Below are positions 1 through 28,845 of a DNA stretch of 28,845 bases, piece after piece. The stretch lies in UHGV virus genome UHGV-0374663. One strand, given 5' to 3'. How positions within the stretch are numbered: position 1 is the first letter of the stretch; the number at the start of each line of letters is the position of its first letter. A model generated the notes under the pieces. It saw nothing but the letters and a program-made list of their open reading frames with translations. It was not told the DNA's origin and made no database searches. The DNA is from a virus. A program made the translations under genes and the position numbers.

Positions 1-1014
1 TTATCGAATCGTTAAACCACCCTTTAGTGGGTTTAACGCTACTGCGTTTTGCAGGTAATCAGGCGCAAGGTGCGCATAGGCCATCGTCTGCTGAATGCTC
101 GCATGCCCCAGAATCTGTTGCAGTGCAATTATGTTGCCCCCATTCATCATGAAATGACTTGCGAATGTATGTCGCAGGATATGGGTTGCCTGATTGGGTG
201 GTATATCAGGTTTCACTCTGCGTAAAATCCCGCAAAACTTCTCATAATCAACTTTGAATAATTTGGCACTGGCCTCCTCTTTAACTTTTTTCTCCAGTTC
301 CTCAGAAATCGGCACGGTTCGCTTTTTACCGTTTTTGGTTTTCAGGAAGGTAACCCTGCAATTTGTAATCTGTGCTGGTTTTAGCGTGGCAACTTCCGTC
401 CATCTTCCTCCAGTGCTCAGACATAAAAGCGCGACAAGTAAGTCATCACCAGCCAAAACATTTAACAGTTTTTCGATTTCTGCTTTTTCCAGGAACGTCA
501 TTTCAGGGTTGGCCTCCGTCAGTGGCGGCAGTCCGTGAATTGGGTGTTGCCCGGAAAATTCATCCAGTTGAATTAATTTTGTGAACATGCCGGATAATCG
601 GTATATGTCACGATTTATCGTTGCAGCACTGATGCCATCACGCAGTCGCATGGAGCGATAATCCATCAAAGCCCTTTTGTTCATCCGGCTCACCGGTATA
701 TCACCTATACCGCTGATGGTTTTGAGTAGATGATTAAACTCTTTTGTCCCATGCTCGTGGTTTTGCCCGTGATATTTCCACCAGATGTCGAGCAATTCTG
801 TCAAAGTTCGGCGGTCTGCTCGCTGGCCTGCCCATTCTTTCTGACTGGCATTGGCGATTGTGTATCGCTCAAATGCTACAGCCTCAGCTTTTCTTTCAAA
901 CTTCCTGCGGATGCGTTTTCCGTCGCGACCGCGAGGTCTAATGTCCACTTCATAGCGTCCATCATCGAGCTTCTTAATTGACATAAGAAAGCCCTCTGAC
1001 GCTGTATTCACCAT
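1..1014 (-). CDS. int: Tyrosine integrase (P2 Int-like)
   Basis: 337-aa ORF with C-terminal tyrosine-recombinase motifs (HILRHTFASHF...LGHASIQQTMAYAHL). An alternative start at 984 (MSIKK...) has a better GAGG Shine-Dalgarno; the 337-aa length from 1014 matches P2 Int as I recall it. Confidence 0.9.
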   Translation of the reverse strand: MVNTASEGFLMSIKKLDDGRYEVDIRPRGRDGKRIRRKFERKAEAVAFERYTIANASQKEWAGQRADRRTLTELLDIWWKYHGQNHEHGTKEFNHLLKTISGIGDIPVSRMNKRALMDYRSMRLRDGISAATINRDIYRLSGMFTKLIQLDEFSGQHPIHGLPPLTEANPEMTFLEKAEIEKLLNVLAGDDLLVALLCLSTGGRWTEVATLKPAQITNCRVTFLKTKNGKKRTVPISEELEKKVKEEASAKLFKVDYEKFCGILRRVKPDIPPNQATHILRHTFASHFMMNGGNIIALQQILGHASIQQTMAYAHLAPDYLQNAVALNPLKGGLTIR

Positions 1015-1053
1015 CTTGGTAACAAATGGTGAAAATGTAATGTTTATAGAGTG

Positions 1054-1347
1054 TTAACCAGTCTGTTTCCCGGAGTGGTCTGATTCTGTTGGTTTTTGCC
1101 CAATGTGTGCGAGAGCCGGCGCGATCTGACCAGCTTGTGGTGACGTATCACCAGTCATTAACCAGAGCGTATATTTTTTAAATAAAGGTGTATTTGTGAC
1201 TCGCATCACGATGCTGAGACCTGGGTCTTTATGCCCACTTTCGTAATTTTTGACTGTTCCTAGAGCTATCCCGCTAATTTCGCTGAATTTAGCCTGTGTT
1301 AAGCCTTCTGCTTTCCTAATCGCTTTCAGTTTTTCGAATGTCTGCAT
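1054..1347 (-). CDS. C: Immunity repressor C (HTH, XRE-like)
   Basis: 97-aa ORF directly upstream of int on the same strand; helix-turn-helix-like segment (LTQAKFSEISGIALGTVKNYESG); position and size match P2 C. Confidence 0.85.
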   Translation of the reverse strand: MQTFEKLKAIRKAEGLTQAKFSEISGIALGTVKNYESGHKDPGLSIVMRVTNTPLFKKYTLWLMTGDTSPQAGQIAPALAHIGQKPTESDHSGKQTG

Positions 1348-1376
1348 TTGACAGTAACCTATTGGTGACTTATATT
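1348..1376 (+). promoter_or_regulatory. Putative early promoter Pe (sigma70-like: TTGACA, 17-bp spacer, TATATT)
   Basis: TTGACA at 1348..1353 and TATATT at 1371..1376 on the + strand, abutting the C start codon and pointing toward cox; consistent with the face-to-face Pe/Pc arrangement of P2. Confidence 0.5.
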
Positions 1377-1403
1377 CCCGTCAAAAGGTTGTGTATTGGT
1401 GAC
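1360..1403. promoter_or_regulatory. Putative C-repressor operator: direct repeats TATTGGTGAC flanking the Pe -10
   Basis: TATTGGTGAC occurs at 1360..1369 and 1394..1403, 34 bp apart, on either side of the TATATT hexamer; P2 C operators are described as direct repeats flanking the Pe -10. Confidence 0.35.
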
Positions 1404-1419
1404 CTTTTGAGTGTGTTAG

Positions 1420-1460
1420 CCAGTCCCTAGAAAGGACAGGGGCGACCTAGAAGGGACTGG
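1420..1460. promoter_or_regulatory. Inverted repeat CCAGTCCCT/AGGGACTGG with internal direct repeats CCTAGAA(A/G)GG; possible Cox-binding or Pc region
   Basis: Perfect 9-bp inverted repeat at 1420..1428 and 1452..1460 separated by 23 bp; direct repeats CCTAGAAAGG (1426..1435) and CCTAGAAGGG (1446..1455). Lies between Pe and cox where the P2 Pc promoter and cox boxes would be. Confidence 0.3.
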
Positions 1461-1499
1461 ATCTAATAAGGGTAACACGAAAGCAAAAAGGGCTAATCA

Positions 1500-1772
1500 A
1501 TGGAAGTCAATGACTATGTGATTCAGTACCCTATTGATGCGGTACATACGGTTAAGTTTGCAGAGTTACTTGGTAAGCCAGAAACGGCTGTAGTCAAGAT
1601 GGTAAAAGAGAATAAATTGCCAGTTATTGAGCTTCGTGATCCAAGTAAGCCGAACGCTCGTGCCGGTGAAAAATGGGTTTTCATTCCTGAGTTTAATCGC
1701 GCTGTACGTGAGGCGTTTTATAACCGACCGGTTGAACAGCGTGATGCATGGCTTTTGTGGATGGGGTTGTGA
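1500..1772 (+). CDS. cox: Cox (excisionase / lytic-switch regulator)
   Basis: 90-aa ORF, first gene rightward from the immunity region; size and position match P2 Cox (about 91 aa). Confidence 0.8.
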   Translation: MEVNDYVIQYPIDAVHTVKFAELLGKPETAVVKMVKENKLPVIELRDPSKPNARAGEKWVFIPEFNRAVREAFYNRPVEQRDAWLLWMGL

Positions 1773-1774
1773 TT

Positions 1775-1945
1775 ATGAATGAGCCGCGTTGTATTGCTCA
1801 GTTACTGCGTAACGAAAGCCCCAGGGCGATTGACTTCACCATCACCCACGGGAAGGGGCGCAAGGGAATCATTATCCGCACCAAAAAACAGAGTCCGTTA
1901 AAGAAGGCTCTGACCTTTCTGAAAAGCCGGAGGGTATGGAAATGA
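1775..1945 (+). CDS. Small early protein (P2 orf78 position)
   Basis: ORF-track frame 1748..1945; the ATG at 1775 lies just after the cox stop with a weak G-rich Shine-Dalgarno. Basic small protein; no motif recognised. Confidence 0.45.
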   Translation: MNEPRCIAQLLRNESPRAIDFTITHGKGRKGIIIRTKKQSPLKKALTFLKSRRVWK

Positions 1946-2442
1946 CAGTGATGACGCTTAATCTCGTTGAAAAACAGCCAGCAGCTATGCGCCGGATAAT
2001 TGGTAAGCATCTTGCCGTCCCTCGCTGGCAGGATACATGTGATTATTATAATCAGATGATGGAGCGCGAACGGTTAACGGTTTGCTTTCATGCGCAGTTA
2101 AAACAGCGTCACGCAACGATGCGTTTTGAAGAAATGAACGACGTCGAACGTGAACGGCTGGTTTGTGCAATTGATGAATTGCGTGGGGCATTCTCAAAAC
2201 GCCGTCAGGTTGGCGCAAGTGAGTATGCATATATTAGTTTTTTAACAGTCAGTCAGCGTCGTACTTTATTTATGCATGCCGGATTGACTGAAAAAGAATT
2301 CAACCAGCCATACTGGCGAATTAATGAAGAATCATGTTACTGGCGTGATGCTTTATTCCGTGCATTACGTGAATTATTCAGCCTGTTTGAGTACGCACCG
2401 ACAATTCTGACGTCGGTAAAACCAGAGCAATATCTGCATTAA
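1942..2442 (+). CDS. B: Replication protein B-like
   Basis: ORF 1936..2442; the ATG at 1942 gives 166 aa (the P2 B length as I recall it) with GGAGGG 7 nt upstream. Assigned by position between cox and A. Confidence 0.7.
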   Translation: MTVMTLNLVEKQPAAMRRIIGKHLAVPRWQDTCDYYNQMMERERLTVCFHAQLKQRHATMRFEEMNDVERERLVCAIDELRGAFSKRRQVGASEYAYISFLTVSQRRTLFMHAGLTEKEFNQPYWRINEESCYWRDALFRALRELFSLFEYAPTILTSVKPEQYLH

Positions 2443-2505
2443 ATAATTAACCAGAGTTTTTAACGCACTTAATCGTGCGGGGCTTCTTTTTGCCTGGAGA
2501 AAGTC

Positions 2506-2730
2506 ATGCATACAGTTTCTGAAAATCAGTGCGGTATATACGCATTACTGCTGCAACAGGCCAGAACCGAAGCACAGGCCGACGCTGCGACGCGCTTTTC
2601 TTCTCATCTTGACGCCATGATTCGCCACATCACAAAGGCGGAGTTATCCCGCGTGGAGATAGTCGAGCTGCTCAGTCAGGAGTCGGAAAAATTTCACAAT
2701 ATCGGATTATCTCGCGGGGAGGTGCTTTGA
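2506..2730 (+). CDS. Early hypothetical protein (P2 orf80 position)
   Basis: 74-aa ORF in the early operon; stop overlaps the next start (ATGA-type coupling). Confidence 0.55.
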
Positions 2731-3032
2731 TGTCCTGTTCTCATTCAGTTGTATTACTGAATAACGCCTTAAAAATCGCCGTTATGAAAAATGGCGATTT
2801 GTCTCTTATTCGACTTGGTCTTGATAAAGAAAAACGCGAAATAACTGAATCTGTTTTCGCGATTTATCAGAACGAATTAAATCTCCTGTCTGATGTGGTC
2901 AATTTACTTGTTAAACGCGCTGTATTTCATAAGCAAATTTCATCCGTGGATGAACTGACAAAATTAACGACAGAAATCGCCAGCTATTGCGCTGATGAAT
3001 TTAAGAAGCTGAACGACAAAAGGAGCTGGTAA
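2727..3032 (+). CDS. Early hypothetical protein (P2 orf81 position)
   Basis: 101-aa ORF, translationally coupled to its neighbours. Confidence 0.55.
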
Positions 3033-3256
3033 TGCCGGACAACGTAGATTTTATTCAGGAACAACAGGCTGAATTACTGGAGCGCCAGATTAACGCGGCA
3101 AGGGTAAAGCATTGCGGTGTTTCTGCGCTGGTTTGCGAAGAGTGTGACGCGCCAATACCTGCTGCCCGTCGTGCGGCTTATCCGTCAGCCACGCGTTGTG
3201 TTTCCTGCCAGTCAGTCTTTGAAGCAAAAAACAAGCATTACCGGAGAATGGCATGA
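3032..3256 (+). CDS. Small C4 zinc-finger protein (TraR/DksA-like; P2 orf82 position)
   Basis: 74 aa with CEECDAPIP...RCVSCQ (a CxxC-N17-CxxC motif). Confidence 0.6.
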   Translation: MPDNVDFIQEQQAELLERQINAARVKHCGVSALVCEECDAPIPAARRAAYPSATRCVSCQSVFEAKNKHYRRMA

Positions 3257-3528
3257 GTATTCGTATTGAAATTGGCGAACGTTATGTCGTTACCAGTGAC
3301 AGCTTTCAGTTTATTCTCCACGAGAAAAAGAGAGCTGAAAGCGGTAAAAACGCCGGTCAGGAATGGCTGGCGGTGGTTGGTTATTACCCGAAATTAAGCC
3401 AGCTCGTTTCCGGCATGATGCATCACGATATTCTGACCGGAAGCGCAAAGTCTTTTGCTGATTTAAACGCGCAGGTTGAGCAACTCAGCAAGCGTTGTTC
3501 AGAGGCTTTTGGCTCATATGGCCGTTAA
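3253..3528 (+). CDS. Early hypothetical protein (P2 orf83 position)
   Basis: 91-aa ORF; its stop overlaps the start of gene A. Confidence 0.55.
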   Translation: MSIRIEIGERYVVTSDSFQFILHEKKRAESGKNAGQEWLAVVGYYPKLSQLVSGMMHHDILTGSAKSFADLNAQVEQLSKRCSEAFGSYGR

Positions 3529-5794
3529 AGCCTCCGGGCGTTTTGTCCCTCCGTCAGCATTTGCCGCAGGCACCGGTAAGGCGTTTACCGGTGCTTATGC
3601 ATGGAACGCGCCACGCGAGGCTGTCGGGCGCGAAAGACCCCTTACACGTGACGAGATGCGTCAGGTGCAAGGTGTTTTATCCACGATTAACCGCCTGCCT
3701 TACTTTTTGCGCTCGCTGTTTACTTCACGCTATGACTACATCCGGCGCAATAAAAGCCCGGTGCACGGGTTTTATTTCCTCACATCCACTTTTCAGCGTC
3801 GTTTATGGCCGCGCATTGAGCGTGTGAATCAGCGCCATGAAATGAACACCGACGCGTCGTTGCTGTTTCTGGCAGAGCGTGACCACTATGCGCGCCTGCC
3901 GGGAATGAATGACAAGGAGCTGAAAAAGTTTGCTGCCCGTATATCATCGCAGCTTTTCATGATGTATGAGGAACTCTGCGATGCCTGGGTGGATGCGCAT
4001 GGCGAAAAAGAATCGCTGTTTACGGATGAGGCGCAGGCTCACCTCTATGGTCATGTTGCTGGCGCTGCACGTGCTTTCAATATTTCCCCTCTCTACTGGA
4101 AAAAATACCGTAAAGGACAGATGACCACGAGGCAGGCATATTCTGCCATTGCCCGTCTGTTTAACGATGAGTGGTGGATTAGTCAGCTTCAAGGCCAGCG
4201 TATGCGCTGGCATGAGGCGTTACTGATTGCTGTCGGGGAGGTCAATAAAGACCGTTCTCCTTATGCCAGTAAACATGCCATTCGTGATGTGCGTGCACGC
4301 CGCCAGGCAAATCTGGAGTTTCTTAAATCGTGTGACCTTGAAAATAAGGAAACCGGCGAGCGCATTGACCTTATCAGTAAGGTGATGGGCAGTATTTCTA
4401 ATCCTGAAATTCGCCGGATGGAGCTGATGAACACCATTGCCGGTATTGAGCGTTACGCCGCTGCAGAGGGTGATGTGGGGATGTTTATCACGCTGACCGC
4501 GCCGTCAAAGTATCACCCGACACGTCAGGTCGGAAAAGGAGAAAGTAAAACCGTCCAGCTTAATCACGGCTGGAATGATGAGGCATTTAATCCAAAGGAT
4601 GCGCAGCGTTATCTCTGCCGTATCTGGAGCCTGGTGCGCACGGCATTCAAAGATAATGATTTACAGGTCTACGGTTTGCGAGTCGTCGAGCCACACCACG
4701 ACGGAACGCCGCACTGGCATATGATGCTTTTTTGTAATCCACGCCAGCGTAACCAGATTATCGAAATCATGCGTCGCTATGCGCTCAAAGAGGATGGCGA
4801 CGAAAGAGGAGCCGCGCGAAACCGTTTTCAGGCAAAACATCTTAACCGGGGCGGTGCTGCGGGATATATTGCTAAATACATCTCAAAAAATATCGACGGC
4901 TATGCACTGGATGGTCAGCTCGATAACGATACCGGCAGGCCGCTGAAAGACACTGCAGCGGCTGTTACCGCATGGGCGTCAACGTGGCGCATCCCACAAT
5001 TTAAAACGGTTGGTCTGCCGACAATGGGGGCTTACCGTGAACTACGCAAATTGCCTCGCGGCGTCAGCATTGCTGATGAGTTTGACGAGCGCGTCGAGGC
5101 TGCACGCGCCGCTGCAGACAGTGGTGATTTTGCGTTGTATATCAGCGCGCAGGGCGGGGCAAATGTCCCGCGCGATTGTCAGACTGTCAGGGTCGCCCGT
5201 AGCCCGTCGGATGACGTTAACGAGTACGAGGAAGAAGTCGAGAGAGTGGTCGGCATTTACGCGCCGCATCTCGGCGCGCGTCATATTCATATCACCAGAA
5301 CGACGGACTGGCGCATTGTGCCGAAAGTGCCGGTCGTTGAGCCTTTGACGTTAAAAAGCGGCATCGCCGCGCCTCGGAGTCCTGTCAATAACTGTGGAAA
5401 GCTCACCGGTGGTGATACTTCGTCACCGGCTCCCACGCCTTCTGAGCACGCCGCAGCAGTGCTTAATCTGGTTGATGACGGTGTTATCGAATGGAATGAC
5501 CCGGAGGTCGTGAGGGCGCTCAGAGGTGCATTAAAACACGAACTGAGAACACCAAATCGTCAGCAGAGAAACGGAAGCCCGTTAAAACCACATGAAATAG
5601 CGCCATCGGCCAGACTGACCCGGTCGGAACGAATGCAAATCACCCGTATCCGCGTTGACCTTGCTCAGAACGGTATCAGGCCTCAGCGATGGGAGCTTGA
5701 GGCGCTGGCGCGTGGCGCGACAGTAAATTATGACGGAATAAAATTCACGTATCCTGTCGCTGATGAGTGGCAGGGATTCACAATGGACCATTGA
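3518..5794 (+). CDS. A: Replication initiation endonuclease A (rolling-circle Rep, HUH family)
   Basis: ORF-track frame 3476..5794; start MAVKASGRF at 3518 matches the P2 gpA N-terminus as I recall it. HUH motif PHHDGTPHWHMMLF and active-site tyrosine region AKYISKNIDGY are present. Confidence 0.92.
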   Translation: MAVKASGRFVPPSAFAAGTGKAFTGAYAWNAPREAVGRERPLTRDEMRQVQGVLSTINRLPYFLRSLFTSRYDYIRRNKSPVHGFYFLTSTFQRRLWPRIERVNQRHEMNTDASLLFLAERDHYARLPGMNDKELKKFAARISSQLFMMYEELCDAWVDAHGEKESLFTDEAQAHLYGHVAGAARAFNISPLYWKKYRKGQMTTRQAYSAIARLFNDEWWISQLQGQRMRWHEALLIAVGEVNKDRSPYASKHAIRDVRARRQANLEFLKSCDLENKETGERIDLISKVMGSISNPEIRRMELMNTIAGIERYAAAEGDVGMFITLTAPSKYHPTRQVGKGESKTVQLNHGWNDEAFNPKDAQRYLCRIWSLVRTAFKDNDLQVYGLRVVEPHHDGTPHWHMMLFCNPRQRNQIIEIMRRYALKEDGDERGAARNRFQAKHLNRGGAAGYIAKYISKNIDGYALDGQLDNDTGRPLKDTAAAVTAWASTWRIPQFKTVGLPTMGAYRELRKLPRGVSIADEFDERVEAARAAADSGDFALYISAQGGANVPRDCQTVRVARSPSDDVNEYEEEVERVVGIYAPHLGARHIHITRTTDWRIVPKVPVVEPLTLKSGIAAPRSPVNNCGKLTGGDTSSPAPTPSEHAAAVLNLVDDGVIEWNDPEVVRALRGALKHELRTPNRQQRNGSPLKPHEIAPSARLTRSERMQITRIRVDLAQNGIRPQRWELEALARGATVNYDGIKFTYPVADEWQGFTMDH

Positions 5795-5903
5795 TGATTA
5801 ACATGAAAGAATTATGGAGCTTGCTTATATCGTGTTATGTCAGTTTACTGGATACAGGGCAAGTGAATGCCCCTTTCCATGAATTAGATTAAAGGCTTGC
5901 AAA

Positions 5904-7235
5904 ATGAACAATAACAGTCAGAAAGCTTTGAGTAAGAAGAAAACCAAGAAAACCAAAAAGAAGTCGCTTACCCCTGAACAAAAAGCATTGCAAGCAGAAC
6001 AAGCAGCAAAAAAAGCGCAAATTATAGAGAATAGGCGCTCTATTACAGCTCATGCTATTAACCTTTTTCAGCAATATACAGCACTCCGTAAAAAAGGATT
6101 AGATAGTTCCACTGCTACTTTGCAAGCTTATGCTGATTATGAAAAAGTACATGGACATAAATTCCTTAGTTCTATCTCTATGTGGACAAAAATCAAAACT
6201 GAAGCAGGGATTCGGATCTATGATCGTGAGAGACAAGATAGTCGTAAATCGCTTAATCTTGCTAAGATCCCAACCCGTTTAGAGGCTAAGCGTAGTGTAC
6301 TGACACAGAATCAAAAGAAAGTACATAACCAGAATGCAAATACATTACGCTTAATCGGTGGCAAAAAGCTACCTGTAACATCTATGGGGCTTATTGTATG
6401 TCCTGTCTGCGAGATACATATAAAAGATAGTGCTATAGAGTGGCATTTACGACACAACCACGTAGATCATATAGATAACCCGTTTACTAACCCTATAGTA
6501 GCTCCGGTTGATACTTTAGAAGAGGCTGTAGAAATACGAGACCTACTAATTGGTGATAAAACACTTCCGATTAAATCTAGTACTATTAATATGGGGAGTG
6601 ACAAGAAAGATAAACGTTATTTTAATAAGCAAGTTTATCAAACGGCATTGCTAACAATGACACAATCAGAAGCGTGGAAACTCGCGACTGATGAAGAATC
6701 TAGTATGACTTTTTTAAGCAATCAGTACATAAGTCCATTAACATCACCGGAACCCAATAATGAAATATCTCTTATCATGGATGGAACAGCTATAGCCATT
6801 AATGAAGGTCTAACTAATCCTTTAAAAGCCGCAAACGATACCTGTGCTACAGGACGAACAGTCGAGGTTACTCATAAAGTCCGTCATGCTGGAGATCAAG
6901 CTGATTTCAAACGCCGTGTTTGGGATAACTTCAATGGCAGATGTGCTATTACTGGCTATCCATTGCCAGAGGGGATATTGGAAGCCGCACATATTGAAGC
7001 AATAACAGAAGCGGCAAATAATAACACATCTAATGGCCTGTTACTTGAAGTAAGTTTGCACCGAATGTTTGATAAAGGATTGATGGGGATTAATCCAGAG
7101 GACTTAACGGTTCATTTCTCTATTAATTGTATCCACAAAACTATGTTTGAGGGTAAAACTCTACAACCACATCATGTAGAACTTGATGCTGACAAGTTGA
7201 TGACAAAATGGAAAAAGTTCAATGATAAGCGTTAA
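5904..7235 (+). CDS. Cargo protein: Lys-rich N-terminus + Zn-finger-like motif + C-terminal HNH nuclease domain
   Basis: 443-aa ORF in an AT-rich segment. HNH motif CAITG...LEAAHI...NGLLLEVSLHRMFDKG (aa 347-391, nt 6942..7073). C166-x2-C169-x11-H181-x2-H184-x-H186 motif (nt 6399..6470). Low-complexity KKKTKKTKKK at aa 11-20. Shine-Dalgarno-like AAAGG upstream of the ATG. Confidence 0.8.
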   Translation: MNNNSQKALSKKKTKKTKKKSLTPEQKALQAEQAAKKAQIIENRRSITAHAINLFQQYTALRKKGLDSSTATLQAYADYEKVHGHKFLSSISMWTKIKTEAGIRIYDRERQDSRKSLNLAKIPTRLEAKRSVLTQNQKKVHNQNANTLRLIGGKKLPVTSMGLIVCPVCEIHIKDSAIEWHLRHNHVDHIDNPFTNPIVAPVDTLEEAVEIRDLLIGDKTLPIKSSTINMGSDKKDKRYFNKQVYQTALLTMTQSEAWKLATDEESSMTFLSNQYISPLTSPEPNNEISLIMDGTAIAINEGLTNPLKAANDTCATGRTVEVTHKVRHAGDQADFKRRVWDNFNGRCAITGYPLPEGILEAAHIEAITEAANNNTSNGLLLEVSLHRMFDKGLMGINPEDLTVHFSINCIHKTMFEGKTLQPHHVELDADKLMTKWKKFNDKR

Positions 7236-7326
7236 CATGACTTCTTCTGGCGCAGCGAGGCATTAGATTTAATTATGTATTATGATTTAATTTGGGGCGT
7301 GATTTGTTATATGGGGAATAGATTAT

Positions 7327-7746
7327 ATGGTGACGCTTGATACTGTTTATTGGAAATTTGGTTATGCTTCGGAAGCAGCTCAATTACTGGAGACTGAGTT
7401 GATAAATATTATCACTGAGTATGATATGAGTCAGGGGAAAGATATACAGTCGCTGAAAAAACAGTTTTTAGAAATGGATAAATACACGCTGGGTAGATTG
7501 AATTACGCACTGAAGTCTAGGATGGTGGAGGATGCTGATACACTGGAGCGTGTGTCTGATGCTCTTAAAGCCAGAAACTACTTAGCACATGACTTTTATC
7601 GCAAACATGCTGAAGGTAAATTCACTCCGGAAGGAAGGCAGAGAATGCTTGCCGACTTAAATAGTGTACATCACATAATTTTTGAGGCTTACCGCAAGGT
7701 TCTGCAACTAAGCGACATTGAAATTCCTCCTTTAGAGCATGATTAA
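7327..7746 (+). CDS. Cargo protein 2: small hypothetical protein, likely co-transcribed with the HNH protein
   Basis: 139-aa ORF 91 bp downstream of the HNH gene on the same strand, same AT-rich composition, GGGGAA Shine-Dalgarno 8 nt upstream; no motif recognised. Confidence 0.65.
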   Translation: MVTLDTVYWKFGYASEAAQLLETELINIITEYDMSQGKDIQSLKKQFLEMDKYTLGRLNYALKSRMVEDADTLERVSDALKARNYLAHDFYRKHAEGKFTPEGRQRMLADLNSVHHIIFEAYRKVLQLSDIEIPPLEHD

Positions 7747-7874
7747 ATCTTGCATGCATTAGATGCATTGGTTTGCATGCATCATTCGTTATTTTCATTT
7801 TCGAGTGCCGTCAGTGTCGGCATGGTTTTGACGGATTCATACATGTGCATTAAAACCTCCCCATGAAGCGGGCG

Positions 7875-7893
7875 GGCGAGGCGGGGAAAGCAC
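7875..7893. other. cos site (P2-type 19-nt cohesive end GGCGAGGCGGGGAAAGCAC)
   Basis: Exact match to the P2 cohesive-end sequence as I remember it, located between the cargo region and the 3' end of portal gene Q, where the virion right and left ends are joined in a prophage. Confidence 0.7.
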
Positions 7894-8035
7894 TGCGCGC
7901 TGGCGGTGGTGCTGATTTTATTTTTTCAGCGTCTGAGCGCGTCGTGATGGCGTTTAGATTGTGCGCCGGGGCGTTGGTTTGTCTGCGGGCTGTTTTGCGC
8001 GGTGGTGAGCGTGTGAGGGCGTGATGACGGGTTGT

Positions 8036-8058
8036 AAAAAAGCCGCCCGCAGGCGGCG
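8036..8058 (-). terminator. Rho-independent terminator downstream of Q
   Basis: On the minus strand: GCCGCC-(4-nt loop)-GGCGGC followed by TTTTTT, beginning 5 nt after the Q stop codon. Confidence 0.6.
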
Positions 8059-8062
8059 ATGT

Positions 8063-9097
8063 TCAGCCGTTGTCAGTGTCCAGTGAGTAGTTTTTAAAGC
8101 GGATGACCTCCTGACCGAGCCAGCCGTTTATCTCGCGGATCCTGTCCTGTAACGGGATAAGCTCATTGCGGACAAAGACCTTTGCCACTTTCTCAATATC
8201 TCCCAGTGACCCGACGTTCTCCGGCTTGCCGCCCATCAACTGAAAGGGGATGCGGTGTGCGTCCAGCAGGTCTGCGGCGCTGGCTTTTTTGATATTAAAA
8301 AAATCGTCCTTCGTCGCCACTTCACTGAGCGGGATAATTTTAATGCCGTCGGCTTTCCCTTGCGGGGCATAGAGAAACAGATTTTTAAAGTTGTTGCGGC
8401 CTTTCGACTTCACCATGTTTTCGCGGAGCATTTCGATATCGTTGCGATCCTGCACGGCATCGGTGACGTACATGATGTATCCGGCATGTGCGCCGTTTTC
8501 GTAATACTTGCGGCGGAACAGCGTGGCCGACTCATTCAGCCAGGCAGAGTTAAGGGCGCTGAGATATTCCGGCAGGCCGTACAGCTCCTGATTAATATCC
8601 GGCTCCAGCAGGTGAAACACGGAGCCGGGCGCGAAAGGTGTCGGCTCATGGAAGGACGGCACCCACCAGTAAACATCCTCTTCCACGCCACGGCGGGTAT
8701 ATTTTGCCGGTGAGGTTTCCAGTCTGATGACCTTACCGGTGGTGCTGTAACGCTTTTCCAGAAACGCATTACCGAACACCAGAAAATCCAGCACAAAGCG
8801 GCTGAAATCCTGCTGGGAAAGCCACGGATGCGGGATAAATGTCGAGGCCAGAATATTACGTTTGACGTAAATCGGTGAGCTGTGATGCACGGCAGCACGC
8901 AGGCTTTTTGCCAGACCGGTAAAGCTGACCGGTGGCTCATACCATCTGCCGTTACTGATGCACTCGACGTAATCCAGAATGTCACGGCGGTCGAGTACCG
9001 GCACCGGCTCACCAAAGGTGAATGCCTCCATTTTCGGGGCGCTGGCGGTCATTTTTTTTGCCGCAGGTTGCGGTGTTTTCCCTTTTTTCTTGCTCAT
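8063..9097 (-). CDS. Q: Portal protein
   Basis: 344-aa ORF, same length as P2 gpQ; adjacent to cos and overlapping the P stop. Confidence 0.95.
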   Translation of the reverse strand: MSKKKGKTPQPAAKKMTASAPKMEAFTFGEPVPVLDRRDILDYVECISNGRWYEPPVSFTGLAKSLRAAVHHSSPIYVKRNILASTFIPHPWLSQQDFSRFVLDFLVFGNAFLEKRYSTTGKVIRLETSPAKYTRRGVEEDVYWWVPSFHEPTPFAPGSVFHLLEPDINQELYGLPEYLSALNSAWLNESATLFRRKYYENGAHAGYIMYVTDAVQDRNDIEMLRENMVKSKGRNNFKNLFLYAPQGKADGIKIIPLSEVATKDDFFNIKKASAADLLDAHRIPFQLMGGKPENVGSLGDIEKVAKVFVRNELIPLQDRIREINGWLGQEVIRFKNYSLDTDNG

Positions 9098-10869
9098 CAG
9101 TAAAACTCCAGAATGGTGGATGTCAGCGGGGTGCTGATACCGGCGGTGAGTGGCTCATTTAACAGGGCGTGCATGGTCGCCCAGGCGAGGTCGGCGTGGC
9201 TGGCTTCCTCGCTGCGGCTGGCCTCATAGGTGGCACTGCGTCCGCTGCTGGTCATGGTCTTGCGGATAGCCATAAACGAGCTGGTGATGTCGGTGGCGCT
9301 GACGTCGTATTCCAGACAGCCACGGCGGATGACGTCTTTTGCCTTGAGCACCATTGCGGTTTTCATTTCCGGCGTGTAGCGGATGTCGCGCGCGGCGGGA
9401 TAGAACGAGCGCACGAGCTGGAACACGCCGACACCGAGGCCGGTGGCATCAATACCGATGTATTCGACGTTGTATTTTTCGGTGAGTTTGCGGATGGATT
9501 CAGCCTGGGTGGCAAAGTCCATGCCTTTCCACTGGTGACGCTCAAGTATTCTGAATTTGCCACCGGCCACCACCGGCGGTGCCAGCACCACGCATCCGGC
9601 ACTGTCGCCACGGTGTGACGGGTCGTAACCAATCCAGACCGGGCGGGAGCCGAACGGATTGGCGGCAAACGGCGCATAGTCTTCCCATTCTTCCAGCGTG
9701 TCGACCATGCAGCGTTGCAGCTCCTCGAACGGGAACACCGACGCCTTGTCGTCAACAAATTCACACATGAACAGGTTTTTAAAATCGTCGGCGCTGTTTT
9801 CGCGTTTGAGCTGCTCAATGTCGAACAGCGTGCAGCCGCCTTTCAGGGCGTCCTCAATGGTGACAATCTGCCGCCACTGACCGTCCGCACAGAGAAGACC
9901 ACCGGAAAGGGCGTTATGACTGACGTCGATTTCCACGCGTTCGGCGGCGCTGGCGCGTCCCCGGTTGAACAGTTCACCCGACCAGAACGGATAGGCGTCG
10001 TGCGCCAGCGTGGACGGGGTGGAGAAATAGGTCGAGCGCAGGTGACTCTGTGAGGCCATACCTGATGCCACCTTACGCAGTACCTGAAAATTCGGGATCC
10101 AGAAAATCTCATCGACGTACAGGTCGCCGTTATGACTCTGTGCGGTGTTGGAGTTGGTGCCGAGAAAAATCAGTTTTGCGCCGTTATTGCCCAGGACAAT
10201 CGGGTCACCGGTCAGGTCAACGTCAACCAGACGGGCAAAGGCGATGATGTATTCACGGAATACATACGCCTGCGTTTTACTGGCCGACAGAAAAATCTGG
10301 TTATGACCGGTTTTCAGGGCGCGCAGCAGCGCCTCGCGGGAAAAATAAAACGTTGCGCCAATCTGACGGGATTTCAGGATATCGCGGATGCGGTGCTCAA
10401 GCCCGGCGCGATACCAGTGCAACTGATAGTCGAAAGACTGCTCAAAGAAAATCTGCTCCAGCTTTTCGATGGCCTCGTCACTGAAAAAATTCTTTTTCGG
10501 TTTGCGCCGCCCGCCTTTGTTGCGGTTAGCGACGTTCGGATTAAGGTCTGCCTCGTTGCCGGTCTGGCTGTAACGATTTACCCGTGCCAGTCGTTCAATC
10601 TGGCGTCCCAGCAGGTCAATTTCCTTGAAGTCACCGCCGGTTTTCTGCGGTTTGATGATGAGCTGGGTCAGTCGCGCTTCCAGACTCATTTCGACACGGC
10701 TGATGGGGGCAACGCTGTCCCAGCCGTCGCGCTGTTTCCAGCTCTGCACCGTCGGGCGTTTCATCTGCAACATGGCGGCAATCTGCGGCACGGAAAACCC
10801 CTGCCAGTACAGCAGCGCCGCCTGACGACGCGGGTCGTGTAAAAGAGTGGTGTCTGTGGTGATGGTCAT
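9097..10869 (-). CDS. P: Terminase large subunit (ATPase)
   Basis: ORF-track frame 9097..10899; the internal start at 10869 (MTITTDTT...) gives 590 aa, the P2 gpP length, with a GAGG Shine-Dalgarno. Confidence 0.93.
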   Translation of the reverse strand: MTITTDTTLLHDPRRQAALLYWQGFSVPQIAAMLQMKRPTVQSWKQRDGWDSVAPISRVEMSLEARLTQLIIKPQKTGGDFKEIDLLGRQIERLARVNRYSQTGNEADLNPNVANRNKGGRRKPKKNFFSDEAIEKLEQIFFEQSFDYQLHWYRAGLEHRIRDILKSRQIGATFYFSREALLRALKTGHNQIFLSASKTQAYVFREYIIAFARLVDVDLTGDPIVLGNNGAKLIFLGTNSNTAQSHNGDLYVDEIFWIPNFQVLRKVASGMASQSHLRSTYFSTPSTLAHDAYPFWSGELFNRGRASAAERVEIDVSHNALSGGLLCADGQWRQIVTIEDALKGGCTLFDIEQLKRENSADDFKNLFMCEFVDDKASVFPFEELQRCMVDTLEEWEDYAPFAANPFGSRPVWIGYDPSHRGDSAGCVVLAPPVVAGGKFRILERHQWKGMDFATQAESIRKLTEKYNVEYIGIDATGLGVGVFQLVRSFYPAARDIRYTPEMKTAMVLKAKDVIRRGCLEYDVSATDITSSFMAIRKTMTSSGRSATYEASRSEEASHADLAWATMHALLNEPLTAGISTPLTSTILEFY

Positions 10870-10937
10870 GAATACCTCGCCGTGATGAATACACGGCAAG
10901 GCTACTGAGTCGCGCCCCGCGATTCGCTAAGGTGCTG

Positions 10938-10945
10938 TTGTGTCA
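10938..10945 (+). promoter_or_regulatory. TTGTGTCA element in the divergent P/O late-promoter region (putative Ogr-dependent)
   Basis: Variant of the TTGTG(C/T)CA 8-mer also found upstream of V and FI; about 100 nt upstream of the O start. Confidence 0.3.
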
Positions 10946-11042
10946 GTGATAAGCCATCCGGGACTGATGGCGGAGGATGCGCATCGTCGGGAAACTGATG
11001 CCGACATGTGACTCCTCTAATCACTATTCAGGACTCCTGACA

Positions 11043-11897
11043 ATGGCAAAAAAAGTCTCAAAATTCTTTCGTATCGGCGTTGAGGGTGACACCTGTGACG
11101 GGCGTGTCATCAGTGCGCAGGATATTCAGGAAATGGCCGAAACCTTTGACCCGCGTGTCTATGGTTGCCGCATTAACCTGGAACATCTGCGCGGCATCCT
11201 GCCTGACGGTATTTTTAAGCGTTATGGCGATGTGGCCGAACTGAAGGCCGAAAAGATTGACGATGATTCGGCGCTGAAAGGCAAATGGGCGCTGTTTGCG
11301 AAAATCACCCCGACCGATGACCTTATCGCGATGAACAAGGCCGCGCAGAAGGTCTACACCTCAATGGAAATTCAGCCGAACTTTGCCAACACCGGCAAGT
11401 GTTATCTGGTGGGGCTGGCCGTCACCGATGACCCGGCAAGCCTCGGCACGGAATACCTGGAATTCTGCCGCACGGCAAAACACAACCCCCTGAACCGCTT
11501 CAAATTAAGCCCTGAAAACCTGATTTCAGTGGCAACGCCCGTTGAGCTGGAATTTGAAGACCTGCCTGAAACCGTGTTCACCGCCCTGACCGAAAAGGTG
11601 AAGTCCATTTTTGGCCGCAAACAGGCCAGCGATGACGCCCGTCTGAATGACGTGCATGAAGCGGTGACCGCTGTTGCTGAACATGTGCAGGAAAAACTGA
11701 GCGCCACTGAGCAGCGCCTTGCTGAGATGGAAACCGCCTTTTCCGCACTTAAGCAGGATGTGACTGACAGGGCGGATGAAACCAGTCAGGCATTCACCCG
11801 CCTGAAAAACAGTCTCGACCACACCGAAAGTCTGACCCAGCTGCGCCGCAGTAAAGCCACCGGCGGTGGCGGTGACGCCCTGATGACGAACTGCTGA
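11043..11897 (+). CDS. O: Capsid scaffolding protein
   Basis: ORF-track frame 10977..11897; the start at 11043 (MAKKVSKFF) gives 284 aa, the P2 gpO length, with AGGA upstream. Confidence 0.9.
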   Translation: MAKKVSKFFRIGVEGDTCDGRVISAQDIQEMAETFDPRVYGCRINLEHLRGILPDGIFKRYGDVAELKAEKIDDDSALKGKWALFAKITPTDDLIAMNKAAQKVYTSMEIQPNFANTGKCYLVGLAVTDDPASLGTEYLEFCRTAKHNPLNRFKLSPENLISVATPVELEFEDLPETVFTALTEKVKSIFGRKQASDDARLNDVHEAVTAVAEHVQEKLSATEQRLAEMETAFSALKQDVTDRADETSQAFTRLKNSLDHTESLTQLRRSKATGGGGDALMTNC

Positions 11898-11955
11898 CCG
11901 GCGTCAGTCAGTCCGGGAAAACCTTCACGATTAACCCTTAATTTCAGGAAAAACT

Positions 11956-13029
11956 ATGCGCCAGGAAACCCGCTTTAAATTTAATGCCTACCTGTCCCGT
12001 GTTGCCGAACTGAACGGCATCGACGCCGGTGATGTGTCGAAAAAATTCACCGTTGAACCGTCGGTCACCCAGACCCTGATGAACACCATGCAGGAGTCCT
12101 CTGACTTTCTGACCCGCATCAACATTGTGCCGGTCAGCGAAATGAAAGGGGAAAAAATTGGCATCGGTGTCACCGGCTCCATCGCCAGCACCACCGACAC
12201 CGCCGGTGGCACCGAGCGTCAGCCGAAGGACTTCTCGAAGCTGGCGTCAAACAAGTACGAATGCGACCAGATTAACTTCGATTTTTATATCCGCTACAAA
12301 ACGCTTGACCTGTGGGCGCGTTATCAGGATTTCCAGCTCCGTATCCGTAACGCCATTATCAAACGCCAGTCCCTTGATTTCATCATGGCAGGTTTTAACG
12401 GCGTGAAGCGTGCCGAAACCTCTGACCGCAGCAGCAATCCGATGCTGCAGGATGTGGCGGTCGGCTGGCTGCAGAAATACCGCAATGAAGCCCCGGCGCG
12501 CGTGATGAGCAAGGTCACTGACGAGGAAGGTCGCACGACCTCTGAGGTTATCCGCGTGGGTAAGGGCGGTGATTATGCCAGCCTTGATGCACTGGTGATG
12601 GATGCGACCAACAACCTGATTGAGCCGTGGTATCAGGAAGACCCTGACCTTGTGGTGATTGTGGGACGTCAGCTACTGGCGGACAAGTATTTCCCCATCG
12701 TTAACAAGGAGCAGGATAACAGCGAAATGCTGGCCGCTGACGTCATTATCAGCCAGAAACGCATCGGTAACCTGCCGGCGGTACGCGTCCCGTACTTTCC
12801 GGCGGATGCGATGCTCATCACGAAGCTGGAAAACCTGTCCATCTACTACATGGATGACAGCCATCGCCGCGTGATTGTGGAAAACCCGAAACTCGACCGC
12901 GTGGAGAACTACGAGTCAATGAACATTGATTACGTGGTGGAAGACTACGCCGCCGGTTGTCTGGTGGAAAAAATTAAGGTCGGTGATTTCTCCACACCGG
13001 CTAAGGCGACCGCAGAGCCGGGAGCGTAA
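11956..13029 (+). CDS. N: Major capsid protein
   Basis: 357 aa, the P2 gpN length; follows O. Confidence 0.95.
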   Translation: MRQETRFKFNAYLSRVAELNGIDAGDVSKKFTVEPSVTQTLMNTMQESSDFLTRINIVPVSEMKGEKIGIGVTGSIASTTDTAGGTERQPKDFSKLASNKYECDQINFDFYIRYKTLDLWARYQDFQLRIRNAIIKRQSLDFIMAGFNGVKRAETSDRSSNPMLQDVAVGWLQKYRNEAPARVMSKVTDEEGRTTSEVIRVGKGGDYASLDALVMDATNNLIEPWYQEDPDLVVIVGRQLLADKYFPIVNKEQDNSEMLAADVIISQKRIGNLPAVRVPYFPADAMLITKLENLSIYYMDDSHRRVIVENPKLDRVENYESMNIDYVVEDYAAGCLVEKIKVGDFSTPAKATAEPGA

Positions 13030-13032
13030 CCG

Positions 13033-13776
13033 ATGACGAGTCCCGCACAGCGCCACATGATGCGGGTCTCGGCAGCGATGACCGCGCAGCGGGAAGCCGC
13101 CCCGCTGCGACATGCAACTGTCTATGAGCAGATGCTGGTCAAGCTGGCCGCAGACCAGCGCACACTGAAAGCGATTTATTCAAAAGAGCTGAAGGCCGCG
13201 AAAAAACGCGAACTGCTGCCGTTCTGGTTGCCGTGGGTGAACGGCGTGCTGGAGCAGGGCAAAGGTGCACAGGATGACATTCTGATGACGGTCATGCTGT
13301 GGCGTCTGGATACCGGCGATATTGCCGGTGCGCTGGAGATTGCCCGTTATGCCCTGAAGTATGGTCTGACCATGCCGGGTAAACACCGCCGCACCCCGCC
13401 GTACATGTTCACCGAGGAGGTCGCGCTCGCGGCCATGCGCGCCCACGCTGCCGGTGAGTCTGTGGCTCCCCGCCTGCTGACGGAGACCCTTGAACTGACC
13501 GCCACGGCAGACATGCCTGATGAAGTGCGCGCAAAGCTGCACAAAATCACCGGTCTGTTTCTGCGTGACGCTGGTGATGCCGCCGGTGCGCTGGCTCACC
13601 TGCAACGTGCGACACAGCTCGACTGTCAGGCAGGCGTCAAAAAAGAGATTGAACGACTGGAGCGGGAGCTGAAACCGAAGCCGGAGCCGCAGCCCAAAGC
13701 GGCCACCCGTACCCCGCGTAAGACCCGGAGCGTGACACCGGCAAAACGTGGACGCCCGAAAAAGAAAGCCAGTTAA
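13033..13776 (+). CDS. M: Terminase small subunit (endonuclease subunit)
   Basis: 247 aa, the P2 gpM length; basic C-terminal tail (KRGRPKKKAS). Confidence 0.9.
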   Translation: MTSPAQRHMMRVSAAMTAQREAAPLRHATVYEQMLVKLAADQRTLKAIYSKELKAAKKRELLPFWLPWVNGVLEQGKGAQDDILMTVMLWRLDTGDIAGALEIARYALKYGLTMPGKHRRTPPYMFTEEVALAAMRAHAAGESVAPRLLTETLELTATADMPDEVRAKLHKITGLFLRDAGDAAGALAHLQRATQLDCQAGVKKEIERLERELKPKPEPQPKAATRTPRKTRSVTPAKRGRPKKKAS

Positions 13777-13875
13777 CAACCGAATGCGCCCCGCGCCAGG
13801 GCGGCACGCCGGTCAGTGAGGGTGAATCACCTGACACTGCACCGGCGTCCACCGCCCGACTTTTCAGAGGTAGTC

Positions 13876-14385
13876 ATGATGACGCTGATTATTCCGCGAA
13901 AGGAGGCTCCCGTGTCCGGTGAGGGTACGGTGGTCATCCCGCAACCGGCAGGCGACGAGCCGGTGATTAAAAACACATTCTTTTTTCCCGATATCGACCC
14001 GAAGCGCGTCCGGGAACGTATGCGCCTTGAGCAGACCGTCGCCCCCGCCCGTCTGCGTGAGGCCATCAAGTCAGGCATGGCTGAAACGAATGCGGAGCTG
14101 TACGAGTACCGCGAACAGAAAATTGCCGCCGGTTTTACGCGTCTGGCGGACGTTCCGGCGGACGACATCGACGGTGAAAGCATCAAAGTTTTTTACTACG
14201 AGCGCGCCGTGTGTGCGATGGCGACCGCGTCGCTTTATGAGCGTTATCGCGGCGTGGATGCCAGTGCGAAAGGCGACAAGAAGGCCGACAGCATTGACAG
14301 CACCATTGATGAACTGTGGCGGGATATGCGCTGGGCGGTGGCGCGTATCCAGGACAAGCCGCGCTGCATCGTGAGTCAAATCTGA
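13876..14385 (+). CDS. L: Head completion/stabilisation protein
   Basis: ORF-track frame 13816..14385; the start at 13876 after an AGAGG Shine-Dalgarno gives 169 aa, the P2 gpL length. Confidence 0.88.
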   Translation: MMTLIIPRKEAPVSGEGTVVIPQPAGDEPVIKNTFFFPDIDPKRVRERMRLEQTVAPARLREAIKSGMAETNAELYEYREQKIAAGFTRLADVPADDIDGESIKVFYYERAVCAMATASLYERYRGVDASAKGDKKADSIDSTIDELWRDMRWAVARIQDKPRCIVSQI

Positions 14386-14588
14386 TGAAGACCTTTGCGC
14401 TACAGGGCGACACGCTCGACGCCATTTGTGTCCGGTATTACGGGCGCACTGAGGGCGTGGTTGAGACCGTGCTCGCCGCAAATCCGGGACTGGCTGAACT
14501 GGGTGCGGTGCTGCCACACGGCACCGCCGTCGAACTGCCCGACGTTCAGACCGCGCCCGTGGCTGAAACTGTCAATCTGTGGGAGTAA
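14385..14588 (+). CDS. X: Tail protein X
   Basis: 67 aa from the MKTFALQGDT start, overlapping the L stop by 1 nt (TGATG); matches P2 gpX. Confidence 0.85.
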   Translation: MKTFALQGDTLDAICVRYYGRTEGVVETVLAANPGLAELGAVLPHGTAVELPDVQTAPVAETVNLWE

Positions 14589-14591
14589 CGC

Positions 14592-14873
14592 ATGACAGCA
14601 GAAGAAAAAAGCGTCCTGTCGCTTTTCATGATTGGGGTGCTGATTGTTGTCGGCAAGGTGCTTGCCGGTGGTGAACCCATCACCCCGCGTCTGTTTATCG
14701 GGCGCATGTTGCTCGGTGGTTTTGTTTCGATGGTTGCCGGTGTTGTTCTGGTGCAGTTTCCTGACCTGTCACTGCCTGCGGTGTGCGGCATCGGCTCCAT
14801 GCTGGGTATCGCCGGTTATCAGGTGATTGAGATTGCCATTCAGCGCCGCTTTAAGGGCAGGGGGAAACCGTAA
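14592..14873 (+). CDS. Y: Holin
   Basis: 93 aa with hydrophobic transmembrane segments; the P2 gpY length and position. Confidence 0.85.
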   Translation: MTAEEKSVLSLFMIGVLIVVGKVLAGGEPITPRLFIGRMLLGGFVSMVAGVVLVQFPDLSLPAVCGIGSMLGIAGYQVIEIAIQRRFKGRGKP

Positions 14874-15370
14874 TGCCGGTAATTAACACGCATCAGAATA
14901 TCGCCGCCTTTCTCGACATGCTGGCGGTGTCCGAAGGGACGGCGAATCACCCGCTGACGAAAAACCGGGGCTATGACGTGATAGTCACCGGACTGGACGG
15001 AAAGCCGGAAATATTCACCGACTACAGTGACCACCCGTTCGCGCATGGCCGACCGGCGAAGGTGTTTAACCGTCGCGGTGAAAAATCCACGGCTTCCGGT
15101 CGCTATCAGCAGCTTTACCTGTTCTGGCCGCACTACCGCAAACAGCTTGCCCTGCCGGATTTCAGTCCGTTGTCACAGGACAGACTTGCCATTCAGTTGA
15201 TCCGCGAACGCGGTGCACTGGATGACATCCGGGCGGGACGCATTGAGCGCGCCATTTCACGCTGTCGCAATATCTGGGCGTCCCTGCCGGGAGCCGGTTA
15301 CGGTCAGCGTGAGCATTCACTGGAAAAACTGGTCACCGTCTGGCGTACCGCTGGCGGCGTACCGGCTTAA
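14873..15370 (+). CDS. K: Endolysin (lysozyme)
   Basis: 165 aa, the P2 gpK length; follows the holin. Confidence 0.9.
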   Translation: MPVINTHQNIAAFLDMLAVSEGTANHPLTKNRGYDVIVTGLDGKPEIFTDYSDHPFAHGRPAKVFNRRGEKSTASGRYQQLYLFWPHYRKQLALPDFSPLSQDRLAIQLIRERGALDDIRAGRIERAISRCRNIWASLPGAGYGQREHSLEKLVTVWRTAGGVPA

Positions 15371-15384
15371 ACGGAGTAAACACC

Positions 15385-15810
15385 ATGAAGAAATTATCCC
15401 TTTCACTGATGCTGAACGTGTCGCTGGCGCTGATGCTGGCACTGTCCCTGATTTACCCGCAGAGCGTGGCCGTCAATTTTGTCGCCGCCTGGGCGATTCT
15501 GGCGACGGTTATCTGTGTGGTTGCCGGTGGTGTCGGCGTGTATGCCACTGAGTATGTGCTGGAACGCTACGGGCGGGAGCTGCCGCCGGAATCGCTGGCC
15601 GTGAAGATTGTCGCGTCGCTGTTTTTGCAGCCGGTGCCGTGGCGCAGACGGGCGGCGGCTCTGGTGGTGATGGTGGCGACGTTTATCTCGCTGGTCGCTG
15701 CCGGGTGGATTTTTACCGCGCTGATTTACCTCGTGGCGTCGGTGTTCTTCCGGTTGATACGCACGGCCTGTCGTCAGCGTTTTGAGGGGCGGGAACCATG
15801 TCAAAGCTGA
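15385..15810 (+). CDS. lysA: LysA (membrane protein of the lysis cassette)
   Basis: 141 aa, highly hydrophobic, downstream of the endolysin; the P2 LysA length. Confidence 0.75.
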   Translation: MKKLSLSLMLNVSLALMLALSLIYPQSVAVNFVAAWAILATVICVVAGGVGVYATEYVLERYGRELPPESLAVKIVASLFLQPVPWRRRAAALVVMVATFISLVAAGWIFTALIYLVASVFFRLIRTACRQRFEGREPCQS

Positions 15811-16223
15811 TGATTGTGCTGGTTGTGTTGTTATCACTGGCGGTGGCCGGTCTGTTTCTGGCGAAGCATGAAAACGCCAGCCTGCGCACCTCGCTGGACA
15901 GGGCGAACAACGTCGCCAACGGGCAGCAGACGACCATCACCATGCTGAAAAATCAGCTTCATGTTGCCCTCACCAGAGCAGACAAAAACGAGCTGGCGCA
16001 GGTGGCACTGCGTCAGGAACTGGAGAACGCGGCGAAGCGTGAAGCACAGCGCGAGAAAACCATCACGAGGTTACTGAATGAAAACGAAGATTTTCGCCGC
16101 TGGTACGGCGCTGGCCTGCCTGATGCTGTGCGCCGGTTGCACCAGCGCCCGGCCTGCACCGACGCCAGTGATTGTCGCCAACGCCTGCCCGAAAGTGAGC
16201 CTTTGCCCGATGCCGGGCAGTGA
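15798..16223 (+). CDS. lysB: LysB (Rz-like inner-membrane spanin)
   Basis: 141 aa with an N-terminal transmembrane segment followed by a charged helical region. Confidence 0.8.
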   Translation: MSKLMIVLVVLLSLAVAGLFLAKHENASLRTSLDRANNVANGQQTTITMLKNQLHVALTRADKNELAQVALRQELENAAKREAQREKTITRLLNENEDFRRWYGAGLPDAVRRLHQRPACTDASDCRQRLPESEPLPDAGQ

Positions 16224-16368
16224 CCCGGAGACGAACGGCGATTTAAGTGCCGATATCCGACAGCTTGAGAACGCGCTGGCACGCTGTGCCAGCCAGGTAA
16301 AAATGATTAAACACTGTCAGGACGAAAACGATGCTCAAACCCGACAGCCTGCGCAGGGCGCTGACTGA
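16078..16368 (+). CDS. lysC: LysC (Rz1-like outer-membrane lipoprotein spanin), embedded in and extending past lysB in another frame
   Basis: 96 aa with a lipoprotein signal peptide and lipobox (LCAGC); overlaps lysB out of frame, as in P2. Confidence 0.72.
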   Translation: MKTKIFAAGTALACLMLCAGCTSARPAPTPVIVANACPKVSLCPMPGSDPETNGDLSADIRQLENALARCASQVKMIKHCQDENDAQTRQPAQGAD

Positions 16369-16798
16369 TGCCGTCACGGTGCTGAAAACCAGTCCCGAGA
16401 TGCTGCGGATATTCGTTGATAACGGGAGTATTGCCTCCACGCTGGCGACGTCGTTGTCATTCGAAAAGCGTTACACGCTCAATGTGATTGTGACCGACTT
16501 TACCGGTGATTTTGACCTGCTCATCGTGCCGGTGCTGGCGTGGCTGCGGGAAAATCAGCCCGACATCATGACCACCGACGAAGGCCAGAAAAAGGGCTTC
16601 ACGTTTTATGCAGACATCAACAATGACAGCAGCTTTGATATCAGCATCAGCCTGATGCTGACCGAGCGCACGCTGGTCAGTGAGGTGGACGGCGCACTGC
16701 ATGTGAAGAATATCCCGGAACCCACGCCGCCGGAGCCGGTCACCCGCCCGGTGGAGCTTTATATCAATGGCGAACTGGTGAGCAAGTGGGATGAATGA
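16331..16798 (+). CDS. R: Tail completion protein R
   Basis: 155 aa, the P2 gpR length. Confidence 0.85.
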   Translation: MLKPDSLRRALTDAVTVLKTSPEMLRIFVDNGSIASTLATSLSFEKRYTLNVIVTDFTGDFDLLIVPVLAWLRENQPDIMTTDEGQKKGFTFYADINNDSSFDISISLMLTERTLVSEVDGALHVKNIPEPTPPEPVTRPVELYINGELVSKWDE

Positions 16799-17243
16799 GT
16801 TTAAGCGTTTTGAAGACCGGCTGACCGGACTGATTGAATCGCTGTCACCGTCAGGGCGTCGGCGACTGAGCGCCGAACTGGCGAAACGTCTGCGGCAGAG
16901 TCAGCAGCGTCGGGTGATGGCTCAGAAAGCCCCGGACGGCACACCCTACGCGCCACGCCAGCAGCAGAGCGCCAGAAAAAAGACTGGTCGTGTTAAGCGA
17001 AAAATGTTTGCGAAACTTATCACCAGTCGTTTTTTGCATATCCGCGCCAGCCCGGAACAGGCATCAATGGAGTTTTACGGCGGAAAGTCACCGAAAATCG
17101 CCAGTGTGCATCAGTTCGGTCTGTCGGAAGAAAACCGGAAAGACGGTAAGAAAATTGATTATCCGGCGCGTCCCCTGCTCGGCTTTACCGGTGAGGATGT
17201 GCAGATGATTGAAGAGATTATTCTGGCGCACCTCGACCGTTAG
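16791..17243 (+). CDS. S: Tail completion protein S
   Basis: 150 aa, the P2 gpS length. Confidence 0.85.
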   Translation: MNEFKRFEDRLTGLIESLSPSGRRRLSAELAKRLRQSQQRRVMAQKAPDGTPYAPRQQQSARKKTGRVKRKMFAKLITSRFLHIRASPEQASMEFYGGKSPKIASVHQFGLSEENRKDGKKIDYPARPLLGFTGEDVQMIEEIILAHLDR

Positions 17244-17251
17244 TTGTGCCA
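17244..17251 (+). promoter_or_regulatory. TTGTGCCA element upstream of V (putative Ogr-dependent late promoter PV)
   Basis: 8-mer located 66 nt upstream of the V ATG; identical 8-mer upstream of FI and a one-mismatch variant upstream of O. Confidence 0.3.
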
Positions 17252-17309
17252 TTCCCGACACCTCATCGTCACATTGCCGCCGGTATGACCCGGCGGCATC
17301 CTTCCCGTT

Positions 17310-17945
17310 ATGAACACTCTCGCAAATATTCAGGAACTCGCGCGCGCACTGCGCAACATGATCCGCACCGGCATTATCGTCGAAACCGACCTTAACGCCG
17401 GTCGCTGCCGTGTGCAGACCGGCGGCATGTGCACCGACTGGCTTCAGTGGCTGACCCATCGCGCCGGACGTTCGCGCACATGGTGGGCGCCTTCCGTGGG
17501 GGAACAGGTGCTGATTCTGTCCGTGGGTGGTGAACTCGACACGGCGTTCGTTCTGCCGGGGATTTATTCCGGTGATAACCCCTCGCCGTCTGTGTCGGCG
17601 GATGCCCTGCATATCCGTTTCCCTGACGGGGCGGTGATTGAATATGAACCCGAAACCAGTGCACTCACGGTAAGCGGAATTAAAACGGCCAGCGTGACGG
17701 CTTCTGATTCTGTTACTGCCACGGTGCCTGTGGTCACGGTGAAAGCGTCAACCCGTGTCACCCTGGACACACCGGAAGTGGTCTGCACTAACAAACTGAC
17801 TACCGGCACGCTGGAAGTGCAGAAGGGCGGGACGATGCGCGGCAACATTGAACACACCGGCGGTGAACTCTCATCAAACGGTAAGGTACTGCATACCCAT
17901 AAACACCCCGGCGACAGCGGCGGCACAACCGGGGGACCTCTATGA
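17310..17945 (+). CDS. V: Baseplate spike protein
   Basis: 211 aa, the P2 gpV length. Confidence 0.9.
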   Translation: MNTLANIQELARALRNMIRTGIIVETDLNAGRCRVQTGGMCTDWLQWLTHRAGRSRTWWAPSVGEQVLILSVGGELDTAFVLPGIYSGDNPSPSVSADALHIRFPDGAVIEYEPETSALTVSGIKTASVTASDSVTATVPVVTVKASTRVTLDTPEVVCTNKLTTGTLEVQKGGTMRGNIEHTGGELSSNGKVLHTHKHPGDSGGTTGGPL

Positions 17946-18289
17946 CTGCGCGTTATCTCGGAATGAATCGCAGTGATGGCCTGACTGTCACTGACCTTGA
18001 GCATATCAGCCAGAGTATCGGCGATATCCTGCGCACACCGGTCGGCTCACGGGTGATGCGTCGTGATTACGGCTCGTTGCTGGCATCAATGATTGACCAG
18101 CCGCAGACCCCGGCGCTTGAGTTGCAGATTAAGGTCGCCTGTTACATGGCGGTGCTGAAATGGGAACCCCGCGTCACCCTGTCATCTGTCACCACGGCGC
18201 GCAGCTTTGACGGGCGAATGACGGTCACGTTAACCGGCCAGCACAACGACACCGGCCAGTCACTTTCGTTAACCATCCCTGTGAGTTGA
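17942..18289 (+). CDS. W: Baseplate wedge protein (gp25-like)
   Basis: 115 aa, the P2 gpW length. Confidence 0.9.
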   Translation: MTARYLGMNRSDGLTVTDLEHISQSIGDILRTPVGSRVMRRDYGSLLASMIDQPQTPALELQIKVACYMAVLKWEPRVTLSSVTTARSFDGRMTVTLTGQHNDTGQSLSLTIPVS

Positions 18290-18293
18290 AACC

Positions 18294-19202
18294 ATGCCGA
18301 TTATCGACCTGAACCAGCTACCCGCACCGGATGTGGTCGAAGAGCTGGACTTTGAAACCATTCTTGCCGAACGCAAGGCGACACTGATTTCCCTTTACCC
18401 GGAAGACCAGCAGGAGGCGGTCGCCCGTACCCTGACGCTGGAATCCGAGCCTCTCGTCAAACTGCTGGAGGAAAATGCTTATCGTGAGCTTATCTGGCGT
18501 CAGCGTGTGAATGAGGCCGCACGGGCGGTGATGCTGGCCTGTGCTGCCGGTAATGACCTTGATGTGATTGGTGCCAATTACAACACCACGCGCCTGACTA
18601 TCACCCCGGCAGATGATTCGACCATCCCGCCGACACCGGCAGTGATGGAGTCTGACACCGATTATCGTCTGCGTATTCAGCAGGCGTTTGAAGGTTTAAG
18701 CGTCGCCGGGTCGGTGGGTGCCTATCAGTATCATGGTCGAAGTGCTGACGGGCGTGTCGCGGATATCTCTGTCACCAGTCCGTCTCCGGCCTGCGTCACC
18801 ATCTCCGTGCTGTCACGTGAAAATAACGGTGTCGCATCCGAAGACCTGCTGGCCGTGGTGCGTAACGCCCTTAATGGCGAGGACGTCAGGCCGGTGGCCG
18901 ACCGCGTGACCGTGCAGTCTGCCGCCATCGTTGAATACCAGATAAACGCCACGCTGTATCTTTACCCTGGTCCCGAAAGCGAACCCATTCGCGCTGCCGC
19001 CGTGAAAAAACTGGAAGCGTATATCACGGCACAGCACCGGCTGGGGCGCGACATCCGTCTGTCTGCCATTTATGCCGCTTTGCATGTGGAAGGCGTGCAG
19101 CGTGTCGAGCTGGCCGCACCGCTGGCCGACATCGTGCTCAACAATACGCAGGCGTCTTTCTGTACTGAATACAGCGTCGTGACGGGAGGCTCGGATGAGT
19201 GA
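18294..19202 (+). CDS. J: Baseplate protein J
   Basis: 302 aa, the P2 gpJ length. Confidence 0.9.
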   Translation: MPIIDLNQLPAPDVVEELDFETILAERKATLISLYPEDQQEAVARTLTLESEPLVKLLEENAYRELIWRQRVNEAARAVMLACAAGNDLDVIGANYNTTRLTITPADDSTIPPTPAVMESDTDYRLRIQQAFEGLSVAGSVGAYQYHGRSADGRVADISVTSPSPACVTISVLSRENNGVASEDLLAVVRNALNGEDVRPVADRVTVQSAAIVEYQINATLYLYPGPESEPIRAAAVKKLEAYITAQHRLGRDIRLSAIYAALHVEGVQRVELAAPLADIVLNNTQASFCTEYSVVTGGSDE

Positions 19203-19806
19203 TTCGCGACTGCTGCCAACCGGCTCATCACCGCTTGAAGTTGCCGCCGCAAAAGCCTGTGCGGAAATTGAAAAAACACCGGTCAGTATTCGTGAGCTGT
19301 GGAACCCGGACACCTGCCCGGCAAATCTGCTGCCGTGGCTGGCGTGGTCATTTTCGGTTGACCGCTGGGATGATAAGTGGCCGGAAGCGACAAAACGCGC
19401 TGTTATCCGCGATGCGTATTTCATTCACTGCCATAAGGGCACTATTGGTGCGATTCGCCGTGTGGTGGAGCCGCTCGGCTATCTGATTGAGGTGAGGGAG
19501 TGGTGGCAGCTCAACGAGGAGCCGGGGACGTTCCGCATCGTTGTTGGCGTGCTTGAGCAGGGTATTACCGAGGAAATGTATCAGGAGCTGGAGCGCCTCG
19601 TTGCTGATGCAAAACCGGCAAGCCGCCATCTGACGGGACTGGCTATCAGTTTAAGTACAACCGGCAACATTTTTGCCGGTGCGGGATGCTATCACGGTGA
19701 CGCCCTGACGGTTTATCCCTACACACCGGAGGCCATTATTGTCGGAGGGGATTATTTCCCGGCCTCGGCCATTCATTTAATTGATAACCTGAGAGTAAAC
19801 GCATGA
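19195..19806 (+). CDS. I: Baseplate protein I
   Basis: 203-aa ORF with GGAGG upstream, between J and H. The start is less certain; my recollection of P2 gpI is shorter. Confidence 0.8.
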   Translation: MSDSRLLPTGSSPLEVAAAKACAEIEKTPVSIRELWNPDTCPANLLPWLAWSFSVDRWDDKWPEATKRAVIRDAYFIHCHKGTIGAIRRVVEPLGYLIEVREWWQLNEEPGTFRIVVGVLEQGITEEMYQELERLVADAKPASRHLTGLAISLSTTGNIFAGAGCYHGDALTVYPYTPEAIIVGGDYFPASAIHLIDNLRVNA

Positions 19807-20486
19807 CAGTGAAATACTACGCCATTCTGACTAATCAGGGCGCAGCACGGCTGGCTAACGCGACGATGCTCGGCAGTAAGCTGAATCTGACGCAAATGGC
19901 CGTTGGTGATGCGAATGGTGTCTTACCGACACCAGACCCGGCACAGACAAAACTGATTAACCAGAAACGCATCGCGCCGCTGAATCTTCTGAGTGTTGAC
20001 CCGAACAATCAGAGCCAGATTATTGCGGAGCAAATCATCCCTGAAAACGAGGGCGGATTCTGGATCCGTGAGATTGGACTTTATGATGATGAAGGCGTAC
20101 TCATTGCGGTGGCGAACTGCCCGGAAACGTACAAACCGCAGTTGCAGGAAGGCAGTGGTCGTACCCAGACTATCCGCATGATTCTGGTTGTCACGAACAC
20201 CGAAGCCATCACGCTGAAAATCGACCCGGCTGTGGTACTGGCAACACGTAAATATGTGGATGACAAAATTTCTGAGCACGAACAGTCACGACGCCACCCG
20301 GACGCCTCGCTGACCGCAAAAGGTTTTACTCAGTTAAGCAGTGCAACTAACAGTACATCTGAAACACTGGCCGCAACACCGAAAGCGGTAAAGGCTGCAT
20401 ATGACCTGGCTAACGGGAAATATACCGCTCAGGATGCGACTACGGCACGAAAAGGCCTTGTTAAACTCAGTAGCGCCACAAAGTGA
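19803..20486 (+). CDS. H: Tail fibre protein H, N-terminal part only (227 codons, premature stop inside the collar-repeat region)
   Basis: Ends with P2-H-type repeats (SSATNSTSETLAATPKAVKAAYDLANGKYTAQDATTARKGLVKLSSAT) then a stop; P2 H is about 669 aa. Confidence 0.75.
   Translation: MTVKYYAILTNQGAARLANATMLGSKLNLTQMAVGDANGVLPTPDPAQTKLINQKRIAPLNLLSVDPNNQSQIIAEQIIPENEGGFWIREIGLYDDEGVLIAVANCPETYKPQLQEGSGRTQTIRMILVVTNTEAITLKIDPAVVLATRKYVDDKISEHEQSRRHPDASLTAKGFTQLSSATNSTSETLAATPKAVKAAYDLANGKYTAQDATTARKGLVKLSSATK
20397..20482. repeat. Left arm of a perfect 86-bp inverted repeat within the H collar-repeat coding sequence
   Basis: 20397..20482 is the exact reverse complement of 20708..20793, checked base by base. 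Confidence 0.85.
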
Positions 20487-20862
20487 GTATGGCGTTTGCC
20501 GGTTGTCTTCCATTAGCCAGGTCGTATGCAGCCTTTACCGCTTTTGGCGTTGCAGCCAGTGTTTCAGATGTGCTGTTGGTTGCACTACTGAGCTGAACAA
20601 GCCCTTTTTGCGTCGTGGTGGCGTTCTGGGCGGTATATTTCCCGTTAGCCAGGTCATACGCCGCCTTGACCGCTTTTGGCGTTGCAGCCAGTGTTTCAGA
20701 CGTGCTGTTTGTGGCGCTACTGAGTTTAACAAGGCCTTTTCGTGCCGTAGTCGCATCCTGAGCGGTATATTTCCCGTTAGCCAGGTCATATGCGGCCGTA
20801 GATCGTGCCGCGTTAACTGCACTGACAAGTGTTGGTCGTGCAATTCTTAGTAAGCCCAGCAC
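20467..20862 (-). pseudogene. Inverted fragment encoding H-type collar repeats on the opposite strand
   Basis: Minus-strand ORF (GTG start) translating to two or three copies of ...NSTSETLAATPKAVKAAYDLANGKYTAQ...; it is the mirror of the end of the H N-terminal ORF and is unlikely to be an independent gene. Confidence 0.4.
20708..20793. repeat. Right arm of the perfect 86-bp inverted repeat
   Basis: Reverse complement of 20397..20482. Confidence 0.85.
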
Positions 20863-20870
20863 ACAGGGAG

Positions 20871-20896
20871 TTCTTGATTATCTTGGTTTGGGAGAA
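20871..20896 (+). other. DNA-invertase crossover-like 26-bp sequence (hix/gix/cix-like) inside the tail-fibre reading frame
   Basis: TTCTTGATTATC-TT-GGTTTGGGAGAA matches hixL (TTCTTGAAAACC-AA-GGTTTTTGATAA, from memory) at 18 of 24 half-site positions; it encodes LDYLGLGEG in frame. Confidence 0.4.
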
Positions 20897-21364
20897 GGCT
20901 CTGCATTGCCTGTTGGTGTACCTGTTCCGTGGCCCTCCGCAACCCCGCCAACGGGCTGGCTGAAATGCAACGGCGCTGCCTTTGATAAGGTGAAATATCC
21001 CCATCTTGCTACAGCATATCCATCAGGGAAACTACCTGATCTCCGTGGTGAGTTTATTCGTGGATGGGATGACAGGCGTGGTATTGATGCAGGACGTGCT
21101 TTATTGAGCATTCAGACTGGGATGCTGGAAAAACACCGCCATATTGTTGTTGCCAACGATGGGTATGATTCAAAAGAGGAATGGGAACTGGCGACAATCT
21201 TCAGAAGAGCATATACGCAAGGCCGGGGGCTTGATGCTGCCGATGCCGGAGGAACTCTGATTCCATCACCAACGCTACATACACGAGGGAGTATTGGTAA
21301 CACAGGTGGGAGCGAAACCCGTCCACGAAATATTGCATTTAACTATATCGTGAGAGCTGCATAA
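20888..21364 (+). CDS. Tail fibre C-terminal receptor-binding tip (Mu S / P1 S / lambda Stf-like), lacking a canonical ATG
   Basis: Ends ...TRPRNIAFNYIVRAA, typical of Mu/P1/Stf-type fibre tips. The frame is open from 20762 but the only start-like codon is TTG at 20888; it looks like the detached distal part of H. Confidence 0.7.
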   Translation: MGEGSALPVGVPVPWPSATPPTGWLKCNGAAFDKVKYPHLATAYPSGKLPDLRGEFIRGWDDRRGIDAGRALLSIQTGMLEKHRHIVVANDGYDSKEEWELATIFRRAYTQGRGLDAADAGGTLIPSPTLHTRGSIGNTGGSETRPRNIAFNYIVRAA

Positions 21365-21966
21365 TGGATAAAGCCGTATTAAATAGCGAACTTATTGCCA
21401 CGAAGGCGGGGAATATTACCGTCTATAACTATGATGGTGAAACACGGGAATATATTTCCACTTCAAATGAATATCTTGCCGTTGGTGTCGGTATCCCGGC
21501 ATATTCCTGTTTAGATGCTCCTGGCACATATAAGGCGGGTTATGCTATCTGCCGTTCTATGGATTTAAAATCATGGGAATATGTGTCAGACCATCGTGGT
21601 GAAATTGTCTATAGCACCGAAACAGGTGAATCAAAAGAAATCAAAACTCCGGGTGATTACCCTGAAAATGCAACCACTATCGCCCCGTCAACGCCATACG
21701 ATAAATGGGATGGTGAGAAATGGGTGACGGATACCGAGGCACAGCATAGCGCCGCAGTAGATGCAGCAGAAGCACAGCGCCAGTCACTGATTGATGCAGC
21801 AATGGCTTCCATTAGTCTGATTCAGCTGAAATTACAGGCCGGGCGGAAACTGACGCAGGCAGAAACAACCCGGCTTAACGCTGTGCTGGATTACATTGAC
21901 GCGGTGACGGCAACAGATACCAGCACCGCGCCTGATGTTATCTGGCCTGAACTGCCGGAGGCGTAG
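21364..21966 (+). CDS. G: Tail fibre assembly protein (Tfa/U-like)
   Basis: 200 aa immediately after the fibre tip; C-terminal ...DVIWPELPEA is typical of Tfa chaperones. Confidence 0.85.
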   Translation: MDKAVLNSELIATKAGNITVYNYDGETREYISTSNEYLAVGVGIPAYSCLDAPGTYKAGYAICRSMDLKSWEYVSDHRGEIVYSTETGESKEIKTPGDYPENATTIAPSTPYDKWDGEKWVTDTEAQHSAAVDAAEAQRQSLIDAAMASISLIQLKLQAGRKLTQAETTRLNAVLDYIDAVTATDTSTAPDVIWPELPEA

Positions 21967-21976
21967 GCCATTCAAT

Positions 21977-22019
21977 ATCTGGAGCACTGGAAATTTCGAC
22001 AAGTTCCAGTGCTCCAGAT
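21977..22019. repeat. Perfect 16-bp stem hairpin (ATCTGGAGCACTGGAA / TTCCAGTGCTCCAGAT) just downstream of tfa
   Basis: Inverted repeat with an 11-nt loop and no U-tract; possible terminator or RNA processing/regulatory structure. Confidence 0.4.
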
Positions 22020-22150
22020 AATCGACTGTGTGGGAACAGGCAGGACGATTGCTGGCTGCGAGGGAATCACGTCAACGTGTGGCGCTGATTTTTGATATTG
22101 ACCTGTCCACGCTCTATAAAAAATTCGCCTCATCAGCGACAAAGAATAAA

Positions 22151-22158
22151 TTGTGCCA
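22151..22158 (+). promoter_or_regulatory. TTGTGCCA element upstream of FI (putative Ogr-dependent late promoter PF)
   Basis: Same 8-mer as upstream of V; 92 nt upstream of the FI ATG. Confidence 0.3.
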
Positions 22159-22242
22159 CCCATCAGCCAACCGGGACAAATAGCCTGACATCTCCGGCAC
22201 ACATGAAAATACCACTCACCCATTAACCACGGAGTTAAACGG

Positions 22243-23433
22243 ATGAGTGACTATCATCACGGCGTGCAGGTGTTGGAGATTAACGACGGCACCCGCGTCA
22301 TTTCCACCGTATCCACTGCCATTGTCGGCATGGTCTGCACGGCCAGCGATGCGGATGCGGAAACCTTCCCCCTCAATAAACCTGTGCTGATTACCAATGT
22401 GCAGAGCGCAATTGCAAAGGCCGGTAAAAAAGGCACGCTGGCGGCATCGTTGCAGGCCATCGCTGACCAGTCAAAACCGGTCACCGTTGTCGTGCGTGTG
22501 GAAGACGGCACCGGCGAAGACGAGGAAACGAAACTTGCGCAGACCGTTTCCAATATCATCGGCACCACCGACGAAAACGGCCAGTACACCGGACTGAAAG
22601 CCCTGCTGGCGGCGGAGTCGGTAACCGGTGTTAAACCGCGTATTCTTGGTGTGCCGGGGCTGGATACCAAAGAGGTGGCTGTTGCACTGGCATCAGTCTG
22701 TCAGAAGCTGCGCGCTTTCGGATATATCAGCGCATGGGGCTGTAAGACCATTTCCGAGGTGAAAGCCTACCGCCAGAATTTCAGCCAGCGTGAACTGATG
22801 GTTATCTGGCCGGATTTCCTCGCATGGGATACGGTCACCAGTACCACCGCCACCGCGTATGCCACCGCCCGTGCGCTGGGTCTGCGCGCTAAAATCGACC
22901 AGGAGCAGGGCTGGCATAAAACGCTGTCCAACGTCGGGGTAAACGGTGTTACCGGCATCAGCGCATCTGTATTCTGGGATTTGCAGGAGTCCGGCACCGA
23001 TGCTGACCTGCTTAACGAGTCAGGCGTCACTACGCTGATTCGCCGCGACGGTTTCCGATTCTGGGGTAACCGTACCTGCTCTGATGACCCGCTGTTCCTC
23101 TTTGAAAACTACACCCGCACCGCGCAGGTGCTGGCCGATACGATGGCTGAGGCGCACATGTGGGCGGTGGACAAGCCCATCACCGCAACGCTGATTCGCG
23201 ACATCGTTGACGGCATCAATGCCAAATTCCGAGAGCTGAAAACAAACGGCTATATCGTGGATGCGACCTGCTGGTTCAGCGAAGAATCCAACGATGCGGA
23301 AACCCTCAAGGCCGGAAAACTGTATATCGACTACGACTATACACCGGTGCCTCCTCTTGAAAATCTGACCCTGCGCCAGCGTATTACCGATAAATACCTG
23401 GCAAATCTGGTCACCTCGGTTAACAGCAATTAA
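22243..23433 (+). CDS. FI: Tail sheath protein
   Basis: 396 aa, the P2 gpFI length; ACGGAG Shine-Dalgarno upstream. Confidence 0.95.
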   Translation: MSDYHHGVQVLEINDGTRVISTVSTAIVGMVCTASDADAETFPLNKPVLITNVQSAIAKAGKKGTLAASLQAIADQSKPVTVVVRVEDGTGEDEETKLAQTVSNIIGTTDENGQYTGLKALLAAESVTGVKPRILGVPGLDTKEVAVALASVCQKLRAFGYISAWGCKTISEVKAYRQNFSQRELMVIWPDFLAWDTVTSTTATAYATARALGLRAKIDQEQGWHKTLSNVGVNGVTGISASVFWDLQESGTDADLLNESGVTTLIRRDGFRFWGNRTCSDDPLFLFENYTRTAQVLADTMAEAHMWAVDKPITATLIRDIVDGINAKFRELKTNGYIVDATCWFSEESNDAETLKAGKLYIDYDYTPVPPLENLTLRQRITDKYLANLVTSVNSN

Positions 23434-23445
23434 GGAGCCTGACCG

Positions 23446-23964
23446 ATGGCAATGCCGCGCAAACTCAAGTTAATGAACGTCTTTCTGAACGGCTACAGCT
23501 ATCAGGGCGTCGCGAAGTCCGTCACGCTACCAAAACTGACCCGTAAGCTCGAAAACTATCGCGGTGCGGGGATGAACGGCAGCGCACCGGTAGACCTCGG
23601 CCTTGATGACGATGCGCTGTCAATGGAGTGGTCGCTCGGTGGCTTCCCGGATTCGGTTATCTGGGAGCTTTACGCCGCAACCGGTGTGGATGCCGTACCG
23701 ATTCGTTTTGCAGGCTCTTACCAGCGCGACGATACCGGCGAAACGGTGGCCGTCGAGGTGGTCATGCGTGGACGTCAGAAAGAAATCGACACCGGCGAGG
23801 GCAAACAGGGAGAAGACACCGAGTCGAAAATCTCCGTGGTCTGCACCTATTTCCGGCTGACGATGGACGGTAAGGAGCTGGTCGAAATCGACACCATCAA
23901 CATGATTGAGAAGGTGAACGGCGTCGACCGGCTGGAGCAACACCGTCGCAATATCGGCCTGTGA
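23446..23964 (+). CDS. FII: Tail tube protein
   Basis: 172 aa, the P2 gpFII length. Confidence 0.95.
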   Translation: MAMPRKLKLMNVFLNGYSYQGVAKSVTLPKLTRKLENYRGAGMNGSAPVDLGLDDDALSMEWSLGGFPDSVIWELYAATGVDAVPIRFAGSYQRDDTGETVAVEVVMRGRQKEIDTGEGKQGEDTESKISVVCTYFRLTMDGKELVEIDTINMIEKVNGVDRLEQHRRNIGL

Positions 23965-23971
23965 TTTTCAT

Positions 23972-23993
23972 CCGGTCAGCCTGGCTGACCGGT
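23972..23993 (+). terminator. Strong hairpin (CCGGTCAGCC-TG-GGCTGACCGG) between FII and E; possible attenuator or partial terminator
   Basis: Perfect 10-bp GC-rich stem with a 2-nt loop, 8 nt after the FII stop; followed only by TT, so full termination is doubtful. Confidence 0.35.
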
Positions 23994-24020
23994 TAACCCC
24001 GATTCAGAAGTGAGAAAACC

Positions 24021-24296
24021 ATGAACAAAGAAAACGTCATTACCCTGGACAAGCCGGTCAAACGTGGTGAGCAGGTTATCGAACAGGTCACGCTGATGAA
24101 ACCTAATGCCGGGACGCTGCGCGGTGTCAGTCTGGCTGCGGTCGCAAACTCCGAAGTCGATGCACTGATTAAAGTGCTGCCGCGTATGACCGCACCGATG
24201 CTGACCGAGCAGGAAGTCGCCGCGCTGGAACTGCCTGACCTTGTGGCGCTGGCCGGTAAGGTGGTCGGTTTTTTGTCGCCGAACTCGGTGCAGTGA
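24021..24296 (+). CDS. E: Tail assembly chaperone E
   Basis: 91 aa, the P2 gpE length. Confidence 0.85.
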   Translation: MNKENVITLDKPVKRGEQVIEQVTLMKPNAGTLRGVSLAAVANSEVDALIKVLPRMTAPMLTEQEVAALELPDLVALAGKVVGFLSPNSVQ

Positions 24297-24448
24297 CGTT
24301 TCCGAAAAATCTCTCGGTCGATGACCTGATGGCGGATGTGGCAGTGATATTTCACTGGCCGCCATCAGAACTGTATCCCATGAGCCTGACCGAACTCATC
24401 ACATGGCGCGAAAAGGCGCTCCGGCGAAGCGGAAACACGAATGAGTAA
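24021..24448 (+). CDS. E': E+E' tail assembly chaperone made by programmed -1 frameshift at TTTTTTG (24269..24275)
   Basis: Slippery T6G run near the end of E; the -1 frame stays open to TAA at 24446..24448, overlapping the T start. Total about 142 aa, matching the P2 E+E' product. Confidence 0.7.
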
Positions 24449-26888
24449 CAATGTAAAATTACAGGTATTGCTCAGGGCTGTTGACCAGGCATCCCGCCCG
24501 TTTAAATCCATCCGCACAGCGAGCAAGTCGCTGTCGGGGGATATCCGGGAAACACAAAAATCACTGCGCGAGCTGAACGGTCAGGCATCCCGTATTGAGG
24601 GGTTCCGCAAGACCAGTGCACAGCTCGCCGTGACTGGTCAGGAACTGAAAAAAGCCAGACAGGAAGCCGCAGCACTGGCTGTCCAGTTTAAAAATACTGA
24701 ACGACCAACAAATGCACAGGCAAAGGCAATGGAAGCCGCGCGTAAAAATGTGTCGGAGTTACAGGCGAAATATAACAGCCTGAGATTGTCGGTACAGCGC
24801 CAGCGTCAGGAACTGAGTCAGGCGGGTATTAATACCCGTAATCTGGCGCATGATGAACGAGGGCTGAAAAACCGTATCAGTGAAACCACCGTACAGCTTA
24901 ACCGGCAGCGTGACGCGCTGGCGCGTGTCAGTGCGCAACAGGCAAAACTTAACGCAGTAAAACAGCGTTATCAGGCCGGAAAGGAACTGGCCGGAAATAT
25001 GGCCTCAGTGGGCGCTGCCGGTGTGGGGATTGCTGCTGCGGGAACGATGGCCGGTGTTAAGCTGCTGATGCCCGGTTATGAGTTTGCGCAGAAAAACTCA
25101 GAATTGCAGGCTGTGCTCGGTGTCGCAAAAGACTCCGCCGAAATGGCCGCGCTACGCAAACAGGCGCGCCAGCTCGGCGACAATACCGCAGCCTCGGCAG
25201 ATGATGCAGCCGGTGCACAGATTATCATTGCGAAAGCGGGTGGAGATGCTGCGGCTATTCAGGCGGCAACGCCGGTCACGCTGAATATGGCACTGGCGAA
25301 TCAGCGGTCGATGGAAGAAAACGCGCAACTGTTGCTGGGGACTAAAGCATCTTTTCAACTGTCAAATGATGATGTCAGCCATGTGGGCGATGTGTTGTCG
25401 GCAACGATGAATAAGTCGGCGGCTGATTTTCAGGGACTCAGTGATGCACTGACTTATCTTGGCCCGGTCGCAAGAACGGCAGGTGTAAGTCTTGAGCAGG
25501 CAGCAGCCATGACCGGTGTGCTGCATGACAATAACATCAGGGGGTCAATGGCGGGTACTGGTAGTAGTGCCGTTGTCACCCGATTACAGGCTCCGACAGG
25601 GAAAGCATGGGAAGCACTCAAAGAGCTTGGCGTTAAAACCTCGGACAAAAAGGGAAATATGCGTCCGTTGTTCACCATTCTGAAAGAGATTCAGGCCAGC
25701 TTTGATAAACACAAGCTGGGAACGTCTCAGAAGGGGGAATACCTTAAAACCATTTTTGGTGAGGAAGCCCTGAAATCAGCGAACGTTTTACTGGCAGCGG
25801 CTGCAAGCGGAAAGCTGGATAAGCTGACCGCCACGCTGAAAGCCTCGGACGGTAAAACGGAAGAGCTGGTTAAAATCATGCAGGATAACCTCGGCGGTGA
25901 CTTTAAGGAGTTTCAGTCCGCTTATGAGGCGGTGGGGACAGACCTGTTTGACCAGCAGGAAGGCGCACTGCGTAAGCTCACTCAGACGGCCACAAAGTAT
26001 GTGTTAAAACTCGACGGCTGGATCCAGAAAAACAAATCACTGGCGTCAACCATCGGCCTCATTGTCGGTGGCGCGCTGGCGCTTATTGGCATCATCGGTG
26101 CCATTGGTCTTGTAGCCTGGCCGGTTATCACCGGCATCAATGCCATCATCGCGGCAGCAGGCGCAATGGGGGCAATCTTCACGACGGTTGGCAGTGCTGT
26201 TATGACCGCCATCGGGGCGATTAGCTGGCCGGTTGTGGCCGTGGTGGCAGCCATTGTCGCCGGGACGTTGCTTATCCGTAAATACTGGGAGCCTGTCAGC
26301 GCATTCTTTGGCGGTGTGGTTGAAGGGCTGAAAGCGGCATTTGCGCCGGTGGGGGAACTGTTCACGCCACTTAAGCCGGTGTTTGACTGGCTGGGCGAAA
26401 AGTTACAGGCCGCGTGGCAGTGGTTTAAAAACCTGATTGCCCCGGTCAAAGCCACACAGGACACCCTGAACCGTTGCCGTGACACGGGCGTCATGTTCGG
26501 GCAGGCACTGGCTGACGCGTTGATGCTACCGCTTAATGCGTTCAACAAACTGCGCAGCGGTATTGACTGGGTACTGGAAAAACTCGGTGTTATCAACAAA
26601 GAGTCAGACACACTTGACCAGACCGCAGCCAGAACTCATGCCGCCACGTATGGCACCGGTGGTTATATTCCGGCGACCAGCTCTTATGCAGGCTATCAGG
26701 CTTATCAGCCGGTTACGGCACCGGCTGGCCGCTCTTATGTGGACCAGAGTAAAAACGAATATCACATCAACCTGACGGGTGGTACTGCGCCGGGGACACA
26801 GCTTGACCGCCAGTTACAGGATGCGCTCGAAAAATACGAGCGGGATAAACGTGCGCGCGCCCGTGCCAGCATGATGCATGACGGTTAA
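24441..26888 (+). CDS. T: Tail tape measure protein
   Basis: 815 aa, the P2 gpT length; coiled-coil N-terminus and Gly/Ala-rich transmembrane-like core. Confidence 0.95.
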   Translation: MSNNVKLQVLLRAVDQASRPFKSIRTASKSLSGDIRETQKSLRELNGQASRIEGFRKTSAQLAVTGQELKKARQEAAALAVQFKNTERPTNAQAKAMEAARKNVSELQAKYNSLRLSVQRQRQELSQAGINTRNLAHDERGLKNRISETTVQLNRQRDALARVSAQQAKLNAVKQRYQAGKELAGNMASVGAAGVGIAAAGTMAGVKLLMPGYEFAQKNSELQAVLGVAKDSAEMAALRKQARQLGDNTAASADDAAGAQIIIAKAGGDAAAIQAATPVTLNMALANQRSMEENAQLLLGTKASFQLSNDDVSHVGDVLSATMNKSAADFQGLSDALTYLGPVARTAGVSLEQAAAMTGVLHDNNIRGSMAGTGSSAVVTRLQAPTGKAWEALKELGVKTSDKKGNMRPLFTILKEIQASFDKHKLGTSQKGEYLKTIFGEEALKSANVLLAAAASGKLDKLTATLKASDGKTEELVKIMQDNLGGDFKEFQSAYEAVGTDLFDQQEGALRKLTQTATKYVLKLDGWIQKNKSLASTIGLIVGGALALIGIIGAIGLVAWPVITGINAIIAAAGAMGAIFTTVGSAVMTAIGAISWPVVAVVAAIVAGTLLIRKYWEPVSAFFGGVVEGLKAAFAPVGELFTPLKPVFDWLGEKLQAAWQWFKNLIAPVKATQDTLNRCRDTGVMFGQALADALMLPLNAFNKLRSGIDWVLEKLGVINKESDTLDQTAARTHAATYGTGGYIPATSSYAGYQAYQPVTAPAGRSYVDQSKNEYHINLTGGTAPGTQLDRQLQDALEKYERDKRARARASMMHDG

Positions 26889-26902
26889 GGAGGTGATGAA
26901 AA

Positions 26903-27382
26903 ATGATGCTCGCGTTAGGTATGTTTGTTTTTATGCGCCAGACGCTGCCACACCAGACCATGCAGCGTGAATCAGATTATCGCTGGCCGTCAAATTCCCG
27001 TATCGGTAAACGGGATGCCTACCAGTTTCTCGGCGTTGGCGAGGAAAACATCACGCTTGCCGGTGTGCTTTATCCCGAACTGACCGGCGGCAAGCTGACG
27101 ATGACCACGCTCAGGCTGATGGCAGAGGAGGGGCGAGCGTGGCCGTTGCTGGATGGCACCGGCATGATTTACGGCATGTATGTCATCAACAAGGTGAGTG
27201 AAACAGGGAGTATTTTCTTTGCAGACGGCACACCCCGGAAAATTGATTTTACGCTGTCGCTCACCCGCGTTGATGAATCACTGGCCGCGCTTTATGGCGA
27301 TATCGGTAAACAGGCGGAGTCGCTCATCGGTAAGACTGGCAGTATGGCGACCAGATTCACGGGTATGACGGGGGCAGGATAA
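26903..27382 (+). CDS. U: Tail protein U
   Basis: 159 aa, the P2 gpU length. Confidence 0.9.
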   Translation: MMLALGMFVFMRQTLPHQTMQRESDYRWPSNSRIGKRDAYQFLGVGEENITLAGVLYPELTGGKLTMTTLRLMAEEGRAWPLLDGTGMIYGMYVINKVSETGSIFFADGTPRKIDFTLSLTRVDESLAALYGDIGKQAESLIGKTGSMATRFTGMTGAG

Positions 27383-28545
27383 TGCTGGATGCGCTGACAT
27401 TTGATGCAGGCAGTACGCTGACGCCGGATTACATGCTGATGCTCGACAGCAGGGATATTACCGGCAATATCAGCGACCGTCTGATGAGCATGACTCTGAC
27501 GGATAACCGGGGCTTTGAGGCTGACCAGCTTGATATTGAACTGAACGATGCCGACGGGCAGGTCGAACTGCCGGTTCGTGGCGCTGTCCTGACGGTGTAT
27601 ATCGGCTGGAAAGGTTTTGCCCTGGTATGCAAAGGGAAATTCACCGTTGATGAGGTTGAACACCGGGGCGCGCCGGATGTGGTCACCATCCGCGCCCGGA
27701 GTGCAGATTTCCGCGGGACGCTCAATTCCCGCCGTGAAGGCTCCTGGCATGACACCACGCTCGGTGCGATTGTTGAGGCGATAGCCTCCCGTAACAGGCT
27801 GGAAGCCAGTGTCGCTCCGTCACTGGCCGGAATTAAAATTCCGCACATCGACCAGTCGCAGGAGTCTGATGCGAAATTCCTGACCCGCCTTGCAGAACGC
27901 AACGGCGGTGAGGTGTCGGTAAAAATGGGAAAACTGCTGTTTCTCAAAGCGGGGCAGGGGGTGACGGCCAGCGGTAAAAAAATCCCGCAGATTACCATCA
28001 CTCGCAGCGACGGCGACCGCCATCATTTTGCGATTGCTGACCGTGGAGCCTACACCGGTGTAACGGCAAAATGGCTACACACCAAAGACCCGAAGCCTCA
28101 AAAGCAGAAGGTAAAACTGAAACGCAAAAAGAAAGAGAAACACCTGCGCGCACTGGAGCACCCGAAAGCGAAACCGGTCAGGCAGAAGAAAGCGCCTAAA
28201 GTACCGGAAGCGCGTGAAGGTGAATACATGGCCGGTGAGGCTGACAACGTTTTTGCCCTGACCACGGTATATGCCACGAAAGCGCAGGCCATGCGCGCCG
28301 CTCAGGCGAAGTGGGATAAGCTGCAACGGGGCGTTGCGGAGTTCTCCATCAGTCTGGCTACCGGTCGTGCTGATATTTACACGGAAACACCGGTTAAAGT
28401 GTCAGGCTTTAAGCGCGTCATAGACGAGCAGGACTGGACAATCACTAAGGTGACACATTTTCTGAATAATAGCGGCTTCACGACGTCCTTGGAGCTTGAG
28501 GTCAGGCTTTCTGATGTGGAGTACGAAACAGAAGATGATGACTGA
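27382..28545 (+). CDS. D: Tail protein D (late control gene D family)
   Basis: 387 aa, the P2 gpD length. Confidence 0.9.
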   Translation: MLDALTFDAGSTLTPDYMLMLDSRDITGNISDRLMSMTLTDNRGFEADQLDIELNDADGQVELPVRGAVLTVYIGWKGFALVCKGKFTVDEVEHRGAPDVVTIRARSADFRGTLNSRREGSWHDTTLGAIVEAIASRNRLEASVAPSLAGIKIPHIDQSQESDAKFLTRLAERNGGEVSVKMGKLLFLKAGQGVTASGKKIPQITITRSDGDRHHFAIADRGAYTGVTAKWLHTKDPKPQKQKVKLKRKKKEKHLRALEHPKAKPVRQKKAPKVPEAREGEYMAGEADNVFALTTVYATKAQAMRAAQAKWDKLQRGVAEFSISLATGRADIYTETPVKVSGFKRVIDEQDWTITKVTHFLNNSGFTTSLELEVRLSDVEYETEDDD

Positions 28546-28629
28546 TGTTATTATTTTATCTGTTTGTTTTATAAGGATAAATTAACTAAAATGGCACCAT
28601 CAACAAAACCGGAAGAGGTGCTCGCGATG

Positions 28630-28845
28630 TTTCATTGTCCTTTATGCCAGCATGCCGCACATGCGCGTACAAGCCGCTATATCACTGACACGACAAAAGA
28701 GCGTTATCACCAGTGTCAGAACGTGAATTGCAGCGCCACGTTCATCACTTATGAGTCGGTACAGCGATACATCGTGAAGCCGGGAGAAGTCCACGCCGTA
28801 AGGCCGCACCCGTTACCATCAGGACAGCAAATTATGTGGATGTGA
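28630..28845 (+). CDS. ogr: Ogr, zinc-finger activator of late transcription
   Basis: 72 aa from MFHCPLCQHAAH...; Cys4 zinc finger (CPLC...CQNVNC). ORF-track frame starts at 28564, but the 72-aa form matches P2 Ogr. Confidence 0.88.
   Translation, partial: FHCPLCQHAAHARTSRYITDTTKERYHQCQNVNCSATFITYESVQRYIVKPGEVHAVRPHPLPSGQQIMWM

Follow-up and report, generated by a model that had tools for sequence, protein, structure and literature searches.

To understand what occupies the interval between gene A and cos in a P2-type backbone, and whether its two adjacent genes make up a single defence system, we analysed a 28,845-nucleotide stretch (hereafter the window) of the viral genome UHGV-0374663. 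The preliminary description of this DNA had proposed that positions 5795-7874 hold a recently acquired and undescribed two-gene anti-phage module, consisting of an HNH nuclease and a small protein with no recognisable motif. Both plus-strand reading frames, here called ORF1 and ORF2, as well as the end of gene A and the start of cos, were found exactly where that description had placed them (Table 1).

Table 1. Features of the A-to-cos interval and its flanks, in window coordinates
Feature	Position	Strand	Basis
Gene A (P2 replication endonuclease; left backbone flank)	3476..5794	+	772-aa ORF; E. coli orthologue annotated replication endonuclease
HNH cassette	5879..7243	+	homology breakpoints; GC 0.377
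ORF1, predicted zinc-finger HNH_2 nuclease, 443 aa	5904..7235	+	ORF; profile and alignment evidence
ORF1 C2H2 zinc finger, aa ~160-186 (C166, C169, H181, H186)	6381..6461	+	four residues near-invariant in family alignment
ORF1 HNH_2 catalytic core, aa 347-397 (H363 codon 6990-6992)	6942..7094	+	PF13391
ORF2 cassette (gene with own upstream and downstream DNA)	7250..7784	+	homology block common to PSP3 and ST131-type prophages
ORF2 conserved upstream element, possible own promoter	7250..7326	+	alignment of 8 P2-like loci: invariant TTAGA and CATTAT/TATTAT
ORF2, HEPN-like helical protein (PSP3 gp38 family), 139 aa	7327..7746	+	ORF; AF2 pLDDT 91.5
Rx4H codons (R83-N84-Y85-L86-A87-H88)	7573..7590	+	read from sequence
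Hairpin then T-rich tail (terminator-like), inside ORF2 cassette, downstream of ORF2	7762..7783	+	terminator-like site
cos 19-nt cohesive-end sequence GGCGAGGCGGGGAAAGCAC (right backbone flank)	7875..7893	.	read from sequence
Portal gene Q, backbone	8063..9097	-	ORF; portal protein annotation in orthologous loci

The A-to-cos interval carries two independent cassettes

Backbone homology to other P2-like phages stops at 5783-5807 and returns at 7837-7846, and the end of the linear record of phage L-413C aligns exactly to 7893. The flanks are ~96% identical to P2-type phages that carry different cargo between A and Q, namely Fic/VbhT, cdt, a retron, DUF4238 or DUF3850/orf91; the location is, as had been recognised, the documented gpA-gpQ/cos hotspot (PMC9122126). 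The AT-richness attributed to the interval is borne out by a GC content of 0.386 against 0.541 for the remainder of the window, the lowest value among 453 other 2080-bp windows being 0.441. At third codon positions, GC is 0.29 in ORF1, 0.39 in ORF2 and 0.54 in gene A. With megablast, the interval had no match among 50,697 phage records. This foreign composition agrees with the horizontal acquisition that had been proposed; however, its recency is doubtful for ORF2, because this gene recurs at the right end of P2/186-like phages, as with gp38 of PSP3. Both genes are under purifying selection (dN/dS 0.17-0.31).

The homology breakpoints divide the interval into two blocks. The HNH cassette shows 83% nucleotide identity, across 5879-5929 and 5937-7243, to a locus (L098) where it lies beside the lysis genes of a different phage and without ORF2. 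The ORF2 cassette is 79% identical to PSP3 over 7250-7784 and 92% identical to ST131-type prophages from 7252, with unrelated cargo upstream in both. Short repeats bracketing the ORF2 cassette were in no excess over chance expectation. The element upstream of ORF2, which may be the gene's own promoter, appears in more distant loci as two hexamers 18 nt apart; a sigma-70 consensus scan gave no plus-strand site upstream of ORF2, and promoter-like sites were no commoner than in shuffled sequence.

Domain content of the two proteins

ORF1 belongs to phrog_20585 (E=8.5e-178), a family of unknown function, and has a dN/dS of 0.23 against its E. coli orthologue. The protein begins with a lysine-rich tail, continues with a C2H2 finger and a short helical domain that is conserved, and ends in an HNH_2 domain; long flexible linkers separate these parts. 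Its assignment as an HNH-type nuclease stands: the HNH_2 model (PF13391, cutoff 21) scores 41.6 bits over residues 347-397, H363 lies within an invariant LEAAHIE, and none of H363, N377 and H386 varies among 27 sequences. The AF2 model has a pLDDT of 53, with folded islands linked by predicted disorder, and residues 359-390 form a strand-strand-helix (ββα) at pLDDT 70-84. Because the model is poor, the full-length fold search was informative for the HNH domain only, for which Foldseek gave TagI (6ghs, probability 1.0) as the best match and VcaM4I (6yex) as the next. The family profile searched against the PDB matched the VcaM4I HNH (6yex, E=7.1e-6) and, for the finger, the classical C2H2 fingers of ZBTB17 (E=8e-5), Aart (5e-4) and a consensus ZF (1e-3), while the Pfam matches in the finger region were weak (zf-Di19 and OrsD). 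Sequence and model together place the HNH domain of ORF1 closest to the modification-dependent restriction enzymes VcaM4I and TagI.

Pfam, NCBIfam and PADLOC gave no EVE/PUA, SRA, SBD or NEco reader domain in ORF1. The NCBIfam model PT-DNA_restrict, whose cutoff is 180 bits, scored 31.7 and over the HNH part only, and the matches in PADLOC-DB v2.0.0 were only domain-level ones, over aa 311-411, to HNH models of REase type (41.5 and 27.8 bits). An insert of ~60 aa in the 500-510-aa relatives of ORF1 has an AP2-like look, but Pfam gives it no match. ORF1 would be a solitary DNA nuclease of the ββα-metal HNH_2 type and, as it has neither a methyltransferase nor an immunity partner, cleavage would be conditional on the recognition of some feature of foreign DNA, whether a modification or a sequence or structure, by its DNA-binding modules. 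In this way it may act as a restriction-like effector against competing phages.

ORF2 belongs to phrog_12893 (E=1.4e-81), also a family of unknown function, has a dN/dS of 0.17-0.31, and is 74% identical to PSP3 gp38 (orf38; NP_958097), which in phage records was found by tblastn alone. Its family comprises 1,907 cluster representatives at E<=1e-3 (50% identity clusters); Pfam holds no model for it, and PADLOC-DB v2.0.0 gave ORF2 no match at E<=1. Two candidate relatives were set aside: a 139-aa gene near a Cronobacter HNH relative (L115) encodes an unrelated secreted-type protein, and pFR103, which comes from the P2 locus of E. coli S88 and is labelled 'Putative HEPN' among the additional tested systems of Rousset et al., encodes an unrelated protein, MNDIFVLTREEL...

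Although the small protein had been described as free of any recognisable motif, it carries a near-invariant RNxLxH (R83-N84-x-L86-x-H88), an Rx4H. Its residues R83, N84, L86 and H88 do not vary across 24 sequences, and across 72 their conservation is 90% or more. The AF2 model (pLDDT 91.5) has helices at 4-35, 40-50, 70-88 and 101-127, with 55-65 as an insert, and sets the Rx4H at the C-terminal end of helix 70-88 (helix 3). The hallmark of HEPN domains is an Rx4-6H in which the arginine is followed by N, D or H, all polar, and their fold is a four-helix core in which the motif ends helix 3 and an insert is frequent between helices 2 and 3 (PMC3710099). ORF2 has such a motif, with N84 after R83, and its predicted layout agrees with the fold in the four-helix core, the helix 2-3 insert and the motif closing helix 3. 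ORF2 itself had no Pfam match at E<=10; among 72 members of its family the best HEPN Pfam matches reached E=0.0025-0.04, all below gathering scores. The family profile found noise only among PDB sequences, and Foldseek gave no significant HEPN match for ORF2. Of the acidic residues, E22 is invariant and E16/E24 are conserved; they lie in the first helix, outside an Ex3[KR] context.

Genomic contexts and alternative readings

The two genes could form one obligate defence or abortive-infection system, in which the HNH protein is the effector and the small protein a sensor, regulator or immunity factor. They are adjacent, co-oriented on the plus strand, separated by 91 bp and alike in their low GC; 12 complete E. 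coli genomes keep the pair whole, at ~95% identity; and Table S5A of Rousset et al. 2022 (PMC9122126) lists 'HNH_2 + hypothetical' at the P2 gpA-gpQ locus, an entry that resembles this pair by domain label alone. However, an ORF1-type HNH gene is present in 5 of the 95 loci with an ORF2 relative, these five being near-identical prophages, and of the 13 viral loci that encode an ORF1 relative, ORF2 is present in 4, which belong to that same prophage lineage. Each gene occurs alone elsewhere: relatives of ORF1 stand without ORF2 in L098, L101-L108 and L111-L120, the elements that carry them solo being a different phage, a P4-like satellite, an ICE, and an island next to a Gabija-like pair, while in other P2-like phages the ORF2-type gene is preceded by unrelated cargo or by none. 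Together with the distinct recombination breakpoints and ORF2's own upstream element, these distributions contradict the proposal of a single module as well as the idea that the pair moves as a unit, and we consider an obligate two-gene system very unlikely. The comparison of loci shows two independently mobile single-gene cassettes and not one two-gene system, and the sequences show their domain content, conservation and purifying selection, whereas nuclease and RNase activity, the substrates and a role against phages are inferred. We find the reading as a whole, which joins to the two cassettes a restriction-like role for ORF1 and a HEPN-like RNase role for ORF2, fairly probable. Neighbouring hotspot genes are not to be presumed one system; cloning designs should therefore test the cassettes separately.

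The role of each gene has a competing explanation of its own. ORF1 might be a selfish free-standing homing-type endonuclease, which would be directed at a specific site in those related phages that lack the gene, and would spread by repair-mediated copying, with no part in host defence. Its gene is intergenic, AT-rich and phage-borne, and its beads-on-a-string build, in which long linkers tether the nuclease at the end of the chain to the finger and the small helical domain, resembles the established architecture of free-standing phage homing endonucleases (PMC5714182). Nevertheless, HNH_2 is grouped with McrA/Cas9-type and restriction enzymes and not with the HNH_3/zf-His_Me_endon homing group (PMC5714182), Pfam detects neither NUMOD nor AP2 in ORF1 or in a longer relative (P0003), and across five unrelated kinds of context (the P2 slot, a lysis region, after a P4-type primase, an ICE and the Gabija-like island) no one conserved insertion target was found, all of which makes homing quite improbable. 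ORF2, in turn, might not be a ribonuclease but an accessory that benefits the phage in a regulatory, anti-defence or lysogeny-related capacity and is kept by cos, its RNxLxH serving binding or structure. This would suit a gene that is cos-proximal in 11 of 12 P2-like loci whatever cargo lies upstream, that has many distant homologues in non-defence neighbourhoods, that showed no conserved, tightly coupled partner or antitoxin in ~77 distant loci (tight same-strand neighbours, sensitive clustering), and whose profile and Foldseek searches gave no significant HEPN match. We still regard it as unlikely: the Rx4H is invariant, has N after R and sits at the canonical structural position, HEPN families are enriched among the weak Pfam matches of the family, and the ORF2-type domain is found elsewhere fused to a HepT-like domain, in tandem, beside Ymh HEPN proteins and beside McrBC. 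The tandem and fused forms imply a dimeric function. ORF2 is probably a HEPN-like RNase, namely a divergent HEPN domain that would dimerise to create an Rx4H ribonuclease site. It would act on its own, and most likely serve in abortive infection or exclusion.

Significance and comparison with known systems

It is conceivable, though doubtful as a joint claim, that each of the two genes is by itself a new immune effector, ORF1 a C2H2-guided restriction-like nuclease and ORF2 the founder of a partnerless HEPN-like RNase family. If so, ORF1 would tell foreign DNA from self by a eukaryote-type C2H2 finger and tethered modules, without recourse to a methylation partner or to any known reader of modified bases; ORF2 would found an unmodelled and very widespread HEPN-like RNase family (~1,900 clusters at 50% identity) that is kept beside cos in P2/186-like phages. 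Should either gene alone protect against phages, a compact single-gene effector would be added to the repertoire of the P2 hotspot. The layout of ORF1, a C2H2 finger tethered to HNH_2 with neither methyltransferase nor reader, poses the question of how the host genome escapes cutting. The ORF2 family is large, yet unannotated in classic phages such as PSP3, and thousands of hypothetical proteins would gain an annotation if it were placed in HEPN.

PADLOC-DB v2, Pfam and NCBIfam yielded a full-length match for neither protein, and the view that the cargo cannot be assigned to a named system is maintained. That it was undescribed holds in part: since Table S5A lists 'HNH_2 + hypothetical', the arrangement has been seen before, but it is not among the systems tested by Rousset et al. 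The signature peptide of ORF2 was not found in the portions of their supplementary files that were available, and for both proteins the accession and the signature peptide are absent from the supplements to the DefensePredictor paper (PMC13092281).

The Type IV HNH enzymes VcaM4I (EVE-HNH, 6YEX), TagI (6GHS) and those of EcoKMcrA/ScoMcrA type are, like ORF1, single chains that lack a partner methyltransferase and have an HNH of the same subfamily at the C-terminus. ORF1 differs from them in lacking an EVE/PUA, SRA or sulphur-binding reader; its N-terminal 330 residues instead hold the C2H2 finger, the small helical domain and long disordered linkers. Free-standing homing endonucleases (I-HmuI / HNH_3-AP2-NUMOD, I-TevI-like) are, like ORF1, encoded between phage genes and join their nuclease through flexible linkers to small DNA-binding modules, among which is a zinc finger, whereas ORF1 is of another HNH subgroup, has no detected NUMOD/AP2 and has no conserved insertion site.

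P2 tin/old and the other hotspot cargo, of which DUF4238, 3HP, DprA-PRTase and TIR+TM have been validated at gpA-gpQ (Rousset et al. 2022, PMC9122126), are like ORF1 and ORF2 in locus, orientation logic and compactness as P2-like prophage cargo, but neither tin/old nor the validated cargo has sequence kinship to the two genes; tin and old have been replaced and have not diverged. The minimal HEPN RNases (HepT/DUF86, Ymh/PF09509, RiboL-PSP, Apea, AbiV/AbiJ-type) likewise occur in mobile elements and beside R-M/McrBC genes. ORF2 differs from these families in having no significant model match, no MNT/antitoxin neighbour and no Ex3[KR], and its own family alone has the conserved N-terminal helix KFGxxxEAAQLLExEL. 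Unlike HepT-MntA (HEPN-MNT) pairs, ORF2 has no adjacent nucleotidyltransferase antitoxin gene, the HNH gene lying upstream, cos downstream and no minimal nucleotidyltransferase (MNT) beside it. Its true homologue is gp38 of Salmonella phage PSP3, which is also 139 aa long and the last gene before cos; gp38 has tumA, tumB and gp37 as upstream neighbours in place of an HNH gene and carries no function in the PSP3 record, and in all else of substance the two are alike.

The interval between gene A and cos

The segment between gene A and cos is compositionally foreign: its GC content (5795-7874) is 0.386, against 0.541 in the remainder of the window, and the minimum among 453 other 2080-bp windows is 0.441. 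GC3 is 0.29 in ORF1, the zinc-finger HNH_2 gene, and 0.39 in ORF2, the small HEPN-like gene, compared with 0.54 in gene A, and no second strongly AT-rich island was found elsewhere in the window. The flanks are ~96% identical to many P2-type phages, whose A-to-Q cargo includes Fic/VbhT, a cytolethal distending toxin, retron Ec48, DUF4238, DUF3850/orf91 and a 3'-5' exoribonuclease; this interval is the hotspot of Rousset et al. 2022 (PMC9122126). The preliminary description, which had read the segment as AT-rich cargo swapped into a P2 backbone, is borne out here, and its limits of gene A, both ORFs and cos agree with the ORF calls and with the cohesive-end 19-mer, whose last position (7893) is the exact alignment point of the linear end of the Yersinia phage L-413C record. 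With dN/dS values of 0.23 (ORF1) and 0.17-0.31 (ORF2), both genes look functional. The IMG/VR contig UViG_2703718839_000009 is 100% identical to the window.

Features of the A-to-Q interval, in window coordinates
Feature	Position	Remarks
Gene A, 772 aa	ends 5794	
A backbone homology	stops 5783-5807	pairwise alignments
HNH cassette	5879-7243	pairwise-alignment breakpoints
ORF1, 443 aa	5904-7235	co-oriented with ORF2
ORF2 cassette	7250-7784	pairwise-alignment breakpoints
ORF2 upstream element		invariant TTAGA and CATTAT/TATTAT; conserved, ORF2's own
ORF2, 139 aa	7327-7746	co-oriented with ORF1
Terminator-like hairpin	7762-7783	
cos backbone homology	restarts 7837-7846	pairwise alignments
P2 cohesive-end 19-mer GGCGAGGCGGGGAAAGCAC	7875-7893	read in sequence
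Portal gene Q	9097 to 8063	leftward

Outside this interval, the tail-fibre gene (19803-20862) appears rearranged. Its H-like ORF on the + strand has only 227 aa; behind it, on the - strand, an ORF (20467-20862) again encodes the SSATNSTSETLAATPKAVKAAYDLANGKYTAQ repeats, and inverted repeats of 90 nt (20393-20482/20708-20797, 99% complementary) and tandem repeats of 132 nt (20510-20773) are present. The arrangement could have arisen by DNA inversion or by recombination, or as an artefact during assembly.

Distribution of ORF1 and ORF2

Among complete E. coli genomes, the ORF1-ORF2 pair is found at ~95% identity in 12, and 18 further genomes match only 7252-7874, that is, ORF2 and its flanks. 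The ST131-type prophages with this shorter match encode three unrelated proteins upstream of the ORF2 homologue; among PADLOC candidate systems, these proteins correspond to PDC-M18 (A and B) and to PDC-S31 (DUF2971), as in E. coli SaT040, where the matches lie within 3174-5673 of locus L002. Profile-guided searches gathered 95 loci with ORF2 relatives, and an ORF1-type HNH protein is encoded in only five of them, all of one prophage lineage. The ORF2 gene is cos-proximal in 11 of 12 P2-like loci, and the cargo upstream of it differs: an ORF1-type HNH gene (5 loci), PDC-M18 with PDC-S31 (3 loci; L002, L084, L085), a DUF3850/ASCH (orf91-like) gene with a 72-aa ORF (L091), two small ORFs (L092), a DinI/Tum-like gene (L090) or none (L089). 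In L090 (7378-10409), a more distant P2-like element, ORF2 is separated from the portal gene by a downstream GmrSD/NsnA-like gene (592-aa GmrSD_N + Schlafen/AlbA_2 protein), and therefore ORF2 is not always last before cos. The Salmonella phage PSP3 homologue, gp38 (74% identity), is preceded by tumA, tumB/DinI and gp37.

Relatives of ORF1 also occur alone. In L098, with 83% identity at the nucleotide level, the gene adjoins the lysis cassette of a different phage; others lie in a Citrobacter island next to a Gabija-like pair, in an integrase islet of Cronobacter and within the transfer region of an ICE from Salmonella. In L101 (4720-8888), a satellite-like contig, the gene for a 488-aa HNH_2 protein directly follows a P4-type primase, so that the family is cargo of helper phages and satellites alike.

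The preliminary description had proposed a single two-gene anti-phage module, possibly mobile as a unit. With HNH in 5 of 95 ORF2 loci and separate breakpoints for each gene, the pair does not move together; hotspot cargo and plausible anti-phage genes remain of that interpretation, and ORF1 and ORF2 are two independent cassettes and no two-gene module.

The ORF2 allele is itself mosaic, its N-terminal two-thirds resembling P0094, the E. coli allele found together with the HNH gene, and its C-terminal third the ST131-prophage allele (P0092), which suggests recombination inside the gene. A 9-nt direct repeat, GCATTAGAT (7260-7268 and 7756-7764), and a 13-nt imperfect inverted repeat (7265-7277 and 7738-7750) bracket the ORF2 cassette; since chance alone would yield about 11 such pairs of 9-mers in 2.4 kb, these are probably coincidental.

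Predicted proteins

ORF1 is HNH-type, as previously proposed: Pfam HNH_2 (PF13391) covers aa 347-397, and H363, N377 and H386 are invariant in the family alignment, where C166, C169, H181 and H186 are nearly so. Residues ~155-186 match classical C2H2 zinc fingers in profile comparison (ZBTB17 at 8e-5, Aart at 5e-4 and a consensus finger at 1e-3). With an overall pLDDT of 53, the AlphaFold model is poor; predicted disorder links its folded islands, which are an N-terminal helix, the zinc finger, a helical stretch (aa 242-276) and the HNH domain. Relatives of 500-510 aa from Citrobacter, Pectobacterium and Enterobacter have a segment of ~60 aa, not recognised by Pfam, that is missing from ORF1 and its 443-aa E. 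coli orthologue (around aa 205, window 6510-6520); the difference reflects either the loss of a domain or an insertion in the longer proteins.

A homing endonuclease would be an alternative to a defence nuclease. In the His-Me finger classification (PMC5714182), the homing group comprises HNH_3/zf-His_Me_endon with NUMOD and AP2 modules, none of which Pfam finds in ORF1, and PF13391 is placed with the McrA/Cas9-type and restriction-enzyme groups. PADLOC and NCBIfam return restriction-type HNH models, as domain-level matches far under family cutoffs; Foldseek with the confident HNH part places TagI and VcaM4I on top, followed by the Cas9 and Cap5 HNH domains, and the family profile matches the VcaM4I HNH domain (E=7e-6). 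Because of these nearest relatives, analogy suggests a restriction-like, possibly modification-dependent, enzyme. VcaM4I is an EVE-HNH modification-dependent enzyme that ORF1 resembles in the HNH domain; no reader domain is present in ORF1, so Type IV membership is not established. The predicted nuclease is solitary, with no methylase or immunity gene as partner, from which we infer that it must be specific for something foreign.

Family alignments of ORF2, previously described as motif-less, show R83-N84-x-L86-x-H88 to be near-invariant and an N-terminal helix, KFGxxxEAAQLLExEL, to be conserved. The protein is confidently modelled (pLDDT 91.5) as a helical bundle (helices 4-35, 40-50, 55-65, 70-88 and 101-127). 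HEPN proteins have a four-helix core with an Rx4-6H motif at the end of helix 3, mostly with N, D or H directly after the R, and often carry an insert between helices 2 and 3 (PMC3710099); the predicted structure of ORF2 fits all three of these features. Context agrees with HEPN membership. In one relative, P0159, an ORF2-type domain is joined to a HepT-like one (PF01934, above gathering score), and another (P0248, 331 aa) consists of two ORF2 domains in tandem with RNxLAHH in each. HEPN proteins of the Ymh type (PF09509; E about 1e-42) are immediate neighbours of ORF2 relatives, as are a paralogue, proteins with weak RiboL-PSP-type HEPN matches and, in one locus, McrB-McrC. Recurring sub-threshold Pfam matches of 72 family members concentrate in HEPN families (HEPN_Apea, DUF4145, HEPN_RiboL-PSP, HEPN_Cthe2314, HEPN_LA2681 and HEPN_MAE_28990). 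Three results count against membership: no match to a HEPN profile is significant, the family profile gave only noise against PDB sequences, and Foldseek with the model returned nothing significant. We consider it fairly likely that ORF2 belongs to the HEPN superfamily, and it is probably a HEPN-like putative RNase. An exhaustive search gave 1,907 representatives (E<=1e-3) of this family, which has no Pfam model and no conserved partner gene.

In the 279-aa P0159, the HepT-like domain apparently lacks its own Rx4H. In a Longimicrobiales genome (L026, 4519-8423), the ORF2-family gene lies directly downstream of McrB (AAA_5) and McrC, which may be a three-gene restriction/HEPN arrangement.

Comparison with catalogued systems

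The systems of Vassallo et al. 2022 are probably represented in PADLOC-DB v2, which gave no full-length match for ORF1 or ORF2. HNH is not mentioned in the main texts of Vassallo et al. 2022 and of the 2026 NAR P2/P4 survey, and the DefensePredictor supplements (PMC13092281) include no accession or signature peptide of either ORF. By these literature and database results, therefore, neither ORF1 nor ORF2 is a named system or one of tested function.

The earlier claim of an undescribed module thus holds in part: no named system was matched in PADLOC, Pfam or NCBIfam, but Table S5A of Rousset et al. (PMC9122126) already lists 'HNH_2 + hypothetical' arrangements, whose HNH_2 entries may belong to the ORF1 family, as well as an ST131 arrangement at the gpA-gpQ locus with WP_001576649, an ORF2 homologue. 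Neither arrangement is among the systems tested in that study; its 'Putative HEPN' (pFR103) was considered as a homologue of ORF2 and ruled out as a different protein. Neither this type of locus nor nuclease cargo as an idea is new, nor is the HNH_2 + hypothetical arrangement, and an uncharacterised nuclease at the gpA-gpQ hotspot is what a specialist expects; what stands out is the combination of a C2H2 finger with an HNH domain, together with a HEPN-like family that is large and unannotated.

What the first reader, a model, noticed from the sequence alone, without database searches (positions are those of the whole stretch)
5904..7235. Unusual architecture of the 443-aa cargo protein: poly-Lys N-terminus, CxxC...HxxHxH motif and C-terminal HNH nuclease
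Three distinct modules are readable from the translation. (a) A low-complexity Lys-rich stretch (KKKTKKTKKK, aa 11-20), atypical for enterobacterial proteins and suggestive of non-specific nucleic-acid binding. (b) C166-x2-C169-x11-H181-x2-H184-x-H186, a zinc-finger-like motif. (c) A canonical HNH nuclease motif at aa 347-391 (CAITG...LEAAHI...NGLLLEVSLHRMFDKG). The combination looks like a sensor/DNA-binding N-terminal part fused to a nuclease effector rather than a simple homing endonuclease, and I cannot match it to a named defence family.
Basis: partly seen in the sequence, partly recalled or inferred. Interest (0 to 1): 0.75.

Follow-up and report, generated by a model that had tools for sequence, protein, structure and literature searches.

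The report
Prophage zinc-finger HNH nuclease, likely defence
A P2-like prophage of E. coli carries, in its known defence-gene slot, an uncharacterised single gene that joins a eukaryote-style C2H2 zinc finger and a new helical domain to a DNA-cutting HNH domain of the kind used by restriction enzymes that attack modified phage DNA; it is most likely an untested anti-phage nuclease.

Summary
ORF 5904-7235 (+) encodes 443 aa, and all three motifs sit where stated.

Two corrections:
- The 'CxxC...HxxHxH' motif is a C2H2-type zinc finger using C166, C169, H181 and H186. H184 is not conserved.
- The protein has more parts than three: a confident four-helix N-terminal domain (aa 24-143) with no detectable relatives, and a conserved helical segment (aa 237-275). 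It also lacks a 61-codon module that its roughly 500-aa relatives carry.

The gene is low-GC cargo in the gpA-portal/cos hotspot of a P2-like prophage. Relatives occur only in Enterobacterales, always as solitary genes in mobile-element cargo sites. Some of these sites lie next to Gabija, PARIS or a TIR gene. No methyltransferase or constant partner gene accompanies them.

The nuclease domain is closest to the type IV enzymes VcaM4I and TagI, but no known modification-reader domain is present, and no named defence family matches end to end.

Best reading: a stand-alone, methyltransferase-free, auto-inhibited HNH defence nuclease aimed by a zinc-finger/basic DNA-binding module. Its target is unknown and its function is untested. 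I class it as a new variant of a known kind, of moderate interest.

The parts
5904..7235 (+). Complete gene for the 443-aa C2H2-zinc-finger/HNH_2 protein (stop codon included).
   Evidence: ORF list and translation. The identical protein is encoded in many E. coli assemblies, always in this slot. dN/dS is 0.23 against the copy in E. coli K_EC180.
5934..5963 (+). Lys-rich tail, aa 11-20 (KKKTKKTKKK).
   Evidence: K11/12/15/16/18 are nearly invariant in the close family. Predicted disordered, pLDDT <50 for aa 1-17.
5973..6332 (+). N-terminal helical domain, aa 24-143: four long helices (24-63, 68-87, 91-116, 125-143).
   Evidence: AlphaFold2 block pLDDT is mostly 75-96 up to about aa 110 and falls to 57-65 over the last helix. 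No relative outside the family's own cluster among 1.84 billion representatives. No Pfam hit. No specific PDB fold match. Replaced by unrelated sequence in the wider family.
6390..6461 (+). C2H2-type zinc finger, aa 163-186 (ligands C166, C169, H181, H186).
   Evidence: All four ligands are invariant in the close family. Predicted strand-strand-helix (E163-165, E172-174, H175-185), block pLDDT 77-88. The wider family has the classical C-x2-C-x3-F-x5-hydrophobic-x2-H-x4-H pattern. A few relatives reach Pfam zf-C2H2 models weakly. The window copy gives only sub-threshold zinc-finger hits.
6498..6515 (+). Junction of the 183-bp (61-codon) in-frame deletion relative to the ~500-aa relatives. The breakpoint lies at about 6505/6506, inside a TTGATACT microhomology.
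   Evidence: Pairwise DNA alignments with four long-form genes (L004, L017, L026, L027) all show one 183-bp gap at the same place, flanked in the long form by TGTTGATACT / GTTTGATACT. Protein alignment.
6612..6728 (+). Conserved helical segment, aa 237-275 (KRYFNKQVYQTAL..TQSEAWKLATDEE). Possible linker or auto-inhibitory element, or a small DNA-binding unit.
   Evidence: Y239, F240, N241, Y245, Q254 and A257-T262 are invariant in the close family. Y245 is nearly invariant in 61 sequences. Helices 242-248, 254-262 and 264-275, with the two full ten-residue blocks inside the helices (aa 241-260) at pLDDT 84-85. Similarity to the wider family begins here.
6855..7232 (+). HNH_2 (His-Me finger) nuclease domain, aa 318-443. 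Pfam core is aa 347-397 (nt 6942-7094). Catalytic residues are H363, N377, H386 and D390.
7327..7746 (+). Neighbouring 139-aa cargo gene of unknown function. It is an independent module, not an obligatory partner.
   Evidence: PHROG 12893, function unknown. No Pfam, PADLOC or PDB hit. Present in 30 of 5426 complete E. coli genomes: 12 alongside the HNH gene and 18 alongside a different three-gene cargo. No homologue near family members outside P2 prophages.
7875..7893 (+). P2 cos (19-nt cohesive end) bounding the cargo slot on the portal side.
   Evidence: Exact match to the annotated cosL of phage P2, NC_001895 positions 1-19.
3476..5794 (+). gpA replication endonuclease, the left border of the hotspot.
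   Evidence: PHROG 91, E 0. RefSeq annotation of the homologous locus.
8063..9097 (-). gpQ portal protein, the right border of the hotspot.
   Evidence: PHROG 68, E 4e-176. Annotation.

Best explanation
The gene is a stand-alone anti-phage / anti-mobile-element nuclease that a P2-like prophage carries as cargo in its gpA-cos-portal defence hotspot.

Proposed mechanism; steps 1, 2 and 4 are inferred by analogy with the solved relatives:
1. The C-terminal HNH_2 domains dimerise and make the double-strand cut, as in VcaM4I and TagI.
2. In the resting state the nuclease is held off the host chromosome by the preceding conserved helical segment and linker. In VcaM4I the linker helix blocks the DNA groove, and the bare HNH domain is toxic.
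3. The N-terminal half brings the enzyme to its substrate. This half comprises the Lys-rich tail, the helical domain and a single C2H2 zinc finger.
4. No methyltransferase or immunity gene accompanies the nuclease in any context seen. Self/non-self discrimination must therefore lie in what the N-terminal module recognises. The most likely target is a feature of foreign DNA that the host lacks, such as a hypermodified base or another phage-specific DNA state. That would make it type IV-like restriction with a new kind of reader.

Shown here: the gene's position, the domain make-up, intact and conserved catalytic and zinc ligands, purifying selection, solitary occurrence, and defence-island neighbourhoods.

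Not shown: any activity, the target, or the phenotype.
For: Location:
- The gene lies between gpA and cos/portal of a P2-like prophage.
- This is the slot that holds old/tin in phage P2 and was shown to be a hotspot of anti-phage systems (PMC9122126; PMC9519451).
- The arrangement 'HNH_2 + hypothetical', including the accession of the 139-aa neighbour, is listed among that paper's P2 hotspot loci.

Cargo character:
- It is low-GC (37.9% against 52.9%).
- It is patchy: 12 of 5426 complete E. coli genomes carry it, while 2155 carry the flanking sequence.

Relatives sit alone in other cargo sites:
- beside Gabija GajA/GajB in Citrobacter;
- beside PARIS AriA/AriB in an island that also encodes an ArdC-like protein;
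- beside a TIR-effector-like gene between the antiterminator Q gene and the lysis genes of lambdoid prophages;
- in islands carrying NACHT, DUF3800 and CbtA genes;
- inside a conjugative transfer gene cluster (TraC/TraG-like genes).
- No methyltransferase gene was called in any of these loci, and the genes flanking the HNH gene differ from context to context.

Nuclease:
- Pfam HNH_2.
- The domain profile hits the 5mC/5hmC-dependent type IV enzyme VcaM4I at E 2.2e-12.
- H363, N377 and H386 are invariant, and D390 is nearly invariant, across 61 relatives.
- The upstream Q-x2-F helix typical of this subfamily is conserved.

Selection and prevalence:
- dN/dS is 0.23 overall and 0.19-0.27 in each of four segments, against a 97.2%-identical copy.
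- The 90% cluster holds 57 sequences; 11 of the 15 members listed are 443 aa (the others are one 446-aa variant and three fragments), together seen on several hundred contigs.

VcaM4I mechanism used for the analogy: PMC7897488.
Against: - No experiment on this family was found. It was not among the systems tested in PMC9122126: there is no 'HNH' in its main text or in its table of tested systems.
- A single C2H2 finger binds DNA weakly on its own and could equally serve a structural or protein-contact role.
- The structure model is only moderate (mean pLDDT 65, pTM 0.29) and domain packing is not predicted. Auto-inhibition is therefore pure analogy.
- The window copy lacks a 61-residue module that most close relatives have and might be attenuated.
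- The promoter scan found no more sites than chance, so expression in the lysogen is assumed.
Confidence: 0.55

Rival explanations
1. Abortive-infection nuclease. The HNH domain is kept inactive. The variable N-terminal domain senses a phage protein or an infection-induced state rather than DNA chemistry. Once triggered, the enzyme degrades host and phage DNA alike and kills the infected cell.
For: - The N-terminal region is the variable part of the family, while the finger, middle segment and HNH domain are kept. That pattern is typical of sensors co-evolving with phage proteins.
- No DNA-modification reader was found.
- Neighbours such as PARIS and TIR proteins work by triggered cell death or arrest (PMC9122126).
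- The bare HNH domain of the relative VcaM4I is toxic.
Against: - The conserved C2H2 finger and Lys-rich tail point to nucleic-acid contact.
- All solved close relatives of this HNH subfamily are direct restriction enzymes.
- Nothing here distinguishes the two modes.
Confidence: 0.22
2. Selfish free-standing endonuclease. The gene spreads by cutting related phage or island genomes that lack it and being copied in during repair. It gives the host no defence benefit.
For: - HNH nucleases with small DNA-binding modules are common homing enzymes in phages (established knowledge).
- The gene sits in an intergenic slot between conserved phage genes.
- It recurs at one equivalent slot in lambdoid prophages.
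Against: - The family occupies unrelated sites: P2 gpA-cos, lambdoid Q-lysis, conjugative transfer clusters and chromosomal islands. These are general cargo hotspots holding many other genes (PMC9122126).
- The nuclease belongs to the HNH_2 restriction-type subfamily.
- My guess that the long-form insert is an AP2 domain failed its tests.
- No full-length homologue is found in 50,697 sequenced phage genomes.
Confidence: 0.08
3. Decaying or attenuated remnant. The 443-aa form is a deletion product that has lost function and merely persists in the prophage.
For: - It lacks 61 codons present in most close relatives.
- One E. coli genome has the gene split by an IS3-family element.
- The 199-237 region around the junction is predicted disordered.
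Against: - The reading frame is intact, and 11 of the 15 cluster members listed are 443 aa, together on several hundred contigs.
- dN/dS is 0.23, with every segment below 0.3.
- All catalytic and zinc ligands are kept.
- An independent 174-bp in-frame deletion removed nearly the same module in a lambdoid prophage copy. This suggests the module is dispensable or selected against, not that the gene is dying.
Confidence: 0.08
4. Phage housekeeping nuclease: a cos-cleavage or packaging helper of the kind found next to terminase genes in HK97-like phages, or a replication accessory.
For: - The gene lies about 640 bp from cos and near the portal and terminase genes.
- HNH proteins next to cos and terminase are a known class (PMC3592412 abstract).
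Against: - Phage P2 itself lacks it, and 2143 of the 2155 E. coli genomes that carry the flanking sequence lack it.
- It is four times larger than packaging HNH proteins and of a different Pfam family.
- Relatives occur in non-phage islands and conjugative transfer clusters.
Confidence: 0.03

Closest known systems
VcaM4I / TspA15I (EVE-HNH) and TagI (SRA-HNH): NTP-independent type IV modification-dependent restriction endonucleases
   Same: - The Q-x2-F helix comes before the C-x-x-T-G strand, and the catalytic His/Asn/metal ligands align.
- The overall order is 'recognition part - linker - HNH'.
- It is a single gene with no methyltransferase.
   Different: - The N-terminal reader is not a PUA-superfamily domain. 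In its place are a Lys-rich tail, a four-helix domain without relatives, a C2H2 zinc finger and a conserved helical segment.
- The linker is long and predicted disordered.
- H386 occupies the position of VcaM4I D250 (alignment).
- Modification dependence is untested.
ScoMcrA-type phosphorothioate-dependent SBD-HNH enzymes (NCBIfam NF045808) and EcoKMcrA
   Same: HNH region only: NF045808 matches aa 331-421.
   Different: - The score is 31.7 bits against a cut-off of 180.
- No sulfur-binding, SRA or McrA N-terminal domain was detected.
Type IIS restriction enzymes with an HNH_2 catalytic domain (AlwI, HphI, BbrI; group 6 of the His-Me finger classification, PMC5714182)
   Same: - N-terminal recognition part plus C-terminal HNH_2.
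- The PADLOC 'Type II restriction enzyme' HNH model matches aa 314-398.
   Different: - No cognate methyltransferase in any of the genomic contexts examined.
- No similarity outside the nuclease domain.
P2 old and tin, and the other cargo of the P2 gpA-gpQ hotspot (Rousset et al. 2022, PMC9122126)
   Same: - Identical genomic slot next to cos.
- Prophage-borne, low-GC, patchily distributed.
   Different: - Unrelated proteins.
- This one was catalogued there only as 'HNH_2 + hypothetical' and was not tested.
Engineered zinc-finger nucleases (C2H2 fingers fused to FokI) and the bacterial Ros/MucR single C2H2 finger (comparison from general knowledge)
   Same: A C2H2-type finger joined to, or acting with, a DNA-directed function. 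Like Ros, it has a single finger flanked by basic sequence.
   Different: - It has one finger only, so little sequence specificity is expected.
- The nuclease is HNH, not FokI.
- The wider family has the eukaryote-like C-x2-C-x12-H-x4-H spacing, rather than the shorter Ros spacing that I recall.
- DNA binding is not shown.

Membership tests
HNH_2 (PF13391) His-Me finger nucleases | Sequence match to the family model above the curated threshold. | tested here: met
   E 1.1e-10, 41.6 bits against gathering score 21, model positions 1-66 of 66, aa 347-397. All 61 relatives also match.
HNH_2 (PF13391) His-Me finger nucleases | Catalytic His (general base), Asn, and metal-binding His/Asp conserved. 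| tested here: met
   H363, N377 and H386 are invariant and D390 is nearly invariant in 61 sequences. They align to VcaM4I H224, N241, D250 and D254 (mutational data in PMC7897488).
HNH_2 (PF13391) His-Me finger nucleases | Beta-beta-alpha-metal fold. | tested here: met
   [not shown]
Type IV modification-dependent restriction endonucleases (two-domain, NTP-independent: SRA/EVE/SBD/wH/NEco + HNH) | Nuclease domain of the family's HNH type, on a single polypeptide. | tested here: met
Type IV modification-dependent restriction endonucleases (two-domain, NTP-independent: SRA/EVE/SBD/wH/NEco + HNH) | A recognised modified-base or phosphorothioate reader domain. | tested here: not met
   No Pfam, NCBIfam or PADLOC domain N-terminal of aa 311. 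No PDB sequence or fold match to any reader. A novel reader is not excluded.
Type IV modification-dependent restriction endonucleases (two-domain, NTP-independent: SRA/EVE/SBD/wH/NEco + HNH) | No cognate protective methyltransferase. | tested here: met
   No methyltransferase gene within 5-7 kb in any of the contexts examined.
Type IV modification-dependent restriction endonucleases (two-domain, NTP-independent: SRA/EVE/SBD/wH/NEco + HNH) | Cleavage or restriction that depends on DNA modification. | not testable with these tools
   Needs phage and plasmid challenge and in vitro digestion of modified against unmodified DNA.
Classical C2H2 zinc finger | C-x2-4-C-x12-H-x3-5-H with conserved hydrophobic core positions. 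| tested here: inconclusive
   The window copy is C-x2-C-x11-H-x4-H, one residue short. All four ligands are invariant in the close family. Wider-family members show the exact classical pattern, e.g. CIECKIDFKSFGGFVDHTKDVH and CIICRKKFGTVQKLHRHYKKKH. Pfam zf-C2H2 models are reached only weakly by a few relatives (E 0.0004-0.008). The window copy gets only sub-threshold OrsD and zf-Di19 hits.
Classical C2H2 zinc finger | Beta-hairpin plus helix fold around the metal site. | tested here: met
   Predicted strands 163-165 and 172-174 and helix 175-185, at block pLDDT 77-88. Metal binding itself is not testable here.
Named anti-phage defence systems (PADLOC-DB v2.0.0) | Full-length match to a system's protein model. 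| tested here: not met
   Only two generic 'HNH' models match, over aa 311-411 and 314-398. The same holds for six relatives.
Type II/IIS restriction-modification with HNH_2 nuclease | Adjacent cognate methyltransferase. | tested here: not met
   None in the window slot or in relatives' loci.
Phage packaging (cos/terminase-associated) HNH proteins | Small HNH protein conserved across the phage lineage next to terminase and needed for cos cleavage. | tested here: not met
   Absent from phage P2 and from all but 12 of the 2155 E. coli genomes that share the flanks. It is 443 aa. Relatives occur outside phages. Requirement for packaging was not tested.
HNH-AP2 homing endonucleases | AP2 DNA-binding domain. 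| tested here: not met
   I suspected the 61-residue insert of the long forms was AP2-like. Pfam gave no hit. PDB sequence and profile searches gave no hit. hhalign against the AtERF1 AP2 domain gave probability 0.7%. The model of the long form is too poor there, pLDDT 26-55, though it shows strand-strand-strand-helix. The window protein lacks the insert anyway.

The most novel reading that the evidence does not exclude
This would be a natural 'zinc-finger nuclease' immune protein and the founding member of a new class of methyltransferase-free restriction enzymes. In this class a eukaryote-style C2H2 finger, together with a previously unseen helical domain, reads a phage-specific DNA feature (a hypermodified base, a DNA end or a replication structure) and releases an auto-inhibited HNH dimer. 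The interchangeable N-terminal domains and the repeatedly deleted 58-61-residue module would tune target range.
Probability: 0.3. Interest if true: 0.65.

Novelty: new variant of a known kind. Interest (0 to 1): 0.5.

Why it matters
- If active, it adds an uncharacterised single-gene system to the prophage-borne immune repertoire of E. coli and its relatives. It sits in the very hotspot where old, tin and several recent systems were found.
- Its recognition half has no known counterpart, so it could reveal a new way of telling foreign from host DNA. It could also provide a new reader domain for modified DNA, which is what made the SRA/EVE-HNH enzymes useful as reagents.
- C2H2 fingers of the classical eukaryotic pattern are rare in bacteria. 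A natural finger-nuclease fusion is of evolutionary and engineering interest.
- The two independent in-frame losses of the same module are a ready-made structure-function experiment.
- If it proves inactive or merely selfish, the finding is an ordinary hypothetical HNH gene in a prophage.

Tried and rejected
1. AP2-like DNA-binding domain for the long-form insert: rejected for lack of support.
3. BFVD viral structures and tblastn against 50,697 phage genomes: only HNH-domain hits, to Salmonella 7-11/SE131-like phages and Pantoea phage Nafs113.
4. Exhaustive HMMER search with aa 22-200: only the family itself, plus a short repeated motif in an unrelated protein.
5. AFDB50 fold search: the library was unavailable.
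6. The 139-aa neighbour as partner or immunity protein: rejected, because it occurs with other cargo and never with family members outside P2.
7. Packaging-HNH role: rejected (see rivals).
8. Promoter and terminator scan of 5600-8200: promoter-like sites are at the chance level (6 found, 6.2 expected); only the portal-side terminator is convincing.
9. ATTAGAT at the three module boundaries: six copies in the window against 1.8 expected, but the region is AT-rich and two shuffles in 100 reach six, so I do not pursue it.
10. Literature searches for C2H2 + HNH defence, for P2-hotspot HNH systems and for the protein accessions: nothing.
Full report
**1. The observation**

The six-frame ORF list contains 5904..7235 (+), ATG start, 443 aa, and it translates cleanly. 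A script confirmed every stated residue:
- KKKTKKTKKK at aa 11-20;
- a single CxxC at C166/C169;
- H181, H184 and H186;
- C347, H363, N377 and H386.

The gene is 37.9% GC in a 52.9% GC window. Pfam gives HNH_2 (PF13391) at aa 347-397, E 1.1e-10, 41.6 bits against a cut-off of 21.

**2. Genomic setting**

The window is a P2-like prophage. It encodes the following (RefSeq annotation of a homologous E. coli locus):

| Feature | Coordinates |
|---|---|
| integrase | 1-1014 (-) |
| gpA replication endonuclease | 3476-5794 (+) |
| portal | 8063-9097 (-) |
| terminase | 9097-10899 (-) |
| capsid genes | downstream of the terminase |

- The 19-nt P2 cohesive end is present unchanged at 7875-7893.
- The 443-aa gene and a 139-aa gene (7327-7746) therefore fill the gpA-cos-gpQ slot.
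- That slot holds old and tin in P2. It was shown to be a hotspot of anti-phage systems in E. coli (PMC9122126; PMC9519451).
- The supplementary locus table of the first paper lists 'HNH_2 + hypothetical' arrangements, including the accession of the 139-aa neighbour. No HNH system appears in its main text or its table of tested systems.

The identical protein is encoded in many E. coli assemblies, always in this slot. Sources name it only 'HNH endonuclease'. Among 5426 complete E. coli genomes, 12 carry the gene at 97.2% nucleotide identity, while 2155 share the flanking sequence. One of the 12 copies is interrupted by an IS3-family element.

**3. Anatomy**

AlphaFold2 with a 61-sequence alignment gave a moderate model (mean pLDDT 65, pTM 0.29).

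| Residues | Predicted feature | Confidence (pLDDT) |
|---|---|---|
| 1-17 | disordered Lys-rich tail | <50 |
| 24-143 | four long helices | blocks mostly 75-96, falling to 57-65 over the last helix |
| 163-185 | strand-strand-helix unit carrying C166, C169, H181, H186 | 77-88 |
| 199-237 | disordered | <50 |
| 242-275 | three short helices | 84-85 for the two blocks inside them (aa 241-260) |
| 275-330 | disordered linker | <50 |
| about 329-441 | HNH domain | medium |

In the 13-member close family, C166, C169, H181 and H186 are invariant, whereas H184 is replaced by Arg in two members. The motif is therefore a C2H2-type finger, C-x2-C-x11-H-x4-H.

In the wider family the finger has the classical pattern C-x2-C-x3-F-x5-hydrophobic-x2-H-x4-H, and one member has two fingers. 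53 of 58 family sequences carry such a finger about 195-255 residues before the catalytic His. A few reach Pfam C2H2 models weakly.

**4. The nuclease**

- The whole-protein search of PDB sequences found only VcaM4I, weakly.
- A 24-sequence profile of aa 318-443 hit VcaM4I (6yex) at E 2.2e-12.
- In the alignment, H363 aligns with the VcaM4I catalytic H224, N377 with N241, H386 with D250 and D390 with D254.
- H363, N377 and H386 are invariant, and D390 nearly so, across 61 relatives.
- NCBIfam's phosphorothioate-restriction model and two PADLOC 'HNH' models match only this domain, far below full-length scores.

**5. The rest of the protein has no known relatives**

- Pfam finds nothing in aa 1-155 or 201-311.
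- An exhaustive HMMER search of 1.84 billion cluster representatives with aa 22-200 found only the family's own cluster. The one other hit matches a short motif, GGKKLPVTSMGL, to a five-fold repeat in an unrelated protein.
- Foldseek against PDB gave nothing below E = 1.
- BFVD and tblastn against 50,697 phage genomes gave only HNH-domain hits.

**6. The family**

- Homologues with the full architecture occur only in Enterobacterales: Escherichia, Citrobacter, Pectobacterium, Buttiauxella, Enterobacter, Salmonella, Klebsiella, Serratia, Pantoea, Cronobacter and Edwardsiella.
- The close group shares the whole length. A larger group of 440-500-aa proteins shares only aa ~160-443 or ~238-443 and has unrelated N-termini.
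- The finger, the middle helical segment and the HNH domain are the constant core. The N-terminal domain is exchangeable.

**7. The window copy is a deletion variant**

- Most close relatives are about 500 aa and carry an extra segment after the finger.
- DNA alignments with four long-form genes show one 183-bp (61-codon) in-frame gap in the window gene, at about 6505/6506. In the long form it is flanked by the microhomology TTGATACT.
- In a lambdoid prophage lineage, a 449-aa copy differs from its 510-aa sibling by an independent 174-bp in-frame deletion with a different junction (plus a 9-bp indel in the Lys-rich region); the aligned positions are 99.85% identical.
- The short form is not decaying. 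Its frame is intact, and 11 of the 15 cluster members listed are 443 aa, together seen on several hundred contigs. dN/dS against the E. coli K_EC180 copy is 0.23, and 0.19-0.27 in each of four segments, although this rests on only 37 differences.
- I suspected the insert was an AP2 domain. Every test failed or was inconclusive, so I leave it as a module of unknown fold.

**8. Context of relatives**

Family genes are solitary and sit in cargo sites of different mobile elements:
- next to Gabija in a Citrobacter island (GajA/GajB confirmed by PADLOC);
- next to PARIS in an island that also encodes an ArdC-like protein;
- between the antiterminator Q gene and the lysis genes of lambdoid prophages, next to a TIR-effector-like gene;
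- in islands with NACHT, DUF3800 and CbtA/CbeA genes;
- inside a conjugative transfer gene cluster (TraC/TraG-like genes).

No methyltransferase gene was called in any of these loci, and the genes flanking the HNH gene differ from context to context.

The 139-aa gene is not a partner:
- It occurs in 30 E. coli genomes, 18 of which pair it with a different three-gene cargo.
- It has no homologue near family members outside P2.

**9. Interpretation**

Four observations point to a single-gene defence nuclease:
- a restriction-type HNH domain with intact catalytic residues;
- no methyltransferase or immunity gene;
- residence in validated defence hotspots and next to known systems;
- patchy distribution, low GC and purifying selection.

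By analogy with VcaM4I, I infer that the HNH domains dimerise and are auto-inhibited by the preceding helical segment and linker. In VcaM4I the nuclease domains dimerise, a linker helix blocks the DNA groove, and the isolated HNH domain is toxic. I further infer that the Lys-rich tail, helical domain and C2H2 finger supply the substrate contact that releases the nuclease. What is recognised is unknown.

- A host-absent DNA modification (type IV-like restriction) is the most economical guess. However, the defining reader domain of type IV enzymes was tested and not found.
- An abortive-infection mode, triggered through the variable N-terminal domain, is the main rival.
- Selfish homing, a decayed remnant and a packaging role are less likely, for the reasons given under the rivals.

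**10. Comparison and novelty**

It works like, and shares its nuclease with, the two-domain type IV HNH enzymes. It cannot be filed as one, because no reader domain is recognisable and modification dependence is untested. It is not a type II/IIS enzyme (no methyltransferase), nor any named PADLOC system.

The gene is annotated generically in databases and was catalogued, untested, in the P2 hotspot survey. The combination of a C2H2 finger, a novel helical domain and an HNH_2 nuclease has not been described in the searchable literature.

I rate it a new variant of a known kind, interest 0.5. It is a solid, testable candidate. It is not a surprise in kind, and its function is still inferred.

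Noticed in passing
window 7327-7746 (+): The 139-aa neighbouring cargo gene (PHROG 12893, function unknown) has no Pfam, PADLOC or PDB hit. It carries a conserved R83-N-Y-L-A-H88 motif in all three variants compared, which resembles the Rx4-6H signature of HEPN RNases (my recollection, not tested). It occurs in 30 of 5426 E. coli genomes, with two different cargo sets.
   Followed up: partly
window 7265-7277 and 7738-7750: A 13-nt inverted repeat (AGATTTAATTATG / CATGATTAAATCT, 92% complementary) brackets the 139-aa gene. The heptamer ATTAGAT sits just before the HNH gene (5883), just after it (7262) and just after the 139-aa gene (7758). These could be module-exchange junctions or chance in AT-rich DNA.
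   Followed up: partly
L106 6001-7350 versus L017 6001-7533 (lambdoid prophages): A second, independent in-frame deletion (174 bp, different junction) removes nearly the same module from a copy whose aligned positions are otherwise 99.85% identical. The two genes also differ by a 9-bp indel inside the Lys-rich repeat.
   Followed up: yes
window aa 146-164 of the 443-aa protein (nt ~6339-6395); protein P0091: The stretch TLRLIGGKKLPVTSMGLIV, just before the zinc finger, matches a motif (GGTPVPISSMSLVG) repeated five times in an unrelated 302-aa metagenomic protein (E 3.6e-10). Meaning unknown.
   Followed up: no
L013 and L014, 2605-3612: Some P2-like prophages carrying the identical HNH cargo have an extra 335-aa PAPS-reductase-family gene just upstream of gpA. 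The window lacks it.
   Followed up: no
L015 7333-8755; NZ_CP080235.1 (hits H30/H64): Insertions disrupt the cargo in some strains. About 1.3 kb is inserted between the HNH gene and the 139-aa gene in one assembly, and an IS3-family transposase splits the HNH gene in E. coli W13-16.
   Followed up: no
L020 2079-2531 (-): In one E. coli island, a family member (P0014) lies 4.5 kb from a small HNH_3 + AP2 protein, which is a classical homing-type endonuclease. A second family paralogue (P0028) is reported on the same 861-kb contig.
   Followed up: no
[not shown]
   Followed up: no

Follow-up and report, generated by a model that had tools for sequence, protein, structure and literature searches.

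The prophage UHGV-0374663 carries its tail-fibre gene H in pieces, with fibre-repeat sequence in the wrong orientation between two perfectly matching inverted arms, and the question raised by this locus is whether such an arrangement is a programmed switch, a fibre encoded by two genes, an artefact of sequencing or assembly, or a mutation that destroyed the gene. The window, i.e. the whole stretch of 28,845 nucleotides that was analysed, holds a complete P2-like Escherichia coli prophage running from the integrase to ogr. In a comparison with strain 746 (L004), the closest relative among complete genomes, 37 genes other than H were full length and collinear, without a single frameshift or truncation, and the encoded proteins showed 94-100% identity, the immunity genes excepted. 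A cargo module at 5.8-8 kb was the sole part of the window lacking a counterpart in that strain, and among the genes compared H alone was broken. The layout typical of P2 gpH is kept, in that genes J and I are followed by PF12571, the PF03406 shaft repeats, the receptor-binding tip and the Caudo_TAP chaperone. All parts of a gpH-type tail fibre are thus present, split over separate ORFs, and the gene belongs to this family as a pseudogene. The J protein was recovered in 4,313 blocks together with many different H alleles, and is therefore no guide to sister prophages. The parts of the locus are listed below, where L082 is an intact allele of H found in IMG/VR contig 2703718839_000012 and L001 is the P2-like sequence KC618326.

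19803..20486, plus strand: truncated H ORF of 227 aa, with PF12571 (E 5e-63) and one PF03406 unit
20393..20482, plus strand: left arm, native H nt 591-680 in normal orientation
20482..20483: junction 1, where H nt 680 meets reverse-complemented nt 906, with a 1-nt (A) overlap
20483..20707, minus strand: inverted spacer of 225 bp, H nt 681-906 (about codons 228-302) in reverse complement
20708..20797, minus strand: right arm, a second copy of H nt 591-680 in inverted orientation
20797..20798: junction 2, where reverse-complemented nt 591 meets H nt 958, with a 0-nt overlap
20798..21364, plus strand: C-terminal remainder of H (codons 320-507), left stranded and bearing the Collar (PF07484) tip, 567/567 identical to L082
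20871-20896, plus strand: orphan crossover site of 26 bp, TTCTTGATTATCTTGGTTTGGGAGAA, homologous to the perfect 31-nt inverted repeat that flanks the invertible segment of L001
21364..21966, plus strand: intact tfa / gpG-like tail-fibre assembly chaperone (PF02413), 100% identical to WP_016235447
22028..22183, plus strand: invertase remnant of 51 aa, C-terminal helix-turn-helix only (PF02796 HTH_7, E 3e-6)

The truncated ORF comprises the baseplate-proximal N-terminal domain and the first fibre repeat, and its codons 1-226 are identical to those of intact alleles. It ends at 20486, as the original prediction had it, with a TGA (20484-20486) that was made by junction 1. On the minus strand the sequence is open across 20467..20862 and contains two units of the PF03406 'Phage tail fibre repeat' (E 7.5e-43). 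The proposal of repeats on the opposite strand was thus right, although the name 'collar' given to them was not, as the Collar domain (PF07484) resides in the tip. Exact reverse complementarity of the arms (20397-20482 and 20708-20793), as reported originally, was confirmed, and they can be widened to 90 nt (20393-20482 and 20708-20797) at the cost of a single mismatch at 20396/20794. Folding of the arm region as single-stranded DNA yielded a 93-bp stem with a z-score of -15.8, and as 0 of 100 shuffles did as well, the inverted repeat cannot be attributed to chance. The frame of the tip is open from 20762, which had also been noted, and its first start codon is a TTG at 20888 that has no Shine-Dalgarno sequence; an ATG does not occur before 21122, the only in-frame ATG of the tip frame.

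Comparison with the intact H genes of related prophages, put forward with the original prediction in the form of a dot-plot and carried out here by BLAST, explains the layout fully in terms of three blocks. In close relatives H is a single gene of 507 aa (1,524 bp), with the same chaperone gene downstream; the expected length of around 669 aa therefore does not apply, as the intact allele of this particular gene has 507 aa. Positions 19803-20482 of the window correspond to H nt 1-680 (L003 4001-4680), 20482-20797 to H nt 591-906 in reverse complement (L003 4591-4906, 99.4%) and 20798-21364 to H nt 958-1524, where the match runs on beyond the gene (20798-22242 being L003 4958-6402). In other words, 277 bp of H have been replaced by the reverse complement of 316 bp. 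Two copies of H nt 591-680 now face in opposite directions, and this 90-bp inverted duplication constitutes the 'perfect arms', while 51 bp are missing at junction 2 (H nt 907-957, codons 303-319, ALAGLATAADKLPYFTG). Of the options offered originally, an inversion-plus-indel that inactivated the fibre describes the locus exactly: compared with an otherwise identical intact allele, 316 bp stand reversed in place of 277, 90 bp are duplicated and 51 bp deleted. What had been taken for a junction interrupting the reading frame, the 28 bp at 20483-20510, is the antisense of native H codons 293-302 (RQPANAILT). It was correctly foreseen that a single flip between the arms does not restore H (the frame then meets a stop at codon 307), but the reason is another one than these 28 bp: the right arm stays antisense, the frame shifts and the 51 bp remain missing.

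The intact allele of L082 matches the three blocks in 680/680, 315/316 and 567/567 positions. Together the blocks cover every base of H in the window and differ from L082 at one of 1,563 nt, and the flanks of L082 match in 2649/2649 and 3433/3434 positions. The sole difference within H is found at 20794, 4 nt from junction 2, where the window has a G and every intact allele examined (nine compared) an A. A variant at 20463 with its mirror at 20727, which is absent from most relatives, is shared by both arms and by L082, and the arms were therefore copied from the lineage's own sequence. This makes gene conversion, one of two earlier explanations for the identity of the arms, needless; the other, a recent event, agrees with the near-identity to L082 in all other respects. 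Judged from this comparison, the lesion amounts to a single event and one substitution close to it, the background being otherwise unchanged, and would as such be very recent.

Several other origins were considered and dropped. Homologous recombination between pre-existing inverted repeats does not apply, as the intact allele has direct repeats only. A chimera of two different prophages is incompatible with three blocks that all match one and the same allele, position 20794 apart. Finally, a diversity-generating retroelement or another form of templated hypermutation was discarded on the grounds that no reverse transcriptase is found among the genes of the window, and that one base difference is seen instead of adenine-directed variation.

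To what extent the arrangement occurs elsewhere bears on several readings at once. A megablast search with 20440-20840 recovered no genome spanning either junction among 5,426 complete E. coli genomes (0/5,426), the best coverage being 79% and due to the inverted block alone. The exact sequence of junction 1 had 0 matches in 185,579 representative genomes, IMG/VR and the JGI metagenome contigs, and that of junction 2 had 0 matches in IMG/VR, the viral collection in which it was sought. Exact-protein look-up returned no record for the 227-aa stub, nor for the 131-aa minus-strand ORF, and a second, independent assembly with the rearrangement was not found. Around 150 related H loci were screened, taken from other genomes as well as viral contigs, and none had a long inverted repeat inside the repeat region of H: the inverted repeats of at least 40 bp consisted only of the Hv/Hv' pairs of true invertible segments, and the same script did recover the repeat of the window. 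The best reading of these searches is that the rearrangement is private to this prophage copy. Three assemblies with a 158-aa tip protein were considered as further cases of a split H and rejected, since all three have an intact, collinear H of 507 aa. The H genes of L005 and L006 seem disrupted at first sight; what is seen there are runs of N in the scaffolds.

The same result could be expected if the arrangement had been created in the laboratory or the computer, while the source cells hold a collinear, intact H as in L082. Chimeric molecules or reads, for instance amplification chimeras, or a mis-built consensus would then be responsible. Inverted chimeras are known products of strand-displacement amplification. 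Besides its absence from all other public sequences searched, such an explanation is favored by the existence of an intact twin allele on record (L082), from which the window departs only in the rearrangement and one base in H, and by the difficulty of assembling H regions, as is apparent from the runs of N in L005 and L006 and from the many contigs that end inside H. Yet two separate junctions, 315 bp apart and with 0-1 nt of overlap, would both have had to win the consensus. Misjoins in graph- or overlap-based assembly arise at shared k-mers, and the ancestral sequence had no inverted repeat by which an assembler could be misled. The window is otherwise clean, as shown by the 37 other genes without frameshifts, and the assembly trouble seen elsewhere concerns the invertible segment, no longer present in this lineage. 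On balance we consider an artefact unlikely, and a real mutation probable.

Invertase-driven switches of the tail fibre do occur in P2-like prophages (PMC4272514), and KC618326 (L001) displays the full module, H-tfa-tfa'-Hv'-invertase, bounded by a perfect inverted repeat of 31 nt. One could accordingly propose that the 90-bp arms flank an invertible cassette which toggles the expression or the specificity of the fibre in a programmed or semi-programmed way, driven by a serine invertase acting in trans or by RecA; an inverted repeat of 90 bp would be long enough for homologous recombination. This proposal is rejected, because site-specific inversion is conservative and the event observed here is not, with 90 bp duplicated and 51 bp lost relative to the intact alleles. 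The real crossover site occurs once in the window (0 copies expected by chance), at the boundary between the constant and variable parts of H, and lies outside the inverted block, 74 bp downstream of it, whereas the arms are 90 bp of sequence coding for fibre repeats. The invertase has been reduced to the HTH_7 remnant, which is annotated as a pseudogene in relatives and represents a state common to those with an intact H, and there is no other recombinase near H in the window. As compared to L001, a deletion (5161-6423) has removed the second site and the alternative tip altogether, and the alternative chaperone and the invertase for the most part, from which we conclude that the programmed switch is already deleted in this lineage. 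Both orientations of the spacer are closed moreover, by a stop after codon 227 as seen and at codon 307 when flipped, and the arrangement is absent from the roughly 150 other H loci. A cassette of this kind is therefore highly improbable. The earlier suggestion of an intermediate in host-range switching fails on the same points: a non-conservative exchange, a single crossover site outside the block, a remnant of an invertase and no open H.

The window shares its gene family and neighbourhood with the switches of the Din family (Gin, Cin, Pin and Hin; Mu, P1, e14 and P2-like prophages). It differs from them in being bounded by 90-bp coding repeats instead of 26-bp sites, in lacking the enzyme, in the gain and loss of bases and in the lack of an alternative ORF. 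A perfect inverted repeat in a tail-fibre gene is, taken alone, no sign of a programmed switch.

What we propose instead, and consider likely on the basis of the allele comparison, is that the locus represents a null allele of H, to which a single, non-programmed rearrangement gave rise in the very recent ancestry of the present prophage copy. Synthesis would have proceeded forward to point 1 (H nt 680), jumped across to point 2 (nt 906) of the complementary strand, continued backward to point 3 (nt 591) and then resumed in the forward direction at point 4 (nt 958), which would amount to a double switch-and-return template switch inside one replication fork. The three 132-bp tandem repeats may have acted as the trigger for stalling. 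The order of the points along H, nt 591 < 680 < 906 < 958 or 3<1<2<4, matches type 3-1-2-4 of the four-point template-switch model of Loytynoja and Goldman 2017 (PMC5453318). In terms of this model the window consists of three ancestral fragments, the middle one reverse-complemented, with nothing left over, and it shares the product of type 3-1-2-4, a perfect inverted repeat round an inverted spacer accompanied by a small deletion. The copied fragment, at 316 bp, is far longer than in the human examples described with the model, which measure tens of bases. Inversions in E. coli that fall just short of reciprocal, accompanied by indels of tens of bp, have been put down to a switch of template within the fork (Lin et al. 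2011, PMC3161906), and a single replication fork can accommodate the 367-bp span in the window. The E. coli events show microhomologies of 3-30 bp; in the window, junction 1 has 1 nt and junction 2 has 0 nt.

A longer microhomology at shifted positions near junction 2, TTTAC, is present on both partners but misfits the observed join. Microhomology is expected for replicative mechanisms, although the four-point model itself makes no such demand. Because the homology at the junctions is only 1 and 0 nt, we keep staggered breakage, fill-in and end joining as an alternative route that would lead to the same product. The substitution at 20794, right beside junction 2, is compatible with error-prone synthesis as well as with the processing of ends, and proves nothing. 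We infer the mechanism from the product, and microhomology this short leaves a priming-based template switch a candidate. The structural layout is explained in either case, by a type of rearrangement known before, and the locus does not constitute a new biological system. A wider possibility is that the repeat arrays of the fibre shaft are reshuffled by template switching and that the window was caught in the act, which we regard as very doubtful. If true, the 90-bp repeat would permit a RecA-driven flip-flop, later deletions could give rise to new in-frame variants of the shaft, and template switching during replication would generate fibre diversity in general as well as doing damage.

Under the preferred reading of a null allele, the baseplate-binding stub of 227 aa would be the only product of H and the tip would go untranslated. 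The chaperone probably loses its translational coupling, because its ATG overlaps the stop codon of H (TAATG, 21362-21366), and may suffer from polarity too. Induced particles are predicted to lack fibres, unless another prophage complements the defect. RecA could flip the spacer between the 90-bp arms, with neither isomer encoding H.

One might object that stub and Collar tip are two separate products which together build a functional fibre. The frame of the tip is indeed intact and identical to that of functional alleles, and a TTG at 20906 is preceded, at a distance of 11 nt, by a GGGAG motif. The first start of this frame, by contrast, has neither an ATG nor a Shine-Dalgarno sequence, and the tip is devoid of a part that could join it to the baseplate or the shaft. 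In addition, 17 residues are missing and some 75 shaft codons lie antisense. The possibility that homologous prophages use the same arrangement as a normal two-gene fibre, which had been raised at the outset, found no example among the around 150 related H loci, and in the three assemblies with the 158-aa product H is one intact ORF. We therefore hold a functional two-gene fibre to be most improbable.

The prophage, complete to all appearances, probably makes no infectious particles by itself. For annotation purposes H should be treated as one pseudogene and not as two or three small genes. The biological weight of the case is little; its value is a modest one, as a textbook-type example from bacteria, clean and fully resolved, in which an inversion comes together with an inverted duplication and a deletion and can be set against its exact ancestral allele. 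Like ordinary tail-fibre pseudogenes of prophages, it implies that the function of H was lost in a resident prophage, but in this case the lesion is structural instead of a frameshift and the remaining prophage is intact. Other broken H genes encountered among the relatives carry a frameshift (L108) or a truncation (L020).

Between the chaperone gene (21364-21966) and the tail sheath gene FI, the window carries the scar of a deleted invertible segment. With KC618326 (L001), a relative in which the invertible H-tfa-tfa'-Hv'-invertase module is complete, as the reference, 1,263 bp (L001 5161-6423) are absent from the window. The scar contains the C-terminal stub of the second chaperone, in the opposite orientation, and a serine invertase remnant of 51 amino acids with an HTH_7 domain (22028-22183). 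The same scar is found in relatives with an intact H, and the deletion must thus be older than the lesion within H. The elements concerned are the following:

21967-22242, scar of the deleted invertible segment
21976-22020, palindrome of 20 nt, near-perfect, around a loop of 5 nt (TATCTGGAGCACTGGAAATT / AAGTTCCAGTGCTCCAGATA), just 3' of the chaperone stop codon
20871-20896, only surviving copy of the crossover site for the invertase, located in H where its constant part meets its variable part

The palindrome, which was also recovered in the related locus L002 and in the intact-H relative L003, may represent a putative bidirectional terminator between the formerly convergent chaperone genes. 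The crossover site encodes the stretch ...VLDYLGLGE...; its homologue in L001 is the perfect inverted repeat of 31 nt (4033-4063 / 5897-5927) that flanks the invertible segment there. A Pin-like invertase resident in another prophage could still bind the site in the window.

Two H pseudogenes were encountered in other related prophages, and an inverted repeat was present in neither of the two:

L108, 1239-1961, frameshift within the fibre repeats, leaving an ORF of 240 aa
L020, 3501-4169, from a Symbiopectobacterium MAG, truncated at 222 aa

The 158-aa tip fragment with the TTG start is listed as a gene product in three NCBI assemblies (L015, L016 and L017), which would be suggestive of a split H gene there. 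This was rejected, as H (2954-4477) is a single intact ORF of 507 aa in all three, and the listed product is a gene-calling or indexing oddity. Assembly trouble at H regions is general: in public scaffolds of related prophages, runs of N lie exactly across the invertible tail-fibre segment (L005, about 6600-6700; L006, about 6350-8770), and many IMG/VR contigs stop 600-1,400 bp into H.

Elsewhere in the window, the P2 variable spot that separates replication gene A from portal gene Q is occupied by a cargo module:

5904-7746, cargo module at this spot

Two proteins are encoded here: one of 443 aa, whose C-terminal part is an HNH_2 nuclease domain, and one of 139 aa without a family match. The former shows similarity to HNH models of PADLOC and also to the family of phosphorothioate-DNA restriction endonucleases, weak and below cutoff in both cases. 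The module is possibly an anti-phage defence cassette. In strain 746, the closest relative, ParB-N, a hypothetical protein and a Dcm methylase take its place. The immunity region (1054-1772) is mosaic, and identity to the closest relative is only 64% for the repressor-like protein and only 79% for Cox, against 94-100% for the late genes.

Follow-up and report, generated by a model that had tools for sequence, protein, structure and literature searches.

Crossover sites of Din-family invertases at the joint between the constant and the variable part of a tail-fibre gene are well established in phages. For the P segment of the e14 prophage, inversion at the repeats TTGGTTTGGGAGAAGG / CCTTCTCCCAAACCAA was shown experimentally, and this repeat is inverted in trans by PinQ, PinR and PinE (PMC12529663). 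That the invertases of other prophages can act on such cassettes in trans is already known (PMC12529663). Also known is that P2-like prophages carry cassettes of this kind (PMC4272514); in EPEC E2348/69 the invertible fibre cassettes of the P2-like prophages phase-vary (PMC4272514).

Here, we analysed one candidate site in a stretch of 28,845 nt (UHGV-0374663), which is called the window in the following. It represents an E. coli-type prophage of the P2 family (Peduovirus) with a P2-like gene order, in which V, W, J and I (baseplate) are followed by H (fibre), a chaperone gene and FI (sheath). In many complete E. coli genomes, about 89-90% of window positions 1-20482 align at ~97% identity, and 549 complete E. 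coli genomes cover no less than 80% of this part. From 17834 to 28845 the window is, local rearrangement aside, essentially identical to the IMG/VR contig L007, with no mismatch in 2,649 bases and one in 8,048 bases.

The site comprises 26 bp (20871..20896, not assigned to a strand; TTCTTGATTATCTTGGTTTGGGAGAA on the plus strand) and is composed of a degenerate outer half-site (20871-20882, TTCTTGATTATC), the core dinucleotide TT (20883-20884, corresponding to AA on the minus strand) and an inner half-site (20885-20896, GGTTTGGGAGAA). A check of the sequence found it exactly where the initial annotation had placed it, and in the frame of the 3′ part of the fibre gene it encodes VLDYLGLGEG. The description as being embedded in the fibre reading frame is correct for this 3′ part, but the site is out of frame with the open reading frame of the 5′ part (19803-20486).

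As yardstick we used the 13 curated Din-family sites listed in Table 3 of PMC3241671, and as control 300 dinucleotide shuffles of the window, for each of which the best 26-mer against any of the 13 sites was recorded. As validation of the table, its gix, cix and pix sequences were recovered from the records of Mu, P1 and K-12 exactly where they are annotated. Shuffled windows gave maxima of 17-21, usually 18. Read on the minus strand, the site (TTCTCCCAAACC-AA-GATAATCAAGAA) agrees with mixQ''R' of p15B in 24 of 26 positions, a score which was reached in none of the 300 shuffles, none exceeding 21. The same reading matches pixL of e14 in 21 of 26 positions, including one complete half-site (12/12) and the AA core, i.e. 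14/14. The resemblance to Din-family sites which had been proposed for this sequence is upheld by these scores, although the comparison with hixL from which it started was of no value as evidence: the counts of 9/12 and 9/12 are arithmetically right according to the curated table (PMC3241671), but a total of 18/26 is chance level, within the range of the shuffled-window maxima, and hixL was dropped as a yardstick. A search with the strict palindromic consensus TTCTCNNAAACCAAGGTTTNNGAGAA, allowing up to three mismatches, had zero matches in the window and missed even the site itself because of its degenerate outer half. With two 12-bp, imperfectly inverted half-sites, a 2-bp core and a match to a verified site beyond chance, 20871-20896 is, on sequence grounds, a genuine Din-family crossover site of the Pin/Min type.

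Four independent lines make it a site by descent and not one by mere resemblance. First, the exact 26-mer was found in six IMG/VR contigs (L003-L008), and in one of these, L005, the identical sequence forms the fibre-side end of an intact inversion cassette. Its partner TTCTCCCAAACCAACGTTTGTGAAAA lies 1,879 bp away in inverted orientation and differs in only one base from pixR, as seen by direct comparison with the curated sequence. Between both sites tfa, an opposed tfa' and an alternative tip are located, and directly after the partner comes the gene of a 198-aa invertase, which has the catalytic YVRVST motif. Hence, where partner and invertase exist, the identical sequence serves as a site. 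Second, KC618326, a phage of E. coli O157:H43 T22, contains a perfect inverted repeat of 31 bp with the 14-bp core of the window site in it, which flanks 1,833 bp with tfa, tfa' and H'v and adjoins an invertase gene. Third, we scanned IMG/VR for the 14-mer TTGGTTTGGGAGAA and counted occurrences in a fibre or invertase context with enough flank; an inverted partner is present within 3.5 kb for 33 of these 43 occurrences. Among related IMG/VR contigs, the one constant end is followed by LGLGEG... in some and by LGLGEA... in others, i.e. both fusion states occur, and therefore such segments do flip. Fourth, window positions 20883-20898 are the 16-mer TTGGTTTGGGAGAAGG of the e14 inversion repeat.

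The site marks the seam of a mosaic fibre gene. The 3′ part of gene H (20798..21364, plus strand; identical to L007) comprises the constant end, the site and a Collar-domain tip (PF07484) of the e14 StfE type, and it is followed by a tail-fibre assembly chaperone gene of the TfaE type (tfa, 21364..21966, plus strand; Caudo_TAP, RefSeq tfaE). On the amino acid level, the chaperone is 91.5% identical to TfaE and the tip 57% identical to the StfE tip of e14. DNA homology to e14 starts at 20883, which is the core dinucleotide, and homology to KC618326 at 20879, while the shaft upstream of the seam is unrelated to the shafts of both. The location of the site at the constant/variable junction, as proposed before, is thereby directly observed, and the sites of Mu, P1 and e14 are found at the equivalent place. 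In the case of the module itself, a seam at the site had been predicted correctly, but the assigned Mu/P1 ancestry of tip and tfa had to be rejected: tblastn searches with both against the Mu G region, the P1 C region and P2 H/G gave no matches, and the module is of the e14 stfE/tfaE type. In the phage collection, the family of this tip is widely distributed, with members in P1-like elements, HK97 and lambda Stf, T4-like short fibres and others. The best match to the tip in this collection is ON470615.2 (vB_EcoM-673R5, 95 kb) with 72.8% amino acid identity, and six places of this genome match the tip. Its size suggests a P1-like element, and the six matches suggest a Min-like multiple-inversion region.

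Downstream of tfa, the remains of the other end of the cassette are preserved. The last 28 codons of tfa', the opposed second chaperone gene, occupy 21938..22023 on the minus strand (...ALELVEISSAPDIEWPTPPAVQAR*), as seen from the translation and from the alignment with KC618326. They adjoin a stub of a serine invertase gene (22022..22183, plus strand; 53 codons), of which only the C-terminal DNA-binding domain is left (Pfam HTH_7, 27.7 bits at a cutoff of 23.8). Its translation contains ...WEQAGRLLAARESRQRVALIFDIDLSTLYKKF... and is 90% identical to the C-terminus of the KC618326 invertase. Matches to Gin (71% over 31 aa), Cin (50% over 36 aa) and the C-terminus of PinE (59% over 34 aa) are limited to this C-terminal DNA-binding domain. 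For the 276 bp downstream of tfa, E. coli CUVET20-PYO4 is 100% identical (361 bp compared), and RefSeq annotates there a minus-strand tail-fibre assembly pseudogene 'missing N-terminus' and an HTH-domain protein 'missing N-terminus'. The tfa' stub corresponds to the RefSeq pseudogene 'missing N-terminus' in L002, the sequence of which is identical. The initial annotation had reported no serine-recombinase open reading frame, which holds for an intact gene but overlooked the HTH_7 stub. Its suggestion of a relic of a former invertible host-range segment is borne out by both stubs, which we regard as proof of this reading.

The extent of the loss can be read from KC618326, to which window 21313-22023 aligns at 5449-6160 and window 22023-22400 at 7424-7801. 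This gap in the alignment places the joint at ~22023, between the tfa' stub and the invertase stub, with 1,263 bp missing. Lost with this deletion are most of tfa', the alternative tip, the partner site and the N-terminal ~143 codons (~430 bp) of the invertase gene; these codons comprise the catalytic serine domain as well as the homologue of the Fis-dependent enhancer region. Comparison with the curated sites revealed no site-like sequence at the deletion joint, which argues for an illegitimate and not a site-specific event. Of 5,426 complete E. coli genomes, 29 contain the identical joint, as do five of the six IMG/VR contigs with the 26-mer, therefore it represents an established decayed lineage. 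A further feature of this region is a 20-nt inverted repeat at 21976-22020 (95% complementary, 5-nt loop), located inside the tfa' stub between the tfa stop and the joint, of which KC618326 has a weaker version. Lying between the convergent chaperone genes, this repeat may terminate transcription in both directions.

From these data, the history of the locus can be proposed as follows. The ancestor would have been a P2-like (Peduovirus) prophage with an invertible host-range cassette of the e14/Pin type, in the order H constant part, site, Collar tip, tfa, opposed tfa' with alternative tip, partner site and invertase. This layout is reconstructed from relatives and was not observed in this lineage. 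The invertase would have flipped the segment of ~1.9 kb by double-strand exchange at the central AA/TT of both 26-bp sites, thereby fusing one or the other tip to the constant fibre shaft. Subsequently, ~1.26 kb would have been lost by illegitimate deletion, from tfa' (most of the gene) through the whole alternative tip and the partner site into the invertase gene (its first ~430 bp), which left the fibre locked with the StfE-type tip and the TfaE-type chaperone. What remains of the site would now be merely coding sequence (LDYLGLGEG) and the visible seam between a P2-type shaft and an e14-type tip module. The invertase stub is closest to KC618326 and the site closest to L005, and with these different closest relatives the ancestor itself would already have been mosaic.

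Further observations in the window fit a switch that has come to rest. A scan against the curated sites found no second site in cis, the next best 26-mers reaching 17-18/26, which is chance level. No other TTCTCCCAAACCAA half-site occurs in the window with up to three mismatches, and an intact serine invertase gene with catalytic domain and HTH is absent beside the site, where only the stub is found. In each of four related invertase genes, the annotated P1 enhancer finds a counterpart within nt 19-96 (54-60 of 68-72 bases aligned); in the window it has no recognizable homologue (best local score 13 versus 40-48 for the invertase genes). Likewise, no alternative tip is encoded on the opposite strand of the window, in which the last 28 tfa' codons are all that is left. 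We conclude with considerable confidence that 20871-20896 is the fossil orphan site of a dead inversion system and most likely does not work as a site any longer. Both the order of events and the present inactivity are inferred.

Among the other explanations, the one which survives best, though it is quite improbable, assumes that the orphan site still works. PinE, PinQ or PinR supplied in trans by another prophage would pair it with a distant pix-type site, e.g. in e14 or in a second P2-like prophage, which would lead to inversions over long distances or to fibre modules being exchanged. The inner half-site and the core are identical to the e14 repeat which these three invertases invert in trans, and the combination of one perfect and one degenerate half is the architecture of verified sites such as mixQ''R'. 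Moreover, E. coli hosts often carry PinE, PinQ or PinR, which are active on this core (PMC12529663). The earlier proposal of Pin of e14 as a possible trans enzyme was an apt one, the inner 16 bp being the e14 repeat inverted by PinE (PMC12529663). Against an active site stands the window itself, without a partner, an enhancer homologue or an intact invertase. All six IMG/VR contigs with the exact 26-mer (L003-L008) also show a single tip orientation, LGLGEG. As known for Hin, Gin and Cin, invertases of the Din family need an enhancer in cis and a defined topology of the synapse, therefore events over megabase distances should be rare.

An arrangement that bears on this question is found in contig L018 (2187-6259, IMGVR_UViG_2778261065_000024). 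Here, two complete P2-type fibre genes face each other, with an ordinary segment of the invertible type (tip', tfa', then tfa and tip) between them and a pix-type site in each fibre gene; no invertase is present in this arrangement. Compared with complete E. coli genomes, both halves correspond to normal prophages, and the breaks lie exactly at the two sites. This head-to-head arrangement would be in line with activity in trans, as the product of an inversion between prophages at the two sites, but it could also be an assembly chimera across a shared repeat. The more general idea that orphan fibre sites stay recombinogenic for Pin-family invertases of other prophages, as docking points for the exchange of tip modules or for inter-prophage inversion, is speculative and rather unlikely; if true, L018 would be the product of an inter-prophage event at orphan sites. 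For the site in the window, we keep to the reading as a fossil.

Far less credible is an incidental likeness, in which this lineage never had an invertase site here and the DNA just encodes a conserved motif of fibres, (Y/N)LGL-x-E. This motif is indeed conserved in fibres without invertases, for example as EYLGLQE in gene H of canonical P2, a phage without invertase, and the hixL-level similarity cited initially is a chance-level one. However, the stubs of tfa' and the invertase lie 1.1 kb downstream of the site and the identical 26-mer is used in the intact system of L005. Codon conservation also fails to account for the partner sites next to the invertase genes, in which the same 14 bp are retained even though the outer half does not code for fibre protein. 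In addition, the residue after LGL tracks the subtype of the site, being Q with gix (Mu, P2), R with cix (P1) and G with pix (e14, window), and the motif is common to fibre tips which are otherwise dissimilar. The initial annotation had named conserved codons of LDYLGLGEG as a possible full explanation of the similarity, and these observations on partner halves, residues and dissimilar tips speak against it. P2 itself is no counter-example, since its H sequence matches bixL at 25 of 26 positions and is a site relic, too.

The fibre gene is additionally broken upstream of the site. Its 5′ part (19803..20482, plus strand), with the Phage_tail_fib N-terminal domain and a Phage_fiber_2 repeat, is 100% identical to L007 1987-2666, and in L007 gene H is intact with 507 aa. 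It is followed by an inverted fibre-shaft repeat block of 315 bp (20483..20797, minus strand), which, except for one mismatch at 20794, equals L007 2577-2892 read as reverse complement. When L007 up to 2666, the reverse complement of L007 2577-2892 and L007 from 2944 onwards are joined, window 19803-22400 is reproduced with 20794 as sole mismatch, located 4 nt from the right junction. In relation to L007, the rearrangement has duplicated 90 bp as inverted arms (left 20393..20482 on the plus strand, right 20708-20797; 99%, with a 225-bp spacer) and deleted 51 bp. As a consequence of the inverted block, the 5′ open reading frame ends at 20486, and the 3′ part with the site is read in a different frame. 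Recombination between the arms, flipping the 225-bp spacer, would probably not restore gene H. If the block 20483-20797 is re-inverted in silico, the left joint is in frame and the right joint out of frame (ACG TAG), therefore an ancestor related by clean inversion would be non-functional. The clean inversion of another ancestor was rejected on these grounds; derivation from an ancestor of the L007 type by a complex rearrangement agrees at every base but the one mismatch.

The junction 35-mer is absent from the GTDB representative genomes, IMG/VR and the JGI metagenomes, no complete E. coli genome spans the shaft-block junction, and the two novel open reading frame products of the rearrangement are absent from the gene catalogue. 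The rearrangement is either a recent template switch during replication in one isolate or an artefact of sequencing or assembly. That the site together with an invertase produced the block can be dismissed as next to impossible: the block lies only 73 bp upstream of the site and Cin is known to use quasi-sites, but neither junction (20482/20483 and 20797/20798, microhomology of 1 nt or less) coincides with the site or is Din-like, and a 90-bp duplication with a 51-bp deletion is impossible by conservative site-specific recombination, so that an invertase role was rejected on the anatomy of the junctions.

Under the preferred reading as a fossil site, the host-range switch of this prophage is dead and locked on one tip. 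The analysis narrows the mosaic seam in the fibre gene to 20879-20883, no more than about four bases from the core dinucleotide, corrects the affinity of the module from Mu/P1 to e14/p15B and provides a clean example for the decay of an invertible cassette by illegitimate deletion, not by site-specific loss. Decay of this kind is ordinary and already known, and has little import beyond annotation.

Compared with described systems, the locus combines features of several of them. In Mu (G segment, Gin) and P1 (C segment, Cin) the site lies within the fibre gene at the constant/variable joint as in the window, and the enhancer is located in the 5′ end of the invertase gene. However, tip and tfa of the window have no detectable similarity to S/U of Mu or P1, and the site subtype differs. 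Canonical P2 (NC_001895, L010 358-383) carries TTATCGAATATCTCGGTTTACAGGAA at the equivalent point of gene H (EYLGLQE), which on the reverse strand matches bixL at 25/26 and gix at 23/26 positions. With this match P2 also holds an orphan site, yet one of the gix/bix subtype (GA core, LGLQE) in front of a different tip, and P2 has fun(Z) between G and FI where the window has the invertase stubs.

The P2-like prophages of L005, KC618326 and EPEC E2348/69 share gene order and fibre family with the window, but their cassettes possess partner site and invertase gene, whereas the window has retained only stubs. L005 is especially close, with an identical 26-mer, 100% amino acid identity in the tip and 95% in tfa. 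In the case of KC618326, the annotated 165-aa 'phage DNA invertase' (L001 6995-7489) looks frameshifted near its 3′ end; the normal invertase C-terminus (RAKGRIGGRRPKL...STLYKKF) runs on in another frame.

The Min system of p15B has six sites and an active invertase, in contrast to the single site of the window. Compared by way of the curated site sequence, the degenerate half-site GGTAATCAAGAA of mixQ''R' corresponds to GATAATCAAGAA of the window, and both have the AA core in common. For the e14 P segment of E. coli K-12 (PinE, pixL/pixR), the 16-bp inner repeat TTGGTTTGGGAGAAGG is identical to that of the window, and the half-site and core of pixL and pixR match the window site 14/14. A stub of an opposed tfa' gene is a further common point. 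Differences are found in the outer half-site (TTCTTGATTATC in the window, CTCTCGAAAACC in e14), in the position of the window cassette within a P2-type fibre gene with a Phage_tail_fib N-terminal domain, and in the loss of partner site, alternative tip and catalytic domain of the invertase from the window. Judged by these alignments, the e14 P segment is the nearest characterised relative of the module that we found, and the site itself is nearest to the Min site of p15B.
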